Source: an uncultured Prevotellaceae bacterium (lineage in GTDB: Bacteria; Bacteroidota; Bacteroidia; Bacteroidales; Bacteroidaceae). From it: a stretch of DNA of 64,000 nt. Positions 1-64,000 of the stretch are shown in pieces. Position 1 is the first letter of the stretch; each line of letters opens with the position of its first letter. A model generated the notes under the pieces. The model was not told the origin of the DNA, searched no databases, and saw only the letters and a list, made by a program, of their open reading frames with translations. The stretch is taken from assembly GCA_946540735.1 (NCBI GenBank), contig CAMNIN010000005.1, positions 43,953-107,952 of the forward strand, written 5' to 3'. Both the position numbers and the translations under genes were made by a program.

Positions 1-802
1 CCAGTGTGCCGAAAACAGTCTCGTTGTTGGGATCAGCGGCAAACTGACCTTCCAGGTCCTTGACATAGTTGAGGGAGTCCTCACGGGTCTTGAGACTCTC
101 CTGAACGACAGCCAGCTTCAGGTTATTGGCATCCTTGGCGAATTTCTCGTCCTTCATGGCGATGTCGCAATATTTCTGCACGCCCTTGATATCCTTGTTC
201 TGATAAGCATAGACGGCTGCATAGTAGGCGATATTATACAGGTTCTCATCCGGAGTCTTGGCCACTTCCTGAGCGAAGAGCGGGGTGTCGTGGGTATCGA
301 CATAGTCGGCGAGATACTTGTAAGCATTTTTCATATTACCCTTCTCCTGGAAGTAAATACCACCATTGATGAGGTCGAGACGGTAGTTGAGCAGTCGTCC
401 GACGTTGGAGTCGTGGAACTTAGGATTGATCTTTCCTTTCTCATTGGGCTTCTGGTCGAATTTCTCACACTCGGCAGCTGCGTCGAAGGCCTGACCGAGA
501 GCGGTGTAGTAGCCCAGAGAGTCAACTTCCTCGAGTTTTGCATTCTGCATGCCCTTCAGAGCGACGTTCTTGTCCATGGCGGTCTTTTCCTTAGTCACTG
601 TGGCAAAAGCCAAGTCGACGAGTTTGTTGTAAGCCTTCGCTTTCTCCGCGTCGCTGGTGAGCTGTCCGAGAGAGGATTGAAGGAGACCTGCAGCCTCGGC
701 GTAAGTCTTGGCTTTCAGGATTGACTTGAGGGCAGGTGAATCGCCCGCAAAGGCTGTTGAGGCAGCTGCTGCCATCAAAGCCACAATCATCATTTTTTTC
801 AT
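1..802 (-). CDS. Secreted TPR-like/helical-repeat protein; N-terminal 267 codons only, as the gene runs off the left edge
   Basis: Manual reverse translation from the ATG at 800-802 gives MKKMMIVALMAAAASTAFAGDSPALKSILKAKTYAEAAGLLQ...DIAMKDEKFAKDANNLKLAVVQ with no stop codon before the window edge. It has a signal-peptide-like N-terminus. It is missing from the ORF track because no stop lies inside the window. The 290-724 (+) ORF is its antisense shadow. Confidence 0.55.
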   Translation of the reverse strand, partial: MKKMMIVALMAAAASTAFAGDSPALKSILKAKTYAEAAGLLQSSLGQLTSDAEKAKAYNKLVDLAFATVTKEKTAMDKNVALKGMQNAKLEEVDSLGYYTALGQAFDAAAECEKFDQKPNEKGKINPKFHDSNVGRLLNYRLDLINGGIYFQEKGNMKNAYKYLADYVDTHDTPLFAQEVAKTPDENLYNIAYYAAVYAYQNKDIKGVQKYCDIAMKDEKFAKDANNLKLAVVQESLKTREDSLNYVKDLEGQFAADPNNETVFGTL

Positions 803-851
803 AATCATTATTAATAAAAGGTTGATATTTTCTATGATTACACTCGGCGAA

Positions 852-3461
852 TTACTCGTCGCCGGTCGTAGTATCTTCTATTTCTGCCGGTGTTTCATTC
901 TCTGGCAGGGGCGTGCCGTTGTCATTTTCCATGTCGTGCTTGATATCCTCGCTCTTGCGGGCCCACTCAGCACGACTCATCTGCTCAACGCGGGCCTCCA
1001 GTTCGGCACCCATGACCTTGCAGACGCTGGCGATGACATCATTCTTCTTGGTGAGATTGATCAGGCGGACGCCCTGTGTGGCACGGCCCATCACCCTGCA
1101 TTCGGCCACGGAGAGCCGGATGGCGATACCGCTCTTGTTGATAATCATGAGGTCGTGCTCATCGGTGACGTTCTTGATTGCCACCACGCGCCCGGTCTTG
1201 TCGGTGATCTGCAGCGTCTTCACACCCTTGGTGCCACGCGAGGTCTTGCGGTAGTCCTCCACTTGTGAACGCTTGCCATAACCATTCTCACTGACCACCA
1301 TGATGGTCTCTTTCTCGGAATCGTTGACCACGATCATGCCTACTACCTCATCATCGCCGCCATCGAGGATCATGCCCCTGACACCAGTCGACACACGACC
1401 CATGTCGCGCACAGCCGACTCATTGAAGCGCACGGCACGACCATTCCGGTTGGCAAGTACCAGTTCGTTGTGTCCGTTGGTCAGGCGCACGTCGACCACC
1501 TCGTCTCCTTCGAGGATGTTGATCGCGTTAACACCCATGGCACGTGGATGGCTGTAGGCCTTGAGACAGGTCTTCTTGACGATACCTTTCTTGGTGGCGA
1601 ACACCACGAAGTGGGAATTGAGGAACTCCTCGTTGTCGAGTCCGCGCAGGCGGAGGAATGCGTTGACAGAGTCGTCGGGATCAATGTTGAGCATATTCTG
1701 TATCGCACGTCCCTTGGAGTCTTTTCCTCCTTCAGGTATCTCATAGCACTTGAGCCAGTGGCAACGCCCCTTCTTGGTAAAGAAAAGCATGGTGTTGTGC
1801 ATCGTGGCCGGGTAGATAAACTCGGTGAAGTCCTGCTCCCTGGTGCGTGCACCTTTGCTGCCCACGCCGCCACGGGCTTGTCCGCGGAACTCGCTGAGCG
1901 GAGTGCGCTTGATGTATCCCAAATGGCTGACCGTGATGACCACCGGATCGTTGGGATAGAAATCCTCGGGATTGAACTCCTCGGAGGAGTATTTGATCTC
2001 CGTGCGGCGCTCATCGCCGTATTTGGCTTTCACTTCGAGGAGCTCATCCTTCATCACCTTCTTGCAAAGCTCAGGATCATCGAGGATCGACTGCAAATAA
2101 GCAATGAGTTTCTGTAGTTCCTCATACTCAGCATGGAGTTGGTCGACGCGCAGGCTGGTGAGCTGCGAGAGGCGCATGTCGACGATAGCCTTCGACTGCA
2201 ATTCATCGATATCGAAACGTTTCTCGAGGTTGCGCTGTGCATCCGACGGGGTGCTGGAAGCTCTGATGATGTGCACCACCTCATCAATATTGTCGCATGC
2301 GATGATGAGACCTTCAAGAATATGGGCACGTTCCTGAGCCTTGCGCAAGTCGAACTTCGTGCGGCGGATGGTCACATCGTGACGGTGCTCGACGAAATAG
2401 CCCACACACTCTTTGAGTGAGAGCAGGCGCGGCCTACCCTTCACCAGTGCGATACAGTTGACAGAGAACGAACTTTGGAGAGCCGTCATCTTGAAGAGCT
2501 TGTTGAGGATGACATTGGCGTTGGCCTCTCTCTTCACATCGACCACAATACGCATGCCCTGCCGTCCCGACTCATCATTCACATTGGAGATGCCTTCGAT
2601 CTTGCCCTCCTTCACGAGGTCGGCGATATACTCAATGAGCTGCGCCTTGTTGACCCCATAGGGAATCTCTGTGACCACAATCTTGTCATGTGTATCAGCA
2701 CTTTCGATCTCAGCCTTGGCGCGCATGACAATGCGGCCACGGCCGGTCTCATAGGCATCCTTCACACCCTGGATGCCATAGATATACGCACCAGTGGGGA
2801 AGTCAGGAGCCTTGATGTATCTCATCAGTCCATCGGTATCGATATCCGGGTCGTCGATATATGCACAGCAGCCGTCGATCACCTCTCCCAGATTGTGGGT
2901 GGGGATATTGGTAGCCATACCCACGGCGATACCGTTGCCGCCATTGACCAAGAGGTTGGGCACTTTGGTCGGCATGACTGATGGTTCGGTAAGCGAGTCA
3001 TCGAAGTTGTTGACCATGTCGACGGTATCCTTGTCCAGGTCGTCCATGATGTGCTCTCCCATTTTCGAGAGCCGGCATTCGGTATATCGCATGGCAGCGG
3101 GAGAATCGCCGTCGACACTGCCGAAGTTGCCCTGTCCGTCCACCAGCGTATACCGCATGTTCCAGTCTTGCGCCATACGCACAAGAGCGCCATATACGGA
3201 ACTGTCGCCGTGGGGGTGGTACTTACCGAGCACCTCGCCCACCACGCGGGCGCATTTCTTATAGGGTTTGTCGCTGGTATTCCCGATTCCCATCATTCCA
3301 AACAGGATTCTCCGGTGAACGGGTTTGAAGCCATCCCTCACGTCGGGCAAGGCTCTGGCCACAATCACCGACATAGAGTAGTCGATGTAGGACTTTTTCA
3401 TCTCCTCCTCGATATTGATTCTGATGATTCTGTCCTGGTCAAAAGTTTGATTCTCGTCCAT
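852..3461 (-). CDS. gyrA: DNA gyrase subunit A
   Basis: The 869-aa ORF has an N-terminus typical of GyrA (IEEEMKKSYIDYSMSVIVARALPDVRDGFKPVHRRILF; AAMRYTE with the catalytic Tyr). The C-terminal beta-pinwheel repeats and an acidic tail are present. Confidence 0.97.
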   Translation of the reverse strand: MDENQTFDQDRIIRINIEEEMKKSYIDYSMSVIVARALPDVRDGFKPVHRRILFGMMGIGNTSDKPYKKCARVVGEVLGKYHPHGDSSVYGALVRMAQDWNMRYTLVDGQGNFGSVDGDSPAAMRYTECRLSKMGEHIMDDLDKDTVDMVNNFDDSLTEPSVMPTKVPNLLVNGGNGIAVGMATNIPTHNLGEVIDGCCAYIDDPDIDTDGLMRYIKAPDFPTGAYIYGIQGVKDAYETGRGRIVMRAKAEIESADTHDKIVVTEIPYGVNKAQLIEYIADLVKEGKIEGISNVNDESGRQGMRIVVDVKREANANVILNKLFKMTALQSSFSVNCIALVKGRPRLLSLKECVGYFVEHRHDVTIRRTKFDLRKAQERAHILEGLIIACDNIDEVVHIIRASSTPSDAQRNLEKRFDIDELQSKAIVDMRLSQLTSLRVDQLHAEYEELQKLIAYLQSILDDPELCKKVMKDELLEVKAKYGDERRTEIKYSSEEFNPEDFYPNDPVVITVSHLGYIKRTPLSEFRGQARGGVGSKGARTREQDFTEFIYPATMHNTMLFFTKKGRCHWLKCYEIPEGGKDSKGRAIQNMLNIDPDDSVNAFLRLRGLDNEEFLNSHFVVFATKKGIVKKTCLKAYSHPRAMGVNAINILEGDEVVDVRLTNGHNELVLANRNGRAVRFNESAVRDMGRVSTGVRGMILDGGDDEVVGMIVVNDSEKETIMVVSENGYGKRSQVEDYRKTSRGTKGVKTLQITDKTGRVVAIKNVTDEHDLMIINKSGIAIRLSVAECRVMGRATQGVRLINLTKKNDVIASVCKVMGAELEARVEQMSRAEWARKSEDIKHDMENDNGTPLPENETPAEIEDTTTGDE

Positions 3462-3692
3462 TATTTTGTGTCAATATTTAAAAGGTGGTTTTGGCGAAGA
3501 AATCGCCGTAGAGGGCATTTTTAGGCGTTTTAAGCCACTTTGCCCCTGTTTCAAGGTGTAAAATTACGACTATTTTACGACTTGCAAAAAAAATGGGAGA
3601 AAAACTTTCTAAAATTAAATATTATTAAGGTGGGGGCGGGTTTGCGGCCTTATAGGGAGGTGCATCAGGGAAGGTTGTGTGGCGAATCCACT

Positions 3693-3727
3693 AAAAGGCG
3701 ACAGAACGTCTGGATTGTTCTGTCGCC
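3693..3727 (-). terminator. Rho-independent terminator downstream of the 3753-4202 gene
   Basis: An 11-bp perfect stem (ggcgacagaac / gttctgtcgcc) is followed by TTTT when read on the minus strand. Confidence 0.6.
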
Positions 3728-3752
3728 TTGCCTTTGAGTTGCGATTAATGTA

Positions 3753-4202
3753 TTATTTTCTATGGAATTTTGCTGCATCTCTCATGGCCTGCCGGTGGAA
3801 CCGGCTTTCAGCCGTGATCACGTCAAAGAGTTTACTTCCTGAGAGTATAGTGAGGAAGCGTGAGTGATAGTTGGACTGCATCTGCTTGATCTCAAGCTCG
3901 AGCCGGTCGATATCGGCGATCACTTTCCGGCACTGCTCCTCGTCTGCAGGTTTCATCCTTTTCAGATCTCTGATCTGGTCATACAAGCCTCTCTGTTTCC
4001 TGTTCATCTCATCATAGAGAGGAAAGAACTGAGCGGCCTCGCTGGGGGTGAGGCCAGCCTCCACCGTGATGAAGCGCTCCAGATGGGCTTTGAAGGCCCT
4101 TGGGTCGAAACCCTTGTTCATCTTCATCTGGGCGAGCATCGGCAGGACTGCCACCATCAGCATCAGTAGAATCGTTTGTAGTCTGCGTCTGTTCTGTCTC
4201 AT
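3753..4202 (-). CDS. Periplasmic Spy/CpxP-like (LTxxQ-type) helical protein
   Basis: I take the internal start MRQNRRRLQTILLMLMVAVLPMLAQ, which is signal-peptide-like and begins 1 nt after the stop of the upstream ORF. The protein is helical and charged, with LTPSEAAQFFPLYDEM. The 217-aa track ORF over-extends upstream. Confidence 0.5.
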   Translation of the reverse strand: MRQNRRRLQTILLMLMVAVLPMLAQMKMNKGFDPRAFKAHLERFITVEAGLTPSEAAQFFPLYDEMNRKQRGLYDQIRDLKRMKPADEEQCRKVIADIDRLELEIKQMQSNYHSRFLTILSGSKLFDVITAESRFHRQAMRDAAKFHRK

Positions 4203-4203
4203 G

Positions 4204-4569
4204 TCATTCTCCTGAAAGATATGCGTAAAGCTCATAGTCATCACACATGATGTAATCGGCCATGGCATCGATATTGCTGTCGGTTGTCGCAACGCTCTGC
4301 GCTTTGGCGGTAGTCTGCATCTTTCCTGCCTCAGCACTGTCATTGTAGAAATAGACACCAGCGCCGAACATCGCAGCCACGACGGCTGCTGCCGCTGCCC
4401 ATGCACGCCATCTGATGAAGACGGGAGTCTTTTGCTGTGGCTTCACGGCCACCACCTCGTCTTGAGGCAGGCTTGCCATGATCTGGTCGGCAACAGAGTC
4501 GAAGTACCCCTCTGGCACCCGGAAGGGGTTGGTGGGGTTCTGAGGTATCCAATCTGTCTCTCTTCTCAT
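4204..4569 (-). CDS. Single-pass membrane protein with anti-sigma-factor-like architecture
   Basis: The 121-aa ORF has one TM segment (WRAWAAAAAVVAAMFGAGVYFY). It is tightly coupled to the downstream Spy-like gene. I recognise no specific domain. Confidence 0.45.
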   Translation of the reverse strand: MRRETDWIPQNPTNPFRVPEGYFDSVADQIMASLPQDEVVAVKPQQKTPVFIRWRAWAAAAAVVAAMFGAGVYFYNDSAEAGKMQTTAKAQSVATTDSNIDAMADYIMCDDYELYAYLSGE

Positions 4570-4670
4570 TTCCTTCGTTTTGTATTATGACGTTTCAAAG
4601 TAGATTTCGTTTAATGTTTTCCGCTCTTTTTTTTGGAAATATGCAAAAAAATGTTTTCACGCATGTTTTC

Positions 4671-5588
4671 TCACTGCGAGCCGATGTAAAGGAAGACCAT
4701 GCCCAACAAGACGAGGGCCAGATCGATGACTTTGCTCTTAAGGTTTTTCTCATGGAAGAACAAGGCTCCGAAGAGGAAAGAGACGACGACGCTGCCCCGT
4801 CTCACCATCGACACGATGGAGATCATGGCACCGGGAAGGCTCAGGGCATAGAAATAGATGAAATCCGCCGCACTGAGAAACAGGCTCACGAAGATAATGC
4901 TCCAGTGCCAATGAAGCGGGGTGGAATGGTGCCTTGTCGGCCACCAGGCCAGCATCAGCACAGCGAGCATCATGCCGCATTGGTAGATGTTGTACCAACT
5001 TTGTACGGCCATCCGGTCGAGTCCCACGCCACCGTTCTCAGGTGGAGCCATCAGATATTTGTCATATAGTCCGCTGACCGCCCCCAAGAGAGCCGACAGC
5101 ACGATGAAGTAGATCCACTTGTCGTGTTTGAAGTCGATACCTTCTTTTTTACCGCTTCGGCTTAACATGAAGAACGACAAGACGGCCAACGACACGCCCA
5201 CCCACTGCCACAAATTGAGTTTTTCGCCAAAGACCACCAGGGCACCGATGAGCACCATGACTGGCCTTGTGGCATTGATGGGACCGACGATGGTGAGCGG
5301 CAGATGCTTCATACCAAAATAGCCGAAGAGCCATGAAGAAAGCACGATCACACTCTTCACAAGGATGTAGCGATGGCTCTCCCACCCCACAGCAGGCACA
5401 TGAAACGCCGTGGATTCGAGCCAAGTGGTGTGCGCGCTAACCAGGATGAATGGCAGGAAGATGAGCGAGCAAAACAAAGTGTTGAGGAAAAGCACGGGGA
5501 TGACGGCATTGCCATTGAGTGCCTCTTTCTTGAAGGAATCATAGCAGCCAAGCAAGGCTGCGGACAAAAATGCGAGTATCAGCCACAT
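4671..5588 (-). CDS. EamA/DMT-family transporter
   Basis: The 305-aa ORF is polytopic with about 10 hydrophobic segments. It shows the two-EamA-repeat pattern typical of DMT permeases. Confidence 0.7.
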   Translation of the reverse strand: MWLILAFLSAALLGCYDSFKKEALNGNAVIPVLFLNTLFCSLIFLPFILVSAHTTWLESTAFHVPAVGWESHRYILVKSVIVLSSWLFGYFGMKHLPLTIVGPINATRPVMVLIGALVVFGEKLNLWQWVGVSLAVLSFFMLSRSGKKEGIDFKHDKWIYFIVLSALLGAVSGLYDKYLMAPPENGGVGLDRMAVQSWYNIYQCGMMLAVLMLAWWPTRHHSTPLHWHWSIIFVSLFLSAADFIYFYALSLPGAMISIVSMVRRGSVVVSFLFGALFFHEKNLKSKVIDLALVLLGMVFLYIGSQ

Positions 5589-5600
5589 ACATCTCTGTTT

Positions 5601-6338
5601 TTATCGGGGATATTTGATATCGTGGAGGAAAAGCGCATGAGCTGGCATGCTTTCCCCCGCCCTTGTGCGTTGACCACTCTCGATGATTCTACGGAATTCC
5701 TGCAAGGAAATCCTTCCGCGTCCCACATCCACCAAAGTGCCTACCACGGCCCTTACCATATTGCGCAGGAAGCGGTTGGCAGAGATTGTGAACCGGTAGC
5801 GATGGTCATCAAGCTGGTCCCATCTGGCCTCAGCCACCTCACAGAAGGTCGTTTTCACGTCGGTATGGCTCTTGCAGAAAGCGGCGAAATCGTGATAGGT
5901 TGTCAGAATGCGCCCTGCCTCGTTCATCAAGTCGAAATCGAGGTTGTAATGCAAGAGGCAGGAATAGTGGTCGATGAAAGGGTCTTTCCGGGTATGAACA
6001 TAATAGTAATAGGTGCGACGGATAGCGCTGAAACGCGCATGCATCTCGCTGTCCACCTTCTCGACAGACAGGACGGCGATATCACGAGGCAGGATGCGGT
6101 TGAGCCGGTACGCCGTTTGCACACCATCCAAGGCGTTTTCCGTATCAAAATGCGCCACCATGCAGGAAGCATGCACTCCGGCATCGGTACGGCCAGCTCC
6201 GACCAGCTCCACCGGCTGCCGCAGCAATAGGCTCAAAGCACTTTGCAGTTCAGCCTGAACCGAGTGCCCGTTAGGTTGCACCTGCCATCCATGATAAGCG
6301 GTGCCGTCATATTGGAATGTCACAAAATACCTGTTCAT
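5601..6338 (-). CDS. truA: tRNA pseudouridine(38-40) synthase TruA
   Basis: The internal start MNRYFVTFQYDGTAYHGWQVQPNG matches the TruA N-terminus. GAGRTDAGVHA holds the catalytic Asp. The track ORF (to 6446) over-extends. Confidence 0.9.
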   Translation of the reverse strand: MNRYFVTFQYDGTAYHGWQVQPNGHSVQAELQSALSLLLRQPVELVGAGRTDAGVHASCMVAHFDTENALDGVQTAYRLNRILPRDIAVLSVEKVDSEMHARFSAIRRTYYYYVHTRKDPFIDHYSCLLHYNLDFDLMNEAGRILTTYHDFAAFCKSHTDVKTTFCEVAEARWDQLDDHRYRFTISANRFLRNMVRAVVGTLVDVGRGRISLQEFRRIIESGQRTRAGESMPAHALFLHDIKYPR

Positions 6339-6349
6339 CTTCGACGGTG

Positions 6350-6357
6350 CAAAGTTA
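6350..6357 (-). promoter_or_regulatory. Bacteroidetes -7 promoter box (TAACTTTG) upstream of truA
   Basis: The reverse complement of caaagtta matches the TAnnTTTG consensus just upstream of the truA ATG. Confidence 0.4.
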
Positions 6358-6485
6358 CGAAATACAACCATACTATCCAAGAAATGAGCCCACTTTAAAA
6401 AGTCGGATGAAGCCATTCGCATCTCAAAAGAAAGGAGAGACGACACAGTGCGGTGTCTCTACTTCTGGCGATGGCTTGAAATGCA

Positions 6486-6522
6486 AAGCGCCGCGATCTT
6501 TCACAGACAGCGGCGCTTTTTT
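6486..6522 (+). terminator. Orphan hairpin plus T-tract terminator with no plus-strand gene upstream
   Basis: The stem aagcgccgc / gcggcgctt has a 15-nt loop and is followed by TTTTTT on the plus strand. Confidence 0.5.
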
Positions 6523-6656
6523 CCAAGAAAAATTACACTCTATTGATTATAAAGCCTAATACCTAAAACAATTGGAGAACATTATTGTATCATCTATATT
6601 TCGCTTGCAAATATACGGTTTATTTCCTAAACATGAAAACTATCTCGCAACAAAAA

Positions 6657-6684
6657 GGGAAAAATCGGCCGATTTTTCCCTTTT
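6657..6684. terminator. Palindromic bidirectional terminator downstream of the AAA-CYTH gene
   Basis: gggaaaaatcgg/ccgatttttccc is a perfect 12-bp palindrome flanked by A-runs and T-runs on both sides. Confidence 0.6.
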
Positions 6685-6767
6685 GGCAAAAAAGATTTGA
6701 TACCCCGACAAAAATAGACACGAGCCTTCCCTCAACCGTTCGCATCTATGCCTCATAAGGCCTAAGT

Positions 6768-7871
6768 TCATTTCTTCAGGGCGATGTTGTAGTTGTAATA
6801 ACGCTTATTGCCTGTGATGTCCTCAACGACCCGAATAAACGGAGGAAATTTCACCGACTCGTCGGAAGCCACACCCTTCGTCTCGAGGATTCTCAGTCCC
6901 TGCAAAGGATGTTCGAACGTGTCAAGTTCAAAATACTGTCCTTTCCAGATGAAACTGTGCCTCGTTTTCTGAATGGTCTGTCGATACGGGTCAGCCTGCT
7001 GCAGGAGAGAAGTATAGAGGTTGTTGCTGATTTGCCTTTCTGTCTGTACGCATTCTGTCTCGGATACCGGAGTCTTGGTGGTATGCACGTAAACGTATTT
7101 ACCCTGCCATCCCCTCTTCCGTAGTCTCACCTCACAGCCTGGCTCAGCCACCAAATAGGTCTGAGTGATCTCGCTGATGATGCTTTCAGGCAGTTCTCCC
7201 GTTACCTCCACAATATATTTGCGCTCCTCCTCAATGGGCTGCGGCAAGCCGAGAACAAAAGAAATCTCCTTGATTACACGATTGAGTTTCTTCTCAAAAT
7301 CCTCATGGTTGTTGATCACCCTCAAGTGTGAATGCCCGGTCCAAGCACTGATCACCTTCTTGTCGAGAAGCCGAGCGATTCTCAATCCCTCCTCATCCAT
7401 TTTCTCATAGCGCTGCGCATTGGTGCTTGTGGTGTAGAACTGTTCGGCACCGTCGGCAGCCGATACCAGATGGAGCACCGCATCATAGCGGCTGTCGCGG
7501 AGCAAAGCCGTTGACGTACCCAGCGACTTGGTGATGTCCTCCCACATCTCAGGAGTCATATAGGCAGAGATGTCCATCGCGCCCCTGTCGCAGACCATGA
7601 GCGTGGGCTGGTCGCATTCCTGAGCCATCCTCAGGAATTTGTCCTCAAGTGCAAGCTGTATCTCAAGAGTGGCCTTCTCGCCCTGATAAAACAAGCCTTT
7701 GTTGTCGGTGAGGTAATCCATACCCGCCTGACTAAACAAAGTAGGCACTTCGGGGATGGTGAACACTTTATAGCCAAGGCTGGAGAAATGCTCGATGATT
7801 TTCACGAGTGCGGTTGTTTTCCCGGCACATGGTCCTCCGGTGAGGACGATTCTTTTGACTTCTTTATTCAT
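6768..7871 (-). CDS. P-loop NTPase (AAA_28/NadR-kinase-like) fused to a C-terminal CYTH domain
   Basis: The 367-aa ORF has a Walker A (GGPCAGKTT) at the N-terminus. A CYTH ExExK signature (EEERKYIVE) opens the C-terminal half, followed by CYTH-like blocks (ITQTYL, VRLRKRG, IQKTRHSF, FELDTF, ILETKG). Confidence 0.7.
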   Translation of the reverse strand: MNKEVKRIVLTGGPCAGKTTALVKIIEHFSSLGYKVFTIPEVPTLFSQAGMDYLTDNKGLFYQGEKATLEIQLALEDKFLRMAQECDQPTLMVCDRGAMDISAYMTPEMWEDITKSLGTSTALLRDSRYDAVLHLVSAADGAEQFYTTSTNAQRYEKMDEEGLRIARLLDKKVISAWTGHSHLRVINNHEDFEKKLNRVIKEISFVLGLPQPIEEERKYIVEVTGELPESIISEITQTYLVAEPGCEVRLRKRGWQGKYVYVHTTKTPVSETECVQTERQISNNLYTSLLQQADPYRQTIQKTRHSFIWKGQYFELDTFEHPLQGLRILETKGVASDESVKFPPFIRVVEDITGNKRYYNYNIALKK

Positions 7872-7891
7872 GGGAATGAAATGTGATGGTT

Positions 7892-9355
7892 CTACGTCAA
7901 GGATGCGGGGGCGGCCTCAGCCAACCGTTGGAGCAGGCGGACGAAGACCCTCCAGATATCGCTGATGGTGCTGAGTTCCACCCGCTCCGAGGTGGAATGA
8001 GGCTCCACGATACGCGGTCCGATACTGGCGATCTGTATGCCTGGGTAATGTTCGACGAAATAACCTGCCTCAAGCACGAAATGCATGGCCACTTGCCGGG
8101 GCCGCCAACCAAGCACCTCGTCAAACACATCAGATGTCAGACGAAGGAAAGGCGAGTCAGGATTTTCCTGCCATGCCGGAGCACTCATGACAACCGACGA
8201 CGTGGCACCGGCCTCTCTCATCACCTGTGCAATCTCATCGGCCACAGATTTCATGTCCTCGTCGATGAAACTACGCGTGTGAGTAGTTACAACCAAGTCA
8301 TCGCCGTCGAAGAACACCCGACCCACATTGTTGGAGGTCTCCACGGTGTCGGTCATCTTCTCACTCATGCGGATCACGCCCTGCGGTATCTGCTCCATGC
8401 AGGCCATAAACTGGTGAAAGTTCTCCTGGGCCATAACACGCTCAAGCGGCTGTGCCTTCTCGATATGGCATCTTACCCCAGCGTCGGTCTGGCCATATTC
8501 ATCCTGTACCCATTCATTGAAGATCTCCTCCTGGGCCCAGACAAACTCCGCCGCCTCGCCAGAAGGCACCGTGATGACCAGTTCGGCCGAAGAAGCGATG
8601 GAGGCGTTGGCCTCACCTATATTAATATATGCCAGATCCAGATCGTACTCATTGTATATGGCGGCCAGAATGGCCCAAGCCATCACTACCGCACTGGCCC
8701 TGCCTTTATTGATGTCGACACCCGAATGGCCACCCTTTCCACCATCTATGCGAATGCGATACCAGCGGCGCTTTCCACCCGGGGCTTTCACCCATCCCGC
8801 CGGCAACCGATGCACCTGAAGTGTAGCACCCGCCGCCCCCGTGGTGATGGTGTCATAATCCTCGGAATCAAGGTTGATGACCTTTCTTCCTTTGATGAAA
8901 TCCGGCGAGAGAGCAGCGGCACCCGTCATGCCGTCCTCCTCATTGGTGGTAGTGATCACCTCCAGTGGACCGTGCACGATGCTGTCGTCGGCCAGAACAG
9001 CCAACGCCATGGAAAGGCCGATGCCATTGTCTGCGCCAAGAGAAGTGCCCTTAGCCTTCATCCAACCGTCCTCCTCGTAAGCCTCCACCCCATCCTTCAG
9101 GGGGTCTTGCATACCAACGCACACCATATCCATGTGATTGAGCACCACCACTGGCTCAGCGTTTTCGTATCCAGGAGTGGCCGGTTTGCTGATCACTACA
9201 CAGTTTTGTCCGTCGCGTTTCCACGGTAGTCCGAGTCCTTCGGCATAGCTGCAAAGGAAATCAGCCACCCGCTCCTCATGGTGCGACGGTCTTGGAACTT
9301 GATTGAGTTGCCTGAAAATCCGCATGACGGCGGAGGGAAGTTCGTTTTTTCTCAT
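7892..9355 (-). CDS. pepD: Aminoacyl-histidine dipeptidase (M20 family, PepD-like)
   Basis: The 487-aa ORF starts with FRQLNQVPRPSHHEERVADFL, as PepD does. M20 blocks are present (VVLNHMDMV, LGADNGIG, NEEDGMTGA). Confidence 0.85.
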   Translation of the reverse strand: MRKNELPSAVMRIFRQLNQVPRPSHHEERVADFLCSYAEGLGLPWKRDGQNCVVISKPATPGYENAEPVVVLNHMDMVCVGMQDPLKDGVEAYEEDGWMKAKGTSLGADNGIGLSMALAVLADDSIVHGPLEVITTTNEEDGMTGAAALSPDFIKGRKVINLDSEDYDTITTGAAGATLQVHRLPAGWVKAPGGKRRWYRIRIDGGKGGHSGVDINKGRASAVVMAWAILAAIYNEYDLDLAYINIGEANASIASSAELVITVPSGEAAEFVWAQEEIFNEWVQDEYGQTDAGVRCHIEKAQPLERVMAQENFHQFMACMEQIPQGVIRMSEKMTDTVETSNNVGRVFFDGDDLVVTTHTRSFIDEDMKSVADEIAQVMREAGATSSVVMSAPAWQENPDSPFLRLTSDVFDEVLGWRPRQVAMHFVLEAGYFVEHYPGIQIASIGPRIVEPHSTSERVELSTISDIWRVFVRLLQRLAEAAPASLT

Positions 9356-9493
9356 AAAAAGAGTATTGGATCTTAATGGTCAATTAGACTATGCAAAGAT
9401 AATGCAAACAGACGGCAAATCAAAATAAAAGGCGATTTAATTTTCATGGTTGCAAAAAAGCCTTCTATATTTGTCTATTCCATGAGAAAAGTG

Positions 9494-9501
9494 TAATTTT
9501 G
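9494..9501 (+). promoter_or_regulatory. -7 promoter box (TAATTTTG) upstream of the SGNH/MBOAT operon
   Basis: It matches TAnnTTTG about 57 nt upstream of the ATG at 9558. Confidence 0.4.
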
Positions 9502-9557
9502 CACACGAATTAAGGAAGGGATGAAAATCCCAAGGATTAAAAGAAGCATCATTTCAC

Positions 9558-10343
9558 ATGAATTCCCAGATAAAAGCCCTGCTGTTGTTCGTCGTCACCT
9601 TTTCCGCCATCTTCTTCTATGCGAAGTCGCCAGTCGGCATGACTTTCGCCAAACAGATGCTGAGGAAAGTAGACCTTGACGGCCTCATGCCACAGCCCAA
9701 AGACACTACGCTGACCTTGTCGATTGTTGAGGAGAAAGTGGAGCCTGACTCCACCGCCCAGCGCTTCCTGTTTGTGGGCGACTCTATGGTAGAGCCCCTG
9801 GCCTATCGCTTCTACGACTACTGCAAGGAGAGCGGCGACACCATGTATGCTGTGACCTGGTATGGGAGTACGACAATGGCATGGAGCGGCGAAACCCTTG
9901 ACTATTTCATCAAGCAAGCCCGCCCCACCTTCGTGATATACTGCATGGGCAGCAACGAGCTCTATTCCAAAAATCTCAAGACCATCAACGAGAGCCTGCA
10001 CAAGATGAAGCAGAAAGCCGGCGACTGCCCGAGCATCTTCATCGGCCCGCCCAACACCAAGCCCGACGAAGGTCTGAATGCCGAGATCGCCAAGGTATTC
10101 GGCAAGAAAGGGTATTTCGACTCACGCAACATCGAGATGGAGCGCCGCAACGACCACCTGCACCCCACCATGGTGGGAGCCCGCACCTGGATGGATGAGG
10201 TAGCCATGTGGATGTCCAGTGACAGTTGCCTACATCCCGTGGTCCTCAACAAGCCAGAGGGCAAGCCGTCGATACGTATAGAGCATATCGAGGTAATGAA
10301 AGTGAAAGACAAAGGCCGTAAATTAAGCAGTCCGAAATCATAA
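9558..10343 (+). CDS. SGNH/GDSL-family hydrolase or acyltransferase, membrane-anchored or secreted
   Basis: The 261-aa ORF has an N-terminal hydrophobic segment. SGNH blocks are present: I FVGDSMV, III GSNE, V NDHLHP. Confidence 0.7.
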   Translation: MNSQIKALLLFVVTFSAIFFYAKSPVGMTFAKQMLRKVDLDGLMPQPKDTTLTLSIVEEKVEPDSTAQRFLFVGDSMVEPLAYRFYDYCKESGDTMYAVTWYGSTTMAWSGETLDYFIKQARPTFVIYCMGSNELYSKNLKTINESLHKMKQKAGDCPSIFIGPPNTKPDEGLNAEIAKVFGKKGYFDSRNIEMERRNDHLHPTMVGARTWMDEVAMWMSSDSCLHPVVLNKPEGKPSIRIEHIEVMKVKDKGRKLSSPKS

Positions 10344-10353
10344 TTCGCCGAGG

Positions 10354-11814
10354 ATGCAGTTACAAGACTACATATCCCACTTCCTGTCAGCCCCCGACAG
10401 CACGTGGTCGTTCGTCTCCATCCCATTCGCCGTGGTTTTCATGGTGTTTTTCGGCATTTACATTCTGATACGCCATTACTCCAAGGCCATCACCCTGGGC
10501 TATGTCGTGGCCTTCAGCCTGCTGTTCGCCTACAAGGCCAATGGCGTGCTGATGCTTTTGCTGCCCCTGACCGTGCTGCTGTCGTATTTCATGACCCAGC
10601 GGATGAGTAAAGAGGAAGGCACTCCCCGGCTCCGATGGATGTGGACCACTGTGGCAGTGGAACTTGCCCCACTTGTCTACTACAAATACACCAATTTCCT
10701 GATCGACATCCTGCGCGACATCACGCAGAGCAACTTCTCGCCACTGTCGATCATCCTGCCCGTGGGCATCTCGTTCTACACCTTTCAAGCCATCAGCTAC
10801 ACGGTGGATGTCTACAAGAAGCGGTTCACCATGGAGGTGAGCCTACTGGAGTATTGCTTCTATCTCACGTTCTTCCCCCTCCTTATGGCCGGCCCCATCA
10901 CCCGTGCCGAGACACTCATCCCTCAGATCAAACATCGCTACCACATCGGTGACAAGCAAGTGTACGACGGCATCTGGCTCATCATGAGCGGACTCATCAA
11001 GAAAGCACTGATAGCGGACTACATCGCCCAATACAACAATTGGATATTCTCCGACCCCAGTGCCTATTCCGGTTTCGAAAACCTGATGGGCGTATTTGGA
11101 TACACCCTGCAAATCTACTGCGACTTCTCCGGTTACAGCGACATCAGCATCGGCATCGCCCTGCTGCTGGGCATCACCTTGAAGGAAAACTTCAGATTTC
11201 CCTATCAGTCGCTCAACTTGCAAGAGTTCTGGCACCGCTGGCATATCTCCCTCTCGACCTGGTTCCGCGACTATGTGTACATCCCCCTCGGCGGCAACCG
11301 CAAGGGCAAGATCCGCACTTATGTCAACAATTTCGTCACAATGCTGGTAGCTGGCCTTTGGCACGGTGCATCCTGGATGTTCGTGCTCTGGGGGGCATTG
11401 CACGGGGCCGGGCTTGTCGTGCATAAACTCTGCAAGAGCAAACTCGACCAGCTCCCCAACTGTTGGTACGTGAAGTTGGGATCGTGGATGCTCACCTTCC
11501 TCTACGTGTCGTTCGCCTGGATTTTCTTCCGCGCCCCCGACATGCAGACCGCTATAACCATCCTCGGCAAAATCGGAAACGACTTCAGCCTGTCATATCT
11601 TCAGCCTTTTATCGAGACCCGTATGACCTGGACCGTATTTGTGGTATTGGGGTTTGCCCTCCACGGCGTGAGACAGAAGCACGTCGACAAGTTGAAAAGC
11701 ATCTACGCCGACACACCCTGGACGCTAAAACTGATCCTGCTCTTCGTGGTGCTCCAGTTGGTCATCAACTATCGCCTGAGCGACATCCAACCCTTCATCT
11801 ACGCACAATTCTAA
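10354..11814 (+). CDS. MBOAT-family membrane O-acyltransferase (AlgI/PatA/DltB-like)
   Basis: The 486-aa ORF is polytopic. MBOAT hallmarks are present (FWHRWHISLSTWFRDYVYIPLGGNRKG, then LWHGASW with the conserved His). Confidence 0.9.
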   Translation: MQLQDYISHFLSAPDSTWSFVSIPFAVVFMVFFGIYILIRHYSKAITLGYVVAFSLLFAYKANGVLMLLLPLTVLLSYFMTQRMSKEEGTPRLRWMWTTVAVELAPLVYYKYTNFLIDILRDITQSNFSPLSIILPVGISFYTFQAISYTVDVYKKRFTMEVSLLEYCFYLTFFPLLMAGPITRAETLIPQIKHRYHIGDKQVYDGIWLIMSGLIKKALIADYIAQYNNWIFSDPSAYSGFENLMGVFGYTLQIYCDFSGYSDISIGIALLLGITLKENFRFPYQSLNLQEFWHRWHISLSTWFRDYVYIPLGGNRKGKIRTYVNNFVTMLVAGLWHGASWMFVLWGALHGAGLVVHKLCKSKLDQLPNCWYVKLGSWMLTFLYVSFAWIFFRAPDMQTAITILGKIGNDFSLSYLQPFIETRMTWTVFVVLGFALHGVRQKHVDKLKSIYADTPWTLKLILLFVVLQLVINYRLSDIQPFIYAQF

Positions 11815-11824
11815 ATTATTCTCC

Positions 11825-12898
11825 ATGTCAAAAGTTTTCTACATAGTTGTGCTGCTCAGCCTGCTCTTTCACCTTCCCTTGACAGCCAGCACCTTCATCA
11901 AAGCCACAGACCCTGGTTTCGCCTATGTGGGCCGTATCAGTTGGAATACCACACCCGATGCAGCCGTATGGACCTATCCTGGCGTGCAGATTCACGCCAA
12001 TTTCCAAGGCACATCGGCATCGATGAAGACCAATACCGACTGCGGCTACTTCATGGTGGAAGTAGACGAACAGCCAGCTTATAAGGTGGAGGTACTGAAA
12101 GGCAGCCAGGTCACCCGTCTGGCCAGTGGACTGGCCGCAGGCATGCACCGTCTCACCCTCACCTATATCATCGAGGGTATGTATAAAAAACCCACCTTCT
12201 ATGGTTTGTTACTCGACGACGGATGCCAACTCGGCGAGCGCCCCATCCTGCCCGACCGCCGCATCGAGTTTATCGGCAACTCCATCACCTGCGGCTATGG
12301 CATCGAAGGAGATGGTACAGAGAAAAAGTTCCTCTTCAGCAAGCAAAACTTCTACCATACCTATGCTGCAAAGACCGCGCGCGCCCTGAATGCCCAGTGC
12401 CAGATTTGCGCTCGCAGCGGCATTGGCATCTATCGCAATTATGCTGGCAAGATACCCGATGAGATCATGCCCAACATCTATCCGCAGACTTTTTATTCGA
12501 CCAAGGGAGAAGCTTGGAATTTCAGTCTGTTTCAGCCCGATGTGGTGTGCGTGAACCTCGGCTGCAACGACACCTCGGTAGGGAAATACGACAAAGGTCT
12601 GCTCGCCGAAGCCTTCAAGAGCTTCACCCAAACCCTGCGCGGCTGTTACCCCCAAGCCAAGATTGTCTATATTATAGGTGCGATACCTGCCTCAAAACGG
12701 CTGACCGATATCCGTGAGGCTCAGGATTCGGCCATCGCCGATGCCGCCCTCCGTGGCGACCGTGAAGTCTACCGCATGGATTTCACCCCCGACGACGGTT
12801 CCCTCGGTTGGGGATCACAAGGTCATCCCTCAATGAAGCGCCATGCTGTCATGGCAGAAGAACTGACAGCCTATCTCCGCCAATTGATGGGATGGTGA
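11825..12898 (+). CDS. Secreted SGNH esterase with an N-terminal beta-sandwich (CE2/Ape-like architecture)
   Basis: The 357-aa ORF has a signal peptide. SGNH blocks are present (IEFIGNSITCGYG, LGCNDT, QGHPS). An N-terminal non-catalytic domain of about 140 aa precedes them. Confidence 0.7.
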   Translation: MSKVFYIVVLLSLLFHLPLTASTFIKATDPGFAYVGRISWNTTPDAAVWTYPGVQIHANFQGTSASMKTNTDCGYFMVEVDEQPAYKVEVLKGSQVTRLASGLAAGMHRLTLTYIIEGMYKKPTFYGLLLDDGCQLGERPILPDRRIEFIGNSITCGYGIEGDGTEKKFLFSKQNFYHTYAAKTARALNAQCQICARSGIGIYRNYAGKIPDEIMPNIYPQTFYSTKGEAWNFSLFQPDVVCVNLGCNDTSVGKYDKGLLAEAFKSFTQTLRGCYPQAKIVYIIGAIPASKRLTDIREAQDSAIADAALRGDREVYRMDFTPDDGSLGWGSQGHPSMKRHAVMAEELTAYLRQLMGW

Positions 12899-12998
12899 CA
12901 GGGATTTGTGGCCCGAAGTGCGTTAATTCTCTCAAATTTCTTTGACACATCAGCAATAATTGCTAAATTTGCCCGCAATTAGTATGTTATAGCTTGGA

Positions 12999-13529
12999 AT
13001 GAGAAAACTACTTTATTTCGCTTTGTCCGCCCTTCTCGTGGGCATTGCCTCAAGTTCTTGTGATGATGACAAGAAGACCGCCGAACTGCTGAAGCAAAGC
13101 ACGGAGATTGCCATAGAGCGCACCGATTCCTTCAACGAGGTGAGGAAAGACTCCTTGGCGAAGGTTGCGGTTCGTGAGAAGCGCCGCTCAGACAGTTTGC
13201 GACGTGTCGACTCCCTACGGAGGATCTATGAACGCAACAACATCACCATCTCAGGCAAGGTGGGAGAGAACAACGCCACGCTGAACATGCGCCGCAACAA
13301 CGACGTGGACGGTGTGAGTGGCACATTCACCTGCGAGGGAAAATCGGTGAGGGTGAGCGGAACATTCAACGACCGTGTGCGGTTGAGCGGCAAGCAGCAG
13401 ATCGACAGCACCTCATCGCTCCGAGTGAGCATCAGTCTGACACGCGTGGAAAACCAGTTCAGCGGCCAGGTCACTTTCGACCGCGATGGCAACAGCTATA
13501 CTCGCCAGGCTATCCTGCATCGGTATTGA
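12999..13529 (+). CDS. Hypothetical lipoprotein
   Basis: The 176-aa ORF has a lipobox (LVGIASSSC). A TAAATTTG -7 box lies at 12964-12971. I recognise no domain. Confidence 0.5.
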   Translation: MRKLLYFALSALLVGIASSSCDDDKKTAELLKQSTEIAIERTDSFNEVRKDSLAKVAVREKRRSDSLRRVDSLRRIYERNNITISGKVGENNATLNMRRNNDVDGVSGTFTCEGKSVRVSGTFNDRVRLSGKQQIDSTSSLRVSISLTRVENQFSGQVTFDRDGNSYTRQAILHRY

Positions 13530-13568
13530 TATAACCTTAACTCACATGCTCAGCCCTTCCCCTGGTGA

Positions 13569-13712
13569 AGACCACCATTGGAGGGGCTAAATGCATTACA
13601 TCAATCTGCGGTCTACAGCGTGGGGGGAGGCCTAATCAGATCAACCGCTGATATAGAGGGACTACCGAGAGGCATTTACATCTTTGGTGGTAATAAGATC
13701 ATAGTGAGATAA
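13569..13712 (+). pseudogene. Orphan remnant of a T9SS (Por) C-terminal sorting domain
   Basis: A 47-codon open frame with no start codon ends ...AVYSVGGGLIRSTADIEGLPRGIYIFGGNKIIVR*. This is the typical last two strands of a T9SS CTD. No upstream coding body is present. Confidence 0.5.
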
Positions 13713-13731
13713 CGGATATCTCTATTATTAC

Positions 13732-13773
13732 ATCAACGGCTCCCATCCGATTAGAGGAATGGGAGCCGTTGAT
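13732..13773. terminator. Strong hairpin downstream of the T9SS phosphoesterase gene
   Basis: The 15-bp perfect stem is atcaacggctcccat / atgggagccgttgat. No clear T-tract follows on either strand. Confidence 0.45.
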
Positions 13774-13803
13774 ATAGAGGAGATTGGCAAAGGAAGTGCC
13801 CAA

Positions 13804-15720
13804 CTATTTAACCGTGATCTTCCGGGATGTGTTTCCACTCTTGATGATATAGATGCCTTTGGGAAGTCCTGAGTGTCGTTTTCCCAGACATTGTCCTGAT
13901 ACAGTGTAGACAAGAAGTTCACGCTGGCAGTTATCGTCAACAGTTCGTATACCTGCCTCGTCGCCGAGCAAGACCGTGTGATACAAGTCATCTGTCTGGT
14001 CTGCATCCTCTGTGCCCAGATAAGAAATGTCGGACAGCATGCTTTTGAGCAAAGTCTCGGCATTGTCGAGCATAAAGAGATACAATGAGGTGGCCAGGAA
14101 AGCCCTTGTGGGCGCATTCTGGTTGTCAAAGACCAAGTCGGCTGCCACTTTGCAATCGGCCTCCAACTGGTTGATGACGTTATCGACAGCATCCTTGAGG
14201 TGCTCATTTCCTTCAGAGGTGGTAAAAATCACTTTTCTCATGGTCTCGCCGAAGGCCTCACAAGCGATGTCGGCCAATACGTCAGGATCCGAGGGCACAT
14301 CCTCCAAAACACTCTCAAAACCGGGAATGCCGGCGAACTGCTGGAGCATCTGATTGAAGGTGCTCTGGTTGCGGTAGACCAATTTCTTCACCGTCAGGTC
14401 CAGCGTCTCATCTATCTTGTCACGGGCTGCCTTCTGCACGTCGTCGAGCCGTGCAGAGCTGGTGATCGGGCGCGAGTCGATGTCGATCCGGGTAAGTTTA
14501 TCATCGAGAGTCAACAAGCGGTACATGCTGGGGTAGCTCACTGGCGAAGGAGAAGACACCTCAGTGATCATGCTCTCGCCGTCAAAACCCTTGATACGCG
14601 AGATATGAGGGATGTGCATGTGGCCCGTCAGCACCACCCGTATGCCATGATCAGCAAAGAGCCGTGCGATGCTGTCGCCCTGTTCGGTAGCGGCGGAATC
14701 CATCAATTTTGCCTGTTCGTTGTAGTGCTGAAGCAATTGATGATGGATGGCGGCGATCACTACCTTCCCATTCCCTATGGCCTCATCGGCCTTGTCCAGA
14801 ACCCATTGAAGGGTCTCCTGCGGCAGTCTGCCATATTCAGGATCATCCTTGCCCAGGTCGCCGCGGGCTGTCGTACGGCTATCGTCGATGCCGATGAACA
14901 CCACCCCCTCAAGGGGTTCGCAGGCATAGGTCAGAGAGTTGGGGTAAGGGTCGCGCTCCGAACGGTTGTCGTAGCCGAAATTGCGGTAGATTTCCTCAAA
15001 CTGAGGGATGGAGATCACCTCGGCGTCAGCTCGTTCGCTGCCCGTGCCATACGACCACGCGCCACGGCTTTCGAGATCATGGTTGCCTGGGATCACCAGC
15101 GACGGGATACCCTCGTCGAGCAGTTGCTGCAACCCCTCTGCCACCGCCTGATGACTGAGCAACTCACCATCCTTTGTGAGGTCGCCCGGTATGACCACGA
15201 GGTCGGGGCGCAATGCTCTGATGGTATCGAGACAGGCCAGAAATATCTCATAGCTGTACTTGATCAACTTTCGTTCTCCATTGATCATGTTGACGAACCT
15301 CTCATTGTTCTCATCTTCGACCAATGCCGGACCCAGCACATGCGGGTCAGCGATGACGACGATGCGTTTCCCCTCTTTCGGCAGCGGGTACAAGTCGACC
15401 TGGAAACCGGCAGTTGCCACGGTCTGGCCATCGCTGTCGGTCAAAAACACCCGATAATCGCCAGGTTGTAATGACGGTGGAAGTTCGAAGACACCATCAC
15501 CCTGCCCACAAGCACATTTCTCTTTGAGTGGAAGCATGGAAAAGTTGTGGTAGACCAGAATCTGGTCTCCGGAATGAGCTCCACTATATGCAACCGTCAC
15601 CCCCTCTCCTGGAGCGAAGACGGTTTTTCCACCTGAAACGGTCAGCGTCTGAGCTGATGCGAACTCAGCCACCCAAAGAAGGGAGGCTATGATCCATAAT
15701 CTGTATACGAAACGATTCAT
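13804..15720 (-). CDS. Secreted calcineurin-like metallophosphoesterase with a T9SS C-terminal sorting domain
   Basis: The 638-aa ORF has a signal peptide. Phosphoesterase blocks are present (VVIADPHV, GDLTKDG, PGNHD, LTGHMH). The C-terminus LLVYTVSGQCLGKRHSGLPKGIYIIKSGNTSRKITVK is a T9SS CTD. Confidence 0.8.
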   Translation of the reverse strand: MNRFVYRLWIIASLLWVAEFASAQTLTVSGGKTVFAPGEGVTVAYSGAHSGDQILVYHNFSMLPLKEKCACGQGDGVFELPPSLQPGDYRVFLTDSDGQTVATAGFQVDLYPLPKEGKRIVVIADPHVLGPALVEDENNERFVNMINGERKLIKYSYEIFLACLDTIRALRPDLVVIPGDLTKDGELLSHQAVAEGLQQLLDEGIPSLVIPGNHDLESRGAWSYGTGSERADAEVISIPQFEEIYRNFGYDNRSERDPYPNSLTYACEPLEGVVFIGIDDSRTTARGDLGKDDPEYGRLPQETLQWVLDKADEAIGNGKVVIAAIHHQLLQHYNEQAKLMDSAATEQGDSIARLFADHGIRVVLTGHMHIPHISRIKGFDGESMITEVSSPSPVSYPSMYRLLTLDDKLTRIDIDSRPITSSARLDDVQKAARDKIDETLDLTVKKLVYRNQSTFNQMLQQFAGIPGFESVLEDVPSDPDVLADIACEAFGETMRKVIFTTSEGNEHLKDAVDNVINQLEADCKVAADLVFDNQNAPTRAFLATSLYLFMLDNAETLLKSMLSDISYLGTEDADQTDDLYHTVLLGDEAGIRTVDDNCQRELLVYTVSGQCLGKRHSGLPKGIYIIKSGNTSRKITVK

Positions 15721-15732
15721 TTGTGATGAATA

Positions 15733-16848
15733 TTATGATTTTGCGTTAATGATGTTTTTCTTATGTATACCCCTGACCATCCGTTCGAGATGGCACTGGA
15801 GAAGATTCCCTTTTCCATCACGCAGGTGCATCCCATTTCCTTGACAATATCGCCACACGTTGCAGTCGGCGCACGGCCCCGTTTTCATCCAGGAATGGTC
15901 ACGGTAGGGCTGGAACTTGTTTTCCCATACTTCCAGGAAGTCATCATGATAGATGTTGCCCTGGGTGTAGTCGGAACGGATACTTGTGCAAGCAGATATG
16001 CCTCCGTCGGCGAGGATGCCCGCCACGGTGACACCCGCATGGCAAAAGAAGGCGTGTGGCCTCACGTCGAGTTCATACTCCCCCACGAAACCCTCACAGC
16101 CGTAGTTGACAGATATCTCTGGACAGTTCCGCTGCGTATCGAGGATAAAGTCGAGCAAGTCGTGGTAATGCTCATCAGAGAGGATCATCTGCGGGTCGGA
16201 GGCCGCCCTTCCAAGAGGGAAGACATCGATCAATCGCCAGTCCTCCACACCATGGGCGATCAGCCAATCGCGGAGCTGGGACAGCGTACCGATATTGCGC
16301 TCCGTAGCACACGTCACCACATCCCACACCACAAGAGGCTGGTTCCTCAACAAACCGATAGCTTGTTCGACCATGCCGAAGCTCCTCTCACTGCCCCGCA
16401 TCCAATTGTGGTCAGACTCCAGACCGTCAAGGCTCACCGCCACAGCATGCAACCCAGCGTCCACCAGCCGGCCGAAGCGCTCGGGGGTGAGGTGGAGGGC
16501 ATTGGTCACGATACCCCAAGGGAAACCCATTTCGTAGATTCTCCTCCCACACTCCTCCAGATCCTGTCGCATCAGCGGTTCACCCCCACTGATGGTGACG
16601 AAGACCTGATGAGGATCGTATTTCCTGCTGATACTTCTAAGCACACCAAGAAAATCCTCCACAGGCATGTCGGCGGCCTCTGCTTTCGTCTTGCAGTCGC
16701 TGCCACAATGCCGGCAACGGAGGTCACATCTGAGCGTACACTCCCAAAACACCTGCGTAAGCGGATGCCTTCTGACAATGTCGCTATGGAGTTTCCGTTC
16801 GATCTCCAATGCAACCTTCTTGGCCAAAGACAGCCCTTTGTATCTCAT
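15733..16848 (-). CDS. Radical SAM enzyme with a SPASM-type C-terminal Fe-S domain
   Basis: The 371-aa ORF has a CX3CX2C motif (CDLRCRHC). A GGEPL block is present. The Cys-rich C-terminus (FFCHAG...ISACTS...GPCADCNVWRYCQGNG) fits SPASM. Confidence 0.85.
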   Translation of the reverse strand: MRYKGLSLAKKVALEIERKLHSDIVRRHPLTQVFWECTLRCDLRCRHCGSDCKTKAEAADMPVEDFLGVLRSISRKYDPHQVFVTISGGEPLMRQDLEECGRRIYEMGFPWGIVTNALHLTPERFGRLVDAGLHAVAVSLDGLESDHNWMRGSERSFGMVEQAIGLLRNQPLVVWDVVTCATERNIGTLSQLRDWLIAHGVEDWRLIDVFPLGRAASDPQMILSDEHYHDLLDFILDTQRNCPEISVNYGCEGFVGEYELDVRPHAFFCHAGVTVAGILADGGISACTSIRSDYTQGNIYHDDFLEVWENKFQPYRDHSWMKTGPCADCNVWRYCQGNGMHLRDGKGNLLQCHLERMVRGIHKKNIINAKS

Positions 16849-16858
16849 CGGAGGTGCT

Positions 16859-17176
16859 TCATTTGGACTTTTTCTGACCTCTGAACCTGCGGTCCATCAT
16901 GTTAGGGCCACCATAGATTGTCTTGGTCCGCTCCAGATACTCGGCCCTTTTGATGCTGTCGGCTACGAAGTCCGCTCTGGCGTTGGCTCGCCCGATACTG
17001 TCCTGCCGCAACTGGTCACGCATCGCATTAGCACTTGCGACACTGTCGTTATAGGCTTGTTGTTGCCGCAGAATCGCTTTTCTCGAGAACCTGAGCGACT
17101 TGCATCCCGCAGTACCCATAAGGGTCATGAGGGCCGAAAGCAAAAGCATCAGCAATTTGTTATAACCTTGTCTCAT
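16859..17176 (-). CDS. Small lipoprotein (105 aa) encoded 10 nt upstream of the radical SAM gene
   Basis: It has a signal peptide plus lipobox (LMGTAGC). The mature part is Q/R/A-rich and helical, with a basic tail (RRFRGQKKSK). Confidence 0.6.
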   Translation of the reverse strand: MRQGYNKLLMLLLSALMTLMGTAGCKSLRFSRKAILRQQQAYNDSVASANAMRDQLRQDSIGRANARADFVADSIKRAEYLERTKTIYGGPNMMDRRFRGQKKSK

Positions 17177-17368
17177 ATTCTCTCGGTATCTATTTCGGGG
17201 CTAAAGATAAGGAAAACCCTTCAAACTCCGTGCAAAATTAACAAAAAAACGACGTAAACAAAAGTAAAATTCTATTTAAAACCATTGACACATCGTTAAA
17301 CCATCATTTCGGATTGTTAAAAGTGGACAAAATATTGCAAGAAATTTACGATTCTGCATTTTTGAGTC

Positions 17369-17376
17369 TAATTTTG
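17369..17376 (+). promoter_or_regulatory. -7 promoter box (TAATTTTG) upstream of htrA
   Basis: It matches TAnnTTTG about 40 nt upstream of the ATG at 17415. Confidence 0.4.
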
Positions 17377-17414
17377 CAGTCAGAAAAGAATGTCAAACAA
17401 AAAAACAAAAAACA

Positions 17415-18866
17415 ATGACAATTGCAACAAACAAAACCATGATGACGGCAGTCGCAGGTCTTCTGACTCTGGGACTGTCAGCGAGTGTTTTCAGTTCGGC
17501 AAACGCAGCAGAACCTATGGGAGGCCTTGTAGACCTGACCTATGCGGCCGAGAAAGCCGTGCCCGCTGTCGTTCACATCAAATACGTCCAAAATTCCAAG
17601 GTGACGACAATGGAAGTCGAAGACCCCTTCTCCGACTTTTTCAGCGACCCCTTCGGCTTTTTCGGCAATCCCAATAATGGCGGCAAGCAACGTCGTCAGG
17701 TACAGACCCCTAAGCGCGAAGCCAGCGGTTCAGGAGTGATCATCTCCACCGACGGTTATATCGTGACCAACAACCATGTGGTGGAGGGAGCCGACGAGCT
17801 CACCGTGACGCTGAACGACAACCGTGAATTCTCCGCCCGCATCATCGGCACCGACAAGAGTTCCGACCTTGCCCTGATCAAGATCGACGGCAAGAACCTG
17901 CCCAGCCTGCCCATCGGCGACTCCGACAAATTGAAGGTAGGAGAATGGGTGATCGCCGTTGGCAACCCATTCAATCTCAACAGCACCGTGACCGCCGGCA
18001 TCGTTAGTGCCAAGGCCCGCTCACTCTACGCCAACGGTGTGGAATCTTTCATCCAGACCGACGCAGCGATTAACCAAGGCAACTCTGGAGGTGCATTGGT
18101 CAATACCCAGGGAGAACTGGTCGGCATCAATGCCATGCTCTATTCACAGACTGGCAGTTACAGCGGTTATGGATTTGCCATTCCCACCACAATCATGAAC
18201 AAGGTGGTGAGCGACCTGAAGAAATATGGCACCGTGCAGCGCGCCATGCTTGCCATCATGGGCCAGGACGTGCACAACTATATCGACAGCCAGAAAGACA
18301 AAGGCACGGAAGTTGACCTCGGCACCAACGACGGTGTCTATATCAGTAAGGTGGAAGATGGTGGCGCAGCTGCGGAGGCCGGCATTGAGGAAGGCGACGT
18401 CATTGTCGCTATCGACGGCAAGAAAGTCTCCAAGATGGCAGAGCTTCAGGAAATTGTAGCCTCCAAGCGTCCTGGCGACCAAGTGAAGATCACCTATCTG
18501 CACAAGAAAGCCAAGAAAGAGAAGACCGTGACGCTGAAGAATGCCCAAGGCAACACGGAAGTGATGAAGACAGCCGACCTCGACATCCTCGGTGCTAACT
18601 TCAAGGCCATCACCGACGAACAGAAGAAGCAGCTGAATATCAGCTATGGCGTGGAGATCACCAAGGTGAACAAAGGCAAGCTTCAGGAAGAAGGCCTCTC
18701 GAAGGGATTCATCATCCAGAAAATCAACGACGAGCCCATGAAGACGGTGGACGACATCCAGAAAGCCGTGAAGGAAGCCTCGATGAGCAAGGAGCCCGTG
18801 CTCTACATCCAAGGTATCTATCCCACCGGCAAGAAGAAATATTTCGCTGTGCCGTTGAAGGATTAA
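17415..18866 (+). CDS. htrA: Do/HtrA-family periplasmic serine endopeptidase with PDZ domains
   Basis: The 483-aa ORF has a signal peptide. Trypsin-like blocks are present (TNNHVV, DLALIKI, GNSGGALVN), followed by two PDZ-like regions. Confidence 0.9.
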   Translation: MTIATNKTMMTAVAGLLTLGLSASVFSSANAAEPMGGLVDLTYAAEKAVPAVVHIKYVQNSKVTTMEVEDPFSDFFSDPFGFFGNPNNGGKQRRQVQTPKREASGSGVIISTDGYIVTNNHVVEGADELTVTLNDNREFSARIIGTDKSSDLALIKIDGKNLPSLPIGDSDKLKVGEWVIAVGNPFNLNSTVTAGIVSAKARSLYANGVESFIQTDAAINQGNSGGALVNTQGELVGINAMLYSQTGSYSGYGFAIPTTIMNKVVSDLKKYGTVQRAMLAIMGQDVHNYIDSQKDKGTEVDLGTNDGVYISKVEDGGAAAEAGIEEGDVIVAIDGKKVSKMAELQEIVASKRPGDQVKITYLHKKAKKEKTVTLKNAQGNTEVMKTADLDILGANFKAITDEQKKQLNISYGVEITKVNKGKLQEEGLSKGFIIQKINDEPMKTVDDIQKAVKEASMSKEPVLYIQGIYPTGKKKYFAVPLKD

Positions 18867-18973
18867 AGACATCGCAGCCACCCCCTCATTGAAGGCTCTG
18901 TGGGGCAGGATCGCAAAAACAGGCAAATGCGCAAATATTTGCGCATTTGTTTGTTTTTTTGCCGAAAAGGTCG

Positions 18974-18981
18974 TACTTTTG
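18974..18981 (+). promoter_or_regulatory. -7 promoter box (TACTTTTG) upstream of rpoD
   Basis: It matches TAnnTTTG 23 nt upstream of the ATG at 19004. Confidence 0.5.
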
Positions 18982-19003
18982 CATTCACTTAGACTTTTGC
19001 CAC

Positions 19004-19867
19004 ATGAGACAACTGAAAATCACGCAATCGATCACAAATCGAGAGAGCGCATCGCTCGACAAGTATCTTCAGGAAATCGGCCGCGAGGAACTCATCTCGG
19101 TAGAGGAAGAAGTGGAGTTAGCCCAGCGCATCCGCAGGGGTGACCGCAAAGCCTTGGAGAAGCTTACCCGCGCCAACCTCCGTTTCGTGGTCTCTGTGGC
19201 GAAGCAATACCAGAACCACGGTCTGAGCCTTCCCGACCTGATCAATGAGGGCAACCTGGGTCTGATCAAGGCAGCGGAGAAATTCGATGAGACCAGAGGT
19301 TTCAAATTCATCTCCTATGCCGTGTGGTGGATCCGGCAGAGCATCCTCCAAGCCATCGCTGAGCAGAGCCGCATCGTGAGACTGCCGCTCAACCAAGTCG
19401 GATCGGTCAACAAGATCAACAAAGTGCTCAACCAGTTTGAGCAGGAGCATGAGCGCCGTCCGAGCCTCGACGAGCTGGCCGCTTCTGTCGACTTGCCTGA
19501 AGACAAGATCGAAGACGCACTGAAGGTGAACACCCGCCACATCTCCGTCGATGCTCCCTTCGTGGATGGGGAGGAGAACAGCCTGCTCGACATCCTGCCC
19601 AACACCGACTCTCCCATGGCCGACAACGAACTCGTGATGGAGTCGCTCCGCAATGAGATCAACCGTGCCCTGCTCACCCTCAACGAGCGTGAGCGCCGCA
19701 TCATCGAAGCCTTCTTCGGCATCAACCAACCAGAGATGACCCTGGAGGAGATCGGCGAGAAGTTTGGCCTCACGCGGGAGCGAGTGCGCCAGATCAAGGA
19801 GAAAGCCATCCGCCGTCTGCGTCATAACACCAAAAACAAGTTGCTCAAGTCATATCTTGGCCAATAA
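19004..19867 (+). CDS. rpoD: Primary RNA polymerase sigma factor (Bacteroidetes-type sigma-A)
   Basis: The internal start [28 protein letters not shown] is typical of the 287-aa Bacteroidetes RpoD. Regions 2-4 are present ([58 protein letters not shown]). Confidence 0.95.
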
Positions 19868-19916
19868 ATGCCATTAAGACCTTATTTTGAGGTATAAAGA
19901 TTATCAAACATATCCC

Positions 19917-20489
19917 ATGAGGAAAATCATATTCGCAACAACATTGATTGCCTTGATGCTGCATGTGCTGCCAGTGTCGGGCAAGATGCGCTGCACACCT
20001 GTCTATATCTTCGGCGTATCCGCCTCATTCAACGATTCCATCGTCTATTTCACTGAAATCCAAGTGCTCGACAGTGCATGGATTGACGAGAAGAGCGATT
20101 TCCTGGTGAAACGCAGCGAATACTCGATGCAACTGCGTGATCATTTCAAATCCCTCAGCAATTCTTCCCGCACCTGTCTGGTGGCTTTCGCTACCTCAGA
20201 AAAGGATATTCTGAAGAAATATGCGAAAATGCGCTCACAATTCGGCGACAACAAGAAAAAACATTCCCGCTCGTATGACATCCGGACTGTAGACGCCGAC
20301 GAGTTCAGATTTCAGTCTTTGGCTCCCGACGACCTTACCGAAGCCGTGACAGAAACGAGCAAGAAAGCCGTCAAGCGAGCCAAGAAGACGAAAGAGAAGA
20401 TTTCACAGGGCGTCATCAAAGAAGGGAAAAAGCGCAGCTCCAGCGATGAGGAGAGCGACGTTCCCCCATCAATGCCCCCACGCCATTAA
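19917..20489 (+). CDS. Hypothetical secreted protein with a basic/acidic disordered tail
   Basis: I use the internal start MRKIIFATTLIALMLHVLPVSG, which is a signal peptide. I recognise no domain. It lies 56 nt upstream of the HprK-like gene. Confidence 0.45.
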   Translation: MRKIIFATTLIALMLHVLPVSGKMRCTPVYIFGVSASFNDSIVYFTEIQVLDSAWIDEKSDFLVKRSEYSMQLRDHFKSLSNSSRTCLVAFATSEKDILKKYAKMRSQFGDNKKKHSRSYDIRTVDADEFRFQSLAPDDLTEAVTETSKKAVKRAKKTKEKISQGVIKEGKKRSSSDEESDVPPSMPPRH

Positions 20490-20545
20490 TGCAAACGGCA
20501 TTCGCGAATTGACAGAACCCATCCAAACCACAAAACAACATCACA

Positions 20546-21445
20546 ATGAACGAAACGAGGTATTTCGAGATCGGCGAGCTCTTCATCAAGATCACTTTCG
20601 TCGATAACAAATACAACAACATGGGTATGCTCACCTCATTCTTCCCCTTCATGGTGAGTGAGAAGCCCGACGATGAGCTTATACTCGACATCACGGTGGA
20701 CGACACGCTGAAACCCATAGAGAAGAGCCGACGCGACCGCATACGCGATTTTGAGTCTGGCAACGGCAATATCATCGTCGACCTGATAGAGGGTGGAGGC
20801 TACCAGTTTATCTTCAAGGACCCCCGCGGCGCTGAATGCGGCATGTTTCAGATCGACAAAAGCTGCAAATATGTGAAGGCTGCCCTCAACGGCACTTTTG
20901 ACATGCGCAAGTTTGGTCTCCAATCCACCATGATGCTGTGCTACGCCATCGCCGGCTCATTCAAGCACACGGTCATGATCCATGCCTCGCTCGTGCGTCA
21001 CAACGGCTATGGCTACGCTTTTCATGCCGTGAGCGGCACTGGCAAGTCAACCCAGGTGAGCAACTGGCTTCGCTATATCCCCAACTGCGATTTGATGAAC
21101 GACGACAACCCAGTAATCCGTGTGATCGACGGCAAGGCCTATATTTACGGTTCACCTTGGAGCGGCAAGACCACTTGCTACAGGAAAATCAAAGCTCCTC
21201 TCGGTGCGCTGACCCGCATCGACCGTGACGACCACAACTGGGTGGAGAAATTGTCACCCATTCAGGGTTTCACCTCTGTTCTCCCATCATGCAGTTCGCT
21301 GAAATGGGACATTCCTGTCTACCGCAACGTGTGCGACACTGTCACCAAGATCGTGGAAAACGTCGGTACCTATATCCTGCACTGCCTGCCCGACAGGGAA
21401 GCTGCTGAGGTGTGTCACGCCGGCATCGCCGTGAAGGAGGCGTAA
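20546..21445 (+). CDS. HPr-kinase C-terminal-domain-like P-loop protein (putative peptide/protein kinase)
   Basis: The 299-aa ORF contains IHASLVRHNGYGYAFHAVSGTGKSTQVSNWL...MNDDNPVI...YGSPWSGK. This follows the HprK/PEPCK-fold pattern (hHa..v...g.g.l..G.SG.GKS ... DD). Confidence 0.6.
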   Translation: MNETRYFEIGELFIKITFVDNKYNNMGMLTSFFPFMVSEKPDDELILDITVDDTLKPIEKSRRDRIRDFESGNGNIIVDLIEGGGYQFIFKDPRGAECGMFQIDKSCKYVKAALNGTFDMRKFGLQSTMMLCYAIAGSFKHTVMIHASLVRHNGYGYAFHAVSGTGKSTQVSNWLRYIPNCDLMNDDNPVIRVIDGKAYIYGSPWSGKTTCYRKIKAPLGALTRIDRDDHNWVEKLSPIQGFTSVLPSCSSLKWDIPVYRNVCDTVTKIVENVGTYILHCLPDREAAEVCHAGIAVKEA

Positions 21446-21462
21446 CTTAAGCTATCCAGACC

Positions 21463-22068
21463 ATGCTCAACCGCAACAACAGTTTTTTCAAGTGGCTCCA
21501 CACTCATGACGGTGGCCAGAAGGTGATTCGACAACGAGGTACGAAGAACATCCCGCTTGAGAACCGCCTCTTCTTCCCCGTCATCGTGGAATACATCAAA
21601 GACGGACACACCGTGACCATCAACCTCCGAGGCAACAGCATGCGTCCCTTCCTGGAATCGGAACGCGACCGCGCCATGCTGACCCGCCCAGAACATCTGC
21701 GCGTCGGCGACCCCGTCTTGGCTGAGATAGAACCGGGGCATTTCGTGCTTCACCGTATCCGCAAGATGGAAGGAGACAACGTGACACTGATGGGTGATGG
21801 CAACCTCAACTGCGAATATTGCAAGGTGGAGGATTTCCGAGCCGGAGTGATCGGTTTCTACCGCAAGGGACGCAACACCATCGACCGCACAGACGGCATG
21901 AAATGGAAAGTGTACTCCTGGTTTTGGACGCACCTGCGACCCTTCCGCCGCTACCTGCTTGCCGCATACCGTTACATCTGGCTCAACCTGTTTCCTCTGA
22001 AATATCCCAAATACGCCAACGAGATACAGTTAGACCAACCCACAGCCTATAAGATCAAGAAACAATAA
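21463..22068 (+). CDS. SipW/Sec11-type (S26B-like, Ser/His) signal-peptidase-family protein
   Basis: The 201-aa ORF has the blocks GNSMRPF (Ser box), VLHRI (His box, compare SipW VTHRI) and MGDGN (compare SipW KGDNN). It has an amphipathic, aromatic C-terminal tail. Confidence 0.65.
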   Translation: MLNRNNSFFKWLHTHDGGQKVIRQRGTKNIPLENRLFFPVIVEYIKDGHTVTINLRGNSMRPFLESERDRAMLTRPEHLRVGDPVLAEIEPGHFVLHRIRKMEGDNVTLMGDGNLNCEYCKVEDFRAGVIGFYRKGRNTIDRTDGMKWKVYSWFWTHLRPFRRYLLAAYRYIWLNLFPLKYPKYANEIQLDQPTAYKIKKQ

Positions 22069-22086
22069 AACCATCATTTCCAAATT

Positions 22087-22374
22087 ATGAAAGCAAAAAA
22101 AGGATTCAACCTGCGTGAGATCTGCGGTGAGCAGATCATCGTAGCAGAAGGTAGAGAGAACATTGATTTCACTAATATCATCAGCATGAACGAATCATCG
22201 GCTCTGTTGTGGAGAAGCGTTCAGGACAAAGAGTTCACCGTCGACGACTTGGCAGACATCCTCGTCGAAAACTACATGATCGATGAGAACACCCCACTCG
22301 ACCGCGAGCGCGCCCTGAAAGACTCACAGGCCATGCTTGATAAATGGATCGAGGCTGGCATCGTCGAAGAGTAG
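22087..22374 (+). CDS. PqqD-family protein (RRE-like peptide-binding domain)
   Basis: The 95-aa ORF shows the PqqD pattern: MNESSALLWRSV..EFTVDDLADILVENY....ALKDSQAMLDKWIEAGIVE. Confidence 0.65.
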   Translation: MKAKKGFNLREICGEQIIVAEGRENIDFTNIISMNESSALLWRSVQDKEFTVDDLADILVENYMIDENTPLDRERALKDSQAMLDKWIEAGIVEE

Positions 22375-22406
22375 GCCAAATTCTGTTCTTTACCAGATAT
22401 AGGAAA

Positions 22407-22438
22407 GGGGCATGTCATGATACCACATGGCATGCCCC
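22407..22438. terminator. Bidirectional hairpin between the convergent PqqD and GH51 genes
   Basis: The 8-bp GC-rich stem is ggggcatg / catgcccc. A T-rich run follows on the plus strand and an A/T-rich flank on the other. Confidence 0.5.
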
Positions 22439-22466
22439 CTTTTCTTGCTCAGCTGTCGCATCTGAT

Positions 22467-24455
22467 TCATAGTGCGATCTGCCACATCGTGATGGAGTAA
22501 GGAGCGACGTCGACCGTCATTTTATTCTTCACCTTCACGGTCTCGGTCTGTGGCTTCACTGGCTGCTGGCTGTCATTGTTCTCATCATCCGGCTGACCTG
22601 CGATCACCGTCTTTGTGGCCACACTCTTGAGGCCCTTGAAACGCGAGAGGTCGATGGATGCACGCTTGGCTTCGGCACCTGCATTGCAGATCTTGACAAA
22701 GAGCTGGCGTGTCTTGGTGTTCAGCACCACCGACTGGCCCTGTAAGTTGGAAGCATCCTGGATATCGACACAATCCCCATAGAAATAATTACCCGAAGAC
22801 AGGCCGAACATCTGCTGCACATAATAGCTGCAAGTGAGGAATGTCTTATCATTGTCGAAATAGATCAGGTCGGGGTTCCAGTTCGTGGCATTCTTGCGGG
22901 CGAAGAGCGGTGCATAGGATGTCATGCACACCACATCGCCGTTGCGCTCCACATGGAGGAGATACAGTCCCTCAGCCAAGGCATCAATAAGCTTCTTGTC
23001 TTTAGCGGCATACTCACCCAAGTAGACTTTCGTCTTACGGTCACGAGGATAGTTGTCATACTGCCGGCTCTTAAGGAAATAGTCGCGTGGCTCATAATAA
23101 TGCTCGTCAAGAATGGGCAGACCGATTTCATCAGCCAGTTTCCATCCCTCCTCAAAGTCGCGGTTGCCTGGATGTGAGCCTGGCCCTGCCGTTCCCACAA
23201 TGATGATTTCAGGATGGGCAGCCCTCACCTTATTATAAATATACTTGAAACGCTCGATGAACTCTGGAGAGATACGCTCTTCATTGCCCAGACCAAGGTA
23301 TTTCAGGTTGAAGGGTTTGGGATGCCCTGCCTCTGCACGCACGCGTCCCCATTTGGTGTTCACATCACCATTGGCCCACTCGATCAAGTCAAGTGCCTCG
23401 TCTACCCATTCGTCCATCTGGTCCATCGGCACCCAATCCTGAGCCTGGTCTTTCATGCCCCAGCCACCATTGGTTCCCTGGCAACTGACACCACAAGGGA
23501 GGATGGGCAGTGGTTCCATACCCACGTCCTCGCAGAACTGGAAGTACTCGAAATACCCCAATCCCATCGACTGATGGTAGCCCCAAGTGTTCTTCAGTCC
23601 ACGACGCTGCTCCTTGGGACCCACGGTCGTTTTCCAACGATAGGTATCCCAGAATCCATCGCCGCCACCATGCACCACGCATCCCCCGGGGAAACGCATG
23701 AATTTCGGATGAAGAGCCTCGAGTGCCTCGGCCAGGTCTTTCCGAAGTCCATGGCCCTTATAAGTATCCTGTGGCATCAGCGATACCATGTCGATATCCA
23801 AAGTACCCGTGGAAAGTGCCAGAATCTGCAAAGAAGCCTTGGCGGCATTCTCCTTTGCCACCAACTGCGCTTCATACTTCTTCCAGTCCGAGGAGTTGAC
23901 ATCGATCACGGCATCCGCAATCAGTTTGGGATCTCTCCCCCACCCCTGTGGCTCGACCAATGCCACACGTACTTGTTTTGCCTCCCCCTTCACATTGCGC
24001 AGGAAAGCCGAAAAATTATACTGTGCCCCGGCCTTGACCGAGATACCGTCGAAACCATCGTTCTGGATGCCGAAACCTGTCCATCCCTTGAAATCGTAGT
24101 AATGCCCCACGCGCTCAATGAAGAGCCGCATGAAAACCGGGTTGTTGGGGTGAATCGGATTCTCAGAGAGCGGTTGGAGATGTCCGAGGGAGTGCCCGGG
24201 CCGTATCATCCGCCAGGCGGTGCCTGGTCCCCACCCGTCACGCTCGGTCGGATTGAACTCAAAAGATCCGTTCTGGATCAGTTCAGCATACAGTCCACCA
24301 TCGGCGGCACTGCTGATATCTTCGAAGAAGATGCCGATAAGTTCATCACTGATCGCCTTTCCTCCAGCGGGGGGCGACACAGGTTTCTGGGCTGAAACGC
24401 CCCAAGCGGCTGCCAGTCCGACAGCCAATAGAGAAGCTCGTCTAAACATAGTCAT
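22467..24455 (-). CDS. GH51 alpha-L-arabinofuranosidase with an N-terminal CBM-like domain
   Basis: The 662-aa ORF has a signal peptide. Typical blocks are IGIFFEDISSAADGGLYAELIQNGSFEF, RFPGGC and LGLGNEE (acid/base Glu). Confidence 0.85.
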   Translation of the reverse strand: MTMFRRASLLAVGLAAAWGVSAQKPVSPPAGGKAISDELIGIFFEDISSAADGGLYAELIQNGSFEFNPTERDGWGPGTAWRMIRPGHSLGHLQPLSENPIHPNNPVFMRLFIERVGHYYDFKGWTGFGIQNDGFDGISVKAGAQYNFSAFLRNVKGEAKQVRVALVEPQGWGRDPKLIADAVIDVNSSDWKKYEAQLVAKENAAKASLQILALSTGTLDIDMVSLMPQDTYKGHGLRKDLAEALEALHPKFMRFPGGCVVHGGGDGFWDTYRWKTTVGPKEQRRGLKNTWGYHQSMGLGYFEYFQFCEDVGMEPLPILPCGVSCQGTNGGWGMKDQAQDWVPMDQMDEWVDEALDLIEWANGDVNTKWGRVRAEAGHPKPFNLKYLGLGNEERISPEFIERFKYIYNKVRAAHPEIIIVGTAGPGSHPGNRDFEEGWKLADEIGLPILDEHYYEPRDYFLKSRQYDNYPRDRKTKVYLGEYAAKDKKLIDALAEGLYLLHVERNGDVVCMTSYAPLFARKNATNWNPDLIYFDNDKTFLTCSYYVQQMFGLSSGNYFYGDCVDIQDASNLQGQSVVLNTKTRQLFVKICNAGAEAKRASIDLSRFKGLKSVATKTVIAGQPDDENNDSQQPVKPQTETVKVKNKMTVDVAPYSITMWQIAL

Positions 24456-24676
24456 TAATATAGTTTTTAAAGTTTTTTGCGAAGATACTCAGAATCTTCC
24501 AAACTGGCAATAGCAGCAACCATTTGGTGACAAATCATGAAGAAATTGATACAGGATTTACCAGAATGGCACAAAAACGAAACAGGTCTGAGACACCCAG
24601 AGCAACATGAAGAGACACCCAAAATCTTTTATACAGCAAAAACAACAATTCATCGTTGTAATTCAGAATATTTTCC

Positions 24677-24684
24677 TATATTTG
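24677..24684 (+). promoter_or_regulatory. -7 promoter box (TATATTTG) upstream of ridA
   Basis: It matches TAnnTTTG about 80 nt upstream of the ATG at 24764. Confidence 0.35.
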
Positions 24685-24763
24685 CATCACGCAGCCAATG
24701 ACAAGCATCGGAGGCCATTCACGCAATAAGCTAACATCCAATCACACAAAAAAAATAAGCAAC

Positions 24764-25150
24764 ATGAAAGTCATCAACACATCCAATGCCCCAGCCGCAA
24801 TTGGCCCATACAGCCAAGCTATCCAAGTAGGAAATCTCATTTACACCTCAGGTCAGCTGCCCATAGACCCGAGCACTGGTCAATTCCCAGAAGGTGGCAT
24901 CAAGGAACAGACACGCCAATCTCTTCTCAACGTGCAGGCAATCCTGCAAGAGGCCGGTCTGGGTATGAGCAATATCGTTAAGACCACTGTCTTCATGGCA
25001 GATATGGGCGACTTCGCAGATATGAACAGTGTCTATGCGGAGTTTTTCACCATGCCTTATCCCACCCGTTCCGCTGTGGCCGTGAAAACGCTGCCGAAAG
25101 GTGCTTTGGTAGAGATCGAAGTCGTCGCGGCATGTTTGGACAAGGGCTAA
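24764..25150 (+). CDS. ridA: RidA/YjgF-family reactive-intermediate deaminase
   Basis: The internal start MKVINTSNAPAAIGPYSQAIQVGNLIYTSGQLP is a canonical RidA N-terminus. PTRSAVAVKTLPKGALVEIE is present near the C-terminus. Confidence 0.9.
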   Translation: MKVINTSNAPAAIGPYSQAIQVGNLIYTSGQLPIDPSTGQFPEGGIKEQTRQSLLNVQAILQEAGLGMSNIVKTTVFMADMGDFADMNSVYAEFFTMPYPTRSAVAVKTLPKGALVEIEVVAACLDKG

Positions 25151-25210
25151 TCGAGACATCCAGGCACAGGATAATGCTCTGACGGTCAGAGAGATGAAAA
25201 ATCAAAAAGA

Positions 25211-25247
25211 AACCGCAAGGACTTGTCTTGACAGAGTCCTTGCGGTT
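25211..25247. terminator. Bidirectional terminator between ridA and the TonB-C gene
   Basis: The 13-bp perfect stem is aaccgcaaggact / agtccttgcggtt. It is flanked by A-runs and T-runs. Confidence 0.65.
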
Positions 25248-25288
25248 TTATAGGAACAACGTGACTTGAAAAGCTGGAAAAGTGGGAG

Positions 25289-25678
25289 TCAGGAGGCGAT
25301 GAAGGAGAAAGGAAGGGTGAATTTCACGCTCACGTTTCTTCCATTCTGAATGGCAGGAATCCATTGTGGCATCATACTTAATCGGTTGACGAGCTCATCT
25401 GCAAACATCGGGTCAGATGATTCCTCAACTTGAATGTTGTCTACGAATCCATTCTCATCGATGACGAAGGAGACGACAACCCGTCCCGCAACAAAATTGA
25501 GGTCCGACATCATCGGATAGGAGATATTGTTTTCAATCCAGTCGGCAAGTGCTTGGTCACCACCAACGAATTGAGGCATCTGCTCCTGAACATTGTTCTC
25601 GGCATTGATATCCTGAGCGGTTGCAAACTGGAAAGACATCAAGCAAACGGCGATCACTGCTAAAATCTTTTTCATCAT
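25289..25678 (-). CDS. Small secreted TonB C-terminal-domain protein
   Basis: The 129-aa ORF has a signal peptide. It shows the TonB_C pattern (MPQFVGGDQALADWIENNISYP...GRVVVSFVIDENG...). A TATCTTTG box lies at 25725-25732 (-). Confidence 0.7.
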   Translation of the reverse strand: MMKKILAVIAVCLMSFQFATAQDINAENNVQEQMPQFVGGDQALADWIENNISYPMMSDLNFVAGRVVVSFVIDENGFVDNIQVEESSDPMFADELVNRLSMMPQWIPAIQNGRNVSVKFTLPFSFIAS

Positions 25679-26289
25679 GAATAGTTTTAAATGTTAATAT
25701 TGGGGTTAATGATTATTTCTGATGCAAAGATAAGGATGAAAAAGACAGTGGTGAAATGGTTTTCGACGAGCTGCTGGTTTTTTTTCGACGAAAAGCAAAA
25801 AAAAATGACCCCCGCCAATTCCTGCACCTCACGGTGGAGGAATTTTTGGGTGTCACAGAATTAAAAGATCAGCATTGAAAAATTTTCTTTCTTGTTTAAT
25901 ACCCTGAAACTAACACTCAAATTATCCTGTTGAGTAAAAATATGAATTAATCTATGAGAATAATCTTATAGCCGTACTTTCACACTTGCAGTACGGGGAG
26001 GAATAAGCCCAACAAAGAAACCCATGTCGCCTATGTATCCTCACCGGCGTATGAATCCCATCGTCGTTATCGCAAAGCATGACAAGGACGCTATTATCCC
26101 TATCATCAAGCAATACTAATCGTCAAAGTCGTGTTTATTCCTCAATCAATTATGACGCAAAAATAATACAATTTCACGACATCAGCAAAGAAAACCTCTT
26201 TTTTTTTGAATTTGTGCCGAAAAAACGACGCCCAGACTGCATTATTCGCCAAAAAAGACGTAATATTTGGTATTTCACTGAAGATTTCA

Positions 26290-26297
26290 TAATTTTG
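26290..26297 (+). promoter_or_regulatory. -7 promoter box (TAATTTTG) upstream of the phosphatase gene
   Basis: It matches TAnnTTTG 30 nt upstream of the ATG at 26327. Confidence 0.45.
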
Positions 26298-26326
26298 CAA
26301 AATAACATCATCAATACACGACATAC

Positions 26327-27820
26327 ATGAAAAAGATTCTCATGAGCATCCTATTGCTCATTGGTTGTGTCCAGACGACCTGGGCAGAAAAAGTAGAAAG
26401 GCCCAAACTCGTGGTGGGCATCGTAGTAGACCAAATGCGATGGGACTACCTCTATTATTATTATGATCAGTATGGTGAGGATGGACTGAAACGGCTGTTG
26501 AAGGACGGCTTCAGCTGCGAGAACACGATGATCAACTACGTACCCACCGTGACTGCTATCGGCCACTCAACGACCTATACAGGTTCGGTGCCGGCCCTGA
26601 CAGGCATTGCCGGCAACAATTTTTACCTGAATGGCAAAAACGTGACCAGTGTGACCGACACCACCGTATATGCTGTGGGCAGTGACAAAGCGAGCCGCTA
26701 CGGCAAATGCTCGCCCAGGAACATGCTGGCCAACACCATCGGTGACCAGTTGAAAATAGCCACGGATTTCAAATCAAAAGTCATCGGCGTGGCACTCAAG
26801 GACCGGGCTTCTATTCTCCCCGCCGGACACGCCGCCGATGCCGCTTATTGGTGGGACGAAAAAGCCGGACATTTCATCACCAGCAGTTACTACATGGAGC
26901 AACTGCCTCGTTGGATGGAGACTTTCAACCGTAATCATCATACCGAGTCGGGCTTTGACATCAAGACCTCGACAAAAGGGGTGACAATGACTTTCAAGAT
27001 GGCAGAGGAGGTGGTGCAACGCGAGCGGCTGGGCAAGCATGAGCAGACCGACATGATCGCCGTGAGCATCTCTTCGACTGATGCCATCGGACATACTTAC
27101 AGCACACGTGGCAAGGAGAACCACGACGTGTATATGCAATTGGACAAGGACCTCGCCCACTTCCTTCGTGTGCTCGACAACGAGGTGGGACGTGGCAACT
27201 ACCTGCTTTTCCTGACCGCTGACCACGGTGCCGTTCACAACGGCAATTTCCTCAACAGCCACAGACTGCCCGGAGGTGGGTATTCCGGCTCTTCCGTCGC
27301 TAAAGAACTGGACAAGCACCTGAGCACGGTTTTCGGTAAAGAGGGGAAATATGTCAAGGCAATGATGGACTGCCGCATCTACCTCGACCATGATTTTATC
27401 GACAGCAAAGGGATTGATCTCCAAGCCGTGAAAACTGAAGCAGTGAAATGGTTGAAAAAAGATCCACAGTTTGCCTACGTGACGGATTATGAGGACATCA
27501 GCAACCAGAGCATCCCGCAGTTTCTCCGCGAGCGTATCATCAACGGCTATCACCGCATGCGCAGCGGCGACCTCATGGTCGTGCTGCAGGGCAGCCACAT
27601 GTATGGCACCGTAGGCCCCGACTATAAAGGCACTTCGCACGGCACATGGAATCCTGACGACTCACATATCCCCTTGCTCTTCATGGGATGGCATGTGAAG
27701 AAAGGCAGCACGAACACCCCGACTTACATGACCGACATCGCCGCTACGGTGTGCGCCATGCTCCACATCCAGATGCCTGACTGCTGCATCGGAAACGCTA
27801 TTCAAGAAGTTTGGAAGTAA
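26327..27820 (+). CDS. Alkaline-phosphatase-superfamily phosphodiesterase/phosphatase (NPP/PafA-like)
   Basis: The 497-aa ORF has a signal peptide. Typical blocks are VVGIVVDQMRWDYL, PTVTAIGHST (nucleophile Thr region), SSTDAIGH and LTADHG. Confidence 0.8.
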   Translation: MKKILMSILLLIGCVQTTWAEKVERPKLVVGIVVDQMRWDYLYYYYDQYGEDGLKRLLKDGFSCENTMINYVPTVTAIGHSTTYTGSVPALTGIAGNNFYLNGKNVTSVTDTTVYAVGSDKASRYGKCSPRNMLANTIGDQLKIATDFKSKVIGVALKDRASILPAGHAADAAYWWDEKAGHFITSSYYMEQLPRWMETFNRNHHTESGFDIKTSTKGVTMTFKMAEEVVQRERLGKHEQTDMIAVSISSTDAIGHTYSTRGKENHDVYMQLDKDLAHFLRVLDNEVGRGNYLLFLTADHGAVHNGNFLNSHRLPGGGYSGSSVAKELDKHLSTVFGKEGKYVKAMMDCRIYLDHDFIDSKGIDLQAVKTEAVKWLKKDPQFAYVTDYEDISNQSIPQFLRERIINGYHRMRSGDLMVVLQGSHMYGTVGPDYKGTSHGTWNPDDSHIPLLFMGWHVKKGSTNTPTYMTDIAATVCAMLHIQMPDCCIGNAIQEVWK

Positions 27821-27857
27821 TTCTACAGCGAATAACAACTGAGAATTGCCCGATAGC

Positions 27858-28886
27858 CTATTCGCTGTCGGGCAATTCCGTAAACGAACGTCTACGACGG
27901 GCATAATACTGCCACAACAGCGACAGGCTCATCCGTTGGGGTACACGCTCTACAAGGCGTTCCCGTTGAATCCGTTCCCTGTCGGCCTTAAAATCAGGAA
28001 GCCATTTCCTGAATGCTCTCCTGGCTTGGAAAATGGCCTTGCAGTCGCCCCAGTTCCGATTGAGAAGAAGGGTCTGTAATGCTGCGAGATAGTCGAGGAA
28101 CCAGCGTTCCACCATCACCCTGTGTAACTCCTTCTCCGGAAGATTCTTGTAAAGCATCGTCAGGTTGTTACGGAAGTTAAGGAACGTTTTCCGGGGATTT
28201 CCCTTTGGCAAGGTTCCACCGCCCAGATGGTAGACCTTACTGTCGGTGACGCAAAAGACCTTCCGCCCCATGAGACGGAAACGCCAGCACAAGTCGATTT
28301 CCTCATTGTGTGCGAAGAAGCGGGCGTCCAATCCGCCATATCTGAAATAATCCGATGCCCTGACCATCAGACAAGCCCCCGTTGCCCACATCACCTCGCA
28401 AGTAGCATCATATTGTCCTTGGTCTTTCTCCACTACATCAAAAATTCTTCCCCGGCAAAACGGATAACCCAATCGGTCGATGAAACCACCTGCTGCACCA
28501 GCATACTCAAAAGCACTTCGGTCGGTGTCGGAGAGCAACTTGGGCTGGCATGCCGCTGCTTCCTGATGGTGATCCATAAAATCAACAAGTGGCGTAAGCC
28601 AATGGGGGGTGACTTCGACATCGGAATTGAGCAAGATGAAATATTCTGCTTCCACCTGTCGCAGGGCCTTATTATAACCCTCAGCAAAGCCCCAGTTGCG
28701 ATCAAGCAAGATCAACCGTACTTCGGGAAACGCAGAGCGCAAATAAGCCACGGAATCATCTGTCGATGCATTGTCGGCCACATAGACCACGGCCTCATCA
28801 GCAGAACAAGTCAATACCGAGGAAAGATAATGCTCCAGCATTTTCTTCCCATTCCAGTTCAGAATCACCACTGCTACCTTGTCCAT
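27858..28886 (-). CDS. Family-2 glycosyltransferase
   Basis: The 342-aa ORF starts VAVVILNWNGKKML. It has the DNASTD and LNSD(V) DxD-like blocks of GT2. Confidence 0.8.
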   Translation of the reverse strand: MDKVAVVILNWNGKKMLEHYLSSVLTCSADEAVVYVADNASTDDSVAYLRSAFPEVRLILLDRNWGFAEGYNKALRQVEAEYFILLNSDVEVTPHWLTPLVDFMDHHQEAAACQPKLLSDTDRSAFEYAGAAGGFIDRLGYPFCRGRIFDVVEKDQGQYDATCEVMWATGACLMVRASDYFRYGGLDARFFAHNEEIDLCWRFRLMGRKVFCVTDSKVYHLGGGTLPKGNPRKTFLNFRNNLTMLYKNLPEKELHRVMVERWFLDYLAALQTLLLNRNWGDCKAIFQARRAFRKWLPDFKADRERIQRERLVERVPQRMSLSLLWQYYARRRRSFTELPDSE

Positions 28887-28891
28887 ATTAA

Positions 28892-30238
28892 CTATCGCTG
28901 AATGATTTGTGCCATCAAGGCTGTCTTGTCATGATTGAACCCCAGCAACCGCACGTCAACCAACTGATTGTCGAGACTGGCGTCAGCCTGATCGGCCGCC
29001 AGCTCCACCCGTATATAATTAGGTGTGAAACCATGCATTGCTCTGCCCCGGGAGGATTTCTCGAAAAGCACCTCTGCCTCCTTTCCTATCCACTGCTGAT
29101 AGAATGCATGGGTCTTGCGGTCGGACATCTCAAGCAGCACCGCCGAACGCCGTTTCTTCTCCACTTCACTGACCACATGCGGAATACGCAAAGCGGTTGT
29201 CCCTGGTCTTTCGGAATAGGGAAAGACATGCAATTGCGTGACATCCAAAGACTCCAGGAAATCTCGCGACTGAGCAAAGCACTCGTCAGTCTCTCCTCTC
29301 ATGCCCACGATCACATCCACCCCAATGAAGGCATGCGGCATGAGGTCCTTGATCAACTGGATCTTATGTGCGAACAATGCGGTGTCGTAACGGCGGTGCA
29401 TCAGTTTGAGCACTTCATCAGAGCCACATTGCAAAGGAATATGGAAATGAGGCATGAATGCCCTGCTCCTGGCGCAATACTCTATCAACTCGTCGGAGAT
29501 AAGGTCAGGCTCCAAGCTACTGATACGATAGCGTGAAATCGATTCCATCTGGTCAAGCGCCTTCACCAAATCGATGAAATGCTCACCTGTGTTCTTGCCA
29601 AAGTCACCGATATTCACACCAGTCAGCACGATCTCCTTCCCTCCCTCGTCTGCTGCCTGGCGTGCCTGCTTGACCAAATTGTCAATGGTGGTGCTGCGGC
29701 TGAAGCCACGGGCATAAGGTATGGCGCAATACGTGCAGAAATAATCACAGCCATCCTGCACTTTAAGAAAAAAACGAGTGCGGTTGCCCCTGGAACAACT
29801 CGGAGCAAAGGTCTTGATGTCCTTGGTTTTCGTGGCATGGTATCTGTGCAGAGAAGCCTGTTTGGCCTCGCCCCCCCAAGCATCTGAAAGATACTGCACC
29901 AGAGAGGCCTTCTCATTCGCCCCCAAAACCAAGTCTACCCCATCCATCTCGCTGACGGTCTGAGGAGCCAACTGCGCATAGCACCCTGTGACAACCACAA
30001 ACGCCCCCGGATGCTTTCTCACCATCCGATGAATCGCCTGACGACATTTATGATCAGCCACATCAGTGACCGAACAAGTATTGATGAGACATACGTCAGC
30101 GACCTCACCCTCCTTGACCGTCACAATGCCTAATTCCTGAAGCATGCGGCCAAAGGTGGAAGTCTCAGAGAAATTGAGTTTACAACCCAGGGTATAATAA
30201 GCAGCTTTCTTGCCTTGAAACGCAGAAGAAACTATCAT
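28892..30238 (-). CDS. mtaB: tRNA t6A37 methylthiotransferase MtaB (radical SAM MTTase)
   Basis: The 448-aa ORF has an MTTase N-domain (YYTLGCKLNFSETS). The radical SAM motif is CDYFCTYC. A C-terminal TRAM-like domain is present. Confidence 0.8.
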   Translation of the reverse strand: MIVSSAFQGKKAAYYTLGCKLNFSETSTFGRMLQELGIVTVKEGEVADVCLINTCSVTDVADHKCRQAIHRMVRKHPGAFVVVTGCYAQLAPQTVSEMDGVDLVLGANEKASLVQYLSDAWGGEAKQASLHRYHATKTKDIKTFAPSCSRGNRTRFFLKVQDGCDYFCTYCAIPYARGFSRSTTIDNLVKQARQAADEGGKEIVLTGVNIGDFGKNTGEHFIDLVKALDQMESISRYRISSLEPDLISDELIEYCARSRAFMPHFHIPLQCGSDEVLKLMHRRYDTALFAHKIQLIKDLMPHAFIGVDVIVGMRGETDECFAQSRDFLESLDVTQLHVFPYSERPGTTALRIPHVVSEVEKKRRSAVLLEMSDRKTHAFYQQWIGKEAEVLFEKSSRGRAMHGFTPNYIRVELAADQADASLDNQLVDVRLLGFNHDKTALMAQIIQR

Positions 30239-30486
30239 TTGATCGTATCAGATAAAAAAGATCGAACTGTGAATGATGCAAAAGTACAACAATATCTCGA
30301 CAAAGGCGATGGTTGGCCAACTTTTTTTGACCGAAAAACCTGTTTTCTCGCTAAATGTGTAGGCACACAAATTATTTAACTTTTCTTAACCATTTGCAAC
30401 TTATTGATTATCAGTTTGTTGTCAAAATGTTACAAAAGTCTAAGAAAAAAAACTAAAAAAAAGATTTGCGAATCAAAAATTATATA

Positions 30487-30494
30487 TACCTTTG
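30487..30494 (+). promoter_or_regulatory. -7 promoter box (TACCTTTG) upstream of the repeat lipoprotein gene
   Basis: It matches TAnnTTTG 53 nt upstream of the ATG at 30547. Confidence 0.45.
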
Positions 30495-30546
30495 CGCTGT
30501 TTTAATAAACAATTGAATATTTTACAGTTTTAAAAAAGCAAAGAAA

Positions 30547-30780
30547 ATGAAGAAATTGGTATTTATGTTCGTAGCAATGGCAGCTATCTCTTTCGCTGCT
30601 TGTACAGACTCCAAACCCGCTCAGGAAGCTACTGAGGATACAGCTGCTGCTGTTGAGGAAGTTGCTGACAGCGCTGCTGCTGTTGAGGAAGTTGCTGACA
30701 GCGCCGCTGCTGCTGTTGAGGAAGTTGCTGACAGCGCCGCTGCTGCTGTTGAGGCTGCTGCTGACAGCACCGCTGCCTAA
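30547..30780 (+). CDS. Small (77 aa) Ala/Glu-rich tandem-repeat lipoprotein
   Basis: It has a signal peptide and lipobox (ISFAAC). The mature part is four copies of (A)AAAVEEVADS. It has its own promoter box and a strong terminator. Confidence 0.6.
   Translation: MKKLVFMFVAMAAISFAACTDSKPAQEATEDTAAAVEEVADSAAAVEEVADSAAAAVEEVADSAAAAVEAAADSTAA
30643..30768 (+). repeat. In-frame tandem repeat of four units (30, 30, 33, 33 nt)
   Basis: gctgctgctgttgaggaagttgctgacagc is repeated head-to-tail. Units 3 and 4 carry an extra gcc codon. Unit 4 has gaagtt changed to gctgct. Confidence 0.95.
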
Positions 30781-30805
30781 TTTCCAACGGACTGAATCAA
30801 AAGAC

Positions 30806-30837
30806 ACCGTCAAATCGAGAGATTTGGCGGTTTTTTT
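30806..30837 (+). terminator. Rho-independent terminator of the repeat lipoprotein gene
   Basis: The 11-bp stem (accgtcaaatc / gatttggcggt, one G-U pair) has a GAGA loop. A T7 tract follows. Confidence 0.7.
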
Positions 30838-30880
30838 GTAATTATATCCGATCCACACGTCACAAATCCAAACTTTTTAT

Positions 30881-30888
30881 TACCTTTG
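30881..30888 (+). promoter_or_regulatory. -7 promoter box (TACCTTTG) upstream of the TPM-domain gene
   Basis: It matches TAnnTTTG 47 nt upstream of the ATG at 30935. Confidence 0.4.
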
Positions 30889-30934
30889 CTCTCTCCGATT
30901 ATCATCTTGACTATTCACCAAAGACACCGGATAT

Positions 30935-32161
30935 ATGGGAAAATTTCTCAAAAGTTGCCTGAATGGCATTTTTATGGGTGCCAAGCCATGGATTTTTTTT
31001 GGCTTGCTGATTCCTATTCTGTTTTTTGTTGTCCACCCCTTCGATCCTACTGTCGTATTCGGTCTATCCATTCTTGTAGTGGCATTGTATCTCACCAACA
31101 AATGGAAGAAAGAGAGGCCCGCAGCTAAGAAAGCCACCGAGGAGGCCCAAAAAGCCGGAGTGAAGTTTGTCGGCATCGATCCTGAGGATGAGACCAAGGA
31201 GAGCCCGCTCAAACGTTTCGAAAACAAATTCTACCCCCTTATGTGCACCTGCATCCTGTCGGCCTGTATGCTCAGCTGTTCTTACCAGATGATCCATAGG
31301 AATGCCACAGAACGTGAGCGCAAGGCTGCGATGCTGAGCATACCTTCACAAGTAGCCACCCCAACAGGTGAGGGGCGGAAAGTGGCTCTTACCGATTCCA
31401 CTGCCGTTACGGAATGGAACATCAACAACATCGATATGGTGCACCTATCGGATCCCGACCAATACGTGACCAACAGCGACAGCATCCTCAGCCAAGAAAC
31501 GGTGGACCAAATGAACACGATGCTGCAAGAACTTGACTCCATCGGCAAAGTGAAAACCGCAGTGGTGATTTGCCACAAGTTGTCTAACAATGACTCCTAC
31601 CGCACCGCTGTAGACCTGATGAACAAACACAGAATCGGAAGTACGGAGACCGGCAAGGGTGTTTGCATCGTGGTGGCCTACGACCAGCACAAGTATACCA
31701 TAGCTCCCAGCCGTGACATGGAAAGTGATTTGCCAGATGCGTTGTGCAGCCAACTGGGGCGCACCCAACTGGAGCCCTATTTGAAGGGCGAACAACCCGA
31801 CAGTGCCATGCTTTGCCTCACTCAAGCCCTCAGCAAATATGTGCTGGATCTGCAGAAGACCGCTCAAGAAGACGAGGGAACCTTCTCACTGAAAAAGAGA
31901 GGTCTGTTCAACGGCCAGTCGGGCATGAACATGCTGATCATCCTCGTGCTCTGCATGCTGTTTGGCTATCTCGACGACCAACATAAATGGACGAAGCCCG
32001 TGAAGAACGCCGCCTCCGCCGCCAATCTTCCTACGGAAGGAAAGCAGAAAGAGCAAGAAAAGCGTACTGAAGAACCCGAGACACCTGTTCCGCCTAAGAG
32101 AAAAGGTGGATCGTATGGCGGTGGGTCATCAGGTGGCGGTGGAGCTACTGGCAGTTGGTAA
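30935..32161 (+). CDS. Membrane TPM-domain (YgcG-like) protein with a Gly-rich tail
   Basis: The 408-aa ORF has N-terminal TM segments and a central TPM-like region (VVICHKL..., GVCIVVAYDQHKYTIAPSRDME). A late TM segment and a GGSYGGGSSGGGGATGSW tail follow. Confidence 0.6.
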   Translation: MGKFLKSCLNGIFMGAKPWIFFGLLIPILFFVVHPFDPTVVFGLSILVVALYLTNKWKKERPAAKKATEEAQKAGVKFVGIDPEDETKESPLKRFENKFYPLMCTCILSACMLSCSYQMIHRNATERERKAAMLSIPSQVATPTGEGRKVALTDSTAVTEWNINNIDMVHLSDPDQYVTNSDSILSQETVDQMNTMLQELDSIGKVKTAVVICHKLSNNDSYRTAVDLMNKHRIGSTETGKGVCIVVAYDQHKYTIAPSRDMESDLPDALCSQLGRTQLEPYLKGEQPDSAMLCLTQALSKYVLDLQKTAQEDEGTFSLKKRGLFNGQSGMNMLIILVLCMLFGYLDDQHKWTKPVKNAASAANLPTEGKQKEQEKRTEEPETPVPPKRKGGSYGGGSSGGGGATGSW

Positions 32162-32206
32162 GTCCCTCTTCACCATTTTTCAAAACGACATCAAACTATC
32201 AACATT

Positions 32207-32569
32207 ATGAAAATCAGGATTTATTTTACGACACTGGCCATCACACTGCTCAGTATCACCATGCTGAGCTCATGCTCCACCAAGCAGAGTGCCATACGCC
32301 ACTTACAGAATCTCTCCTACGACCTGCGTGACAACAGCAGCTACTACACCATCAAAGACTGGCAGGATGTCGCCAAGGAATTCGCCGAACTACGCGACAA
32401 GATGGCACGCTTCCGTTACACTCCGGAAGAGCGTCGGAAAATCGGAGAGATCGAAGGACAATGTGCCCGCTACATGGTGCAAGGCATCAAGAACGGTGCT
32501 ATCAACGGCATACTCGGTGTGGGCAATGAAATCCGCGGGATTCTCGACGGGCTGGGCATCAAATACTGA
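32207..32569 (+). CDS. Hypothetical lipoprotein
   Basis: The 120-aa ORF has a lipobox (MLSSCS). The mature part is helical. I recognise no domain. Confidence 0.5.
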   Translation: MKIRIYFTTLAITLLSITMLSSCSTKQSAIRHLQNLSYDLRDNSSYYTIKDWQDVAKEFAELRDKMARFRYTPEERRKIGEIEGQCARYMVQGIKNGAINGILGVGNEIRGILDGLGIKY

Positions 32570-32575
32570 TGCTCC

Positions 32576-33784
32576 TCAATCCTCCTTGAAATGAATGATA
32601 TCCATATACCGGCGAATCACATCTGGTTTGCCGGTATGTTTTCCTTTATCCTCGCTGATCTTACAGGTATCGTTATAGAAATCCCATGACTCTGTGATCT
32701 TGGCTGCTACGAGTTTGATGACGATATTCATCGGCGTGATGCCTTCGAAATCATTGGTGAAATGCGTGCCGATACCAAAAGATGGCTGACAATAGTCCTG
32801 TGCATACTGATGAATCTTGATGGCACGGTCAGTATCCAACGCATTGCTGAAAATCACCTGTTTGGTACGAGGATCGATACCCAGCGATTTGTATTTCTCC
32901 ACGATTTTGCCCAATTGCTCATAATTGTCACCACTATCAATCCTCAAGCCCTTAAACAAATTGGCGAAGTCTTCTGAGAAGTTGAGGCTGAACAGATCCC
33001 ATCCGAAACTGTCGTACAGGAAGGTGCCAAGAGCTCCCCTGAACGTATGCCGCCAAGAGTTCATTGCGATATGATTGGCCATCTGCGGTCCGTACATGGC
33101 GGCAATGGCGCAGATAAACTCATGAGCCATCGTCCCGACAGGTGTCAAATCATATTTCATGGCCAAGTAGACATTGCTTGTGCCAACGAAAGTGCCTGGC
33201 CATTTCTGTGAGTTTTGACACTCACTCATGGCTTTTACCACCACGTCCTCAGACGCAAAGGATGCTCTGCGACGGGTACCGAAGTCACTGTAGCAGCAAC
33301 CCGCACCCAACAAGCGTTCGGCTTTATGATAGGCCTTGGCGTAGCATTTCTCATAATCGAGTTTCCCAGTCTGTCCAGTCATCTCGTAAAAAAGTTCGGA
33401 AATCATGGCCAGCAACTTCACTTCCAGCAGAATCGTGTTGGCCCAATAACCTTCGATCTCAAGGTGCAGGTGACCCTCGTCATCCTGCCAGGCCTTCACC
33501 CAATTCCTATCAAACCGGAAACCTTTCAGATAAGGATAGAACCAGTTGGGTATATAGTAGCATTTCCGCTTCATGAAATCGATTTCCTCAGCTGTGATCA
33601 TCACTCCCTCAAGGGCAGCCACCTGCCTGTTGAGTTCATCAGCAAAGCCCTCCGGGTAGACTGTATGATTACGGTCTACGAACTGGTATTTGACCATCGC
33701 CCGGGGATAATTGTCGATGACAGCACAGCACATGGAAAACTTATAAAGATCGTCGTCGGTGAAATGGGTGATAATTTGCCTCAT
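32576..33784 (-). CDS. pncB: Nicotinate phosphoribosyltransferase
   Basis: I use the internal start MRQIITHFTDDDLYKFSM. PncB-like blocks are present (FGTRRR, GTSNV, IDSGD). Confidence 0.8.
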   Translation of the reverse strand: MRQIITHFTDDDLYKFSMCCAVIDNYPRAMVKYQFVDRNHTVYPEGFADELNRQVAALEGVMITAEEIDFMKRKCYYIPNWFYPYLKGFRFDRNWVKAWQDDEGHLHLEIEGYWANTILLEVKLLAMISELFYEMTGQTGKLDYEKCYAKAYHKAERLLGAGCCYSDFGTRRRASFASEDVVVKAMSECQNSQKWPGTFVGTSNVYLAMKYDLTPVGTMAHEFICAIAAMYGPQMANHIAMNSWRHTFRGALGTFLYDSFGWDLFSLNFSEDFANLFKGLRIDSGDNYEQLGKIVEKYKSLGIDPRTKQVIFSNALDTDRAIKIHQYAQDYCQPSFGIGTHFTNDFEGITPMNIVIKLVAAKITESWDFYNDTCKISEDKGKHTGKPDVIRRYMDIIHFKED

Positions 33785-33932
33785 AGTGTAGAGAATTAGT
33801 TGATGAGAATATGCCAAACGGCTTTGTATCATGCAAATATAGACAAAAATCCTGATATTTGCCTTTTATGGATGGAAAAAACGGAAATTTTGCCTAAATT
33901 TGCACCATCAAAACCCAAATTCAACAACAATC

Positions 33933-34391
33933 ATGCTAATTATCAATTCTTACGAGGAATTTGCTTCTCATTTAGGAGAAGAGCTGGGCCACTCAGAATG
34001 GCTTGCCATCGATCAGGAGCGCATCAATCTCTTTGCTGACGCCACACTCGATCATCAGTGGATTCACGTGGATACCGAGCGTGCCAAAACAGAGAGTCCC
34101 TATAAAAGCACTATAGCCCATGGTTACCTCACCCTGTCATTGCTTCCCCACCTATGGGACGAGATCATCCAGGTGAACAACATCAAGATGCTCGTCAACT
34201 ACGGTATGGACAAGATGCGCTTCGGACAGCCCGTCGTCACTGGCAGCCGTGTGCGCTTGGTGACCAAACTGCATAACATTCAGAACCTGCGTGGCATCTG
34301 CAAGACAGAAATCGACTTCAAAATCGAGATAGAAGGACAGCGAAAGCCTGCCCTTGAGGGTATCGCCTCATTCCTCTATTATTTTATCTGA
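33933..34391 (+). CDS. MaoC-like (hot-dog fold) dehydratase
   Basis: I use the internal start MLIINSY. FADATLDHQWIHVDTERAK...IAHGYLTLSLL is the MaoC hydratase motif region. A TAAATTTG box lies at 33895-33902. Confidence 0.75.
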   Translation: MLIINSYEEFASHLGEELGHSEWLAIDQERINLFADATLDHQWIHVDTERAKTESPYKSTIAHGYLTLSLLPHLWDEIIQVNNIKMLVNYGMDKMRFGQPVVTGSRVRLVTKLHNIQNLRGICKTEIDFKIEIEGQRKPALEGIASFLYYFI

Positions 34392-34434
34392 TCTATCCCC
34401 GCAGGGATAGAAGATGGTGTAACCGCAATTGTAG

Positions 34435-34830
34435 ATGAAAGGGAAATGCGTCATCCTGGCTTTAGGATCCAATGAAGAGGGGGAAGCGAGGATTCTGCAA
34501 GCATTGACTCTGCTGAAGCCGATGCTTGAAGCGTTACGGGCTACTTCTATTTTATGCACGGCTCCTATCGGTGATTTAACGCAATCCTTTCACAACTGCA
34601 TTGCCACTGGATACACCACAGAAGATGTGGACACGTTGTCAGCCCTTCTCAAGCAGGCGGAGCGTCGCTGTGGCGACCGAAAGAGCCTCCGTCAACAGGG
34701 AAAAGTCCTGATGGACATCGACCTTCTGGAGTATGATGGAATACGCTATCATGCCAAGGACTGGGACCGTCCTTACATCCAACGGCTCATGAGAGAAATC
34801 GGAAAAGACCATAACCCTATAGAAAAGTGA
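34435..34830 (+). CDS. folK: Probable 6-hydroxymethyl-dihydropterin pyrophosphokinase (HPPK-like)
   Basis: The 131-aa ORF follows the HPPK pattern (ILALGSN ... S.L..T.P.G ... F.N ... LL ... E...GR/DR ... DIDLL). It diverges from canonical FolK. Confidence 0.5.
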   Translation: MKGKCVILALGSNEEGEARILQALTLLKPMLEALRATSILCTAPIGDLTQSFHNCIATGYTTEDVDTLSALLKQAERRCGDRKSLRQQGKVLMDIDLLEYDGIRYHAKDWDRPYIQRLMREIGKDHNPIEK

Positions 34831-34832
34831 AG

Positions 34833-36134
34833 ATGAGAACATACGGAAACCGATTGCGCCAGATGCTGATCATGGGCATGATGCTGGTGTCAAGCCATAT
34901 CAGTGCCCAGGATTTCGACCAGTTTTTCCAGGACGCCACGCTGCGCATTGATTATATCTTTGCAGGTGACGCACGGCACCAAGAAATCTCTGTCGACGAG
35001 ATTCACCAAGTGGACCACTGGTGGGGAAAAAGGAGACGACTCGCAGATTTACCCGTAAAAGGCAACGGACAACTCATCCTCCGCGACCACGCCAGCCATA
35101 CAGTGATTTACAGAAACTCGTTCTCCACCCTCTTTCAGGAGTGGCTCTCTTACGACGAGGCTCACACTGTGCGCAAATCGTTCCAGAACGTGTTTCTCGC
35201 CCCGATGCCCAAAGATACTGTCGACGTGACCGTGGAATTGTATGACAACCGACAAGAAGTGATGGCGACACTCACCCATACCGTCGTACCCGGAGACATA
35301 CTGATCCGAAAAACCGGATACGAGAACACGACGCCTTACGTCACCCTTCAGGAAGCAGAGAATCCTCAACGGTGCATACACATCACTTACGTGGCTGAAG
35401 GATATCAGGAAAAGGAGATGGACACCTATCTCCAAGATGCCAAGGAGGCCATGGAGGCACTTTTCGCCCATGAACCTTTTAAGTCGCTGCGCAACCGTTT
35501 TCATATCACCGCACTTCTCTCGCCCTCGGAAGACAGCGGCACCAGCATTCCTCGAAAAGGCATCTGGAAGAACACGGCCCTGCACTCCCATTTCGACACT
35601 TTCTACAGCGAGCGTTATCTGACCACGCTTCATCTCAAAGATCTGCATGACTTGTTGGCCGGCACCCCATACGAGCACATCATCGTACTGGTGAACACCG
35701 ATCAATATGGCGGAGGAGGCATTCTCAACTCCTACAACCTTTCCATGACCCACCACCGGCTGTTCAAACCCGTCGTCGTTCATGAATTCGGTCACAGTTT
35801 CGCTGGTCTTGGCGACGAATACGCCTATGACACTGAGGAGATCCCCATGTATCCACCAGATGTGGAGCCATGGGAACCCAACTTGACTACACTGAAAGAT
35901 TTCCATGGTAAATGGGAAGACCTGATCAAACCCGGCACCCCCATTCCAACTCCACTCTCGGATAATCCCAAGACCATCGAGAAAAGAGTGGGCGTGTTTG
36001 AAGGAGCTGGCTACGCCACAAAAGGGGTATACCGCGGGTGTCAAGACTGCAGGATGCGTACCAACGAGAATCCCGTGTTCTGCCCAGTGTGTGACAGGGC
36101 CTTACGTCAAATCATCGATTTCTATACCGATTAG
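34833..36134 (+). CDS. M64-family (IgA-peptidase-like) zinc metallopeptidase
   Basis: The signal peptide is MRTYGNRLRQMLIMGMMLVSSHISAQ. VNTDQYGGGGI and HEFGHSFAGLGDEY are M64 hallmarks. I prefer the ATG at 34833 to the track start at 34827 (GTG). Confidence 0.85.
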   Translation: MRTYGNRLRQMLIMGMMLVSSHISAQDFDQFFQDATLRIDYIFAGDARHQEISVDEIHQVDHWWGKRRRLADLPVKGNGQLILRDHASHTVIYRNSFSTLFQEWLSYDEAHTVRKSFQNVFLAPMPKDTVDVTVELYDNRQEVMATLTHTVVPGDILIRKTGYENTTPYVTLQEAENPQRCIHITYVAEGYQEKEMDTYLQDAKEAMEALFAHEPFKSLRNRFHITALLSPSEDSGTSIPRKGIWKNTALHSHFDTFYSERYLTTLHLKDLHDLLAGTPYEHIIVLVNTDQYGGGGILNSYNLSMTHHRLFKPVVVHEFGHSFAGLGDEYAYDTEEIPMYPPDVEPWEPNLTTLKDFHGKWEDLIKPGTPIPTPLSDNPKTIEKRVGVFEGAGYATKGVYRGCQDCRMRTNENPVFCPVCDRALRQIIDFYTD

Positions 36135-36953
36135 ATGCGGAAAACGGCATGGATCATCCTCATCACTATCCTCCTCGCCTTGCCTTTCATGGCTCAGGAG
36201 CCACTCGACCGTGACCGTTTGGGCATGGCGATCGAATACTTTCAAAGCGGGAAATACCACGAAGCGTTACTGCTCTTTGAGAAACTCGACAAGGAGTATA
36301 CCCTCAACCCCCGCTACAAGGCTTTCATGGGAATCTGTTTCTATCACGAATGGCTGTATGAAGAAGCCTGCGACTATCTGGACAAATCGATTCCGCAACT
36401 GGAATCTTTCGCGCCCCATGAGCGGTCGGTCTATTATTATGCGGCAGGTGAGAGCCACTTCCAGCTCCAACAATACCAGGATGCCATCACCTATTATGAA
36501 AAGGCGCTCACAGTATGTTATGACAACGAGAAAGGCGATATCCTCTACCGTCTGGGGCTTTGCCACATGTTCTTGAGGCAATGGCAGGAAGCTTACGACA
36601 GCTACAACGCTGCCCTGGATAAGTTCATCGCATTCCGTGACACCCCCGACATGCAAGCCCGTATCCACCAGACAGGGCACATGATGAAAGGGTGTGAAGA
36701 ACACCTCAAGAAAAGCAAGGGAGAAGCCAACATCTCTGCACCAGAGACGGATTCTCCTGACATCAAACTTCCTACTTTGATAACCCCGACCGACAGCGTG
36801 CCAGCCGAACCGAATCGTGTGGACACATCAAGAACGCTTCCCGACTCTTTCAAGGAGCCTGTCATACAGGGGAAAGATACCATTAGGAATGAGGTCCCGA
36901 ATACCATCAACATCCAGGACCTGTTTCAACGGCAGGTGGAAATCAAGGACTGA
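36135..36953 (+). CDS. Secreted TPR-repeat protein
   Basis: The 272-aa ORF has a signal peptide. Several TPR-like units are present (YFQSGKYHEALLLFEKL, QQYQDAITYYEKAL, RQWQEAYDSYNAAL). Confidence 0.65.
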   Translation: MRKTAWIILITILLALPFMAQEPLDRDRLGMAIEYFQSGKYHEALLLFEKLDKEYTLNPRYKAFMGICFYHEWLYEEACDYLDKSIPQLESFAPHERSVYYYAAGESHFQLQQYQDAITYYEKALTVCYDNEKGDILYRLGLCHMFLRQWQEAYDSYNAALDKFIAFRDTPDMQARIHQTGHMMKGCEEHLKKSKGEANISAPETDSPDIKLPTLITPTDSVPAEPNRVDTSRTLPDSFKEPVIQGKDTIRNEVPNTINIQDLFQRQVEIKD

Positions 36954-36956
36954 TTC

Positions 36957-37436
36957 TTACCTCATGCTGTCATCGACAAAACAGAGTGGCAGGAGATCAC
37001 GCACTGAATTGACAGCATAGACACCATCGGTGCCATAGAGCAGAATACGAATGGGCTGTCCATAGCGCTCCTCCATCTCGAGGATCACCTGCCGGCAGGA
37101 ACCACATGGTGTGACAGGCTTATGCATCAACCCGTTTTCATTCCTTGCAGCAATGGCCAGTTTCGCCATCGACATCTCAGGCCGCTGGGCCTGGGCAGCG
37201 AAGATCGCAGTACGCTCCGCGCACAGTCCGAGCGGGAAGACGGCATTCTCCTGGTTGGCGCCAATCACCACCGATCCATCCGTCAGCAACAGTGCCGCTC
37301 CCACCCTGAAATGAGAATACTTGGCGTTGGAATTGTCTGTCGCCTTAATAGCTGCCGCCACCAAATCCTGCTCGTCTACAGGAAGCTCCTCCAACTGCAA
37401 ATATTCAACGTTGATTTTCAGTTCTATATTTTTCAT
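36957..37436 (-). CDS. cdd: Cytidine deaminase
   Basis: The 159-aa ORF has the zinc ligand motifs CAERTAIF and PCGSCRQV. Confidence 0.9.
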   Translation of the reverse strand: MKNIELKINVEYLQLEELPVDEQDLVAAAIKATDNSNAKYSHFRVGAALLLTDGSVVIGANQENAVFPLGLCAERTAIFAAQAQRPEMSMAKLAIAARNENGLMHKPVTPCGSCRQVILEMEERYGQPIRILLYGTDGVYAVNSVRDLLPLCFVDDSMR

Positions 37437-37448
37437 AGGCTTAGTTAT

Positions 37449-38906
37449 TTACTCTTTTCCGGTTTGTTTCACATATTCATAGCAGCCCAGATCTGGCTCC
37501 TCGTCACGCCGGATGCCCAAGCGGTCGAGGGGCAATGTCTCTAGTACTACAGCCTTGCCGATAGCTGTCGACGCCGAGTCGAGCCGGAAGTCATAGCTCA
37601 AGTCATCAATGTCCACCTTACGAAAATGCTTAGATCCGCATCCCACGGTGTCCTCTGGCAATTCCCACACGACATCGTGCATCCTGACTGTATCGGAAAT
37701 GGCTGGTGTGCGCAGCATACAATGGTCGAAGGAATAATTGTAGTTGACCGTGGAGTCGGCTTCTCCCATGACGACATCATCGGCATATCCTGTCACAAGG
37801 CAGTTGATGCAGCTGAAATCATACAAAGGATATTTCCTCTCTTCCTTGAAATTGGCAAACCGCAGCGCAGCTCCCCGATTGGCATCGTAGGGATAGAACT
37901 GGGCTAAGGTGCACTGTAGCATCCTGGCCACTCCACCGTAAAACGCCACGCAATCATTGAGGGTGTTGGATATCTGGCAGTTGACCACATCCACCACTGC
38001 ATGAGTCGACAGCAATCCATAACCCTGACAGTTGTGCACCACCGAGTTGTAAAGGCTCAGTTTGAGTTTCGAGACATCAGAAGAATCACAGACGATGCCA
38101 TTGTAGGTGCTATGGATATCCGTGTAATTGATGCTGTTTTCGTAGGATGGTTCATGGAAATGGATGCCTCTCCACTGTCCGCTGACCCTGTCGTAAGGCA
38201 GGTAGTCAAACATATTGTCGATGCGGTCGCCTCTAAGCACCACGTTACGGTCGACCTCTCCGTCCACATGAAGTGAGCCATACACCTCGATTCCCGCATT
38301 CTCATGGAAATAGAGCGTGGTGCCTGCGCCAATAGTAAGCACAGCCCCCTCATTCACTGTGATACCTCCGTAAATAATCACCGGAGTCTCGGCGAGGATC
38401 GTGGAATCGCGGTCAATCACCATGTTAGAAATCCGCTGAGCGTCCCACGTCCATGCGTTGAGATTAACCTTTTGCTCTACCCCACTCTCAAGAGTGAACA
38501 CCAGATTGTCTTCCAGAAGTGTCGGTTCGACACGGTTATTGGCTGGTGAAGTCAGTTCCACAAAGACCCTGATGCTATCGCGGTCGCGCACTTCGATATT
38601 ATTCACCAGGAAACCCTCGGAAGCTCCCAGGTATGACCCGTCGACATTGACACGGAAGCCCGTCTGGTTGCCCCTCTCCAACCGGATGCTGTTGCATCGG
38701 ATCCCATCACCCGATTTGTTGTAAACCCAAAATGTCTTCGTCACCGTGGGCACTTGCGAGAACACCGTGTCCAACGATACTGTGTCCTGGGAAAACGTCA
38801 ATCGGTTAGCTGACGACGTAGTGAAACTATCGTCGTCGGAGCAAGAGAAGAGCATTGCCATCAGAAGCAATGTACTCAATATATGACAAGAATACCTAAA
38901 CATCAC
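37449..38906 (-). CDS. Lipoprotein with probable right-handed beta-helix repeats
   Basis: The 485-aa ORF has a lipobox (MLFSCS). Short Asn/Gly/Val-rich periodic segments suggest a pectate-lyase-like fold. The fold call is an inference only. Confidence 0.45.
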   Translation of the reverse strand: MMFRYSCHILSTLLLMAMLFSCSDDDSFTTSSANRLTFSQDTVSLDTVFSQVPTVTKTFWVYNKSGDGIRCNSIRLERGNQTGFRVNVDGSYLGASEGFLVNNIEVRDRDSIRVFVELTSPANNRVEPTLLEDNLVFTLESGVEQKVNLNAWTWDAQRISNMVIDRDSTILAETPVIIYGGITVNEGAVLTIGAGTTLYFHENAGIEVYGSLHVDGEVDRNVVLRGDRIDNMFDYLPYDRVSGQWRGIHFHEPSYENSINYTDIHSTYNGIVCDSSDVSKLKLSLYNSVVHNCQGYGLLSTHAVVDVVNCQISNTLNDCVAFYGGVARMLQCTLAQFYPYDANRGAALRFANFKEERKYPLYDFSCINCLVTGYADDVVMGEADSTVNYNYSFDHCMLRTPAISDTVRMHDVVWELPEDTVGCGSKHFRKVDIDDLSYDFRLDSASTAIGKAVVLETLPLDRLGIRRDEEPDLGCYEYVKQTGKE

Positions 38907-38963
38907 TCATATAACGGCTCAAACCGCCCATTTATTGTATGCGACGACTTCCATGACCTCCGA

Positions 38964-40673
38964 TCACATCACGGCATCAATCCAGCAGACCAATGCCATC
39001 AGAGATGCATTCCAGTTAATGGCGATCTCATTCGACGCATATGAAGCGGTGTGATCAAGATAAGACTCGTCGGGAGCCGATGAAGCGTATTCCAATCCAG
39101 AGCCTTTGTCTTGCTGTCCCGGATTGGGTCCGCCTACCAATAATCCAGGCATCGGGTCATCAACACCATCCGCAGACGACAATCGCTGATGAGGATTGTG
39201 GGGACTCTTCTGTCCGAAACCCGTGACATAACAATATCCCAATGGATTGCGGCCCAGCACATAGTCGAGGGAACGCAACGCATCTTTGAGGTATTTGTCA
39301 CCCTGAACAAACTGATCAGCGAAAAGGAGTGCCACAGCTGGAGAGCAGAATTTCTCAGCCAGACATCCCCATCCAAAGTCAGAAGCCTTGTCGCCAAAAG
39401 GCGACATGAAATTGGATGTCGGTGTATTTTTCAAAGCCTGGTCGGCAAAATCTTTCAGTAGCATCTTGCAACGGTCGACCATGGCGGTGTCACCGGCTGT
39501 CAACCAAGCGTAGATACCCAGTCCTGAGACCATGCCCCATACTGGCACGGCAAACTTCTCGGGCATTACCTGTAATGCGGCATCACGATAATGCTGTCCG
39601 CCAGTGGCAAGAGCGAGTTGGGTGGCAGCCCAGAACCATTCATCCTTGGCATTTCCATCACCATATTCGCCTGTATTGACAGCGGGTTGGAATTTCTGGT
39701 TCATCACCTTTTGCCGATAGAAAGCATCACGGTGCTCATTGGCCCAAGCATAGGCAGCCTCAGCAGCTTTGAGCATTTGACCATCTATGCCCGGATAGTC
39801 TTTAGACCCTTTGAACAAACGGGAGGCTTGTGCCATGACAGCGGCGAAATCCAAGGCTGCAGTGACGGATTTCTGCACGACATACCTCTGCTGATGGCAT
39901 TCTGACGGCATCACAAAGCCCTCGAAATCGGGAGTTGTCAGTTTATGATACACTCCTCCGTCGTATGGGTCCTGCATGGTGAGCATCCACTTGAGGTTAT
40001 ACATAATCTCATCGAGCAGGTCGGGAGTCATGTTGTCACGCTCAGGAATATCAAGCTTTAGCGAAGAGAAATACGCAGGGATCTGCTCATAGACCGCCAG
40101 CATCAGTCCGATGGTGAAGGCAGAATTGACAATATACTTATTATAATCGCCCGCATCATACCATCCGTAAGGAGAAGCGATCACCATCCCAGCTGGCCGC
40201 AAAGGTGAAGCAGCAGACGGATGAATCTTCACCTGGATATCAGGATGTCCCAGGGGACGCGCGAATTTTCCCGCCAACGAAGGGTCGATTTCCATACCGG
40301 AACGCATCATATAGAATGCTTGAATGGAGGCTTTAGCCAGATCTTTCATGGGATGGTCGCTGACCGTCACCCGTGCCTGCTGACCGTCCACGTTGACCAT
40401 ATACTCACCAGGAGCAGATATCTTGGAGAAATCGACGACATAACGTGTTTTTCCAGTAAACGGTGACACTGCGGTGCGAGAAGGACGGAGTTTAGCTACT
40501 TTTTTCCCATCCCCATCCGTCAAAACGATGGATTTTGGCTTGACTTGATCGATGATCAACACTTTCTCCTGTTGGGTGAAATAACCGACTTGATTGTAAC
40601 GGATGGTGTTCTGGTCATCGGCCATCACGCCACTTGCACTAAGCAACAAAGCGAACAAGACTGTTTTTCTCAT
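38964..40673 (-). CDS. GH9 endoglucanase-family glycoside hydrolase with an N-terminal Ig-like domain
   Basis: The 569-aa ORF has a signal peptide. GH9 hallmarks are present (GWYDAGDYNKY, YVTGFG, HHR-like region NPHQRLS). Confidence 0.8.
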   Translation of the reverse strand: MRKTVLFALLLSASGVMADDQNTIRYNQVGYFTQQEKVLIIDQVKPKSIVLTDGDGKKVAKLRPSRTAVSPFTGKTRYVVDFSKISAPGEYMVNVDGQQARVTVSDHPMKDLAKASIQAFYMMRSGMEIDPSLAGKFARPLGHPDIQVKIHPSAASPLRPAGMVIASPYGWYDAGDYNKYIVNSAFTIGLMLAVYEQIPAYFSSLKLDIPERDNMTPDLLDEIMYNLKWMLTMQDPYDGGVYHKLTTPDFEGFVMPSECHQQRYVVQKSVTAALDFAAVMAQASRLFKGSKDYPGIDGQMLKAAEAAYAWANEHRDAFYRQKVMNQKFQPAVNTGEYGDGNAKDEWFWAATQLALATGGQHYRDAALQVMPEKFAVPVWGMVSGLGIYAWLTAGDTAMVDRCKMLLKDFADQALKNTPTSNFMSPFGDKASDFGWGCLAEKFCSPAVALLFADQFVQGDKYLKDALRSLDYVLGRNPLGYCYVTGFGQKSPHNPHQRLSSADGVDDPMPGLLVGGPNPGQQDKGSGLEYASSAPDESYLDHTASYASNEIAINWNASLMALVCWIDAVM

Positions 40674-40688
40674 ATTTTTCAGGTATTA

Positions 40689-42011
40689 TTATTGAAGTTT
40701 TTTAATCAGAAAATCGGAAACGATGGTAGTGGCACGGTAGATATTCTGGCCAAAACCATGGTCGAAGGCATCCAGCAATACCCATTCACTACCAGGCCAG
40801 ATCTGATGAAAACGCTCACCATAAGTATAAGGCACCACACGGTCGGCTGTGCCATGGACGATGAGAGCTGGTCCCTGATAATGAGCTGCCGTCTCGTAGA
40901 TAGGCAAAGAGAAAGCGGCCTTGATATATTCCCGTCCTAATTTCAGGTTGCCATGAAGCGGTACGAACTCGGGAGGATCAAGCGGGTCGTAAGTGGCACC
41001 CATCGTACTTCCTCTGATTGCATCATCGCGGAGCACAGCGGCTGGTGCCATCAACACGACAGCACGAAAAGCATCCTTATCCAACTTGCCTGCTGTCATG
41101 GCAGCTACCACCCCTCCTTGTGAATGACCTACGATAGCCACATCGCTGACATACCGAAGGTCACGCACATACTCATAAACCTTCATGGCATCCTCTATCT
41201 CATTGGGGACGGTCATATCGACGAAATCACCCTCGCTCTCGCCGTGTCCGTTGAAATCAAAACGGATGCTTGCTATTCCATGACGCATCAGAGAATCGGC
41301 GATTAGCTCAAACATCGGTCCGTCCTTCCTGCCCGAGAAACCGTGGCACAGCATCACCATGGGGCATCGCTGTCCGGCAGCAAGCACCGGTTTCTGAATA
41401 ATGGCAGCCAGAGTGCCCTTGCCACCGTCGATAGTGACACGTTCAGAAGTGCCCTTGAGGTCGACAGGACACTCTTTGGCCATGAGCTCAGTGAGCGTCC
41501 GCTCCAACTTGTCCGACAGAACAGTGCTCAGCACCACTTTTCCCTCCTTGTCGAGAATCAACATCGAAGGGATCCACTTCACGCCAAAAGCCTTTGCCAC
41601 CTCAGAGTCGCGCATCGTCTTGAGTTCGCTGACCTGTGGATAGGTCAACTGATACTGGTCGACCGCCTTTTTCCATGGGTCATGTTCCTTATCAAAAGAG
41701 ATACCGACAAACTGCACCCCCATTGGCGCGAATTTCTCATACATCCGCTTGATGTTGGGAATATCCTTTCGGCAGTCGGGGCACCAAGAAGCCCAGAAGT
41801 CAAGCACGGCATACTTTCCCTTGACCAACTTGCTCAACTTCTGGCTTTTGCCATTGATGTCCTTGATCTTGAAATCGGGTGCCACGGTTCCCTTCTTCAA
41901 TAGGTCCGTAGCGTATTTTGCATCAGCATCCTGCTGCGCAAACTGAGCGAAAGCCGTCGACAAGGAGAGCGACAGCATAGCCATCAACAATCTTACACGC
42001 ATGATTATCAA
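40689..42011 (-). CDS. Secreted fusion of a TlpA/redoxin-like thioredoxin domain and an alpha/beta-hydrolase domain
   Basis: The 440-aa ORF has a signal peptide. The thioredoxin part has WASWCPDC (CxxC). The C-terminal half has the GHSQGG nucleophile elbow and a late His (AFDHGF). Confidence 0.7.
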   Translation of the reverse strand: MIIMRVRLLMAMLSLSLSTAFAQFAQQDADAKYATDLLKKGTVAPDFKIKDINGKSQKLSKLVKGKYAVLDFWASWCPDCRKDIPNIKRMYEKFAPMGVQFVGISFDKEHDPWKKAVDQYQLTYPQVSELKTMRDSEVAKAFGVKWIPSMLILDKEGKVVLSTVLSDKLERTLTELMAKECPVDLKGTSERVTIDGGKGTLAAIIQKPVLAAGQRCPMVMLCHGFSGRKDGPMFELIADSLMRHGIASIRFDFNGHGESEGDFVDMTVPNEIEDAMKVYEYVRDLRYVSDVAIVGHSQGGVVAAMTAGKLDKDAFRAVVLMAPAAVLRDDAIRGSTMGATYDPLDPPEFVPLHGNLKLGREYIKAAFSLPIYETAAHYQGPALIVHGTADRVVPYTYGERFHQIWPGSEWVLLDAFDHGFGQNIYRATTIVSDFLIKKLQ

Positions 42012-42056
42012 ATATCAATGAAGGGCGCGGAAACCCGCGCCCAATCCTCATAAACG

Positions 42057-42602
42057 TTATTGAACTTTTTTGGCATATTGTTTGAACAGATAATACTCCG
42101 AATTGGCAAATTGCACTTTATACCAATCGGTTGTCTCACCTGTACAGATCAGCTTGTCACCCTTCTTCGGCCCCCGGATGGTTCCATCCTGCCATTTCAG
42201 GTAATCATATTTGAGACCGGGACCTTTACGCAGTCTGACACCCGTGCCGGTGACCAGCACCTTGCTACGGACCGGAGCCGGAGCGGCAGTCGTACCAGAA
42301 AGTTTGGCATACTGCTTGAAGACATAAGCCACATCATTGCCATATTTCACCTCATACCAATCGCCAGTTTGCCCCAAAAGCTGGAGTTTTGTACCCTTTT
42401 TGGGGCTCATCGTCGTGCCATTGGCATTCTTGTAGTAACCATAGTTGAGGCCAGGGCCAAATCTCATTCTAACACCCGTACCTGTAATAGTGACAAACTG
42501 TTCTGACTGGTTGATTTCCTCTACAACGAAGGAGTTATCGGCCTGTGCTGTAACAAAAGGCATGCTGAGCAAAATCATCATGCATACCCATAATTTTTTC
42601 AT
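42057..42602 (-). CDS. Secreted protein with two tandem bacterial SH3-like domains
   Basis: I use the internal start MKKLWVCMMILLSMPFVTAQA. Two repeats of about 65 aa are present (TGTGVRMRFGPGLNYGY...DWYEVKY...FKQYAKL and TGTGVRLRKGPGLKYDY...DWYKVQF...FKQYAKK). Confidence 0.65.
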   Translation of the reverse strand: MKKLWVCMMILLSMPFVTAQADNSFVVEEINQSEQFVTITGTGVRMRFGPGLNYGYYKNANGTTMSPKKGTKLQLLGQTGDWYEVKYGNDVAYVFKQYAKLSGTTAAPAPVRSKVLVTGTGVRLRKGPGLKYDYLKWQDGTIRGPKKGDKLICTGETTDWYKVQFANSEYYLFKQYAKKVQ

Positions 42603-42865
42603 GCTGTTTACACTCATAATGATATCGTTTAAGTTAGTAATCATCCTTTTGGCAGGCCCGAAGTATGCCATTGGAAACAAGGACTCCCCTTGCAGAGAGT
42701 AAAGATACAAAGAAATTGGGAAACGACCATAAAAAAAGGCCATTCGCCTGCTGGTTTTAACTTTTTTTATTCAAGAAACGTCTTGGTGTAACTCTCAGCA
42801 CCCCCTAGCATGAGTGGCTACCGCGCTGGGTAACTATTCAGCACTCCACTTTCCCTTCTTATGAC

Positions 42866-43033
42866 CATCGGGATTTGTCGTTGTTCATCGGGATTTGTAA
42901 TCCCGATGCTGTGAGTATCAGGATTTTTAATCCGCTAAAAGCGCATTGCAAATGCTTTCACTCAATGCGGCCGGATTGCAAATCCGCCCGAACAAATGCA
43001 AATCCACCCGAACAAATGCAAATCCACCCGAAT
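42866..43033. repeat. Intergenic array of short palindromes plus a 20-nt tandem repeat
   Basis: catcgggatttgt is repeated directly at 42866 and 42886. Four palindromes are present: 42886-42908 (catcgggatt-tgt-aatcccgatg), 42921-42933 (ggatt-ttt-aatcc), 42943-42955 (gcatt-gca-aatgc) and 42972-42986 (cggatt-gca-aatccg). The unit gcaaatccRcccgaacaaat occurs about 2.8 times at 42978-43033. Confidence 0.9.
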
Positions 43034-43078
43034 GGCTATGCTTACTTAGGTGCTGAGTAATTACGTCTTGGCAAGGTA

Positions 43079-44224
43079 TCACAACGGTTTACAGAAACAG
43101 CGGTGTCGCCGATGCTGTTCTGACTCCAGATATTGCCACTGTCCGCGCACAGCAGTATTGCTTTCCATCTGGGGCATCGCTTCAGCCCACTTGAAGCCGT
43201 AGTCACGGAACCGCTGTATCAGATCATTGAATATCAGAGAATTGGCCCCTTTCGAACGGTATTCCGGCAGAACCCCAATAAGTAGGAGGTCGACCGTATC
43301 GGTCATATGGTATTTCAGGATTTTAATCAGGTGCCACCATCCAAAAGGGAATATCCTTCCATCGTGCGTCTTTCTCAATGCCTTTGAAAAAGAAGGGAAA
43401 GAGATGCCAAAACCGATCATCCGGTCATTGTGGTTTCCATCAAGAATGGCTGTCACCAGATTAAGATCAGCTTTCTTGATATAATCCTCGACCAACTTGT
43501 CCACTTGTCTTTCATCAAGATGTGAGAAACCATAGAGCGAGTCATAAGTCTTGTTGAGGATATCAAACACCTCATGGCCTTTGCCTTGGTTGAGCAGTTC
43601 GTCCCTTGTGAACTTATGCACCTTCAGGTTGTAGCGTTTCTCCACCATTTCGGCCAGCCTGGCGAATTTCTCCGGCGTTTTTTCCGGAACTCTCACACGA
43701 TACTCCAAGTAATCATTATCCTTCTGGAACCCGCCGAAATGCTGGACATGCTCCGGATAGTAAGAGTAGTTGTAATTGATATACATGGTAGAGAGTCTGT
43801 CGAATCCCTCTATCAGCATTCCCTCCCGATCCATGTCAGTGAATCCCAAGGGACCGCAAATCTCGGTCATGCCCCTGTCACGACCCCATTTCTCGACAGT
43901 CTTGATCAGTGCAGAGGACACCTCATGGTCGTCGACGAAATCAAACCAGCCGAACCTCACCTGTTTCCTGTTCCATCGCTTGTTGGCCGTATGGTTGATA
44001 ATGGCAGCTACCCTTCCCACAATACGTCCTTCACAATAAGCCAGGAAATAATCTGCCTCACAATGGTCGAAAGCGGGATTTTTGTCGCTTCTCAGAGTAG
44101 ACAACTCGTCGGGATAGAGAAACGGCACGGCATAAGGGCAGTCGCGGTACAAATCATAATAGAATTGCACGAACTGCCTCAATGCCTTGTCGTTTTGGAC
44201 TTTTCTTATATCAATGTTTTTCAT
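43079..44224 (-). CDS. GNAT-like acyltransferase-fold protein (conserved Bacteroidetes hypothetical)
   Basis: The 381-aa ORF has two acyl-CoA N-acyltransferase-like halves (GRIVGRVAAIIN..., MIGFGISFPS...). The assignment rests on pattern recognition only. Confidence 0.45.
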   Translation of the reverse strand: MKNIDIRKVQNDKALRQFVQFYYDLYRDCPYAVPFLYPDELSTLRSDKNPAFDHCEADYFLAYCEGRIVGRVAAIINHTANKRWNRKQVRFGWFDFVDDHEVSSALIKTVEKWGRDRGMTEICGPLGFTDMDREGMLIEGFDRLSTMYINYNYSYYPEHVQHFGGFQKDNDYLEYRVRVPEKTPEKFARLAEMVEKRYNLKVHKFTRDELLNQGKGHEVFDILNKTYDSLYGFSHLDERQVDKLVEDYIKKADLNLVTAILDGNHNDRMIGFGISFPSFSKALRKTHDGRIFPFGWWHLIKILKYHMTDTVDLLLIGVLPEYRSKGANSLIFNDLIQRFRDYGFKWAEAMPQMESNTAVRGQWQYLESEQHRRHRCFCKPL

Positions 44225-44249
44225 TTTCGATTGAGGTGGTAAGCAAAGG

Positions 44250-45632
44250 TCATTGCATGTCGTAGACCACCTGCATGAGTGTCTTGCCCAATTGATCGGC
44301 TTCCTCCATGGTGGCCGCCTCGCTATAAACCCTGATAATCGGTTCCGTGTTGGATTTTCTTAGATGGACCCATTTGTCAGGAAAATCGATTTTCACCCCA
44401 TCAATATCATTGACTTGCTGGTCGGCAAACATTTTCTTCACTTTCTCAAGGATAGCATCGACATCTGTCGAAGGAGTAAGGTCGATGCGGTTCTTGGCAA
44501 TGGAATACTCCGGCAAAGCAGCTCTCAGTTCACTGACCTTGCACTCCTTGTTAGCCAAAGAAGTGAGGAAGAGGGCTATGCCGACAAGCGCGTCGCGTCC
44601 ATAATGGCACTCGGGATAGATGACTCCACCATTGCCTTCACCACCAATGACAGCACCCACTTCTTTCATCTTGGTCGTCACGTTGACCTCACCGACAGCC
44701 GCAGCAGCGTATTCCCCATGATGCTTCTCTGTGATGTCACGAAGAGCTCTTGTGGAAGAAAGGTTAGACACAGTATTACCAGGTGTCTTCGACAAGACAA
44801 AATCTGCCACGGAAACCAAGGTATACTCCTCGCCGAACATTTTTCCATCCTCGCAAATGAAGGCCAACCGGTCGACATCTGGATCTACCACGATGCCGAG
44901 GTCATATTTTCCACTTCTCATCTCCTCCATGATACCACTGAGATTCTTCTCCAGAGGTTCGGGATTATGAGCAAAATCGCCAGTCGGGTCACCATTCAGA
45001 ATGGTGTATTCAACGCCTAATTTCTCTAATAATTTTGGCAGGATCACCCCACCGACACTATTAATGGCATCTACACAGACCCTGAAGCCAGCTTTCGCCA
45101 CTTTCGCAGCATCAACCAAAGGCAATGCCAGGACTGCCTCCACGTGTCGCATGTCGAAAGAATCATCCTGAGTGTAATGGCCCAGGGTGTCAACTGAAGC
45201 ATACTCGAAATCCTCCTTCTCTGCGATGGCAAGCACTTCGTTGCCCTCTGCCTTATTCAGGAACTCACCATGGTGGTTGAGCAACTTGAGTGCGTTCCAA
45301 TGACGTGGGTTATGGCTGGCGGTGATGATAATGCCACCATCAGACTCGGTCATTGTTACGGCCAGTTCGGTGGTCGGTGTGGTAGCCAGGCCAATGTCGA
45401 TGACATCATAACCCATTCCGATGAGGGTGCCACACACCACACTTCTGACCATCTCGCCCGAGATTCTGGCATCCCGTCCGACGACTATTCTGTTGTGCTC
45501 TGACTGCTTGGCCCTTCGAATGAAGGTGGCGTAAGCAGACGTGAATTTGACGATATCAAGAGGGTTGAGGGTATCACCTGCAGGTCCGCCAATGGTACCT
45601 CTGATACCCGATATGGATTTAATCAGTGTCAT
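44250..45632 (-). CDS. glmM: Phosphoglucosamine mutase (alpha-D-phosphohexomutase family)
   Basis: The 460-aa ORF starts MTLIKSISGIRGTIGG. The active-site loop is TASHNP. The metal loop is VDPDVDR. Confidence 0.85.
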   Translation of the reverse strand: MTLIKSISGIRGTIGGPAGDTLNPLDIVKFTSAYATFIRRAKQSEHNRIVVGRDARISGEMVRSVVCGTLIGMGYDVIDIGLATTPTTELAVTMTESDGGIIITASHNPRHWNALKLLNHHGEFLNKAEGNEVLAIAEKEDFEYASVDTLGHYTQDDSFDMRHVEAVLALPLVDAAKVAKAGFRVCVDAINSVGGVILPKLLEKLGVEYTILNGDPTGDFAHNPEPLEKNLSGIMEEMRSGKYDLGIVVDPDVDRLAFICEDGKMFGEEYTLVSVADFVLSKTPGNTVSNLSSTRALRDITEKHHGEYAAAAVGEVNVTTKMKEVGAVIGGEGNGGVIYPECHYGRDALVGIALFLTSLANKECKVSELRAALPEYSIAKNRIDLTPSTDVDAILEKVKKMFADQQVNDIDGVKIDFPDKWVHLRKSNTEPIIRVYSEAATMEEADQLGKTLMQVVYDMQ

Positions 45633-45641
45633 AATGTAAAT

Positions 45642-46271
45642 TTATATTCCTCGTTCATAAGTTAGTTCATAATAACATGGGGTGACCGTAGACAAGGCAG
45701 AAGAAGTGCCCTGACTGTGAGGTATGATGAGATTGACCTTAGCCACCTGGTCGTTCTCATTCACCAGTCTACCAATATTGATATACGTCAATGGTATAAG
45801 CCAGCCAGCTGGGACTGAAGTGCTGTTGTAAAAAGACATCATCACCCCACTCACGAAAGAAGCCCTGAAGGTGCCGAGCGTATTGGTGACGGCCATTTTG
45901 TCGGGCAGTGAAGAGAAATAGAGGACGCTGTTGGTCAGCGACAAGCTATCGGTGAGCAGGTTGTACTCATTGAACCGGCAGAGCACGTTGACCGTCTCGC
46001 CCGACTTGATCTTCTTTCCGCAGCCTTTCCGGACAATCTGCATGTAGACACCCGTATTCTCAAAAAGCACAAACTCCTTTTTGCTGACATCAGTGATGCT
46101 GTCAGCATAGAATTCCTTCTCTGAGATGACCTTAATGCCCTGTTTCTCGATAAACTGCTTGATGGCAGAGCGCTCCTTTTTCTTCTGATCCGCATAGGTT
46201 TCCGTATCGTGGCATGAAGCCACGAGCAGCATCATGCAACTCAGCAGAAACCAGCAAGATAAATTCTTCAT
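45642..46271 (-). CDS. Hypothetical lipoprotein
   Basis: I use the internal start MKNLSCWFLLSCMMLLVASC (lipobox). I cannot name a domain with confidence. Confidence 0.5.
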   Translation of the reverse strand: MKNLSCWFLLSCMMLLVASCHDTETYADQKKKERSAIKQFIEKQGIKVISEKEFYADSITDVSKKEFVLFENTGVYMQIVRKGCGKKIKSGETVNVLCRFNEYNLLTDSLSLTNSVLYFSSLPDKMAVTNTLGTFRASFVSGVMMSFYNSTSVPAGWLIPLTYINIGRLVNENDQVAKVNLIIPHSQGTSSALSTVTPCYYELTYERGI

Positions 46272-46385
46272 ATCGTAAAAAGTAATGATTAAACCTTGCA
46301 AAGGTACGACAAATCGGGAAAGAAATGCCCTTTTTGATTGTTAATGTATCGAAAAACCTCAGAAAAGCCTCTTTTTCCTTCACAC

Positions 46386-47438
46386 TCACCTGACTATACC
46401 GTCATGAGAGGCAAAATAGAGAATAGCTTTCAGCACGATCTGTTCAGCTTCTTCGACAGAACAAGTCAACTTTCCACCAGCAGCGTTTTTATGTCCTCCG
46501 CCGCTGAAGAACTTTTTCGCCAACACATGGCAATAATACTGGTCGACCGACCTAAGGCTCACCCAGATCGTATTCTCGCGTTCGGTATCCTCTCTGAGCG
46601 AGATCGAAAGCCGCATGTCCTTGATACGCAAGGGCTCATTGACCAACCCCTCGGCATCACCCTTGATGAAATGGTATCGTTTCATGTCCTCCTTGGTGAG
46701 GATATAATAGCACGCATGACTCCCCTCAATGACGGTCAGTTTCTGACTGATGACATACCCTCTCATCCTAAGGCAAGACTCGCTGTAATGATTATAGACA
46801 TTGCGGAAAATCTTGTCTTTGTCGATTTTCTTGGTCAGCAACTGTCCGATAATGAAAAAGATCTCTGGCCTTGAAGAATTGTAGGTGAAGCCGCCAGTAT
46901 CGGTCATCATACCCGTATAGATGGCTACAGCTGCGTTTTTGGACATCAGCTCGAAACCTCCCATCTGCCAGATAATCCTGAAAATCAGTTCACAGGTGCT
47001 GCTCATTTCGGGATATGACAATGTGAGCACCGCATCTACACAGGGACCATCATGATGGTCGATGAGCACCTTCGGAGCCTTCGACTGGTCGAGAGCTGGT
47101 TGCATGTCGAGAACACGGGCTGTCTCATTGAGATCGAGGCAAAAAATGAGATCGGCTTTCTCTAAAGCCTCATCCACCTCAGCGCGATGCTTGTCATACC
47201 TGACGATGCGCTCATTCCCCGGCAACCATTTGAGGAAGTCGGGGTAAGCATCGGGAGCCACCAGCATCGTTTTCTTTCCTCTGGTCCGCAGGTATTCACC
47301 CCATCCCAAAACAGAACCGATGGCATCACCATCTGGACTTTTGTGGCAACAGAGAACGATGCGCTCGGATTTCTCTATGTAATCATTAAGTGATGCCAGT
47401 TGGGCATCATTCAGGAGATCAAGATTCATGTTAGGCAA
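46386..47438 (-). CDS. nrnA: DHH/DHHA1-family oligoribonuclease/pAp phosphatase NrnA
   Basis: The 350-aa ORF has the DHH motifs (CCHKSPDGDAIGS, DLNE, IDHH). The DHHA1 block GGGHKNAAG is present. Confidence 0.85.
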   Translation of the reverse strand: MPNMNLDLLNDAQLASLNDYIEKSERIVLCCHKSPDGDAIGSVLGWGEYLRTRGKKTMLVAPDAYPDFLKWLPGNERIVRYDKHRAEVDEALEKADLIFCLDLNETARVLDMQPALDQSKAPKVLIDHHDGPCVDAVLTLSYPEMSSTCELIFRIIWQMGGFELMSKNAAVAIYTGMMTDTGGFTYNSSRPEIFFIIGQLLTKKIDKDKIFRNVYNHYSESCLRMRGYVISQKLTVIEGSHACYYILTKEDMKRYHFIKGDAEGLVNEPLRIKDMRLSISLREDTERENTIWVSLRSVDQYYCHVLAKKFFSGGGHKNAAGGKLTCSVEEAEQIVLKAILYFASHDGIVR

Positions 47439-47518
47439 AGCGATTGATCATGATGAGACCAAAGGCAAAAGTCTGAATGACCTTTGCCTTTGGCTGAAAA
47501 GAATGACCCAGAAAGGAA

Positions 47519-48430
47519 TCAGAAAAGTTTTTGAGGATAGACACCCTCGTCGATCAGTTGCTGGATTCGTTCCACCACACTGGGTCTGTCGGCAGCGTAA
47601 GTCACGCCAAACCATTTACTTGTGGTATCAAGGACTTTCACCGTGGCTGTGCCCTCATTAATCAACTTATTGACCATCAACGGAATGAAGAACTCAGCCT
47701 TGAGATTCTCCATGTTCTTAGGATCACTGAGGAACTCCTTGAAATAAGCCTCACTATGTGTGAAATAGTCGGGGGTAAAGCCCCACATATTCATGCTCAC
47801 AGGGGTATTTTCTTCGACAGCCACCCATTCTCCCTGCTCGTCCTTATAGCAGATAGGTCCGTTGACTCTCATGATCTCCGTGCGCTCGACGACCGTTGTG
47901 AGGTTCTCTTCCTCATCCTTTGAGCAGATACCTCTTGCCACGGTGCCATTTTCCGAAAGCGTGTTGCCCACGCGGAATCCCACCATCGCATATCGGTTGG
48001 TGCTCCCCTCAGGAAGGTCAGCCAGGAATTTCCCGATGACCATAAAGGCGTCGCGGTTATAGAAATCGTCGCAATTGATGACACAGAACGGCTCGTTGAT
48101 CGCTTTTGCCGCCATCATGACAGCATGGTTTGTGCCCCAGGGCTTCACCCTGCCTTCTGGAACACAGAATCCCTCAGGCAGAGCGTCAAGAGACTGAAAT
48201 ACAAGTTCCGCGGGTATATGGCCCTCATACTTACTGAGGATTTTCTCTTTGAAATCCTGTTCGAAATCTTTTCTGATGACAAAAACGATTTTCCCGAATC
48301 CGGCTTTGATAGCGTCGTAGATGGAATAGTCCATGATGGTCTCACCGTTAGGTCCGAGTCCATCAAGTTGTTTCAGGCCACCATACCTGCTTCCCATACC
48401 GGCGGCGAGGAGTAACAATGTTGGTTTCAT
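47519..48430 (-). CDS. Sugar-phosphate nucleotidyltransferase-family protein
   Basis: I use the internal start MKPTLLLLAAGMGSRYGGLKQLD, which carries the G-rich NTP-binding loop. The protein is 303 aa. The specific substrate is unknown. Confidence 0.7.
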   Translation of the reverse strand: MKPTLLLLAAGMGSRYGGLKQLDGLGPNGETIMDYSIYDAIKAGFGKIVFVIRKDFEQDFKEKILSKYEGHIPAELVFQSLDALPEGFCVPEGRVKPWGTNHAVMMAAKAINEPFCVINCDDFYNRDAFMVIGKFLADLPEGSTNRYAMVGFRVGNTLSENGTVARGICSKDEEENLTTVVERTEIMRVNGPICYKDEQGEWVAVEENTPVSMNMWGFTPDYFTHSEAYFKEFLSDPKNMENLKAEFFIPLMVNKLINEGTATVKVLDTTSKWFGVTYAADRPSVVERIQQLIDEGVYPQKLF

Positions 48431-48497
48431 AATAACGAAATTTAATATAAGGTTGAATATTTCGTGCAAAAATAACAAAAAACTACCACATACGGCA

Positions 48498-48980
48498 TTA
48501 TCTCCGCTTATTTTTTTTCATCAGCTCATCGAGGAGCCCCCGACAAGCATCTTCAAGCAAGTCGATGACAAGTTCGAATCCCTGCTCTCCTCCATAATAA
48601 GGGTCTGGAACGGTATGGTGCATGGGGTGATGGCGGAGATAATCAGCCATACACACGATTTTCGCTTTATCATAAGGACTTCGGATTCTTGCCGCAAGGT
48701 CCATCTCATTCTCATGGTCCATGGCGACGATGAGATCGAACCGGTCGAAATCTTCCACCGTAAACTGCCTTGCCCTGCTGGTGAAGTCATAGCCATGCTT
48801 TTTGCCATGTGCCCTCATCCTGGGGTCGGGCAAGTCTCCCACATGCCATCCTCCGATACCAGCGGAGTCGACTGCGAAAACATGTTCCATACCCTCAACA
48901 GCGATAAGCTGCCGCATAATTTCCTCTGCTGCCGGAGAGCGGCAAATATTTCCCAAACAAACAAACAAAATGCGCTTCAT
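48498..48980 (-). CDS. Low-molecular-weight protein-tyrosine phosphatase
   Basis: The 160-aa ORF has the P-loop CLGNICRSP. The DP loop is VPDPYYG. Confidence 0.9.
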   Translation of the reverse strand: MKRILFVCLGNICRSPAAEEIMRQLIAVEGMEHVFAVDSAGIGGWHVGDLPDPRMRAHGKKHGYDFTSRARQFTVEDFDRFDLIVAMDHENEMDLAARIRSPYDKAKIVCMADYLRHHPMHHTVPDPYYGGEQGFELVIDLLEDACRGLLDELMKKNKRR

Positions 48981-49094
48981 GTCTCAAAACTATTTCTTTT
49001 ATTCTCTTTTTTCAGCTTCAGCAAGAAAAAGGCAGGAAAACCTTTGCCCTACTTCATTTTTTTCATTATCTTTGTACAAATTCTTGAGTTAGCT

Positions 49095-49952
49095 ATGGTA
49101 AATAAATCTCTTTCAAATTCCACATGGGCTGGCAGTATCTCATGCCAGCGCGTCAATTATACCACCAGAGTTGATTCTTCGAAGTTGAAGTCACCCGCCA
49201 ATAATTATGTTTACAGTCTTTTCGAAAAAGGCAAGGCCCGCATCAAATACAACAAAACCGAGATCGATGTTTGCGCAGGCGATCTTCTCATTTTTCCACC
49301 TTATATTAAACCCTGCCTCACCTGGAAAAGTGAAGAATACCAGGCTTTGTGCATGATTGTGAACGCCTCTTTCGTCTATAATTGTCCATTATCCCGGAAT
49401 GTTTTCCAGTCAGTCACTTTCTCTCTGATTCATGATACCGACCCCGTTTTACAGCTTACCCGTCAAGAGAAAGAAAAATTCAGATTGACCATGAGCATGA
49501 TTCTCTATCATCTGAAAGAAGAGCACACCTATACCATTGAGGCGTTGTATTCTCTTTACGGACTTTTTCTGGCCGATCTGATGTCAGTAATCAACAAGAA
49601 GAAATCGGAGAGTTTCAACAAGCATTATTACCAGATTTTCATTGATTTCAACAAATTGCTGCGCACTCATTTCAGATACCATCACGAAATCTCGTTCTAC
49701 GCAGACCAGTTGAAAATTTCAAGTCGCTATCTCTCCTTGGTGACCAAGCAAATCGCACATACCACGGTATCGACATATATCAACCGCCTGCTGATGCTTG
49801 AAGCCTGCTGGCTCTTGAAGAACACGGACTACAGCATTCAGAAAATCAGCGATACTCTGCACTTCTCAGACCAGGCCTCGTTCTCGAAATTCTTCAAACG
49901 ATTGAACGGCAGCAATCCGCTGTTGTATCGTCGGGAGAATGAAGTACTCTGA
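49095..49952 (+). CDS. AraC-family transcriptional regulator
   Basis: The real start MVNKSLSNS is at 49095. The C-terminal double HTH is FYADQLKISSRYLSLVTKQ...IQKISDTLHFSDQASFSKFFKR. The 539-aa track ORF is an artefactual upstream extension across two minus-strand genes. Confidence 0.8.
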   Translation: MVNKSLSNSTWAGSISCQRVNYTTRVDSSKLKSPANNYVYSLFEKGKARIKYNKTEIDVCAGDLLIFPPYIKPCLTWKSEEYQALCMIVNASFVYNCPLSRNVFQSVTFSLIHDTDPVLQLTRQEKEKFRLTMSMILYHLKEEHTYTIEALYSLYGLFLADLMSVINKKKSESFNKHYYQIFIDFNKLLRTHFRYHHEISFYADQLKISSRYLSLVTKQIAHTTVSTYINRLLMLEACWLLKNTDYSIQKISDTLHFSDQASFSKFFKRLNGSNPLLYRRENEVL

Positions 49953-49959
49953 GCCAAAG

Positions 49960-50547
49960 TCAGATCATCCCTGCAATATTCTCCAGCAGCTCCTTTGTCG
50001 ATATATTCATACCCAAAGCTCTCAAGCGTTTACAAATGTCACAGGCCTGGGCTACGGTTTTCATTCTGAAGTTGGCTGTCATGGCAGCCAAAGCCTCCAG
50101 TTCTGTAGCAAACACATGATCCTCGGTATAAGGCGTTCTGGAGTTGCGAAGTTTATAGGAGATTTCCCAATATCCCTTCAACTCATCGCCAAGGTCGACC
50201 CATTCTTTATCAATGCTTCTCACCACTCCCACTCCAGGAATACAGGCGATGGCAGAGGTATCGGTGACCCACACTCTGTCGCCGACAGAGAATCTTGCTT
50301 TTGGTTCGACGTCAGGGTCATCCTCTTTTTGGTCAAGAAGGCACTGCTTCTCATTGTTGAAAAATCCATTGAGCACGGAGCAGTTTCCTCCTTCAAGTGC
50401 TTGCAACTCTTCTCTGAGCTGAATGATTTCCTCGTCCGAAAAATCATGTCTGAGAAATCCATGCAGAAGCAACTCCTTGTCGAGCCTGGCCTCAAGGTTC
50501 ATGTCTTTGACCGAATTTTCATTCTCTAATTCAAATATCTGGTTCAT
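49960..50547 (-). CDS. Hypothetical cytoplasmic protein
   Basis: The ORF is 195 aa from MNQIFELENEN. I recognise no domain or signal peptide. Confidence 0.4.
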   Translation of the reverse strand: MNQIFELENENSVKDMNLEARLDKELLLHGFLRHDFSDEEIIQLREELQALEGGNCSVLNGFFNNEKQCLLDQKEDDPDVEPKARFSVGDRVWVTDTSAIACIPGVGVVRSIDKEWVDLGDELKGYWEISYKLRNSRTPYTEDHVFATELEALAAMTANFRMKTVAQACDICKRLRALGMNISTKELLENIAGMI

Positions 50548-50728
50548 CTTTCCTGATCGTTTTTTCTTTGCAAACTTAATGAAAAAAAACCACATACGCT
50601 TTGTTTTCCTATAAAAAAAGTGAAAGATGGCATTAAAAAGACCTTTTCACTTTTTTTCCAAATAAAATTTGCATGGTTTACCATAAATAATTACTTTTGC
50701 AGAAAGATCCGCAAATCAAACAATCATC

Positions 50729-51550
50729 ATGTCAACAATCGACCAATACCTTAAAAGCAACAACACTCAAGAGCGGGAATATTGTCTATACTGGCTGACG
50801 GCCTTTGGCATCCAGTCTGTGGTCGATCTCAAACCTTCCGACGACCTATTCCCGATTATCAGCCGACACATCGAAGGCGAAATCGACATCAAACGGACGA
50901 AGCAAGAAATCCATCGTTTCTACGACCATTCCAAACAGGGCAGCGGTGATCATCATATTCATCGTGGTGAGGAAGCCGATCTTGTCTCCTCACGAATCGT
51001 GGAGATTTTTTTATCAAAAGATTTCGACCTCTCGGTGCAAGGATTCAGCAACGTTCACCGCCAAATGTTCCATGGCATCTATCACCACTCCGGCCAATGG
51101 CGTGAGCGTCCTTTCAGCAAGAAGGAATGGGTGCTGGGCAATTCATCTGTACTCTACCCCGATGCCAGTCTGATCGAAGACTTCCTCAACCACCTGTTTG
51201 AGCAAGAGAAGAGCATCGACTACTCCCGGCTGTCTGAGAAGCACAAACTGATGAGCTACAGCATCTTTATCTCCAAGTTGTTTATGATCAATGCTTTCCA
51301 GTACGCAAACAGTCGAGCTGCTTTCGTCTACGGCATCAAATACCTGCTCACTCAGGGGTACCATCTTCGCAACACCACTTTTACCAAGGAAGCCTGGTAT
51401 TTCCGCAATGCCATCATCCGCGCATTCTACACCAACATGCATCAGGGCATCTATCCTACAACAACCTTCATGGAGATGTTTTTGGGCAATCTGCTCAACG
51501 ACGAGGACAATGAACTGAGAAACCACCGCATGGTGATCAAGGGAGAATAG
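50729..51550 (+). CDS. Fic-fold protein with a degenerate Fic motif and a VbhA-like N-terminal region
   Basis: The 273-aa ORF has Fic core helices (VHRQMFHGIYHHSGQWRE). Where the HxFx(D/E)GNGRxxR motif should sit it has NAFQYANSRAAF. The N-terminus resembles VbhA-type helices (LKPSDD...HIEGEIDIKRTKQEI). Confidence 0.55.
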   Translation: MSTIDQYLKSNNTQEREYCLYWLTAFGIQSVVDLKPSDDLFPIISRHIEGEIDIKRTKQEIHRFYDHSKQGSGDHHIHRGEEADLVSSRIVEIFLSKDFDLSVQGFSNVHRQMFHGIYHHSGQWRERPFSKKEWVLGNSSVLYPDASLIEDFLNHLFEQEKSIDYSRLSEKHKLMSYSIFISKLFMINAFQYANSRAAFVYGIKYLLTQGYHLRNTTFTKEAWYFRNAIIRAFYTNMHQGIYPTTTFMEMFLGNLLNDEDNELRNHRMVIKGE

Positions 51551-51553
51551 CCT

Positions 51554-52294
51554 TCATCTTCGCACAGTTTCCACCAATCCATATTGCGCCCAGTTGCCAA
51601 GCAACTTGGCGCAATCTTTTTTTGCTACAGCCTCCTCTACTTCATACACCTCCCGGATGGCCTTCACCATGTCCGGCAAGGTGAAACACTCATGGTCGAT
51701 ACCATCCCACACTGCCTTAGCAGCCTCATTGAAAGCAATCAGATGGTGCATGTCAACGCTCTTCCTGACCGTGTCGACGAGAACGACCCGGTTACCATGG
51801 ATGGTGTCAAACCTACAATGAGGTCTAACCCGAAAAGACTTGGCCAGGTCCACTTGCTGACTGGCTTTTCCTCTTTGGCCTCCCCCAGACTGCAAACCCA
51901 CCATGCAAGCAACAATATGCGATAAAACCGTGTGCTCCACATTCTTGTTATGATCACCCTTCAGCGTCACCTCCTGTCCCCGTATCTCCACGATACGATG
52001 CATGACGTAGTGCCCGGTATCAATCTCTGCCAGCACCACGTCACCAACCTTAACCTTATCCTTTGCACGTAGAGTAACTATGTCGGTGTTGTCTTGGATT
52101 GTGGGCAGCATGCTCCGCCCCTTAGGAACCATTGAAACCTCATACCCACGAAGCAAATAGGGTTTCATCGAAGCGAAGAAACCTTCATTGTCGATTTTAA
52201 CAACCTTGCAGCTACCGGATTCCTGACAACGCTCACAACTTGTTGTAAACAACAACAGCAACCATCCAATGATGTAAAAAAAACACCTTTTCAT
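51554..52294 (-). CDS. Fusion protein: SipW/Sec11-type (Ser/His) signal-peptidase-like domain plus C-terminal PqqD-like (RRE) domain, with an N-terminal signal/lipobox
   Basis: The 246-aa ORF starts MKRCFFYIIGWLLLLFTTSC. Peptidase blocks are GRSMLPT, VMHRIV and KGDHN. The C-terminal approx. 90 aa (FNEAAKAVWDGIDHECFTLPDMVKAIREVYEV..AVAKKDCAKLLGNWAQYGLVE) parallels the stand-alone PqqD protein at 22087-22374. Confidence 0.65.
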   Translation of the reverse strand: MKRCFFYIIGWLLLLFTTSCERCQESGSCKVVKIDNEGFFASMKPYLLRGYEVSMVPKGRSMLPTIQDNTDIVTLRAKDKVKVGDVVLAEIDTGHYVMHRIVEIRGQEVTLKGDHNKNVEHTVLSHIVACMVGLQSGGGQRGKASQQVDLAKSFRVRPHCRFDTIHGNRVVLVDTVRKSVDMHHLIAFNEAAKAVWDGIDHECFTLPDMVKAIREVYEVEEAVAKKDCAKLLGNWAQYGLVETVRR

Positions 52295-52313
52295 CCTATC
52301 AAGTTTTAGCCCT

Positions 52314-52321
52314 CAAAGATA
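52314..52321 (-). promoter_or_regulatory. -7 promoter box (TATCTTTG) for the peptidase-PqqD fusion gene
   Basis: The reverse complement of caaagata matches TAnnTTTG 20 nt upstream of the ATG at 52294. Confidence 0.4.
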
Positions 52322-52383
52322 CAAAAATAAAAGGCAAGAAGAGAAAAAAGTAATTGAATTTCTACTTTGTCGGTAAAAATGCG

Positions 52384-52391
52384 TATTTTTG
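52384..52391 (+). promoter_or_regulatory. -7 promoter box (TATTTTTG) for the ATP-grasp gene
   Basis: It matches TAnnTTTG. The first in-frame ATG downstream is at 52474. Confidence 0.4.
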
Positions 52392-52473
52392 CACAATCTT
52401 TAATGAATGTTCAACAAAAGCCACTTTGCTGGCAATAAGATGGCTAAAGACTCAAAGCCAAAGACTTATAGAT

Positions 52474-53619
52474 ATGAGAGCTATAGACAAATTTTTAAAG
52501 AAAGTCGTCCTTGGGAGCGACAGACGGGTGCGTGACTTTTGCGAGAAGAAACCCTCACGTCTGAGATTCTACGAAAACAAGTACATGCCCTTGCAACTGT
52601 CATTTTTCAGATGGCACAACTATGCTATAGGAGACCATGTGCTCGGAGCCTTAAGAAAATCTACCGAAAAATACATACGCATCAATCTCACTCCAGAACA
52701 AATGGCCGACGTGAAATACACATCTAAGCTAAGAGATGATATCATCAAGTGCCGTTTGATATACAAGACCCATCCCACAGAGTATTTTTTGTATGGATAC
52801 GAGCATCTGGACTATTGGCAGCGTAAAGAATACCTCTCTGATAGCGACCGATGGCGGATTCTCCATGAGCGTTTCGGCAAAAAAGTGCATCGCGAACACG
52901 CCGACAAATGGTTCTTCTACCATCTGGCCCAACCCTATTTTCACCGGGAGGCCTGCAAAGTAGGAGAAGAAGCCAAGAAAGAAGATTTCCTTCGATTCGT
53001 TTCCCGTCACCATGATTTTTTCGTCAAACCCCTTGATGGATGTTTTGGACGTAACGCCTATCGATTGGAAGCAGACAGCGAGGAAAAAGCAGAAGAGATC
53101 TACCAAAAGCTGGTTTCAAACGGTGTGTGGATAGTAGAAGAACTGATCACACAATCCGAAGAATTCGCTGCCTGGAATGCATCGTCGGTCAACACCGTGA
53201 GAATCGCATCCTTCCTCACCGCTGAAGGAGTTCACCACAACATCGTCCCATTTTTCCGTGCCGGTCGAGTTGGATCCGTCGTCGACAACGCTTTAAGCGG
53301 CGGAATTATCGCCGGAGTAGACGAGAAGACCGGTGTCCTATGTTCGGATGGAATGGATGAGGAGGGCCGGCATTTCAACGCTCATCCCGACTCTGGAATC
53401 GTATTTGAGGGGTGGCAAGTACCAGACTGGCAGGAGTTATGCCGTCTGACCGAGGAAATACACCGCTCACTCCCTCCATATCACAGATACATCGCTTTTG
53501 ACTTTGCCCATACCGCAAAAGGATGGGTACTGGTGGAAGGAAACTGGGGACAACTCATCTTCAACCAATCAGGATGCCATCGTGGCGTCAGAAAAGAGTT
53601 TTTAAATTACATAAAATAA
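52474..53619 (+). CDS. ATP-grasp-fold ligase with a long N-terminal extension (putative peptide ligase)
   Basis: The ORF is 381 aa from MRAIDKFLKK. ATP-grasp blocks are FFVKPLDGCFGRNAY (Lys/Gly loop), WIVEELITQSEE, NTVRIASF and FDFAHTAKGWVLVEGNWGQ (Mg/ATP E-x-N). The track start at 52354 is a TTG upstream of the promoter box. Confidence 0.7.
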   Translation: MRAIDKFLKKVVLGSDRRVRDFCEKKPSRLRFYENKYMPLQLSFFRWHNYAIGDHVLGALRKSTEKYIRINLTPEQMADVKYTSKLRDDIIKCRLIYKTHPTEYFLYGYEHLDYWQRKEYLSDSDRWRILHERFGKKVHREHADKWFFYHLAQPYFHREACKVGEEAKKEDFLRFVSRHHDFFVKPLDGCFGRNAYRLEADSEEKAEEIYQKLVSNGVWIVEELITQSEEFAAWNASSVNTVRIASFLTAEGVHHNIVPFFRAGRVGSVVDNALSGGIIAGVDEKTGVLCSDGMDEEGRHFNAHPDSGIVFEGWQVPDWQELCRLTEEIHRSLPPYHRYIAFDFAHTAKGWVLVEGNWGQLIFNQSGCHRGVRKEFLNYIK

Positions 53620-53701
53620 GAATAAAGTTATCAAAAGACCTGCAACTTCCCCTATTCTGAATTTTTTTACACAATTTCTTTGGTAGTAACAAAAAAATGA
53701 C

Positions 53702-53709
53702 TAACTTTG
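53702..53709 (+). promoter_or_regulatory. -7 promoter box (TAACTTTG) for peptide gene 1
   Basis: It matches TAnnTTTG 47 nt upstream of the ATG at 53756. Confidence 0.5.
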
Positions 53710-53755
53710 TAGCGTTTTAAATAATTATATTATTAACCCTTTAAAAAAATCAGTT

Positions 53756-53887
53756 ATGAAAGCTATTTATTCAGAGCCGATGACAAAGGTTATGTCCCTG
53801 AACGTGAAGGCCGCTATCTGCGAGAAAGAGCGTACTGTTTCTGAGCCTGACAACACAGACAAGCAAGAGGACATGCCTCTGTTCTAA
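53756..53887 (+). CDS. 43-aa candidate precursor peptide, copy 1 (MKAIYSEPMTKVMSLNVKAAICEKERTVSEPDNTDKQEDMPLF)
   Basis: I found this ORF by hand because it is below the 60-aa track cut-off. It has its own -7 box and its own terminator. A near-identical inverted paralogue lies 469 nt downstream. It sits immediately downstream of the ATP-grasp gene. Confidence 0.6.
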   Translation: MKAIYSEPMTKVMSLNVKAAICEKERTVSEPDNTDKQEDMPLF

Positions 53888-53910
53888 TCCAATCGGACAA
53901 AGACAGAACA

Positions 53911-53937
53911 GCCAGACCAAACGGTCTGGCTTTTTTT
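53911..53937 (+). terminator. Rho-independent terminator of peptide gene 1
   Basis: The 8-bp GC-rich stem (gccagacc / ggtctggc) has an AAAC loop. A T7 tract follows. Confidence 0.75.
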
Positions 53938-54306
53938 ATCTTTAGTATTTTTCAATCAAGCAAGAAATCAAATTATCAAAGTTGGATCCACTTTAAAAAT
54001 CTTTTTCATCACATTTTGATGTCCGCAAGGTTCCTCTCTCCTTCGGAGGAGCGGAGTCTCTTGTAATGCAAATGTATTCATCCGACTTTTTAAAATAGAT
54101 TAAAGTATTACTTTAGAAAATACATGTAAAGTCTTACGTGAATTACAATTATATCAACCTTTACGGAATATTTAAAAAATTCCACTCTTATGGACATATC
54201 AAAACGAAGATATAGAAATCCGCTGACCCTGAAGGAAACCATTTAAGGTCATCCCTAAGGAGCAAAGTGCTGACACGATCATCAATGATTGCAAAGAGAA
54301 TACAAC

Positions 54307-54332
54307 AAAAAAGCCAGACCGTTTGGTCTGGC
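54307..54332 (-). terminator. Rho-independent terminator of peptide gene 2
   Basis: It is the same gccagacc/ggtctggc hairpin in inverted orientation. A T6 tract follows on the minus strand. Confidence 0.75.
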
Positions 54333-54355
54333 TGTTCCATTTCTGTCCGATTGGA

Positions 54356-54487
54356 TTAGAACAGAGGCATGTCCTCTTGCTTGTCTGTGTTGTCAGGCTC
54401 AGAAACAGTACGCTCTTTCTCGCAGATAGCGGCCTTCACATTCAAGAACATAACCTTAGTCATCGGCTCTGAATAAATCTTCTTCAT
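54356..54487 (-). CDS. 43-aa candidate precursor peptide, copy 2 (MKKIYSEPMTKVMFLNVKAAICEKERTVSEPDNTDKQEDMPLF)
   Basis: I found this ORF by hand. It differs from copy 1 at 2 residues (A3K, S14F) and at 8 nt, all within the first 48 nt. The last 81 coding nt plus stop plus 12 nt of 3' UTR are identical. It has its own -7 box and terminator. Confidence 0.6.
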   Translation of the reverse strand: MKKIYSEPMTKVMFLNVKAAICEKERTVSEPDNTDKQEDMPLF

Positions 54488-54547
54488 AATGGTTAAAATT
54501 TAAATGTATTAATACAGTTAATTATAATTGTGTTATGAAACACGCAG

Positions 54548-54555
54548 CAAAGATA
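54548..54555 (-). promoter_or_regulatory. -7 promoter box (TATCTTTG) for peptide gene 2
   Basis: The reverse complement of caaagata matches TAnnTTTG about 60 nt upstream of the ATG at 54487. Confidence 0.5.
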
Positions 54556-54636
54556 TGTATTTTTCTGTACAAAGCAACTCTTTGGGTCATTCAATTAACA
54601 TCTATTAGCCAAACAAGCGCAATATTTAACATTAAT

Positions 54637-54876
54637 TTACTTTAGTTTATTCCAAATCCACAAGACGATGACTGCGCCCAGCACAGAAGTGCCAAAATTA
54701 CTAAAGGGACCACCCCATGTGATGTTGAGTAGATTAAGTACCCAACCTCCAACAACACTACCCAGGATACCTAGGAAAAAATCCATACAGCATCCTTTTC
54801 CTTCTCCGTCGGTAATTCTACTGGCGATATAACCCGCCAAAATACCTACCAAGATATAACCAAATGTGAGTTCCAT
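54637..54876 (-). CDS. GlsB/YeaQ/YmgE-family small stress-response membrane protein
   Basis: The ORF is 79 aa from MELTFGYILVGILAGYIASRI...FFLGILGSVVGGWVL...VLGAVIVLWIW. This is the typical Gly-zipper three-TM pattern. The track ORF over-extends. Confidence 0.8.
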   Translation of the reverse strand: MELTFGYILVGILAGYIASRITDGEGKGCCMDFFLGILGSVVGGWVLNLLNITWGGPFSNFGTSVLGAVIVLWIWNKLK

Positions 54877-54907
54877 ATCAAATCTATTTAGTGAGTAATT
54901 GCCAAAT

Positions 54908-55417
54908 CTATTTCGGATAGCCGGTGACCTCATTTTCAGCGGCCCTATCGAGAGAGTTCTCTTCCTCCAGCATGGTGTATGATGCCGCATGATCGTTGAG
55001 GAAGATCGAGTTTAGCGTATATTCCAATGATGTCAGCGTGGCGAGTCGTTGTTTGGGTCTAAGCTGGCACTCCCAGATAGTGATGCAATGCCATCCCAAT
55101 GCAGCAAGAGCAATAAGGTCGCGCTTGTCACGTGCGCGGTTGCGATCGATTTTCTGCTGCCAAAAGTCAGTATTGGTCTTTGGCATGCGGAAGGCGGCAC
55201 ACCCCTCATGCCCATGCCAGAAACACCCATTGACGAAGATACACGTGCGGTATTTTCTCATCACGATATCAGGATGCCCCGGGAGGCGTTTATGGAAAAG
55301 CCGATACCTGAATCCTCGTGAGAAGAGGAATCGGCGGACCAGCATCTCAGGCTTGGTGTTTTTCGACCTGATGGCCGCCATATTGTTATGACGCTGAATT
55401 TTATCGAGCGTATCCAT
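54908..55417 (-). CDS. vsr: Very-short-patch-repair (Vsr) DNA mismatch endonuclease
   Basis: The 169-aa ORF aligns block by block with E. coli Vsr: RSKNTKPE, LPGHPDIVMRKYRTCIFVNGCFWHGH, KTNTDFWQQKIDRNRARD and GWHCITIWEC. Confidence 0.9.
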   Translation of the reverse strand: MDTLDKIQRHNNMAAIRSKNTKPEMLVRRFLFSRGFRYRLFHKRLPGHPDIVMRKYRTCIFVNGCFWHGHEGCAAFRMPKTNTDFWQQKIDRNRARDKRDLIALAALGWHCITIWECQLRPKQRLATLTSLEYTLNSIFLNDHAASYTMLEEENSLDRAAENEVTGYPK

Positions 55418-55429
55418 TGTACGAGAAGA

Positions 55430-56323
55430 TCAAATGCCCAAACCTCCAGAGAAAGACACGTCAACCGCCTTGCTTTGCAGGATCCTCGACCCGGGTGGTA
55501 CACTATGCGTAAGCCAGATATTACCACCCACCACGGTATCATGCCCGATGGTTATTCTCCCCAGAATCGTGGAGTTGGCATAGATTGTCACACGGTCGCC
55601 AATGATGGGATGGCGGGGCACATTGACGGGTCTTCCACTGTCGTCGACCTGGAAATTCTTCGCCCCCAGGGTCACGCCCTGATAGATGGTCACATGATTG
55701 CCTATAATACAAGTTTCTCCGATGACGACTCCTGTACCATGGTCGATGGAGAAGAACTCCCCGATCTGAGCACCCGGATGGATATCAATACCAGTAGCTG
55801 AATGAGCCCTCTCGGTAAGGATTCTCGGCAGGACCGGCACTTTCATGACATGCAGTTGATGAGCCACTCGATAATGCAGCATCGCCTGCACCACAGGATA
55901 GCAAAAAATCACCTCGCTGTAATTGCGCACAGCAGGATCGTTGTCGTATATGGCCCTTACATCAGTGAAAAGCAAACGTTTGATTTCTGGAAGCGTATCG
56001 ATGAACTGGAGCATCATTGACTCAGCCTCTTGTTCCACTTTTTCATCACATCCTCTTTCAAACTGTAATGCGAGGGCTATTTGTTCCCGGAGTAAGATAC
56101 TCAGTCGTTCGACATTCACTCCGATATGATATTCCCGGAAAGAGGCGTCGTCTAACTTATCGTCGAAATAGGCAGGAAACACGATGTCGCGCACCAGCTC
56201 TACGATAGTGCGAAGTGCTTGCACAGAAGGCAATGTTCGTCCTGAACACGCCGCAACGATGCCTTCTTCTACTGAAGTATCAGAGAGCAATGCAATATTT
56301 TTCTTGAAGACCTTTTCTTTCAT
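55430..56323 (-). CDS. cysE: Serine O-acetyltransferase (long Bacteroidetes form)
   Basis: The 297-aa ORF has the hexapeptide-repeat core GIDIHPGAQIGEFFSIDHGTGVVIGETCIIGNHVTIYQGVTLG. Confidence 0.85.
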   Translation of the reverse strand: MKEKVFKKNIALLSDTSVEEGIVAACSGRTLPSVQALRTIVELVRDIVFPAYFDDKLDDASFREYHIGVNVERLSILLREQIALALQFERGCDEKVEQEAESMMLQFIDTLPEIKRLLFTDVRAIYDNDPAVRNYSEVIFCYPVVQAMLHYRVAHQLHVMKVPVLPRILTERAHSATGIDIHPGAQIGEFFSIDHGTGVVIGETCIIGNHVTIYQGVTLGAKNFQVDDSGRPVNVPRHPIIGDRVTIYANSTILGRITIGHDTVVGGNIWLTHSVPPGSRILQSKAVDVSFSGGLGI

Positions 56324-56325
56324 GC

Positions 56326-57780
56326 TTACCTACGTTTTTTATTCTTGGTTTTCTTTTTGACCGGCTGAGGATTTGGTGCTTTTCTTACAGCAGCCGCCAC
56401 AGCTTCCGCAATTTGCGACACTCCCTTTGCGTTAGGATGTATTCCATCACCCTGCACAGACTTCGGGTCATTGATCACCTGATACAGATCGAGGGTTTCC
56501 AACCGGTTTTGTTGAGCCACCTTGTTAATATAGGGAATGATTTCCTGGGTGATCACGCTGTCATTGATGGTCCAACTATCTTTGAAAGCCTTGATGGGAT
56601 ATGCCAGGATGATGCGGGGATGTGAAGGAAGGGCAGAAAGTTTGTCGACCATCTGCTGGTAATCGTTCAGGAATTGGTCTTTGTGCTTCCAATTCTCCGT
56701 TTTGCTGTCATTTGTACCCAGTTTGATAACCACCACATTAGGATTGAAGGCCAAAGCATCTCGCCATGCCAGTTCCTGCATATAAGGATGATCACCTTCA
56801 TTGAGAAGCGTACGAGCACTGACGCCGAAATTGCGCACCTCATACCCCTTTCCCAACAGTTTCTGAAGCTGAGCCGGATAGCCTTTCTCGTCAGACATGT
56901 CGATACCATGACCATCGGTGATACTGTTACCGATACACGCTACTCGCGTTGCATTTACGTCTGGGCTCTTCAACTGGGAGAGCCATTCCGTGAGATCGTT
57001 AAGCATCTGATCATGATGGGGGAAAGTCGTTCTCAAACCGAAACCATGTCCACCATGTGGATAGACGTGCAGAGCACATTCATTGCCCGCTCTTCTCATA
57101 GCAGTGTAATAAGCGACCCCGTTGGTGACGGGCGGGACACCAGAATCATCATTGGCCAGAAGGATGATAGACTTAGGAGTGAGATGCGGTCTAACTTGGC
57201 GATCATTGCTATAAAGCCTGATTGACTGTTCGTCATCTCTTGCCTCGCCCAAGAAATTGCGGCACGATCCTTCATGCTGGCCATTTTTACCCATCGTGAT
57301 GACAGGATAGAAGAGGATGGAGAAATCGGGCCTGACATCCCATTCCGCATGAGTGGCCACAGTAGAAGCGAGGTGTCCGCCGGCGGAAAAGCCCATGATT
57401 CCCACATCATGGGGATTGACATGCCAGGACTGTGCACTGTCACGAATCATCCGTATAGCACCTTCAGCATCCGACACAGGGATGCGTGGATTACCTTTCG
57501 GCATACGGTATTGCAGCACCACCCAGGCAATGCCTTTGCTGCAGAAGAACTCGGCCCAATCGGTGCCTTCATTCTGCATGGAAAGATGGGAATATCCTCC
57601 ACCTGGACAATCCAAGACAGCCCTTCCTGTCGCTTTCGCTGCGTCGGGAAGAAAGACATGCAAGCGAGTTGTATCACTCACATGCGGGATTTCGATCACA
57701 AAATGCCGGTTCACAGACTGTGCCTGTGAAACGAATGGCATCATCAGCGCCAAGATCAATCCTAAAACATTTTTTCTCAT
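56326..57780 (-). CDS. Secreted two-domain esterase: alpha/beta-hydrolase plus SGNH/GDSL domain
   Basis: The 484-aa ORF has a signal peptide. The N-terminal half has the GFSAGGH elbow. The C-terminal half has SGNH blocks (IGNSITDGHG, GTNDS, DGIHPN). Confidence 0.8.
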   Translation of the reverse strand: MRKNVLGLILALMMPFVSQAQSVNRHFVIEIPHVSDTTRLHVFLPDAAKATGRAVLDCPGGGYSHLSMQNEGTDWAEFFCSKGIAWVVLQYRMPKGNPRIPVSDAEGAIRMIRDSAQSWHVNPHDVGIMGFSAGGHLASTVATHAEWDVRPDFSILFYPVITMGKNGQHEGSCRNFLGEARDDEQSIRLYSNDRQVRPHLTPKSIILLANDDSGVPPVTNGVAYYTAMRRAGNECALHVYPHGGHGFGLRTTFPHHDQMLNDLTEWLSQLKSPDVNATRVACIGNSITDGHGIDMSDEKGYPAQLQKLLGKGYEVRNFGVSARTLLNEGDHPYMQELAWRDALAFNPNVVVIKLGTNDSKTENWKHKDQFLNDYQQMVDKLSALPSHPRIILAYPIKAFKDSWTINDSVITQEIIPYINKVAQQNRLETLDLYQVINDPKSVQGDGIHPNAKGVSQIAEAVAAAVRKAPNPQPVKKKTKNKKRR

Positions 57781-57792
57781 ATCATCATGGTT

Positions 57793-60207
57793 TCAATCTA
57801 TTACTTTCATCCTGGCAAATTTCGCCAAAAGCTGTTTCACACCGGCGTTGCGAAACTCCACGGTCACTTTCATGTTCTCGCCCTGGTCATCTATATTCAG
57901 CACCCGTCCGATGCCGAAACGCTGATGTTCAATGGTGCATCCGATACGCAACCCATCGGGCACAGGATTGCCGCTTGGACGAGTAGAGGGAGACAGAGCC
58001 GATCTGGATGGGACAACAGGACGTAACCGCCCCCCATGTTGCTGTTGGAGTTTCTTAAACGCTTCGGAAAAAGGATCAACAGGTTTTTCTGGTTGTCGTG
58101 GAGGTACCATCCGTGGTTTGGGATCAGCCTTGAACTGTGATGCCACGGGGTTGGAATTTTGCATCCATTGCCGAGACGTGGATCGTGCCTCTCGCCATCC
58201 ACCACGGCTCTCGCTGATACCGCTGCCTCCTTCCACTTTCATATAGTTCAGGTCGATGTCATTGAGGAAGCGGCTTTTGGTATTAAACTCCATACGCCCA
58301 TACCTCATACGGTTTTGCGCACTGGTGAGAAAGCAGTGCTGCTCGGCACGAGTGATGGCCACATAAAGTAATCGGCGCTCCTCTTCGAGTTCTCTCAGCG
58401 TGTTGGTCGAAAGCGGACTTGGGAAAATATTCTCCTCCAATCCGACTATGAAGACCGTGGGGAATTCCAAACCTTTGGCACTGTGCACAGTCATCAATGC
58501 CACCCTACCCTCGGAATCATCCTCATCACCGCCATCCAAGTCGGTCAGCAGCGATACCTCCTGCAAGTAATCCGTCATGAAAACTTCGTTGCCCTGTCCT
58601 TGTTCGCGCCTCAGATCCACGAAGTCCTTCATGCCACTGAGCAGTTCCTCCAGATTCTCTTTTCTGGCCAAGCCATCCGTTGAAGTGTCGGAGGTGATTT
58701 CCCGTGCGACACCCGACAGTTCAATGATATCTTTTCCGAGCGTAAAGATGTCATCCGTCACGATACGGTCGATAAACTGTGCAATCAAAGTTCTGAAGCC
58801 CTGTACTTTCTCTGCAGCACTCTTTGAGAGTTTCACTCCATTACCCTCCAAATCACAGATGACCTGCCATAGGCTCACCCCATGCTGCAACGCCGCATCG
58901 GCGATTTTGCTTAATGTCACATTACCAATACCTCTGGTCGGGTAGTTGATGATTCTTCGCAGGGCCTCCTCGTCGTCTGGATTTGCCACCAACCGGAAAT
59001 AGGCAATCACATCCTTTATCTCTTTTCTCTGATAGAAACTCAGCCCTCCATAGATGCGGTAAGGGATTCCTTCTTTGCGGAATTGTTCCTCAAAAGCCCT
59101 GTTTTGCGCATTAGTACGATAGAGAACTGCGAAATCGCCATAGGTACAATGTTCCTGCCGGCGAAGCTTCTGGATGATTTTACTCACCACGACCACTTCT
59201 TCCTTATCACTGTAAAGCGGATAGTATATCAGTGACTCGCCTTCATCATTACTGCTATAGACATCTTTTTGTATCTGCCTTTGGTTGTGGCTGATCAGGC
59301 TATTGGCCGCCTTCACGATTTTCTGCGTCGACCGGTAATTGCGCTCCAACTTAAACAGCTGCGTATGATCATAAAGGCCTTGGAAATCAAGAATATTGTC
59401 GATATTCGCCCCTCTGAAGGCGTAGATGCTCTGCGCATCGTCACCGACCACGCAGACATGCTGATGATTTTTGGTGAGCAGGTAGACGATTTGCTGTTGC
59501 GCATGATTCGTATCCTGGTACTCATCGACCAGCACATATTGAAAACGCGACTCATACTTCTCCCTCACTTCCTGGTGCGAATGGAAAAGCAAATAGGTAT
59601 TGAGCAGCAAATCATCAAAATCCATTGCGTTCGCCTGCCTGCACCTCTGGGCGTAAACCGTATAGATTTGATGGAGTTGTGGTACATTGACTGATCGGTC
59701 TCGACTGAGCGCATTGCTGTCTGCGGCATACATCTCAGCTGTGATGAGGTGGTTCTTGGCCAGTGAAATGGTATTGTGCACAGCTGCTGGCTTGTATTTA
59801 TCATCATCAAGTCCTAATTCCTTGATGATGTTTTTGATCAACGTGCGGGAGTCGGCCTCATCATAGATGGTATAATTGGAACGATAACCGATATGCGCTG
59901 CTTCCACCCTCAGGATTTTAGCAAACACGCTATGGAAAGTGCCCATGTTGAGATAAGCCGCTTTCTCCCCTCCGACGAGTCGGGCGATACGCTGCTTCAT
60001 CTCCTGAGCTGCCTTGTTGGTGAAGGTGAGTGCCAGGATATTCCAAGGTTTGTAATTCTCCACATCGATGAGGTAAGCCACCTTGTAAGTCAGGACCCTG
60101 GTTTTCCCCGAACCTGCCCCGGCTATGACCAAGGAGGCGCCGTCACTATATTCAACGGCCATTCTCTGGCTTTCGTTCAGTTGCTGGAGTATTTGGTCAC
60201 GATCCAT
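57793..60207 (-). CDS. UvrD/PcrA/Rep-family ATP-dependent DNA helicase
   Basis: The 804-aa ORF has Walker A (AGAGSGKT). Helicase motifs are present (DEYQDTN, VGDDAQSIYAFRGA, TVHSAKGLEF). A C-terminal Tudor-like tail is present (FGIGRVLNID). Confidence 0.92.
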   Translation of the reverse strand: MDRDQILQQLNESQRMAVEYSDGASLVIAGAGSGKTRVLTYKVAYLIDVENYKPWNILALTFTNKAAQEMKQRIARLVGGEKAAYLNMGTFHSVFAKILRVEAAHIGYRSNYTIYDEADSRTLIKNIIKELGLDDDKYKPAAVHNTISLAKNHLITAEMYAADSNALSRDRSVNVPQLHQIYTVYAQRCRQANAMDFDDLLLNTYLLFHSHQEVREKYESRFQYVLVDEYQDTNHAQQQIVYLLTKNHQHVCVVGDDAQSIYAFRGANIDNILDFQGLYDHTQLFKLERNYRSTQKIVKAANSLISHNQRQIQKDVYSSNDEGESLIYYPLYSDKEEVVVVSKIIQKLRRQEHCTYGDFAVLYRTNAQNRAFEEQFRKEGIPYRIYGGLSFYQRKEIKDVIAYFRLVANPDDEEALRRIINYPTRGIGNVTLSKIADAALQHGVSLWQVICDLEGNGVKLSKSAAEKVQGFRTLIAQFIDRIVTDDIFTLGKDIIELSGVAREITSDTSTDGLARKENLEELLSGMKDFVDLRREQGQGNEVFMTDYLQEVSLLTDLDGGDEDDSEGRVALMTVHSAKGLEFPTVFIVGLEENIFPSPLSTNTLRELEEERRLLYVAITRAEQHCFLTSAQNRMRYGRMEFNTKSRFLNDIDLNYMKVEGGSGISESRGGWREARSTSRQWMQNSNPVASQFKADPKPRMVPPRQPEKPVDPFSEAFKKLQQQHGGRLRPVVPSRSALSPSTRPSGNPVPDGLRIGCTIEHQRFGIGRVLNIDDQGENMKVTVEFRNAGVKQLLAKFARMKVID

Positions 60208-60225
60208 CGGAATGTCTGTTATTTC

Positions 60226-60960
60226 TTATTTTTTATGGTATATTCCCCCCGAAGAAGTGCTTGGGTCATAATCCTCGCCCTCCTTCGGGAACGAGGGCAT
60301 GAAAATCATTTGATGCTGGATCTGCCGCTGTCTCTTGAGCATATATGCACTTGGTGAGCGGGAACTGTATTTCAAAGGATTGGGAAGCGTGGCAGCAATC
60401 AGGGCGCACTCCGCTCTTGACAGCTGGGAGGCTTCTTTATGGAAATGATGCTGAGCCACAGCCTCCGCCCCATAGATACCTGGTCCCATTTCTATGGAGT
60501 TGACATAAACCTCCATGATGCGATGCTTGCTCCAGAACAGTTCTATCAACACCGTGAAATAGGCCTCGAGGCCTTTTCTCAGCCACGTCCTGTCCTGCCA
60601 GAGAAATACATTCTTGGCAGTTTGCTGAGAGATGGAGCTCCCACCCATTTTCCGGGCATGCGTCTGGTTATGTTTTGCAGCTTTCTTGATGGCTTCGGTA
60701 TCAAATCCATGATGAAGCAGGAACAATTGGTCCTCACTCGCCATGACGGCCACTGGCAGATGCTTGGATATCTGATCCAATGGCCTCCATGAATGGTGGC
60801 ATTCCAAACTTTTTCCTTGCGAGAGCTGATCGACACTCCTGATAATCATCAATGGGGTGACGTATACTGGAATGAAACGGTAAGCCACCACAGCAAGAAT
60901 CGTGGAAGAGAAAAACAATATGATAATCCATTTCAGGATACCAGTCAGCCATTTAAACAT
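60226..60960 (-). CDS. mtgA: Monofunctional biosynthetic peptidoglycan transglycosylase (GT51)
   Basis: The 244-aa ORF has an N-terminal TM anchor. GT51 motifs are present (ASEDQLFLLHHGFD, GGSSISQQTAKN, RKGLEAYFT..E). Confidence 0.88.
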   Translation of the reverse strand: MFKWLTGILKWIIILFFSSTILAVVAYRFIPVYVTPLMIIRSVDQLSQGKSLECHHSWRPLDQISKHLPVAVMASEDQLFLLHHGFDTEAIKKAAKHNQTHARKMGGSSISQQTAKNVFLWQDRTWLRKGLEAYFTVLIELFWSKHRIMEVYVNSIEMGPGIYGAEAVAQHHFHKEASQLSRAECALIAATLPNPLKYSSRSPSAYMLKRQRQIQHQMIFMPSFPKEGEDYDPSTSSGGIYHKK

Positions 60961-61005
60961 ACGACGTGGGTAGAAAAGAGCAGTAAGACGACATCAGATA
61001 ATGGT

Positions 61006-61031
61006 AAAAAGGGCGGATGAATCATCCGCCC
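61006..61031 (-). terminator. Rho-independent terminator of the OmpA-family gene
   Basis: The 9-bp perfect stem is gggcggatg / catccgccc. A T5 tract follows on the minus strand. Confidence 0.7.
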
Positions 61032-61058
61032 CTACATATATTCGCATGAGCTTGAATC

Positions 61059-61745
61059 TTATTGGAGAGTTCCAGCGTTTGCAGCGTCAATCATAGCCTG
61101 GCTGGCATACATATAGACTTCTACACGACGGTTCTGAGCACGTCCTGCAGCAGTGCTGTTGTCGGCGATGGGCTGGTGTGAGCCGAAACCAGAGACATTC
61201 TGGAACTGGCTTGAAGGAACGCCACAATTGACAAGATATTTAGCCACAGCCTGTGCACGGTTCTCTGAGAGAGGATCGTTCACACGGTCAGAGCCGGTGT
61301 TGTCGGTGTGGCCCTGGATGTCGATGTAGAGATCAGGCTCAGACTTCAGCATGTTGGCAAACTTGGTAAGAGCAGTCTTGGTGTTGTTTTTGAGGACGTA
61401 TTTGCCCGTATCGAAGAGGATACCACCATCGAAAGCGACTTTCACAGCGGTAAGGCCGTTCTGGTCGGTAATCTCAGACACCTGTGCATTCTCCACAGCG
61501 GCGGCCTTGGCCTTCACCTTGTCCATGTGCTTGCCAATGAGCGTACCTGCAGTGGCACCCACAGCTGTACCGACGGCAGCACCGATGACTGTGCTCTTCG
61601 TATTATGGCCAATGAGCTGTCCGATGAGTCCGCCGAGAGCGGCACCACCACCAGCACCGAGCAAACCACCTGTACCAGCGTTAGTGCTGCATCCTACAAC
61701 CATCAATGCACACATAATGTATGCAATAAAATTTGTCTTTCTCAT
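61059..61745 (-). CDS. OmpA-family lipoprotein with a Gly-zipper region
   Basis: The 228-aa ORF has a lipobox (VVGCS). A Gly-rich segment is present. The OmpA_C-like domain shows GHTDNTGS...N..LS..RA..V..YL and NRRVEV. Confidence 0.85.
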   Translation of the reverse strand: MRKTNFIAYIMCALMVVGCSTNAGTGGLLGAGGGAALGGLIGQLIGHNTKSTVIGAAVGTAVGATAGTLIGKHMDKVKAKAAAVENAQVSEITDQNGLTAVKVAFDGGILFDTGKYVLKNNTKTALTKFANMLKSEPDLYIDIQGHTDNTGSDRVNDPLSENRAQAVAKYLVNCGVPSSQFQNVSGFGSHQPIADNSTAAGRAQNRRVEVYMYASQAMIDAANAGTLQ

Positions 61746-61990
61746 AATCTTACTTTTTATTATTGGTTTTAAAAATTAAAAAACAATTCGCTATATGCCT
61801 TGTAAAAAAAATGACATTCTTTTTGCAAAGATACGACAAATCTATTTTGATGCAAAAGAAAACGGTCTTATTTTTAAGAAAAAAACTAATTTTAACCCGT
61901 TTAAAACCAATTTTTAACAAAAAAAACAGATGCGAGGATTCTACAGATAAAAAAGGAAAGGCAAAGGCGTCCTTTTCCAATTATTTTAGG

Positions 61991-61998
61991 TACTTTTG
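61991..61998 (+). promoter_or_regulatory. -7 promoter box (TACTTTTG) upstream of proS
   Basis: It matches TAnnTTTG 29 nt upstream of the ATG at 62027. Confidence 0.5.
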
Positions 61999-62026
61999 CA
62001 TCTTGAAAATAAACAATCAATCAAAG

Positions 62027-63508
62027 ATGGCAAAAGAACTGAAAGAACTCACCAAGAGAGCTGACAATTACAGTCAGTGGTATAACGACTTAGTAGTAAA
62101 GGCTGACCTTGCCGAACAATCCGCTGTGCGTGGCTGCATGGTCATCAAGCCCTATGGCTACGCCATTTGGGAGAAGATGCAGCACCAACTGGACCTGATG
62201 TTCAAGGAGACTGGGGTGCAGAACGCTTATTTCCCCTTGTTGATCCCGAAATCCTTCCTCTCGCGTGAGGCAGAGCATGTGGAGGGCTTCGCCAAGGAGT
62301 GCGCTGTGGTGACTCACTACCGTCTTCGTGCGAAAGAAGACAAGAGCGGTGTGGAGGTGGACCCGGGTGCCCGTCTGGAAGAAGAACTGATCATCCGTCC
62401 TACCTCCGAGACCATCATTTGGAATACGTACAAGAACTGGATCCACTCTTGGCGTGATCTTCCACTGATGTGCAATCAGTGGTGCAATGTGATGCGTTGG
62501 GAAATGCGTACCCGCCCGTTCCTGCGCACTTCTGAGTTTTTGTGGCAGGAGGGGCACACCGCCCATGCCACCCGTGAGGAAGCTGAGGAGGAAGCTCGCA
62601 GAATGCTGAAAGTTTACGCCGACTTCGCCGAGAAATGGATGGCAGTGCCTGTCGTTCAAGGCGTGAAGAGCGAGACGGAGCGCTTCGCAGGAGCTCTCGA
62701 CACCTACACCATAGAAGCCATGATGCAAGACGGAAAGGCTTTGCAGAGCGGCACCTCACATTTCCTCGGCCAGAATTTCGCCAAGGCCTTCGATGTCACG
62801 TTCCTCAACAAAGAAAACAAGCCCGAACTCGTCTGGGCCACCTCTTGGGGTGTCTCTACTCGTCTGATTGGTGCATTGATCATGACCCACTCCGACGACA
62901 ATGGTCTGGTTCTTCCACCGCTGCTCGCTCCAATCCAAGTCGTGATCGTGCCCATCACCAAAGGCAAGGAACAGTTGGATGCCATCACCGCCCGATTGCA
63001 GCCCGTCATCGATGCTCTTCGGGCAGCAGGTATCAGCGTGAAATACGATGATGCAGAGAACAAGCGTCCTGGATTCAAGTTCGCCGACTATGAACTGAAA
63101 GGCGTCCCCGTACGCCTGGTCATGGGAGGCCGTGACTTGGAGAACGGCACCATTGAGGTCATGCGCCGCGACACATTGGAGAAAGAGACCCGTCAAGTGG
63201 ACGGTATCGTGGAATACGTGGAGCAACTTCTCCGCGACATCCAAGCCAACATGTTTGAGAAAGCCCGCAAATGGCGTGACGATCGTATCTATGCCTGCGA
63301 CAACTATGAGGAGTTCAAAGAGCGCGTGAAAGACGGAGGATTCTTCCTCTGTCCTTGGGATGGCACTGCTGAGACCGAAGCAAAAATCAAGGAGGAGACA
63401 CAGGCTACGATCCGCTGCGTGCCCTTCGGCGTGGAGCAGACTCCAGGCATCGACATGGTGAGCGGAAAGCCCTCCGTTGCCCGTGTAATCATTGCAAGAA
63501 GCTATTGA
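62027..63508 (+). CDS. proS: Proline--tRNA ligase (archaeal/eukaryote-like type)
   Basis: The ORF is 493 aa from [30 protein letters not shown]. Class II motifs are present ([25 protein letters not shown]). The C-terminal Zn-like domain ends ...IIARSY. The track ORF over-extends upstream. Confidence 0.93.
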
Positions 63509-63550
63509 CACTGAATGCGTTAGACAGGTGACGAATCCCTGATATTCAAG

Positions 63551-63588
63551 CGTCCGGAGAAGATATTTCTTTCTCCGGACGTTTTTTT
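63551..63588 (+). terminator. Rho-independent terminator of proS
   Basis: The 10-bp stem is cgtccggaga / tctccggacg. A T7 tract follows. Confidence 0.75.
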
Positions 63589-64000
63589 AGAAGCCGATCC
63601 TTTGTCGGGGTGGAGTCTGCTGGAGCATTTGCTGGCGAACTTTCTCGTAATGTCTCAGCTGTTCTGGGGTTACGGAAGGCACCGTCTGGCTGATGACCTC
63701 CTTGATCAGGTCAAAAGGAATCGGGCGGGTGACCATTTCCTTCACACAATAATTGAAATTTCTCCGAGCCGCCTCTTTGACGATATAGGTGATATCGGAG
63801 GAGGAGAAATTCTTGGTGAGCCGTGACAGCTCATCGTAATCGAGATTCTTCTCATGCATCCGCGTTGATAGTTCGAGTTCGAAAATCTGTTTCCGGGTGA
63901 TATCGTCAGGCAAGCCCATATAGATGATATTGTCTACCCTACCCTTCCGCAGAATTGCCGGGTCCACTCTCTCGGGATAATTGGTCATCATCAGCACATA
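63587..64000 (-). CDS. AAA+ ATPase, C-terminal part (the gene continues past the right edge)
   Basis: TNYPERVDPAILRKGRVDNIIYMGLPD is the AAA sensor-2/arginine-finger region. A helical lid domain follows. The frame stays open to the window edge. Confidence 0.7.
   Translation of the reverse strand, partial: YVLMMTNYPERVDPAILRKGRVDNIIYMGLPDDITRKQIFELELSTRMHEKNLDYDELSRLTKNFSSSDITYIVKEAARRNFNYCVKEMVTRPIPFDLIKEVISQTVPSVTPEQLRHYEKVRQQMLQQTPPRQRIGF

Follow-up and report, generated by a model that had tools for sequence, protein, structure and literature searches.

What do three closely spaced genes for a P-loop protein, a peptidase, and a PqqD-family protein act on, if no precursor peptide is encoded beside them? 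We examined such a triad in a 64,000-nucleotide stretch of DNA from an uncultured Prevotellaceae bacterium (the window). The three open reading frames (ORFs) all lie on the plus strand and encode a ScmC-like two-domain P-loop protein with a PEP-carboxykinase/HPr-kinase fold (20546 to 21445, 299 aa), an S24/S26-clan (clan SF) Ser/His peptidase, based on Pfam, Foldseek, and motifs (21463 to 22068, 201 aa), and a PqqD-family protein (22087 to 22374, 95 aa). By their coordinates, the gaps between them are exactly 17 and 18 nt, as claimed in an earlier note made from the sequence alone. Sources name these proteins only "hypothetical," "S24/S26 family peptidase," or "PqqD family," and we found no literature on the triad.

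The triad appears to belong to a longer transcription unit, in which no gap exceeds 56 nt. Its first gene is an rpoD-type sigma-70 gene (19004 to 19867, plus strand; 287 aa from the ATG at 19004), whose 287-aa orthologue in relatives has Sigma70 regions 1.2, 2, 3, and 4, and a gene for a small secreted protein follows. Read from the sequence, TACTTTTG (18974 to 18981, plus strand) precedes the rpoD ATG by 23 nt; we call it promoter-like because it matches TAnnTTTG, the Bacteroidetes -7 promoter consensus. A sequence scan found no terminator or promoter-like motif between rpoD and the triad, and the TAnnTTTG motif is absent from the 56 nt preceding the ScmC-like gene. Directly 3' of the PqqD stop codon is an intrinsic-terminator-like hairpin (22407 to 22438, plus strand), a 13-bp stem followed by a T-run, and the gene beyond it is convergent. 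The triad is thus apparently transcribed with rpoD and the secreted-protein gene, from a predicted promoter near 18974 to the predicted terminator at 22407 to 22438. PADLOC returned no match for the triad, so an anti-phage defence role was dropped.

Sequence-only PDB searches were marginal for both the P-loop protein and the peptidase, so structure prediction and Foldseek were needed. The AF2 model of the ScmC-like protein (pLDDT 93, pTM 0.90) matched ATP-dependent PEP carboxykinase (PEPCK) across both domains (1oen, E 1.5e-7, TMq 0.50) and also HprK/P (1knx, E 2.8e-5), with a TMq of about 0.3 to full-length HprK/P. Across 47 sequences of 28 to 52% identity, His146, Ser148, the Walker A motif S163-G-T-G-K167-S-T, N185-D-D-x-P, and G202-x-P-W-S-G-K208 are invariant, and the profile matches the PEPCK kinase-1a motif. 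In NCBIfam, the protein has weak matches to ScmC (TIGR04249) and HprK_rel_A (TIGR04352), both at E ~2e-4. Homologues carry precomputed matches to Pfam PF27840 "ScmC," some marked faint, and the window protein has no Pfam match to Hpr_kinase_C (PF07475). A relative scores 21.6 bits against the TIGR00679 cutoff of 240, outside HprK/P proper; the fold, the His-x-Ser strand before Walker A, and the DD motif after it place the protein in the PEP-carboxykinase-like P-loop superfamily. The HprK-like domain call of the earlier note was therefore correct in its kinase-type fold, which AF2 and Foldseek back, with the refinement that PEPCK is at least as close as the HprK C-domain. We infer that the ScmC-like protein is a putative ATP-dependent phosphotransferase. 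Because it resembles PEPCK, a small-molecule enzyme, at least as much as HprK, a protein kinase, we can only infer that its substrate would be a peptide.

The window peptidase matches Pfam Peptidase_S24 just under the gathering score (E 5e-4) and has no NCBIfam match; 28 of 33 orthologues match S24 (best 1.5e-8), two match S26, and NCBI names orthologues "S24/S26 family peptidase." Its AF2 core (pLDDT >90) matched the C-domains of LexA (1jhf_B, TMt 0.57, rmsd 3.1 Å), UmuD/UmuD', and lambda cI, as well as SipA and SpsB. Ser59 (in GxSMxP), His97-Arg98, and Gly111-Asp112-Gly113-Asn114 are invariant, and in the signal peptidase SpsB the catalytic Lys is the residue aligned with His97. The Ser/His catalytic pattern is thus SipW-like, and the SipW-type call of the earlier note stands in this respect. 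The S26B signal peptidases (SipW, Sec11, and archaeal enzymes) share the GxSMxP serine, the His that takes the place of the general-base Lys, and a GDxN motif, but they have a membrane anchor that places the catalytic domain outside the cytoplasm. The triad peptidase falls below the family cutoffs, and its N terminus has no hydrophobic segment, membrane anchor, or signal sequence; its catalytic domain should therefore be cytoplasmic. The self-cleaving LexA and UmuD (S24), which cut at an internal Ala-Gly or Cys-Gly site, have the same catalytic-core fold but use a Lys general base where the triad peptidase has its invariant His. Compared with both groups, the triad peptidase lacks a DNA-binding domain and has an extra, conserved helical hairpin at its C terminus (residues ~146 to 176).

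The third protein was correctly recognized as a PqqD domain: it matches PF05402 at E 1.6e-11, with 44.8 bits against a gathering cutoff of 23.4. It has no NCBIfam match; for orthologues from distant cassettes, lasso PqqD chaperones give a weak match (NF033530, E 3e-5). To our knowledge, every characterised PqqD-family protein binds a peptide, and we presume that this one is a peptide chaperone of the RiPP-recognition-element type.

The three genes stay together well beyond the window. The usual order across Bacteroidales is htrA–rpoD–secreted protein–ScmC-like–peptidase–PqqD, with rpoD immediately 5' of the cassette in at least 36 genome loci and many metagenome loci. In 73 of 80 species-genome loci, the peptidase gene comes next after the ScmC-like gene, and in 70 a PqqD gene adjoins the peptidase gene; about 69 of 74 metagenome triad loci have the same three-gene order. 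This recurrence is far beyond chance. Gene junctions in relatives are tight or overlapping. The genome loci span Prevotella, Hoylesella, Hallella, Palleniella, Alloprevotella, Paraprevotella, Prevotellamassilia, Muribaculaceae, and Paludibacteraceae, with identity falling to 31%, and the triad is present in the cultured Hoylesella saccharolytica F0055 and Prevotella ihumii. We found the ScmC-like gene in at least 587 species genomes, and the families are large (3207 matching protein clusters for the ScmC-like protein, 1939 for the peptidase). The only conserved neighbours in the 80 loci are htrA, rpoD, the secreted protein, the peptidase, and PqqD, and in some an ABC exporter and an NTP_transf_5 nucleotidyltransferase, both of which are additions of distant Bacteroidales cassettes. 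The parts also occur as natural fusions: ScmC-like::peptidase in five independent clusters (P0130, P0135, P0213, P0272, and P0262) and peptidase::NTP_transf_5 in locus L043. Together, these fusions and the ABC-exporter cassettes suggest a RiPP-like maturation module.

Since the neighbourhood contains neither a precursor nor a cyclase or other core modifying enzyme, the triad could be read as a decaying, nonfunctional relic of a RiPP cluster, lasso-like or otherwise, from which precursor and cyclase have been lost. However, the three genes are intact, their order is kept across family-level divergence (31 to 94% identity), and no variation is seen in the Walker A, DD, Ser/His, or GDGN motifs. 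We therefore see purifying selection rather than decay, and a remnant of this kind is extremely improbable.

The absence of a precursor gene near the triad, reported in the earlier note, held up in a small-ORF search: every ORF of at least 20 aa between 19.8 and 22.6 kb lies within a larger gene, and the gaps leave no room for such a gene. In relatives, we searched unusually long gaps inside orthologous cassettes and the intergenic small ORFs around 17 distant cassettes, and neither the window nor about 150 related loci showed a conserved small ORF within or next to the cassette. A 51-aa ORF in L070 was considered and rejected, as it is a peptidase N terminus interrupted by masked bases.

Precursor-like peptides are encoded 31 kb away, in a second, separate cassette (50729 to 54487). 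It contains two genes for 43-aa peptides (53756 to 53887, plus strand; 54356 to 54487, minus strand), a gene for an S24/S26::PqqD fusion protein (51554 to 52294, minus strand), a Fic-like gene, and, variably, an ATP-grasp gene, which is missing altogether from the second locus of some relatives. The 43- to 45-aa peptides of relatives have the conserved leader MK.IYSEPMTKVM.LNV.A.ICE, a variable core, and a C-terminal PLF. According to the earlier note, the triad could act in trans on the two peptides; the kinase would then phosphorylate them, and the split peptidase and PqqD protein would duplicate the work of the fusion. The split and fused proteins are indeed true paralogues. The count of 27 identical residues of 60 in an ungapped alignment of the peptidase cores was reproduced exactly, and both pairwise and profile alignments are significant for the peptidases (35% identity over 111 aa, E 9e-22; profile E 8.5e-29) and for the PqqD domains (26% identity over 97 aa, E 1e-11; profile E 1e-17). 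The lack of a local precursor would also fit action in trans, as would the HprK-like kinases of lasso clusters, which transfer phosphate to a Ser in the precursor peptide (PMC7533575).

The distribution of the two loci argues against this proposal. In contrast to the triad, with its thousands of protein clusters, the fusion family has at least nine matching protein clusters, all from metagenomes and none NCBI-sourced; nine is a lower bound, since the same word-indexed search also missed split peptidases of ~35% identity. An independent, pattern-based metagenome scan gave six loci of the fusion type versus 74 triads among its best 80. No relative has a ScmC-like gene within 8 to 10 kb of the fusion locus. 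A profile HMM of the 43- to 45-aa peptides, run on the window and all loci translated in six frames, found only the known second-locus copies, with no match in 80 triad loci. The earlier note had named beforehand a failure of the two loci to co-occur as evidence against its proposal, and family sizes and neighbourhoods indicate that they essentially do not.

The proteins themselves tell against the proposal as well. The two PqqD domains are only 26% identical, and the fusion peptidase domain shows much the same distance to every triad peptidase (median 32% identity), making it an old paralogue rather than a local duplicate. It scores 30.8 bits against the TIGR02228 cutoff of 51.85. Whereas the split peptidase has no signal, the fusion carries a lipoprotein-like N-terminal signal with an invariant Cys20 and therefore probably works outside the cytoplasm. 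The second locus also has a lower GC content (0.43 to 0.465) than the triad region (0.527, typical of the window). Because the triad is widespread, and because the second cassette is rare, supplies its own peptidase/PqqD protein, and in no relative has a ScmC-like neighbour, action in trans is unsupported, and we consider it very unlikely. Thus, the triad is independent of the peptide/fusion/Fic cassette, judged by the difference in family size (fetched loci were at most 10 kb long, and the two loci are 31 kb apart). This removes a tempting link within the window. The fusion cassette, with its adjacent precursor peptides, is still the best local evidence that a peptidase and a PqqD domain form a recognition-plus-cleavage unit.

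A closer candidate substrate is the secreted protein encoded between rpoD and the triad (19917 to 20489, plus strand). The protein combines a conserved domain of ~110 aa with a Sec-type signal peptide whose cleavage site is AxA-like; neither Pfam nor the PDB gave a match. Its gene is likely an operon member: 56 of 78 genome loci and a majority of metagenome loci have it directly 5' of the ScmC-like gene, and the two often overlap or are separated by at most 30 nt. The module might then process this protein, with the peptidase dedicated to removing its signal or propeptide in the manner of SipW, the PqqD protein as chaperone, and the P-loop protein as ATP-dependent helper, comparable to SipW with TasA/TapA in Bacillus. 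Besides the gene arrangement, this reading has in its favour that S26 peptidases prefer to cleave at AxA-type sites and that the Ser/His pattern of the peptidase is of the SipW/Sec11 type. However, a peptidase with no anchor or signal should be on the cytoplasmic side, and the secreted-protein gene is missing from Muribaculaceae and Paludibacteraceae cassettes that retain the triad. In an alignment, moreover, the signal peptide sequence is not conserved and therefore offers no conserved recognition element for PqqD. Processing of the secreted protein is, in our estimate, quite improbable.

Among the closest known systems are lasso peptide clusters; their accessory genes include an HprK-like kinase, PqqD, a nucleotidyltransferase, and an ABC exporter (PMC7533575). 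Clusters with a PadeK/ThcoK-type kinase and a B1 PqqD protein share with the triad an HprK/PEPCK-fold enzyme and a small PqqD protein, and the distant Bacteroidales cassettes share NTP_transf_5 and the ABC exporter. The differences are that lasso clusters have a cyclase, a transglutaminase-like B2 protease, and an adjacent precursor, whereas the triad has an S24/S26 Ser/His protease and a core-genome position beside rpoD. No Asn-synthetase-like cyclase, transglutaminase-like B2 protease, or precursor is found among the neighbours in the window or about 150 related loci.

The general link between HprK-like and PqqD proteins in RiPP cassettes, drawn in the earlier note, agrees with these kinases and with HprK_rel_A and ScmC as the nearest NCBIfam families. 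The HPr-rel-A system, which we take from the TIGRFAMs description to be HprK-related kinase A (TIGR04352) plus a PqqD-family chaperone (PqqD_rel_X), has the same pairing as the triad and, together with the GAK system, supplies the nearest curated families by sequence; however, HprK_rel_A scores of 20.1 to 26.2 bits against a cutoff of 200 put the triad outside it. The GAK system presumably consists of HprK-related kinase B and an ATP-grasp enzyme. In contrast, in the 80 genome and 74 metagenome loci no ATP-grasp homologue lies within 7 to 10 kb of the triad, and no second kinase adjoins it. The SynChlorMet cassette likewise pairs ScmC with a PqqD homologue, and homologues of our P-loop protein, one of which is listed in UniRef as an SCM cassette protein, fall in PF27840. 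Here the P-loop protein scores 20.6 bits against the TIGR04249 cutoff of 125, and the cassette has two radical-SAM/SPASM proteins, absent from the conserved neighbours of the 80 triad loci, where the triad has a peptidase. We know of no precursor identified for the SynChlorMet cassette. The triad is a new variation on these known cassettes of an HprK-like protein and PqqD.

The reading we favour, at about even chances, is that the triad is a conserved, vertically inherited Bacteroidales module, best represented in Prevotellaceae, for the RiPP-like maturation of an unlinked substrate. In this model, the PqqD protein would bind a recognition segment of a peptide or protein terminus encoded elsewhere in the genome, the PEPCK/HprK-fold enzyme would phosphorylate the bound substrate using ATP, and the cytoplasmic Ser/His peptidase would then remove the recognition segment. 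In other Bacteroidales families, a nucleotidyltransferase may tailor the product and an ABC exporter release it.

Alternatively, there may be no peptide product: the PEPCK-like enzyme could phosphorylate a small metabolite, or act in housekeeping or regulation in connection with rpoD, with the peptidase and PqqD-like protein as regulatory partners. PEPCK is the best structural and sequence match of the P-loop protein, the neighbourhood is housekeeping core genome (htrA and rpoD upstream; aspS, a mur ligase, and truB nearby in relatives), the ScmC-like gene stands alone in some genomes, and none of the precursor searches around the triad and its relatives gave a candidate. Peptide binding by every characterised PqqD-family protein known to us speaks against this alternative; the lasso B1 protein is an example (PMC7533575). 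So do the recurring fusions and cassette partners (peptidase, nucleotidyltransferase, and ABC exporter), which are typical of peptide maturation, and the clear precursor peptides adjoining the paralogous fusion. We regard a role with no peptide product as unlikely.

A stronger form of the maturation model is possible, and we offer it tentatively, as the chances are against it. The triad would be a core-genome maturation machine co-transcribed with the primary sigma factor, in which PqqD-guided phosphorylation and then trimming act on an unlinked conserved peptide or housekeeping protein, either the precursor of a "housekeeping RiPP" signal or cofactor or the substrate of a new protein-processing pathway. 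This machine would also be the ancestor of the rare fusion cassette. Among gut, oral, and rumen bacteria, Prevotella and its relatives are dominant, and hundreds of their species carry this operon beside the main sigma factor gene. If an unlinked peptide is matured, a major microbiome group would have a conserved phosphopeptide signal or cofactor. RiPP-type recognition modules could then belong to the core genome with no adjacent precursor and be missed by cluster-based genome mining.

Besides the resemblance to PEPCK, three observations run against the maturation model. RiPP clusters do not usually sit in the core genome and share an operon with rpoD, and the window and about 150 related loci yielded no substrate. 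In addition, some Rikenellaceae-like genomes have a lone ScmC-like gene, encoding 361 aa, beside truB and away from any peptidase or PqqD gene.

Three genes lie in tandem on the plus strand at 20546-22374, separated by gaps of 17 and 18 nt, as the earlier note had read them. They encode an ScmC-like P-loop protein (20546-21445, 299 aa), an S24/S26-type peptidase (21463-22068, 201 aa), and a PqqD-family protein (22087-22374, 95 aa). The 95-aa protein is a clear PqqD, matching Pfam PF05402 at E 1.6e-11 with a score over the gathering threshold. The peptidase matches Peptidase_S24 at E 5e-4, slightly below the Pfam threshold; of 33 orthologs, 28 match S24, with a best E of 1.5e-8, and 2 match S26. 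The P-loop protein gives only weak matches, to ScmC (TIGR04249) and HprK_rel_A (TIGR04352), with E ~2e-4 and scores far below the curated cutoffs. All three families are already catalogued, as Pfam PF27840 "ScmC," NCBI "S24/S26 family peptidase," and PqqD.

We modeled the P-loop protein with AlphaFold from 35 homologs, and the model is confident (pLDDT 93, pTM 0.90). Its best PDB matches are ATP-dependent PEP carboxykinases (PEPCK), with both domains covered (1oen, E 1.5e-7, TMq 0.50), followed by HPr kinase/phosphorylase (1knx, E 2.8e-5); the C domain of the L. casei HPr kinase/phosphorylase compares with the model at an rmsd of 4.6 Å. In a profile built from 47 diverse family members, the segment "lliHaSv…FlgkSGtGKSThs" aligns with the PEPCK kinase-1a motif "LCMHASAN…FFGLSGTGKTTLS". 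Family sequences of 28 to 52% identity keep His146, Ser148, the Walker A motif Ser163-Gly-Thr-Gly-Lys167-Ser, Asn185-Asp-Asp-x-Pro, and Gly202-x-Pro-Trp-Ser-Gly-Lys208 invariant. Based on the model matches, the profile alignment, and the invariant motifs, the kinase fold is supported, but the earlier label "HprK-C-domain-like" is too narrow, and "PEPCK/HprK superfamily" describes the protein better.

The peptidase of the triad is encoded separately from PqqD, and we refer to it as the split peptidase. Its invariant residues are Ser59 (GxSMxP), His97-Arg98, and Gly111-Asp-Gly-Asn114. In alignment with the signal peptidase SpsB, His97 occupies the position of the catalytic Lys, and this Ser/His arrangement is of the SipW/Sec11/archaeal type. 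The model (core pLDDT >90) superposes on the C domains of LexA, UmuD', and lambda cI (1jhf_B, TMt 0.57, rmsd 3.1 Å), and likewise on SipA and SpsB. Unlike signal peptidases, the split peptidase has no N-terminal hydrophobic anchor; its C-terminal end is a conserved helical hairpin, aromatic and basic (residues ~146-176).

A collection of 5.8 billion proteins includes 3207 relatives of the ScmC-like protein, the best 120 of which are all Prevotella/Hoylesella-like (top match 94% identical), and an exhaustive search of a clustered library returned 6242 representatives at E ≤ 1e-3 and 415 at E ≤ 1e-30. The split peptidase has 1939 relatives, with the NCBI name "S24/S26 family peptidase [Prevotella sp.]". 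Scanning one genome per species, we confirmed at least 587 ScmC-like relatives and analyzed the best 80 loci, which derive from Prevotella, Hoylesella, Hallella, Palleniella, Alloprevotella, Paraprevotella, Prevotellamassilia, Muribaculaceae, Paludibacteraceae, and others. Among these 80, the ScmC-like gene was found in 78, an adjoining peptidase gene in 73, an adjacent PqqD gene in 70, a secreted-protein gene directly upstream in 56, rpoD in 36, and htrA in 29. Gene junctions are tight or overlapping, and metagenome contigs keep the order htrA–rpoD–secreted protein–ScmC-like–peptidase–PqqD. The cassettes of Muribaculaceae, Paludibacteraceae, and other Bacteroidales additionally encode an NTP_transf_5 nucleotidyltransferase (PF14907), fused to the peptidase in one case (L043), and an ABC exporter of ~545 aa. 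ScmC-like::peptidase fusions form five independent representative clusters. The three proteins thus constitute a module that is conserved, co-inherited, and sometimes fused, with its catalytic motifs intact. That the triad is a nonfunctional remnant of a RiPP cluster is extremely improbable, being strongly opposed by the invariant catalytic motifs and by a gene order kept at 31% identity.

Upstream of the triad in the window are an rpoD-type sigma gene (ATG at 19004, plus strand, 287 aa) and a small secreted-protein gene (19917-20489, plus strand), and no intergenic gap in this five-gene unit exceeds 56 nt. The motif TACTTTTG at 18974-18981, upstream of the rpoD-type gene, matches the Bacteroidetes -7 consensus and is presumably a promoter; no promoter-like motif was seen upstream of the ScmC-like gene. 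The PqqD stop codon is followed by a 13-bp GC-rich hairpin with a T-run, and further on by a convergent gene. Every ORF of at least 20 aa in 19.8-22.6 kb is nested in a larger gene, so the earlier statement that no precursor lies nearby is correct. Beside related triad cassettes, extended or fused variants included, we found no conserved small ORF. In a few orthologous operons, the peptidase and PqqD genes are separated by an insertion, namely, a 164-aa ORF with a hydrophobic N terminus (L020, 8335-8829) and a short tandem-repeat segment (L012, 8435-8728); neither is conserved elsewhere.

The secreted-protein family has the core motif "vYiFG.s.SFNDS.vYfT..Q … YS.QL", is encoded between the rpoD and ScmC-like genes in most Prevotellaceae, and has no match in Pfam or the PDB. 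Its gene is tightly linked to the triad and its product has an AxA-type signal peptide, as would be expected if the triad were dedicated to processing this co-transcribed protein. However, the split peptidase lacks an export signal and the secreted-protein gene is missing from Muribaculaceae-type cassettes, and we consider such dedicated processing quite unlikely.

The window contains a single ScmC-like gene and two copies each of the peptidase and PqqD, the second pair being a peptidase::PqqD fusion (51554-52294, minus strand). Formal comparison bore out the paralogy proposed earlier for both the peptidases (35% identity over 111 residues, E 9e-22) and the PqqD proteins (26% over 97 residues, E 1e-11), and a hand count of 27 of 60 identities in the ungapped alignment of the peptidase cores was reproduced exactly. 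Profiles built from orthologs match the fusion at E 8.5e-29 (peptidase) and 1e-17 (PqqD). The fusion peptidase domain is about equidistant from all triad peptidases (median 32% identity) and is thus an old paralog.

The fusion has nine relatives in the protein collection, all metagenomic, a lower bound because this word-indexed search also missed split peptidases of ~35% identity; it returned no NCBI-sourced homolog. Independently, we scanned metagenome contigs with a pattern-based method, taking the fusion family as the seed, and obtained 463 relatives, the best 80 of which comprise 6 of the fusion type and 74 split triads, 69 of the latter with an ScmC-like gene directly upstream. Each fusion locus has one or two genes for 43-45-aa peptides with a conserved leader (MK.IYSEPMTKVM.LNV.A.ICE), a variable core, and a PLF end; in the window, two 43-aa versions form an inverted pair, 95% identical (53756-53887, plus; 54356-54487, minus). 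All fusion loci also encode a Fic-like 273-aa protein (50729-51550, plus, in the window); no other partner accompanies the peptide genes and the fusion as constantly. Among PADLOC candidate defense families, the window copy has a very strong match to PDC-S72 (E 3.7e-74) and a weaker one to PDC-S04. Based on this match and this constancy, the second cassette may be a toxin or defense-type system rather than an ATP-grasp RiPP cluster. The ATPgrasp_ST gene (52354-53619, plus) is not a constant member: the window and L007-L010 have it, but L093-L096 lack it. The latter loci have peptide, fusion, and Fic-like genes and are flanked, as in the window, by Vsr and CysE at one end and by AraC and LMWPc at the other end.

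All fusion proteins (alignment A9) begin with a lipoprotein-type signal, a hydrophobic stretch followed by an invariant Cys20, which suggests that the fusion acts outside the cytoplasm, unlike the split peptidase, which has no such signal. The GC content is 0.527 in the triad region, typical of the window, and 0.43-0.465 in 48000-56000, a difference consistent with accessory or acquired DNA. The 8-10 kb around each fusion locus contain no ScmC-like gene, and the 7-10 kb around each triad contain none of the fusion, ATP-grasp, Fic-like, or peptide genes. Isolates with the triad include Hoylesella saccharolytica F0055 and Prevotella ihumii. Family sizes, neighborhoods, signal, GC, paralog distance, and isolates, taken together, indicate no specific co-occurrence of the two loci in other genomes. 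The proposal that the triad works in trans on the 43-aa peptides fails on the family-size gap, the separate neighborhoods, the lipoprotein signal, the GC content, and the old paralogy, and we rate it very improbable. We are confident that the triad, as a conserved module, does not depend on these peptides; here, it shares a core-genome operon with rpoD and is independent of the rare accessory cassette.

Accessory genes of lasso-peptide clusters encode an HprK-like kinase, which phosphorylates a precursor Ser, a nucleotidyltransferase, a PqqD B1 protein, and an ABC exporter (PMC7533575). The triad is most like the kinase-plus-B1 part of these clusters and also resembles Haft's HprK_rel_A/PqqD cassette and the ScmC/PqqD cassette. 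It belongs to none of the three, because its scores fall far below the curated cutoffs, the expected neighbors are absent (no radical-SAM, cyclase, B2 protease, or ATP-grasp gene adjoins the triad in genome or metagenome loci), and its protease is of a different clan. We found no literature description of the triad, its rpoD link, or its function.

The operon stands firmly as observed, and it is common across an important bacterial group. We infer the following function for it. PqqD would bind an unlinked peptide or protein at a recognition segment, the PEPCK/HprK-fold enzyme would phosphorylate this substrate with ATP, and the cytoplasmic Ser/His peptidase would cut that segment away; where encoded, the nucleotidyltransferase and ABC exporter would finish and then export the product. 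We judge the case for this phosphorylation-plus-trimming mechanism to be evenly balanced. It is supported by a partner-gene set matching the lasso accessory genes; natural fusions point to physical association of the triad proteins, and the paralogous fusion in the window adjoins obvious precursor peptides. Against it, our ORF searches in the window and in related cassettes yielded no substrate, the triad has a core-genome location, and the P-loop enzyme is equally similar to PEPCK, a small-molecule enzyme. A non-peptide function, metabolic or regulatory, is rather unlikely.

In Rikenellaceae-like, high-GC genomes (L081, L083, and L084), a lone, longer ScmC-like gene (361 aa) lies beside truB. 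One database protein (P0229) is a TruB::ScmC-like fusion, which could be a gene-calling read-through or a genuine link to RNA modification. ScmC-like–peptidase–PqqD loci typical of Bacteroidales also occur in bins labeled Clostridia, Paratractidigestivibacter, Oscillibacter, and Fibrobacter succinogenes (L018, L025, L027, and L080). The first three of these loci have Prevotella-like htrA and hypothetical genes upstream, as well as rpoD in L018 and L027; all four contigs are probably mis-binned or their records mislabeled.

What the first reader, a model, noticed from the sequence alone, without database searches (positions are those of the whole stretch)
51554..54487. Candidate undescribed RiPP-type locus: ATP-grasp ligase, SipW-like peptidase/PqqD fusion and twin 43-aa peptide genes
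Seen in the sequence: a divergent gene pair at 51554-52294 (-) and 52474-53619 (+) is followed by two 43-aa ORFs at 53756-53887 (+) and 54356-54487 (-). Both ORFs are too short for the supplied ORF track. Each has its own TAnnTTTG box and its own hairpin plus T-tract terminator. The 381-aa protein carries the ATP-grasp blocks FFVKPLDGCFGRNAY, WIVEELITQSEE and FDFAHTAKGWVLVEGNWGQ. The 246-aa protein joins a signal-peptidase-like domain (GRSMLPT, HRIV, KGDHN) to a PqqD-like C-terminal domain. Established knowledge: PqqD-like domains are the leader-peptide recognition elements of many RiPP pathways. ATP-grasp ligases either cyclise peptides (graspetides/microviridins) or extend them (RimK-type). 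S24/S26-type proteases can remove leaders. Inference: these parts form a complete set of precursor, recognition domain, ligase and protease. The ligase has an N-terminal extension of about 170 aa. It looks closer to what I recall as the sugar-transfer-associated ATP-grasp clade than to MdnB/MdnC-type graspetide ligases. I know of no characterised RiPP class with this enzyme combination. No transporter or immunity gene is adjacent.
Basis: partly seen in the sequence, partly recalled or inferred. Interest (0 to 1): 0.9.

Follow-up and report, generated by a model that had tools for sequence, protein, structure and literature searches.

The report
Twin peptide genes with fused leader-peptidase
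A rumen Prevotella locus encodes two near-identical 43-residue peptides and a fused peptide-recognition/protease protein that probably trims them. It is a Bacteroidota variant of a peptide-processing system first described in 2026, and the neighbouring ATP-grasp ligase is probably not part of it.

Summary

The link between the peptides and the S24-PqqD protein is well supported. Every related locus with enough flank has 2-3 such peptide genes. In most they lie directly upstream of S24-PqqD on the same strand. The peptides have a conserved 22-residue leader with a lasso/LPP-type YxxP motif, Tyr 17 residues before an invariant Cys. The C-terminal core is hypervariable between genomes. Between paralogs in one genome the cores differ by 17 synonymous and 0 non-synonymous changes.

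The ATP-grasp is not a core part. About 8 of 13 orthologous lineages lack it. It occurs without S24-PqqD in L176, L002 and L003. In all, 77 of 79 homologue loci lack the peptides.

The closest known system is the LPP family of Bacillota (Popov et al. 2026), a SipW-like leader peptidase that depends on a recognition element (RRE). Here the two are fused and carry a predicted lipoprotein signal. No kinase, NTP-transferase or exporter is adjacent.

This is a new variant of a known kind. Interest is moderate.

The parts
53756..53887 (+). Precursor peptide gene, 'A-type' leader: MKAIYSEPMTKVMSLNVKAAIC (leader) followed by EKERTVSEPDNTDKQEDMPLF (core)
   Evidence: ORF. Homologues in 20 loci. Selection pattern. 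YxxP motif with Y5 at -17 from the invariant Cys22.
54356..54487 (-). Precursor peptide gene, 'K-type' leader (MKKIYSEP...F14). Its core is identical to that of the other copy.
   Evidence: The A-type/K-type leader pair recurs in other genomes (L001, L080, L088, L092, L094, L095).
53702..53709 (+). TAACTTTG, a Bacteroidetes-type -7 promoter box for the + strand peptide gene
   Evidence: The box and the 5' UTR are conserved in L001.
54548..54555 (-). TATCTTTG promoter box for the - strand peptide gene
53910..53938 (+). Intrinsic terminator of the + strand peptide gene: 9-bp stem, 4-nt loop, T7
54305..54333 (-). Intrinsic terminator of the - strand peptide gene
51554..52294 (-). Fused leader-peptidase/RRE protein, 246 aa. 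Residues 1-20 are a signal peptide with a lipobox-like ...TSC (52235-52294). Residues 58-125 are a SipW/Sec11-type S24/S26 domain (51920-52123) with S61, H99, D114 and E120. Residues 171-241 are the PqqD/RRE domain (51572-51784).
50729..51550 (+). Fic-like protein, 273 aa, convergent with S24-PqqD. The Fic motif is degenerate: INAFQYANSR in place of HxFx(D/E)GNxR. It is adjacent in all loci that carry the fusion. Its role is unknown.
52474..53619 (+). ATPgrasp_ST ligase with a helical N-terminal domain. It is a facultative resident of the locus, inserted between S24-PqqD and the peptide genes. It is probably not a core component.
20546..22374 (+). Separate, unfused paralogous module in the same window: a P-loop protein with weak HprK-related similarity, an S24-like peptidase and a PqqD protein

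Best explanation
The functional unit is the two precursor-peptide genes plus the fused S24/S26-PqqD protein. It is a Bacteroidota relative of the SpI/RRE leader-processing module of LPP RiPPs.

Each 43-aa precursor has a conserved 22-residue leader and a strain-specific core. The leader reads MK.IYSEPxTKVxxLNVxAxIC and alternates hydrophobic and polar residues, as a beta-strand would. The core is acidic, rich in Pro and Thr, about 21-24 residues long, and ends in P-(L/M)-F.

Inferred mechanism:
1. The PqqD/RRE domain binds the YxxP leader as an added strand.
2. It presents the leader/core junction, at or next to the invariant Cys22, to the fused SipW-type Ser61/His99 peptidase.
3. Cleavage releases the core.

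The fusion carries an N-terminal signal peptide with a lipobox-like Cys, so cleavage probably happens outside the cytoplasm. The export route of the peptide is unknown.

The ATP-grasp, which in some relatives comes with GT2, an acyltransferase and a PEA-transferase-like gene, is a facultative cassette lodged in this locus. At most it is an optional tailoring step.

Shown here: domain identities, gene conservation, the selection pattern, operon-like adjacency, the leader motif, and the facultative presence of the ATP-grasp. Inferred: binding, the cleavage site, cellular location and the biological role. The role may be a strain-specific signal or a competition peptide.
For: - Domains and fold. 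The profile search of solved structures gave the lasso RREs TfuB1 (E 2e-4) and TbiB1.
- Every related locus with enough flank has 2-3 peptide genes. In the 8 lineages without the ATP-grasp they are directly upstream of S24-PqqD and co-directional with it.
- The leader is conserved and the core is hypervariable between genomes. Within a genome the paralog cores are identical in protein, with 17 synonymous and 0 non-synonymous differences.
- Y5 and P8 lie at -17 and -14 from the conserved/variable boundary, the register reported for lasso leaders. The [Y/W]xxP motif is what lasso and LPP RREs bind.
- LppS, a SipW homologue with S29/H68/D93, cleaves its precursor only when the RRE LppB is present.
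- Bacteroidales loci L099, L100, L110, L131, L138 and L161 carry an HprK-like gene, S24, PqqD, NTP_transf_5 and a precursor beginning MKKMNKIYEAPKAEVIELNV. That leader is homologous to the window peptides. Their S24 is the closest unfused relative found of the window's S24 domain, 42% identical.
- S24-PqqD evolves fast, about 40% identity where the flanking UvrD is about 65% and the nucleotidyltransferase 85-95%.
Against: - There are no expression or biochemical data.
- All loci with the fused protein come from one Prevotella clade with conserved flanking synteny, so adjacency is partly inherited rather than independently selected.
- Topology conflict: the fusion looks exported. The peptides have no Sec-type signal; they have Lys or Arg inside the only hydrophobic stretch, with mean hydropathy of about 1.4-1.8. 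No transporter is nearby.
- The residue after YxxPx is Thr, not the hydrophobic residue of the published motif.
- No modifying enzyme is consistently present, so the product may be an unmodified cleaved peptide rather than a true RiPP.
- NCBIfam signal-peptidase scores are below their cut-offs.
Confidence: 0.55

Rival explanations
1. The ATP-grasp is the defining modification enzyme. It cross-links or extends the peptide, for example at Glu/Asp side chains or at the C-terminal Phe carboxylate. S24-PqqD then removes the leader. Together they form a four-part ATP-grasp RiPP pathway.
For: - The locus-associated ATP-grasps form one clade whose branching mirrors the trees of S24-PqqD and the Fic-like protein. 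This suggests long residence exactly between S24-PqqD and the peptide genes.
- The fold resembles RimK and LysX/ArgX, which ligate to protein C-termini. The graspetide ligase PsnB ranks 19th.
- The cores are rich in Glu, Asp, Ser and Thr.
- LPP clusters are also embedded among possible tailoring genes.
Against: - It is absent from about 8 of 13 lineages that keep the peptides and S24-PqqD.
- It is retained with GT2 where S24-PqqD is missing (L176).
- L002 and L003, members of the same clade, have no peptides nearby.
- 77 of 79 homologue loci lack the peptides.
- The peptides show no feature that separates loci with the ATP-grasp from loci without it.
- The family is PF14397, 'sugar-transfer associated'. 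In L084 the gene sits 26 nt downstream of a GT2 gene.
- An ATP-dependent enzyme must work in the cytoplasm, whereas S24-PqqD is predicted to be exported.
Confidence: 0.15
2. There is no functional link. The small peptides, S24-PqqD, the Fic-like protein and the ATP-grasp are independent genes kept side by side only by vertical inheritance in one Prevotella clade. S24-PqqD would then process some other exported substrate.
For: - The whole 15-kb region is syntenic across the clade: DHH, NTase, LMWPc, AraC, u211, Fic, S24-PqqD, peptides, Vsr, cysE-like, esterase, UvrD.
- In the window each peptide gene has its own promoter and terminator.
- The peptides lack an export signal, although the fusion looks exported.
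Against: - The peptides stay tightly next to S24-PqqD through rearrangements: orientation flips, 2 or 3 copies, a different upstream context in L082, and insertions.
- The leader motif is of the type that lasso-like RREs bind.
- The homologous leader is found in the unfused Bacteroidales clusters beside S24 and PqqD genes.
Confidence: 0.15
3. The peptides are matured in the cytoplasm by the unfused P-loop/S24/PqqD module 30 kb away (window 20546-22374). The lipoprotein fusion acts outside the cell on exported or foreign peptides of this family, for example as a pheromone-processing, sensing or quenching protease.
For: - A second, signal-less S24 + PqqD pair with an HprK-like P-loop protein lies in the same window.
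- The cores are strain-specific, and both paralogs in a genome are kept identical. This pattern is typical of pherotype-like systems (my own knowledge).
- The LPP paper shows that related RREs can cross-bind YxxP leaders.
Against: - The unfused module is near-universal in Bacteroidales, including genomes without these peptides.
- It is less similar to the fusion (34% identity) than the L099-type S24 is (42%).
- There is no direct evidence for export or uptake of the peptide.
Confidence: 0.1

Closest known systems
LPP (linear polyphosphorylated peptide) RiPP clusters of Bacillota: LppA precursor, LppB RRE, LppS SipW-like leader peptidase, LppK kinase, LppN NTP-transferase, LppD exporter (Popov et al., Nat Commun 2026, PMC13381572)
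   Same: - A SipW/archaeal-type Ser/His peptidase is paired with a lasso-like PqqD RRE.
- There are 1-3 precursor genes per locus.
- The N-terminal leader is conserved, carries a YxxP motif, and is followed by a hypervariable C-terminus.
- Neighbouring genes are of the glycan-biosynthesis type.
   Different: - The peptidase and RRE are fused into one protein that carries a predicted lipoprotein signal. LppS and LppB are separate, and LppS cleaved its precursor in a cell-free assay.
- No HprK-like kinase, NTP-transferase or MsbA-like exporter is at the locus.
- The precursors are only 42-46 aa.
- The extended LPP motif YxxPxVLxHQxIxFETxxS is absent.
- The phylum is Bacteroidota, whereas the paper states that LPPs are restricted to Bacillota.
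Lasso peptide pathways (A precursor, B1 RRE, B2 cysteine protease, C lactam synthetase)
   Same: - The RRE fold and sequence are closest to lasso B1 proteins: TfuB1 and TbiB1.
- The leader has Tyr and Pro at -17 and -14 from the putative core start.
- A Glu or Asp lies at core positions 7-9 in all variants.
   Different: - No B2 (transglutaminase-like) protease or Asn-synthetase-like cyclase was found among the neighbouring genes examined.
- There is no Thr at -2.
- The protease is a serine S24/S26 type.
- Acidic residues are so frequent in the core that a Glu or Asp at positions 7-9 is expected by chance.
SipW and TasA/TapA of Bacillus subtilis (a dedicated ER/archaeal-type signal peptidase)
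   Same: The catalytic motifs are of the same type (GxSMxPT, HR, GDxN). It is a dedicated peptidase encoded beside its small set of substrates, and it acts outside the cytoplasm.
   Different: The substrates here lack a Sec-type signal peptide. The enzyme has an added RRE domain. It has a lipobox rather than transmembrane anchors. Its scores are below the SipW and sigpep_I_arch cut-offs.
Graspetides/microviridins (MdnB/MdnC-type ATP-grasp RiPPs) and the RimK/LysX peptide-carboxylate ligases
   Same: An ATP-grasp gene lies next to short acidic peptide genes. The predicted fold is similar to RimK, LysX and PsnB.
   Different: The ligase belongs to PF14397 (ATPgrasp_ST) and has a helical N-terminal domain. 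It is dispensable for the locus. Its homologues mostly lie in polysaccharide clusters.
The conserved Bacteroidales operon of a secreted protein, a P-loop HprK-like protein, Peptidase_S24 and PqqD, beside rpoD and htrA. It was noticed as an 'RRE-containing protocluster' in bioRxiv 10.1101/2025.01.13.632881.
   Same: It has paralogous S24-like and PqqD proteins, and a copy is present in this same window (20546-22374).
   Different: Its genes are unfused and have no signal peptide on S24. It has a kinase-like partner and no twin YxxP peptide genes adjacent. It is near-universal rather than specific to one clade.

Membership tests
LPP RiPP family (Popov et al. 2026) | SipW-like (archaeal-type SpI) serine leader peptidase with a Ser/His/Asp catalytic set | tested here: met
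   Pfam Peptidase_S24 is above its cut-off. The best NCBIfam hits are sigpep_I_arch and SipW, below their cut-offs. S61, H99, D114 and E120 are invariant. The fold is LexA/S24-like.
LPP RiPP family (Popov et al. 2026) | Discrete lasso-like RRE (PqqD family) that presents the leader to the peptidase | tested here: inconclusive
   An RRE domain is present and lasso-like, but it is fused to the peptidase rather than discrete. The presenting function was not tested.
LPP RiPP family (Popov et al. 2026) | 1-3 precursors with a conserved N-terminal YxxP-containing leader and a variable C-terminus | tested here: met
   There are 2-3 genes per locus, each with YxxP at residues 5-8 and a hypervariable core. 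The extended LPP consensus YxxPxVLxHQxIxFETxxS is not present.
LPP RiPP family (Popov et al. 2026) | HprK-like kinase in the cluster (the primary modification is polyphosphorylation of core Ser3) | tested here: not met
   No such gene lies among the genes adjacent to the locus. The only HprK-like gene in the window is at 20546-21445, in a different operon. No core Ser is conserved at position 3.
LPP RiPP family (Popov et al. 2026) | NTP-transferase (LppN) and MsbA-like exporter (LppD) | tested here: not met
   tblastn with the PF14907 protein of L099 finds nothing in the window. No ABC exporter is among the neighbouring genes.
Lasso peptides | B2 transglutaminase-like protease and Asn-synthetase-like lasso cyclase | tested here: not met
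   Neither appears among the annotated neighbours of the window or of its orthologous loci. The rest of the genome could not be searched.
Lasso peptides | Leader motif YxxPxL at -17 to -12 and Thr at -2 | tested here: inconclusive
   Y and P are at -17 and -14 relative to the invariant Cys22. The -12 residue is Thr, not Leu. The -2 residue is Ala, Ser or Pro, not Thr.
Graspetides (ATP-grasp RiPPs) | MdnB/MdnC-type ATP-grasp ligase obligatorily linked to its precursor genes | tested here: not met
   The ligase is PF14397, not a graspetide family. It is absent from about 8 lineages that have the peptides, and 77 of 79 ligase loci lack the peptides.
Graspetides (ATP-grasp RiPPs) | omega-ester or omega-amide cross-links in the core | not testable with these tools
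   This needs mass spectrometry of the co-expressed peptide.
Pfam PqqD (PF05402), the RRE fold | Score above the gathering threshold, and a winged-helix plus three-strand sheet fold | tested here: met
   40.7 bits against 23.4. Foldseek TM-score 0.74 (normalised to the target) to TbiB1 bound to its leader.
Pfam ATPgrasp_ST (PF14397) | Score above the gathering threshold | tested here: met
   120.3 bits against 31.4. The ATP-grasp fold is confirmed.
SipW / archaeal-type signal peptidase I (NCBIfam NF046067, TIGR02228) | Score above the curated cut-off | tested here: not met
   23 bits against 190, and 30.8 against 51.85. It is a relative, not a member.
Fic/Doc enzymes (the 273-aa neighbour) | Catalytic motif HxFx(D/E)GNGRxxR | tested here: not met
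   The motif reads INAFQYANSR. The His is replaced by Asn (Tyr in one member) across the 273-aa subfamily, while relatives about 40% identical keep HIFGEGNTR. The Pfam Fic score is below its cut-off (22 against 24).

The most novel reading that the evidence does not exclude
The fusion is an extracytoplasmic, lipid-anchored RRE-guided leader peptidase. This would be the first RiPP recognition element working outside the cytoplasm. It matures exported, strain-specific acidic peptides that act as a pherotype-like signal or competition factor in rumen Prevotella. In some strains the ATPgrasp_ST/GT2/acyltransferase cassette lodged in the locus tailors the peptide before export.
Probability: 0.15. 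Interest if true: 0.8.

Novelty: new variant of a known kind. Interest (0 to 1): 0.5.

Why it matters
Signal-peptidase-like leader removal that depends on a recognition element (RRE) was reported only in 2026, and only for Bacillota. This locus and its relatives show three things.
- The same logic exists in Bacteroidota, including complete kinase/NTP-transferase clusters in rumen Bacteroidales.
- A near-universal unfused operon lies beside rpoD in Bacteroidales.
- There is a stripped-down fused form in which recognition and cleavage sit in one protein that is apparently exported.

The fused form is a minimal two-component system of peptide plus processing enzyme. That makes it easy to test. 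It also raises the question of how a leader peptide without an export signal meets a periplasmic RRE.

The cores are strain-specific, and both paralogs in a genome are kept identical. This hints at a cell-to-cell recognition role in a dominant rumen genus.

The analysis also corrects an attractive but unsupported annotation as an 'ATP-grasp RiPP'.

Tried and rejected
- Searched for peptide homologues next to all 79 ATP-grasp homologue loci with phmmer, a peptide HMM and regular expressions. Only L001 and L004 have them.
- Looked for other small-ORF families beside the closest ATP-grasp paralogs (L002, L003, L005-L011). None is consistent, apart from a single 65-aa YxxP ORF in L005.
- Tested whether the small ORFs could be a known RNA. 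No Rfam match at E <= 1.
- Tested whether the 370 nt between the twin genes hold something conserved. They are not conserved in L001.
- Considered that the peptides are tiny lipoproteins or Sec substrates, with an N-terminal signal ending at Cys22. Rejected as unlikely: the only hydrophobic stretch is 10 residues long, contains Lys/Arg or Asn, and has Ile or Val at -1.
- Considered a Fic toxin with small antitoxins. Rejected: the Fic motif is degenerate and the peptides lack an inhibitory motif.
- Tested for positive selection in the core. dN/dS is mostly 0.16-0.33, so it is not shown. Core DNA does diverge much faster than leader DNA.
- Tried to firm up the HprK-like call for the P-loop partner of the unfused module with a profile search of solved structures. 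Only generic P-loop hits came back, and the NCBIfam hits stay weak.
- Pfam and NCBIfam give nothing for the peptides or for the 211-aa upstream protein.

Full report
**Observation**

The 246-aa product of 51554-52294(-) matches Pfam PqqD at residues 171-241 (E 3e-10) and Peptidase_S24 at residues 58-125 (E 2e-6). Both scores are above the gathering thresholds. Its best NCBIfam matches are the archaeal-type signal peptidase I and SipW models, both below their cut-offs. An AlphaFold2 model built on seven homologues (pLDDT 77.5) was compared with solved structures. The N-terminal domain matches the LexA/lambda-repressor C-terminal fold. The C-terminal domain matches PqqD and the lasso RRE TbiB1 bound to its leader. 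A profile search of solved structures gives the lasso RRE TfuB1 as the best hit (E 2e-4). S61 (GRSMLPT), H99 (MHRIV), D114 and E120 (KGDHNKNVE) are invariant.

The 381-aa product of 52474-53619(+) matches PF14397 ATPgrasp_ST (E 1e-34). Its model (pLDDT 89) has an all-helical N-terminal domain of about 157 residues followed by an ATP-grasp fold. The nearest solved structures are DcsG, RimK, LysX/ArgX and Ddl, and the graspetide ligase PsnB ranks 19th.

The two 43-aa ORFs lie in a 183-nt inverted repeat that is 93% matched. Each has a TAnnTTTG box, at 53702(+) and 54548(-). Each has a 9-bp hairpin followed by a T-tract. No Rfam family matches.

**Are the small ORFs genes?**

I found 30 copies in 20 loci, giving 23 distinct peptides. 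All share three parts:
- a conserved N-terminal half, MK.IY[SF][EQ]PxTK[VA]xx[LMV][NM][VL]xxx[IV]C;
- a hypervariable acidic middle rich in Pro and Thr;
- a conserved end, x-P-[LM]-F followed by the stop codon.

Within one genome the 2-3 paralogs differ in the leader. An 'A-type' leader (MKAIYSEP) and a 'K-type' leader (MKK.Y[FS].P) recur across genomes. The cores of paralogs in one genome are identical in protein. Counting non-redundant paralog pairs, the core differences are 17 synonymous and 0 non-synonymous. Closely related genomes such as L092 and L094 differ by four core residues, and both paralogs in each genome carry the same changes. This shows concerted evolution together with purifying selection.

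Core DNA diverges much faster than leader DNA. Between L092 and L094 the leader has 0 differences in 63 nt, while the core has pS of about 0.4 and pN of 0.15. dN/dS is below 1 in most pairs, so positive selection is not demonstrated. Public gene callers already call these ORFs, without a name. The 370 nt between the twin genes are not conserved in the closest relative, L001.

**What travels with what?**

I anchored searches on three different genes.

*Anchor 1, the ATP-grasp.* There are 79 genome loci. Only L001 (77% identity) and L004 (45%) carry S24-PqqD and the peptides. The others lie in co-directional polysaccharide-type clusters or in tandem ATP-grasp arrays.

*Anchor 2, the Fic-like neighbour and S24-PqqD homologues*. 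Loci L086/87, L088/89, L170-172, L174 and L175 have the Fic-like gene, S24-PqqD and 2-3 peptide genes, and no ATP-grasp. L082 and L092-L094 also lack it. In all of these the peptide genes lie 50-270 nt upstream of S24-PqqD on the same strand, an operon-like arrangement. The ATP-grasp is present in the window, L001, L090, L080 and the L004/L084 lineage. In the L004/L084 lineage it comes with GT2, Acyl_transf_3 and a PEA-transferase-like sulfatase-family gene. In L176 the Fic-like gene is followed directly by GT2 and the ATP-grasp, and S24-PqqD is missing.

*Anchor 3, phylogeny.* The locus-associated ATP-grasps form one clade together with L002 and L003, which have no peptides nearby. Its branching mirrors the trees of S24-PqqD and the Fic-like protein. 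The ATP-grasp is therefore probably an old resident of this site that was lost several times. It is not an obligatory partner.

The whole region is syntenic in this Prevotella clade, in the order DHH, NTase, LMWPc, AraC, u211, Fic, S24-PqqD, [ATP-grasp], peptides, [Transgly_assoc], Vsr, cysE-like, esterase, UvrD. This weakens any argument from adjacency alone. Even so, the peptide/S24-PqqD pair survives orientation flips, copy-number changes, insertions and a different upstream context in L082.

**The known relative**

A literature search found Popov et al., Nat Commun 2026 (PMC13381572). That paper describes the LPP family in Bacillota. [quoted passage not shown] There are 1-3 precursors with a conserved N-terminal YxxP-containing leader and hypervariable C-termini. 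LppS cleaves only in the presence of LppB. The clusters are embedded in polysaccharide loci. The authors state that the family is restricted to Bacillota.

Lasso leaders carry YxxPxL at -17 to -12 (PMC10368454). In the window peptides Y5 and P8 lie at -17 and -14 from the invariant Cys22, which marks the boundary between the conserved and variable parts.

**Bacteroidales intermediates**

A metagenome scan with the S24-PqqD profile returned mostly loci in which an S24-like gene of about 160 aa and a PqqD gene of about 89 aa are separate and adjacent. They lie in a conserved operon: HtrA, RpoD, a secreted protein, a P-loop protein with weak HprK-related hits, S24, PqqD. A copy of this operon is in the window itself at 17415-22374. 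A preprint had noticed it as an 'RRE-containing protocluster'.

A subset of loci (L099, L100, L110, L131, L138, L161) also carries NTP_transf_5 (PF14907, E 5e-36) and a 40-53-aa ORF beginning MKKMNKIYEAPKAEVIELNV.K.FM. This is an LPP-like gene set. Its precursor leader is homologous to the window peptides. Its S24 is the closest unfused relative found of the window's S24 domain, at 42% identity against 34% for the window's own unfused copy. The window locus therefore looks like a reduced, fused derivative of a Bacteroidales LPP-like system.

**What is different here**

- The peptidase and the RRE are fused.
- All members of the fused family begin with a signal peptide. The close family has an invariant Cys after the hydrophobic stretch in a lipobox-like context (LTGC, LAGC, LSSC, TTSC). 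More distant fusions have ordinary Sec-type signals. The unfused paralogs have none. I could not run SignalP, so the export call rests on these patterns.
- No kinase, NTP-transferase or exporter is at the locus.
- A Fic-like protein is always adjacent and convergent. Its catalytic motif is degenerate, NAFQYANSR in place of HxFxEGNxR, while relatives about 40% identical keep the canonical motif.
- An invariant Cys (KDC, residue 228) lies in the RRE helix of the fused family. The unfused paralogs have Ala or Ser there. It could pair with the peptide's Cys22, but that is speculation.

**Most likely mechanism**

The RRE domain binds the YxxP leader strand and presents the junction at Cys22 to the fused Ser61/His99 peptidase, which releases the acidic core of about 21 residues. 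The step is probably extracytoplasmic.

Unexplained:
- how a precursor without an export signal reaches an exported enzyme;
- whether any modification is installed;
- what the released peptide does.

The strain-specific cores, kept identical among paralogs in a genome, suggest a recognition or competition role. That is inference.

**The ATP-grasp**

The evidence does not exclude an optional tailoring role. The gene has been at this site for a long time. Its fold resembles RimK and LysX. LPP-type clusters sit among glycan genes. But the presence/absence data make it unlikely to be a defining component. Its family and its GT2 partner point to glycan-related chemistry.

**Verdict**

The locus is a new Bacteroidota variant of the recently described SpI/RRE leader-processing kind, not a new ATP-grasp RiPP class. 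Interest is moderate (0.5).

Noticed in passing
window 17415-22374 (+): A second, unfused SpI/RRE set lies in the same window: HtrA, RpoD, a secreted 200-aa protein, a P-loop protein with weak HprK_rel_A/ScmC hits (20546-21445), an S24-like peptidase (21463-22068) and PqqD (22087-22374). The same operon is conserved in about 70 Bacteroidales metagenome loci, including human gut. Its substrate is unknown.
   Followed up: partly
L099 4994-9217; also L100, L110, L131, L138, L161: These rumen Bacteroidales loci carry an LPP-like gene set: an HprK-like gene, S24, PqqD, NTP_transf_5 (PF14907) and a 40-53-aa precursor beginning MKKMNKIYEAPKAEVIELNV. The LPP family was reported as restricted to Bacillota.
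   Followed up: partly
L005 10906-11103 (-); L106 1166-1327; L122 6485-6679; L149 2579-2743; L159 239-436: Another family of small ORFs has a YxxP N-terminus (MKK.Y..P..[EV]...) and very acidic tails ending W(D/E)EE. The L005 copy sits beside four tandem ATP-grasp paralogs. The others lie 0.2-5 kb from unfused S24/PqqD genes.
   Followed up: no
window 50729-51550 (+): The Fic-like protein has lost the catalytic His (NAFQYANSR) and the C-terminal wHTH of its relatives, which are about 40% identical. It is about 60% conserved across the clade and lies next to S24-PqqD in every locus that has the fusion, often overlapping its 3' end. It is also present in L176, where the fusion is missing.
   Followed up: partly
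window 49960-50595 (-) and about 49100-49952 (+): A 211-aa protein with no family match and an AraC-type regulator are conserved immediately upstream of the Fic-like gene in nearly all related loci, including the outgroup L084. They evolve fast, at 44-55% identity. They might regulate or belong to the module.
   Followed up: no
L176 1669-4745: The Fic-like gene is followed directly by GT2 and ATPgrasp_ST, and S24-PqqD is deleted. This shows that the ATP-grasp/GT2 pair persists without the peptidase.
   Followed up: partly
L092 5321-5819 compared with L094 5370-5869: The leader DNA is identical (0 differences in 63 nt) while the core DNA has pS of about 0.4. Both paralogs in each genome share the same four core substitutions. 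This pattern suggests recombinational exchange of core alleles plus gene conversion.
   Followed up: partly
window 15733-17176 (-): A TIGR04133 radical SAM/SPASM protein ('rSAM_w_lipo', 514 bits) lies next to a 105-aa lipoprotein. This is a known but uncharacterised Bacteroidetes gene pair. It sits just upstream of the HtrA-RpoD-S24-PqqD operon.
   Followed up: no
window 51611-51613 (residue C228 of S24-PqqD): An invariant Cys in the 'KDC' motif of the RRE helix is found in the fused, exported family. Unfused paralogs have Ala or Ser at this position. It could pair with the peptide's invariant Cys22.
   Followed up: no
window 54908-55417 (-): A Vsr very-short-patch-repair endonuclease gene (141 bits) is conserved next to the locus. 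I did not look for a partner Dcm methyltransferase.
   Followed up: no

What the first reader, a model, noticed from the sequence alone, without database searches (positions are those of the whole stretch)
51554..52294. Rosetta-stone fusion of an ER/archaeal-type (Ser/His) signal-peptidase domain with a PqqD/RRE-like domain
The catalytic boxes resemble B. subtilis SipW and eukaryotic Sec11 (SGSMEP, VTHRI, KGDNN). They do not resemble Lys-dyad bacterial SPase I or LexA. This protein has GRSMLPT, VMHRIV and KGDHN. The same polypeptide ends in a PqqD-like domain that is a separate gene in the 21463-22374 locus. A protease covalently tethered to a leader-recognition domain is a logical leader peptidase. 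I do not know of one of the S26B type. The N-terminus (LLLLFTTSC) looks like a signal anchor or lipobox. That raises the question of which side of the membrane processing occurs on.
Basis: partly seen in the sequence, partly recalled or inferred. Interest (0 to 1): 0.7.

Follow-up and report, generated by a model that had tools for sequence, protein, structure and literature searches.

The report
Peptide-docking protease fusion in rumen Prevotella
A rumen Prevotella gene really does join a signal-peptidase-like serine/histidine protease to a peptide-docking (PqqD/RRE) domain on a lipid-anchored exported protein. It sits beside small peptide genes whose conserved heads carry the kind of docking motif such domains bind, so it is probably an undescribed type of peptide-maturation protease.

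Summary
ORF 51554-52294 (-) encodes a 246-aa protein with three parts: a lipoprotein signal, an S24/S26-clan protease domain, and a PqqD/RRE domain. Ser61, His99-Arg100 and Gly113-Asp114 are invariant, and His99 occupies the position of the usual general-base Lys. The two halves match the adjacent genes 21463-22068 and 22087-22374 at 35% and 26% identity, in the same order.

The fusion is not an artefact. It occurs on many independent contigs and in about 30 clusters at 50% identity. The AlphaFold model has pLDDT 89. Its N-domain matches LexA and signal-peptidase folds, and its C-domain matches the lasso B1 proteins TfuB1 and TbiB1.

New here:
- The neighbouring 43-aa ORFs belong to a conserved peptide family with an invariant Y-x-x-P-x-T-K head, an invariant Cys22, a variable acidic tail and a P-[LM]-F end.
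- The Y-x-x-P spacing is that of the lasso leader motif YxxPxL, which B1 RREs bind.
- Alignable YxxP peptides also lie near the split form (HprK-like, S24-like, PqqD, nucleotidyltransferase, ABC exporter) in 17 Bacteroidales loci.

Best reading: an RRE-guided leader peptidase acting outside the cytoplasm.

Caveats: no biochemistry, no exporter in the locus, and two loci keep the peptides without the fusion. Strict S26B membership is not met, because HMM scores fall below the curated cut-offs.

The parts
51554..52294 (-). Gene for the 246-aa lipoprotein that fuses an S24/S26-like protease to a PqqD/RRE domain
   Evidence: ORF. Pfam Peptidase_S24 plus PqqD. About 22 fused homologues and about 30 clusters at 50% identity. 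AlphaFold model with pLDDT 89.1 and pTM 0.79.
52235..52294 (-). Signal peptide with lipobox (residues 1-20, MKRCFFYIIGWLLLLFTTSC)
   Evidence: Cys20 is nearly invariant in A3, and the residue before it is G, A or S. The segment after the Cys (residues 17-26) is disordered in the model. No SignalP tool was available, so this call rests on rules and conservation.
51890..52198 (-). Protease domain (about residues 33-135), S24/S26 clan
   Evidence: Pfam. NCBIfam sigpep_I_arch in 22 of 22, SipW in 18 of 22 and LexA in 10 of 22 fused homologues. Foldseek hits to LexA, lambda cI and UmuD' cores and to SPase I. SEC11A is the best solved-structure sequence match.
52112..52114 (-). Codon of the putative nucleophile Ser61 (in GRSMLP)
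   Evidence: Invariant in 48 sequences. Aligns with the catalytic-box Ser of SEC11A, SpsB and Bacillus SPase I. Codon position read.
51998..52000 (-). Codon of the putative general base His99 (in VMHRIV)
   Evidence: His99 and Arg100 are invariant. His99 aligns with the His of SEC11A 'VHRV' and with the Lys of SpsB and 4nv4 'YVKRI'.
51566..51847 (-). PqqD/RRE domain (about residues 150-243), three strands then three helices
   Evidence: Pfam PqqD 3.1e-10. Secondary structure E160-165, E169-174, E179-187, H190-198, H206-216, H221-237. Foldseek TfuB1 6jx3_B, TbiB1 5v1u/5v1v and PqqD 5sxy. Domain profile vs PDB gives TfuB1 at E 6.6e-7.
53756..53887 (+). Precursor-like peptide gene 1 (43 aa, MKAIYSEPMTKVMSLNVKAAIC|EKERTVSEPDNTDKQEDMPLF)
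   Evidence: ORF, with its own terminator hairpin at 53910-53931. A TAACTTTG element lies upstream, read and compared from memory with the Bacteroidetes -7 consensus. Homologues occur in every fused locus with enough flank except L084. Invariant M1, Y5, P8, T10, K11, C22, P41 and F43.
54356..54487 (-). Precursor-like peptide gene 2 (43 aa, same tail, two substitutions in the head)
   Evidence: ORF. It is one arm of a 183-nt inverted duplication, 93% complementary. Its terminator is at 54333-54312.
52471..53619 (+). ATP-grasp ligase (PF14397 ATPgrasp_ST), divergent from the fusion gene; a variable accessory gene
   Evidence: Pfam 1.1e-34. Present between peptides and fusion in L001-5, L007, L011, L087, L090 and L099. 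Absent in L008-10, L081/82, L088/89, L091, L092, L095 and L098.
50729..51550 (+). Fic-fold-like 273-aa protein, convergent with the fusion gene; the most constant neighbour of the peptides
   Evidence: Pfam Fic at 22 bits, below the cut-off of 24. Weak NmFic match. The motif region reads INAFQYANSRAAF with no His. Found at 57-83% identity in all related loci, including the two that lack the fusion.
49960..50547 (-). Conserved 195-aa protein of unknown function
   Evidence: No family hits. Conserved at 49-79% identity in most related loci and absent in L081/82.
20546..22374 (+). Split paralogous module: HprK-like (20546-21445), S24-like Ser/His peptidase (21463-22068), PqqD (22087-22374)
   Evidence: The same trio appears in most of loci L012-L080 (Bacteroidales and Clostridia).

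Best explanation
The gene encodes a lipid-anchored, exported leader peptidase made of two modules.

Proposed mechanism:
- The C-terminal PqqD/RRE domain is a lasso-B1-type winged helix-turn-helix. It docks the conserved N-terminal head (M-K-x-x-Y-x-x-P-x-T-K-hydrophobic strand) of the small peptides encoded next door.
- This docking presents the junction around the invariant [I/V]-Cys22 to the N-terminal S24/S26-clan protease domain.
- That domain cuts with a Ser61/His99 dyad, assisted by Asp114, as in SipW and Sec11.
- Cleavage releases the variable, acidic, Pro/Ser/Thr-rich tail that ends in P-[L/M]-F.
- Because the enzyme carries a lipoprotein signal, cleavage would take place after export, much as NisP removes the nisin leader outside the cell.

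The ATP-grasp ligase, where present, would be an optional cytoplasmic tailoring enzyme.

The module derives from a widespread cytoplasmic or membrane-associated cassette: YxxP peptide, HprK-like kinase, S24-like peptidase, PqqD, nucleotidyltransferase, ABC exporter. In that cassette the Ser/His peptidase takes the place held by the Cys protease B2 in lasso clusters.

Shown: the domain identities, the conserved catalytic residues, the lipobox, the peptide family and its motif, and the co-location.

Inferred: binding, the cleavage site, the order of steps, and the compartment in which they occur.
For: Domains and catalytic residues:
- Pfam assigns both domains above cut-off.
- Ser61, His99-Arg100 and Gly113-Asp114 are invariant in 48 sequences.
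- His99 aligns to the SEC11A His and to the general-base Lys of bacterial SPases.
- All 22 fused homologues hit the archaeal/ER signal-peptidase model.

Fold:
- The model is confident (pLDDT 89, pTM 0.79).
- Its N-domain matches LexA, UmuD' and SPase I. Its C-domain matches TfuB1 and TbiB1, both solved with leader peptides bound.
- The PqqD-domain profile hits TfuB1 at 6.6e-7.

Peptides:
- 18 aligned sequences from the window and seven related loci have a conserved head, a variable tail, and invariant Y5, P8, T10, K11 and C22. More are listed.
- Each gene has its own terminator.
- These are the only intergenic small ORFs in the 64-kb window with [YF]xxPx[LMIVTF] near the start.
- The Y-x-x-P spacing and the 16-17 residues from Tyr to the junction match the lasso leader motif YxxPxL at -17 to -12 (PMC10368454; PMC6784204).

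Linkage:
- Searching from the fusion side, every locus with enough flank except L084 has 1-3 peptide genes. They lie directly upstream on the same strand where the ATP-grasp is absent.
- Searching from the peptide side, 9 of 11 informative metagenome loci have the fusion immediately downstream.
- Alignable YxxP peptides lie near the split S24-like/PqqD module in 17 Bacteroidales loci.
- S24-like and PqqD are fused in several different architectures. HprK-like is also fused to S24-like.
Against: - There is no experiment of any kind behind the proposed function.
- The peptides have no recognisable signal peptide, and no exporter is encoded in the locus. How a cytoplasmic peptide would reach a periplasmic lipoprotein is therefore unexplained.
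- Two loci (L090, L091) retain intact peptides, the Fic-like gene and p211 but have no fusion gene at that site.
- All fused loci come from related Prevotellaceae with a conserved chromosomal backbone (Vsr, AraC, LMWPc, DHH, PGM). Part of the co-location could therefore be inherited synteny.
- The residues before the junction fit the small P1/P3 rule of S24/S26 enzymes only if cleavage follows Cys22. Even then one subgroup has Asp at P3.
- The third motif position is Thr, not Leu.
Confidence: 0.55

Rival explanations
1. The fusion is an envelope protease with a PqqD-type substrate-docking domain, but it acts on something other than the 43-aa peptides, for example a secreted or periplasmic protein. 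The 43-aa peptides would then belong functionally with the Fic-like and 195-aa proteins, and their adjacency to the fusion would be inherited synteny.
For: - L090 and L091 keep the peptides, the Fic-like gene and p211 without the fusion.
- The Fic-like gene is the most constant neighbour of the peptides.
- The peptides lack a signal peptide while the enzyme is exported.
- Every peptide gene has its own terminator, so it is not co-transcribed with the fusion.
- The flanking backbone is syntenic in all loci.
- A preprint links PqqD plus Peptidase_S24 neighbours to a larger, signal-peptide-bearing protein family in gut bacteria (10.1101/2025.01.13.632881).
Against: - The peptides carry the Y-x-x-P motif expected for a lasso-B1-type RRE.
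- Related YxxP peptides also accompany the split S24-like/PqqD module in unrelated Bacteroidales contexts, which synteny alone cannot explain.
Confidence: 0.25
2. The S24-like domain works as in LexA, UmuD and phage repressors. It cleaves itself, or a partner protein, in response to a signal, and the PqqD domain acts as a peptide sensor. On this reading the 43-aa peptide is a ligand (a pheromone-like signal) rather than a substrate.
For: - The fold search ranks LexA, lambda cI and UmuD' cores first.
- The domain is minimal in size and lacks the extra domain of bacterial SPase I.
- Copies within one genome share an identical tail, while tails differ between genomes. That pattern is typical of signal and receptor pairs.
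Against: - No conserved Ala-Gly or Cys-Gly self-cleavage site lies upstream of the domain. The region between the lipid anchor and the domain is variable and disordered.
- Sequence models favour signal peptidases over LexA (22 of 22 vs 10 of 22).
- The base is His, not the Lys of the self-cleaving S24 proteins.
Confidence: 0.1
3. The apparent fusion is an assembly or frameshift artefact that joins two adjacent genes, as in the split locus.
For: The same two domains are adjacent, separate genes at 21463-22374 in this window.
Against: - The single uninterrupted ORF recurs on many independent contigs and data sources, at 38-63% identity.
- About 30 clusters at 50% identity cover both domains in one chain.
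- The fused form has its own lipoprotein signal and a conserved linker that are absent from the split genes.
- The model packs the two domains with pTM 0.79.
Confidence: 0.01

Closest known systems
Lasso-peptide leader processing: B1 (PqqD-type RRE) plus B2 (transglutaminase-like Cys protease), or the fused B protein (McjB, fusilassin TfuB1/B2, TbiB1)
   Same: - An RRE docks the leader and hands the precursor to a dedicated protease, and both fused and split forms exist (PMC10885120; PMC7470986).
- The RRE here is most similar to TfuB1 and TbiB1.
- The peptide head has Tyr and Pro in the YxxPxL register.
- The split cassette carries the HprK-like kinase, nucleotidyltransferase and ABC exporter seen in kinase-type lasso clusters (PMC7533575).
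   Different: - The protease belongs to the S24/S26 Ser/His clan, not the Cys transglutaminase fold.
- The domain order is protease then RRE.
- No lasso cyclase was seen among the genes annotated around the fusion.
- The fused form is an exported lipoprotein.
- The third motif position is Thr.
ER/archaeal-type signal peptidases (S26B): B. subtilis SipW, yeast and human Sec11/SEC11A, archaeal SPase I
   Same: - The boxes SM-x-P, HR and GD-x-N are conserved, with His in the general-base position.
- These are the best-scoring curated models.
- The catalytic domain lies on the outer side of the membrane behind an N-terminal hydrophobic anchor.
- That SipW and Sec11 use Ser/His(/Asp) is from my knowledge of the literature (Tjalsma 2000; VanValkenburgh 1999). 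I did not check it here.
   Different: - Scores are well below family cut-offs (30.8 vs 51.85; 23 vs 190).
- The anchor is a cleaved lipoprotein signal rather than a transmembrane segment.
- An extra substrate-docking domain is present.
- The presumed substrates are signal-less 40-47-aa peptides, not Sec preproteins.
S24 self-cleaving proteins (LexA, UmuD, lambda cI C-terminal domains)
   Same: They are the best structural matches, and the catalytic core has the same minimal size. Pfam Peptidase_S24 is above its cut-off.
   Different: Those proteins use Ser/Lys and cleave themselves at Ala-Gly or Cys-Gly. Here the base position holds an invariant His, and no conserved self-cleavage site is present.
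NisP-type extracellular leader peptidases of lanthipeptides, and SodX (an S26-family maturation protease of Ni-SOD)
   Same: - NisP is a dedicated protease, anchored outside the cytoplasm, that removes a RiPP leader after export (from knowledge; the review PMC10885120 covers leader peptidases).
- SodX is an S26-family enzyme used as a dedicated propeptide peptidase. Sixteen of 22 fused homologues hit its model weakly.
   Different: NisP is a subtilisin without an RRE. SodX has no RRE and acts on a folded enzyme precursor.

Membership tests
Peptidase clan SF (S24/S26) | Sequence match to the family profile above the curated threshold | tested here: met
   Pfam Peptidase_S24 scores 27.7 bits against a cut-off of 23.3. 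Of 22 fused homologues, 20 match S24 and 12 match Peptidase_S26.
Peptidase clan SF (S24/S26) | The beta-barrel-like catalytic core fold of LexA and signal peptidase | tested here: met
   AlphaFold model with pLDDT 89. Foldseek hits to LexA 3k2z (E 3.7e-4), 1jhf, lambda cI 1f39, UmuD' 1ay9 and SPase I 3iiq.
S26B (ER/archaeal-type signal peptidase, SipW/Sec11) | A Ser nucleophile in an SM-x-P box, and His (not Lys) as general base in an HR box, plus a GD-x-N box | tested here: met
   S61, M62, P64, H99, R100, G113 and D114 are invariant in 48 sequences, and N116 is nearly invariant. They align to the SM-x-P, VHRV and GDNN boxes of SEC11A.
S26B (ER/archaeal-type signal peptidase, SipW/Sec11) | Score above the curated cut-off of the family models (TIGR02228, NF046067) | tested here: not met
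   30.8 bits against 51.85, and 23 bits against 190. No fused homologue was shown to reach either cut-off (best E-value 6.6e-11). Membership is therefore not claimed.
S26B (ER/archaeal-type signal peptidase, SipW/Sec11) | Cleaves Sec signal peptides after a small-x-small motif | not testable with these tools
   This needs an enzyme assay. The presumed substrates here have no signal peptide.
PqqD / RiPP recognition element (RRE) | Profile match above threshold | tested here: met
   PF05402 scores 40.7 bits against a cut-off of 23.4 and matches 22 of 22 fused homologues.
PqqD / RiPP recognition element (RRE) | Winged helix-turn-helix fold with a three-stranded sheet followed by three helices | tested here: met
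   Strands 160-165, 169-174 and 179-187, then helices 190-198, 206-216 and 221-237. Foldseek TfuB1, TbiB1 and PqqD with target TM-scores of 0.63-0.73. Domain profile vs TfuB1 at E 6.6e-7.
PqqD / RiPP recognition element (RRE) | A cognate precursor peptide with a conserved recognition sequence encoded nearby | tested here: met
   Two 43-aa genes lie 1.5-2.2 kb away. The peptide family has an invariant Y-x-x-P-x-T-K head.
Lasso peptide biosynthetic cluster | A B2-type Cys protease and an Asn-synthetase-like lasso cyclase next to the RRE | tested here: not met
   Neither appears among the genes annotated around the fusion (Pfam; precomputed Pfam of syntenic loci) or in the split cassettes examined. 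This is not a lasso cluster.
Graspetides (ATP-grasp-modified RiPPs) | A precursor-specific ATP-grasp macrocyclase is always present | tested here: not met
   The ATP-grasp here belongs to PF14397 (ATPgrasp_ST). It is absent from many otherwise identical loci.
Bacterial lipoprotein | N-terminal basic residues, a hydrophobic stretch, and a lipobox with an invariant Cys preceded by a small residue | tested here: met
   Alignment A3. This is a rule-based judgement, because no SignalP or LipoP tool was available.

The most novel reading that the evidence does not exclude
A previously unrecognised RiPP-like peptide class is widespread in gut and rumen Bacteroidales.
- Lasso-type leader recognition (a B1-like RRE reading a YxxP head) has been rewired from the Cys protease and cyclase to a signal-peptidase-like Ser/His protease.
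- An HprK-like kinase, a nucleotidyltransferase or an ATP-grasp ligase serve as tailoring enzymes.
- In rumen Prevotella the protease and RRE have fused and moved to the periplasm as a lipoprotein. To my knowledge this would be the first RRE that works outside the cytoplasm, on a precursor exported with its leader still attached.
Probability: 0.35. Interest if true: 0.75.

Novelty: new variant of a known kind. Interest (0 to 1): 0.62.

Why it matters
RRE domains are the main class-independent handle for finding ribosomal natural products. The leader peptidases known to work with them are Cys proteases (lasso B/B2). The reviewed leader peptidases do not include any S24/S26 enzyme: a 2023 review has no mention of S24, S26 or signal peptidase.

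If the model holds, three things follow:
- A Ser/His signal-peptidase-like protease guided by an RRE would add a new protease chemistry to RiPP maturation.
- It would give a search key for many orphan 'RRE-containing' regions in gut and rumen Bacteroidales and Clostridia: an S24-like gene next to PqqD plus a YxxP small ORF.
- The lipoprotein form would show that leader recognition by an RRE can operate in the cell envelope.

The peptides themselves are multi-copy, individually terminated, and have genome-specific tails. That makes them candidates for signalling or competition molecules in the rumen.

Tried and rejected
Searches that gave little:
- A single-sequence search of the 5.8-billion protein index found only 7 fused homologues. 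The profile search and the exhaustive search were needed to see the family.
- A single-sequence search of solved structures gave only LexA at E 0.72.
- Most genome-scan hits that appeared to cover residues up to 242 were adjacent split genes, not fusions.
- Homology clustering of small ORFs around the split trio found no precursor, only shadow ORFs of larger genes. A motif-based scan did find them.
- No match passed the filters in the Firmicutes loci.
- The peptides match no curated family: none in Pfam or NCBIfam for the four fused-type peptides tried, apart from one chance-level hit. One split-type peptide has a marginal hit to the paeninodin lasso family at E 0.069.
- A protein-index search with the peptide returned only one near-identical cluster.
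- Rfam found nothing in 49000-55500, so the inverted repeat is not a known RNA.

Things I could not do:
- Model coordinates are not exposed, so the Ser61-His99 distance could not be measured.

Readings considered and rejected:
- The peptides as lipoproteins. The residue before the Cys is Ile or Val, one subgroup reads K-D-I-C, and the hydrophobic stretch is too short.
- A lasso cluster with the ATP-grasp as cyclase. The ATP-grasp is dispensable, Asp or Glu at core positions 7-9 is not conserved, and the compartments do not match.
- The literature searches found no paper that characterises an S24/S26 plus RRE pair. There is only a passing note of PqqD and Peptidase_S24 neighbours in one preprint.
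Full report
**1. The observation**

The minus-strand ORF 51554..52294 starts with ATG and encodes 246 aa. Pfam places Peptidase_S24 on residues 58-125 (27.7 bits, cut-off 23.3). It places PqqD on residues 171-241 (40.7 bits, cut-off 23.4).

NCBIfam ranks the protease part in this order, all below the curated cut-offs:
- archaeal/ER-type signal peptidase TIGR02228, 2.3e-7
- SipW, 4.9e-5
- bacterial signal peptidase I, 9e-5
- LexA, 1.4e-3

**2. Is the fusion real?**

- A word-index search found 7 fused homologues. A profile search found about 22.
- An exhaustive HMM search of 1.84 billion cluster representatives found about 30 clusters at 50% identity in which one chain covers both domains. It also returned 12,889 hits to the family overall, mostly stand-alone 140-200-aa S24-like proteins.
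- The fused ORF recurs on independent contigs from ENA, JGI, Logan and NCBI.
- NCBI names one homologue only 'PqqD family peptide modification chaperone [Prevotella sp.]'.
- The genome scan places the close relatives in rumen Prevotellaceae MAGs.

An assembly or frameshift artefact is excluded.

**3. Catalytic type**

Across 48 fused and stand-alone relatives the invariant residues are G59, S61, M62, P64, H99, R100, G113, D114 and E120. A profile of that alignment finds human SEC11A as the best solved relative (E 0.03, marginal). The alignment matches SM-x-P, VHRV and GDNN box for box. In the alignments to S. aureus SpsB and to Bacillus SPase I, the general-base Lys of 'YVKRI' falls on His99.

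All 22 fused homologues hit the archaeal/ER signal-peptidase model. Nineteen hit the bacterial model, 18 SipW, 16 the Ni-SOD maturation protease and 10 LexA. In Pfam, 20 hit S24 and 12 hit S26. Lys58, just before the Ser, is not invariant.

The Ser/His(/Asp) reading is therefore well founded at the sequence level. Membership of S26B in the strict sense is not, because the scores are below cut-off.

**4. Fold**

The AlphaFold2 model, built on the 48-sequence alignment, has mean pLDDT 89.1 and pTM 0.79. Only residues 17-26, just after the lipobox, are disordered.

Foldseek against the PDB gives two sets of hits:
- N-domain: LexA (3k2z, E 3.7e-4), lambda repressor and UmuD' cores, with SPase I (3iiq, 4wvg) lower.
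- C-domain: TfuB1 (6jx3_B), TbiB1 (5v1u, 5v1v; both solved with leader peptides) and PqqD (5sxy).

A profile of the C-domain alone hits TfuB1 at 6.6e-7, TbiB1 at 4e-4 and a lasso PqqD chaperone (9x90_B) at 6e-4.

**5. Relation to the split locus**

- Residues 28-138 are 35% identical to the product of 21463..22068 (E 9e-22).
- Residues 152-242 are 26% identical to the product of 22087..22374 (E 1e-11).
- The gene before them (20546..21445) is weakly HprK-related (ScmC and HprK_rel_A).
- This trio occurs in most of loci L012-L080. In Bacteroidales the order is HprK-like, S24-like, PqqD. In Clostridia the order is HprK-like, PqqD, S24-like.
- The trio is followed by an uncharacterised nucleotidyltransferase (PF14907) and an ABC exporter in a Bacteroidales locus, and by an ABC exporter in Eubacterium segne.

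Fusions have several different architectures:
- lipoprotein forms (Prevotellaceae)
- Sec-signal forms with an inserted helical segment
- direct fusions of the 200-aa type, without a signal or with an N-terminal membrane helix followed by basic residues
- HprK-like plus S24-like
- a 497-aa form with an extra N-terminal region

**6. Topology**

In the fused homologues a basic N-terminus and a hydrophobic stretch end in a nearly invariant Cys. The residue before it is G, A or S (T in one). This is a lipoprotein signal, so the protease and RRE lie outside the cytoplasm. The residues after the Cys are mostly basic or polar, not the acidic cluster associated with surface export in Bacteroidetes (that association is from my own knowledge). 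A periplasm-facing location therefore seems more likely than a surface one. This is inference, because no predictor was available.

**7. The neighbouring peptides**

The two 43-aa ORFs lie at 53756..53887 (+) and 54356..54487 (-). They form the arms of a 183-nt inverted duplication that is 93% complementary. Each is followed on its own strand by a 9-bp GC-rich hairpin and a T-run.

Homologous peptide genes, one to three copies, occur in every fused locus with enough flank except L084. Eighteen aligned sequences have invariant M1, Y5, P8, T10, K11, C22, P41 and F43. The head is conserved, the tail is variable, acidic and rich in Pro, Ser and Thr, and the end is P-[L/M]-F. Copies within one genome share the tail and differ in the head, while tails differ between genomes. 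They match no curated family.

**8. The link between peptide and RRE**

Lasso leaders carry YxxPxL at positions -17 to -12, and B1 RREs bind it (PMC10368454; PMC6784204). The peptides here have Y-x-x-P-x-T. The invariant Cys lies 16-17 residues after the Tyr, which is the same register as the lasso leader/core junction.

In the whole 64-kb window these are the only intergenic small ORFs with [YF]xxPx[LMIVTF] near the start.

A motif scan of the split-trio loci then uncovered alignable peptides in 17 Bacteroidales loci. Examples are MKKMNKMYEAPKAELINLDVNKDFMAGG... and MKELYEKPYAKAMEFEFQGIVCQTN.... In the joint alignment of fused-type and split-type peptides, Tyr and Pro are the only invariant columns. 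A hydrophobic pair ending in C, M or L (Ala in one peptide) marks the same boundary. One split-type peptide has a marginal hit to the paeninodin lasso precursor family (E 0.069).

The S24-like/PqqD pair, split or fused, therefore travels with YxxP-headed peptides in contexts that do not share a chromosomal backbone. Inherited synteny cannot explain this.

**9. Counter-evidence**

- A metagenome scan from the peptide side gave 20 loci. Nine of the 11 informative ones have the fusion immediately downstream. L090 and L091 have intact peptides, the Fic-like gene and the 195-aa gene with no room for the fusion.
- The Fic-fold-like 273-aa gene has a degenerate motif without His. It is the most constant neighbour of the peptides.
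- The ATP-grasp (PF14397) is present in about half of the loci.
- The flanking genes (Vsr, AraC, LMWPc, DHH, PGM) are a conserved Prevotellaceae backbone.
- The peptides have no signal peptide, and no exporter lies nearby.

**10. Mechanism proposed**

The RRE docks the YxxP head. The Ser61/His99 protease then cuts at the junction. I favour cleavage after Cys22, for two reasons:
- S24/S26 enzymes need a small P1 residue. From my own knowledge, UmuD is cut at Cys24-Gly25 and LexA at Ala84-Gly85.
- P3 is then Ala, Ser or Pro in most peptides, though it is Asp in one subgroup.

The acidic tail ending in PLF is released in the envelope. This resembles NisP acting after export and differs from the cytoplasmic lasso B2. 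The binding, the cleavage site and the compartment are all inferred.

**11. Comparison and novelty**

The system works like lasso B1/B2 or fused B proteins, but with a different protease clan, the reverse domain order, no cyclase and an exported form. It looks like SipW and Sec11 in its catalytic boxes but is not a scored member of that family.

No paper in the searchable library describes an S24/S26 protease paired with an RRE:
- A leader-peptidase review has no mention of S24, S26 or signal peptidase.
- The two RRE survey papers do not mention such a pairing.
- One preprint notes PqqD and Peptidase_S24 genes flanking a predicted antimicrobial protein family and the antiSMASH 'RRE-containing' label.

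I rate this a new variant of a known kind. It is a solid genome-mining lead rather than a demonstrated system.

Noticed in passing
window 53754-53936 and 54307-54489: The two peptide genes with their terminators form a 183-nt inverted duplication, 93% complementary, separated by 370 nt. The tails are identical, and the only two amino-acid differences are in the head (A3K, S14F). Related loci carry 1-3 copies, in tandem or inverted, and the tails are again identical within a genome.
   Followed up: partly
window 50729-51550 (+): A Fic-fold-like 273-aa protein is convergent with the fusion gene (3-nt gap here, 14-nt overlap in L001). Its motif region reads INAFQYANSRAAF, so the catalytic His is replaced by Asn. 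It is the most constant neighbour of the peptides and is present even where the fusion is missing (L090, L091).
   Followed up: partly
window 52471-53619 (+): An ATP-grasp ligase of the 'sugar-transfer associated' family (PF14397) lies between the fusion and the peptides in about half of the related loci and is cleanly absent from the rest. It has weak similarity to RimK-like glutamate ligases and to DcsG.
   Followed up: partly
window 49960-50547 (-): A conserved 195-aa protein with no match in Pfam, NCBIfam or the PDB is kept at 49-79% identity in most related loci.
   Followed up: partly
L014 10017-10145; L022 10053-10190; L029 5786-5905; L035 12556-12690; L044 15995-16108; 12 further loci: A family of unannotated 35-48-aa peptides with an MKK...Y-E-x-P-x-A-E-hydrophobic head lies 1-7 kb from the split HprK-like/S24-like/PqqD trio in Bacteroidales MAGs. 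The cassette also carries a PF14907 nucleotidyltransferase and an ABC exporter. It resembles kinase-type lasso clusters that lack the cyclase and the B2 protease.
   Followed up: partly
P0147 (434 aa), P0140 (497 aa), P0161 (299 aa): Three further fusion architectures occur: HprK-like plus S24-like in one chain, an extra 230-aa N-terminal region before S24-like plus PqqD, and a TIR-like N-terminal region before the S24-like domain. P0161 lacks the His (its box reads VLLRV).
   Followed up: no
L028, L049, L050, L056, L058, L061, L064, L065 (about 2 kb downstream of the trio, opposite strand): In Clostridia loci a conserved ~60-aa coiled-coil-like protein (…LLxEIExLKxQLNYExQQHKHWEELAMLFHDALWxEL…) accompanies the HprK-like, PqqD, S24-like and ABC cassette. 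No YxxP peptide was found there.
   Followed up: no
window 54637-54990 (-) and L005 77-316: A small Transgly_assoc (GlsB/YeaQ/YmgE-type) membrane protein lies next to the peptide genes in the window and in L005. The 117-aa ORF in the window overlaps the Vsr gene, so the true start is probably the internal Met that gives about 79 aa, as in L005.
   Followed up: no
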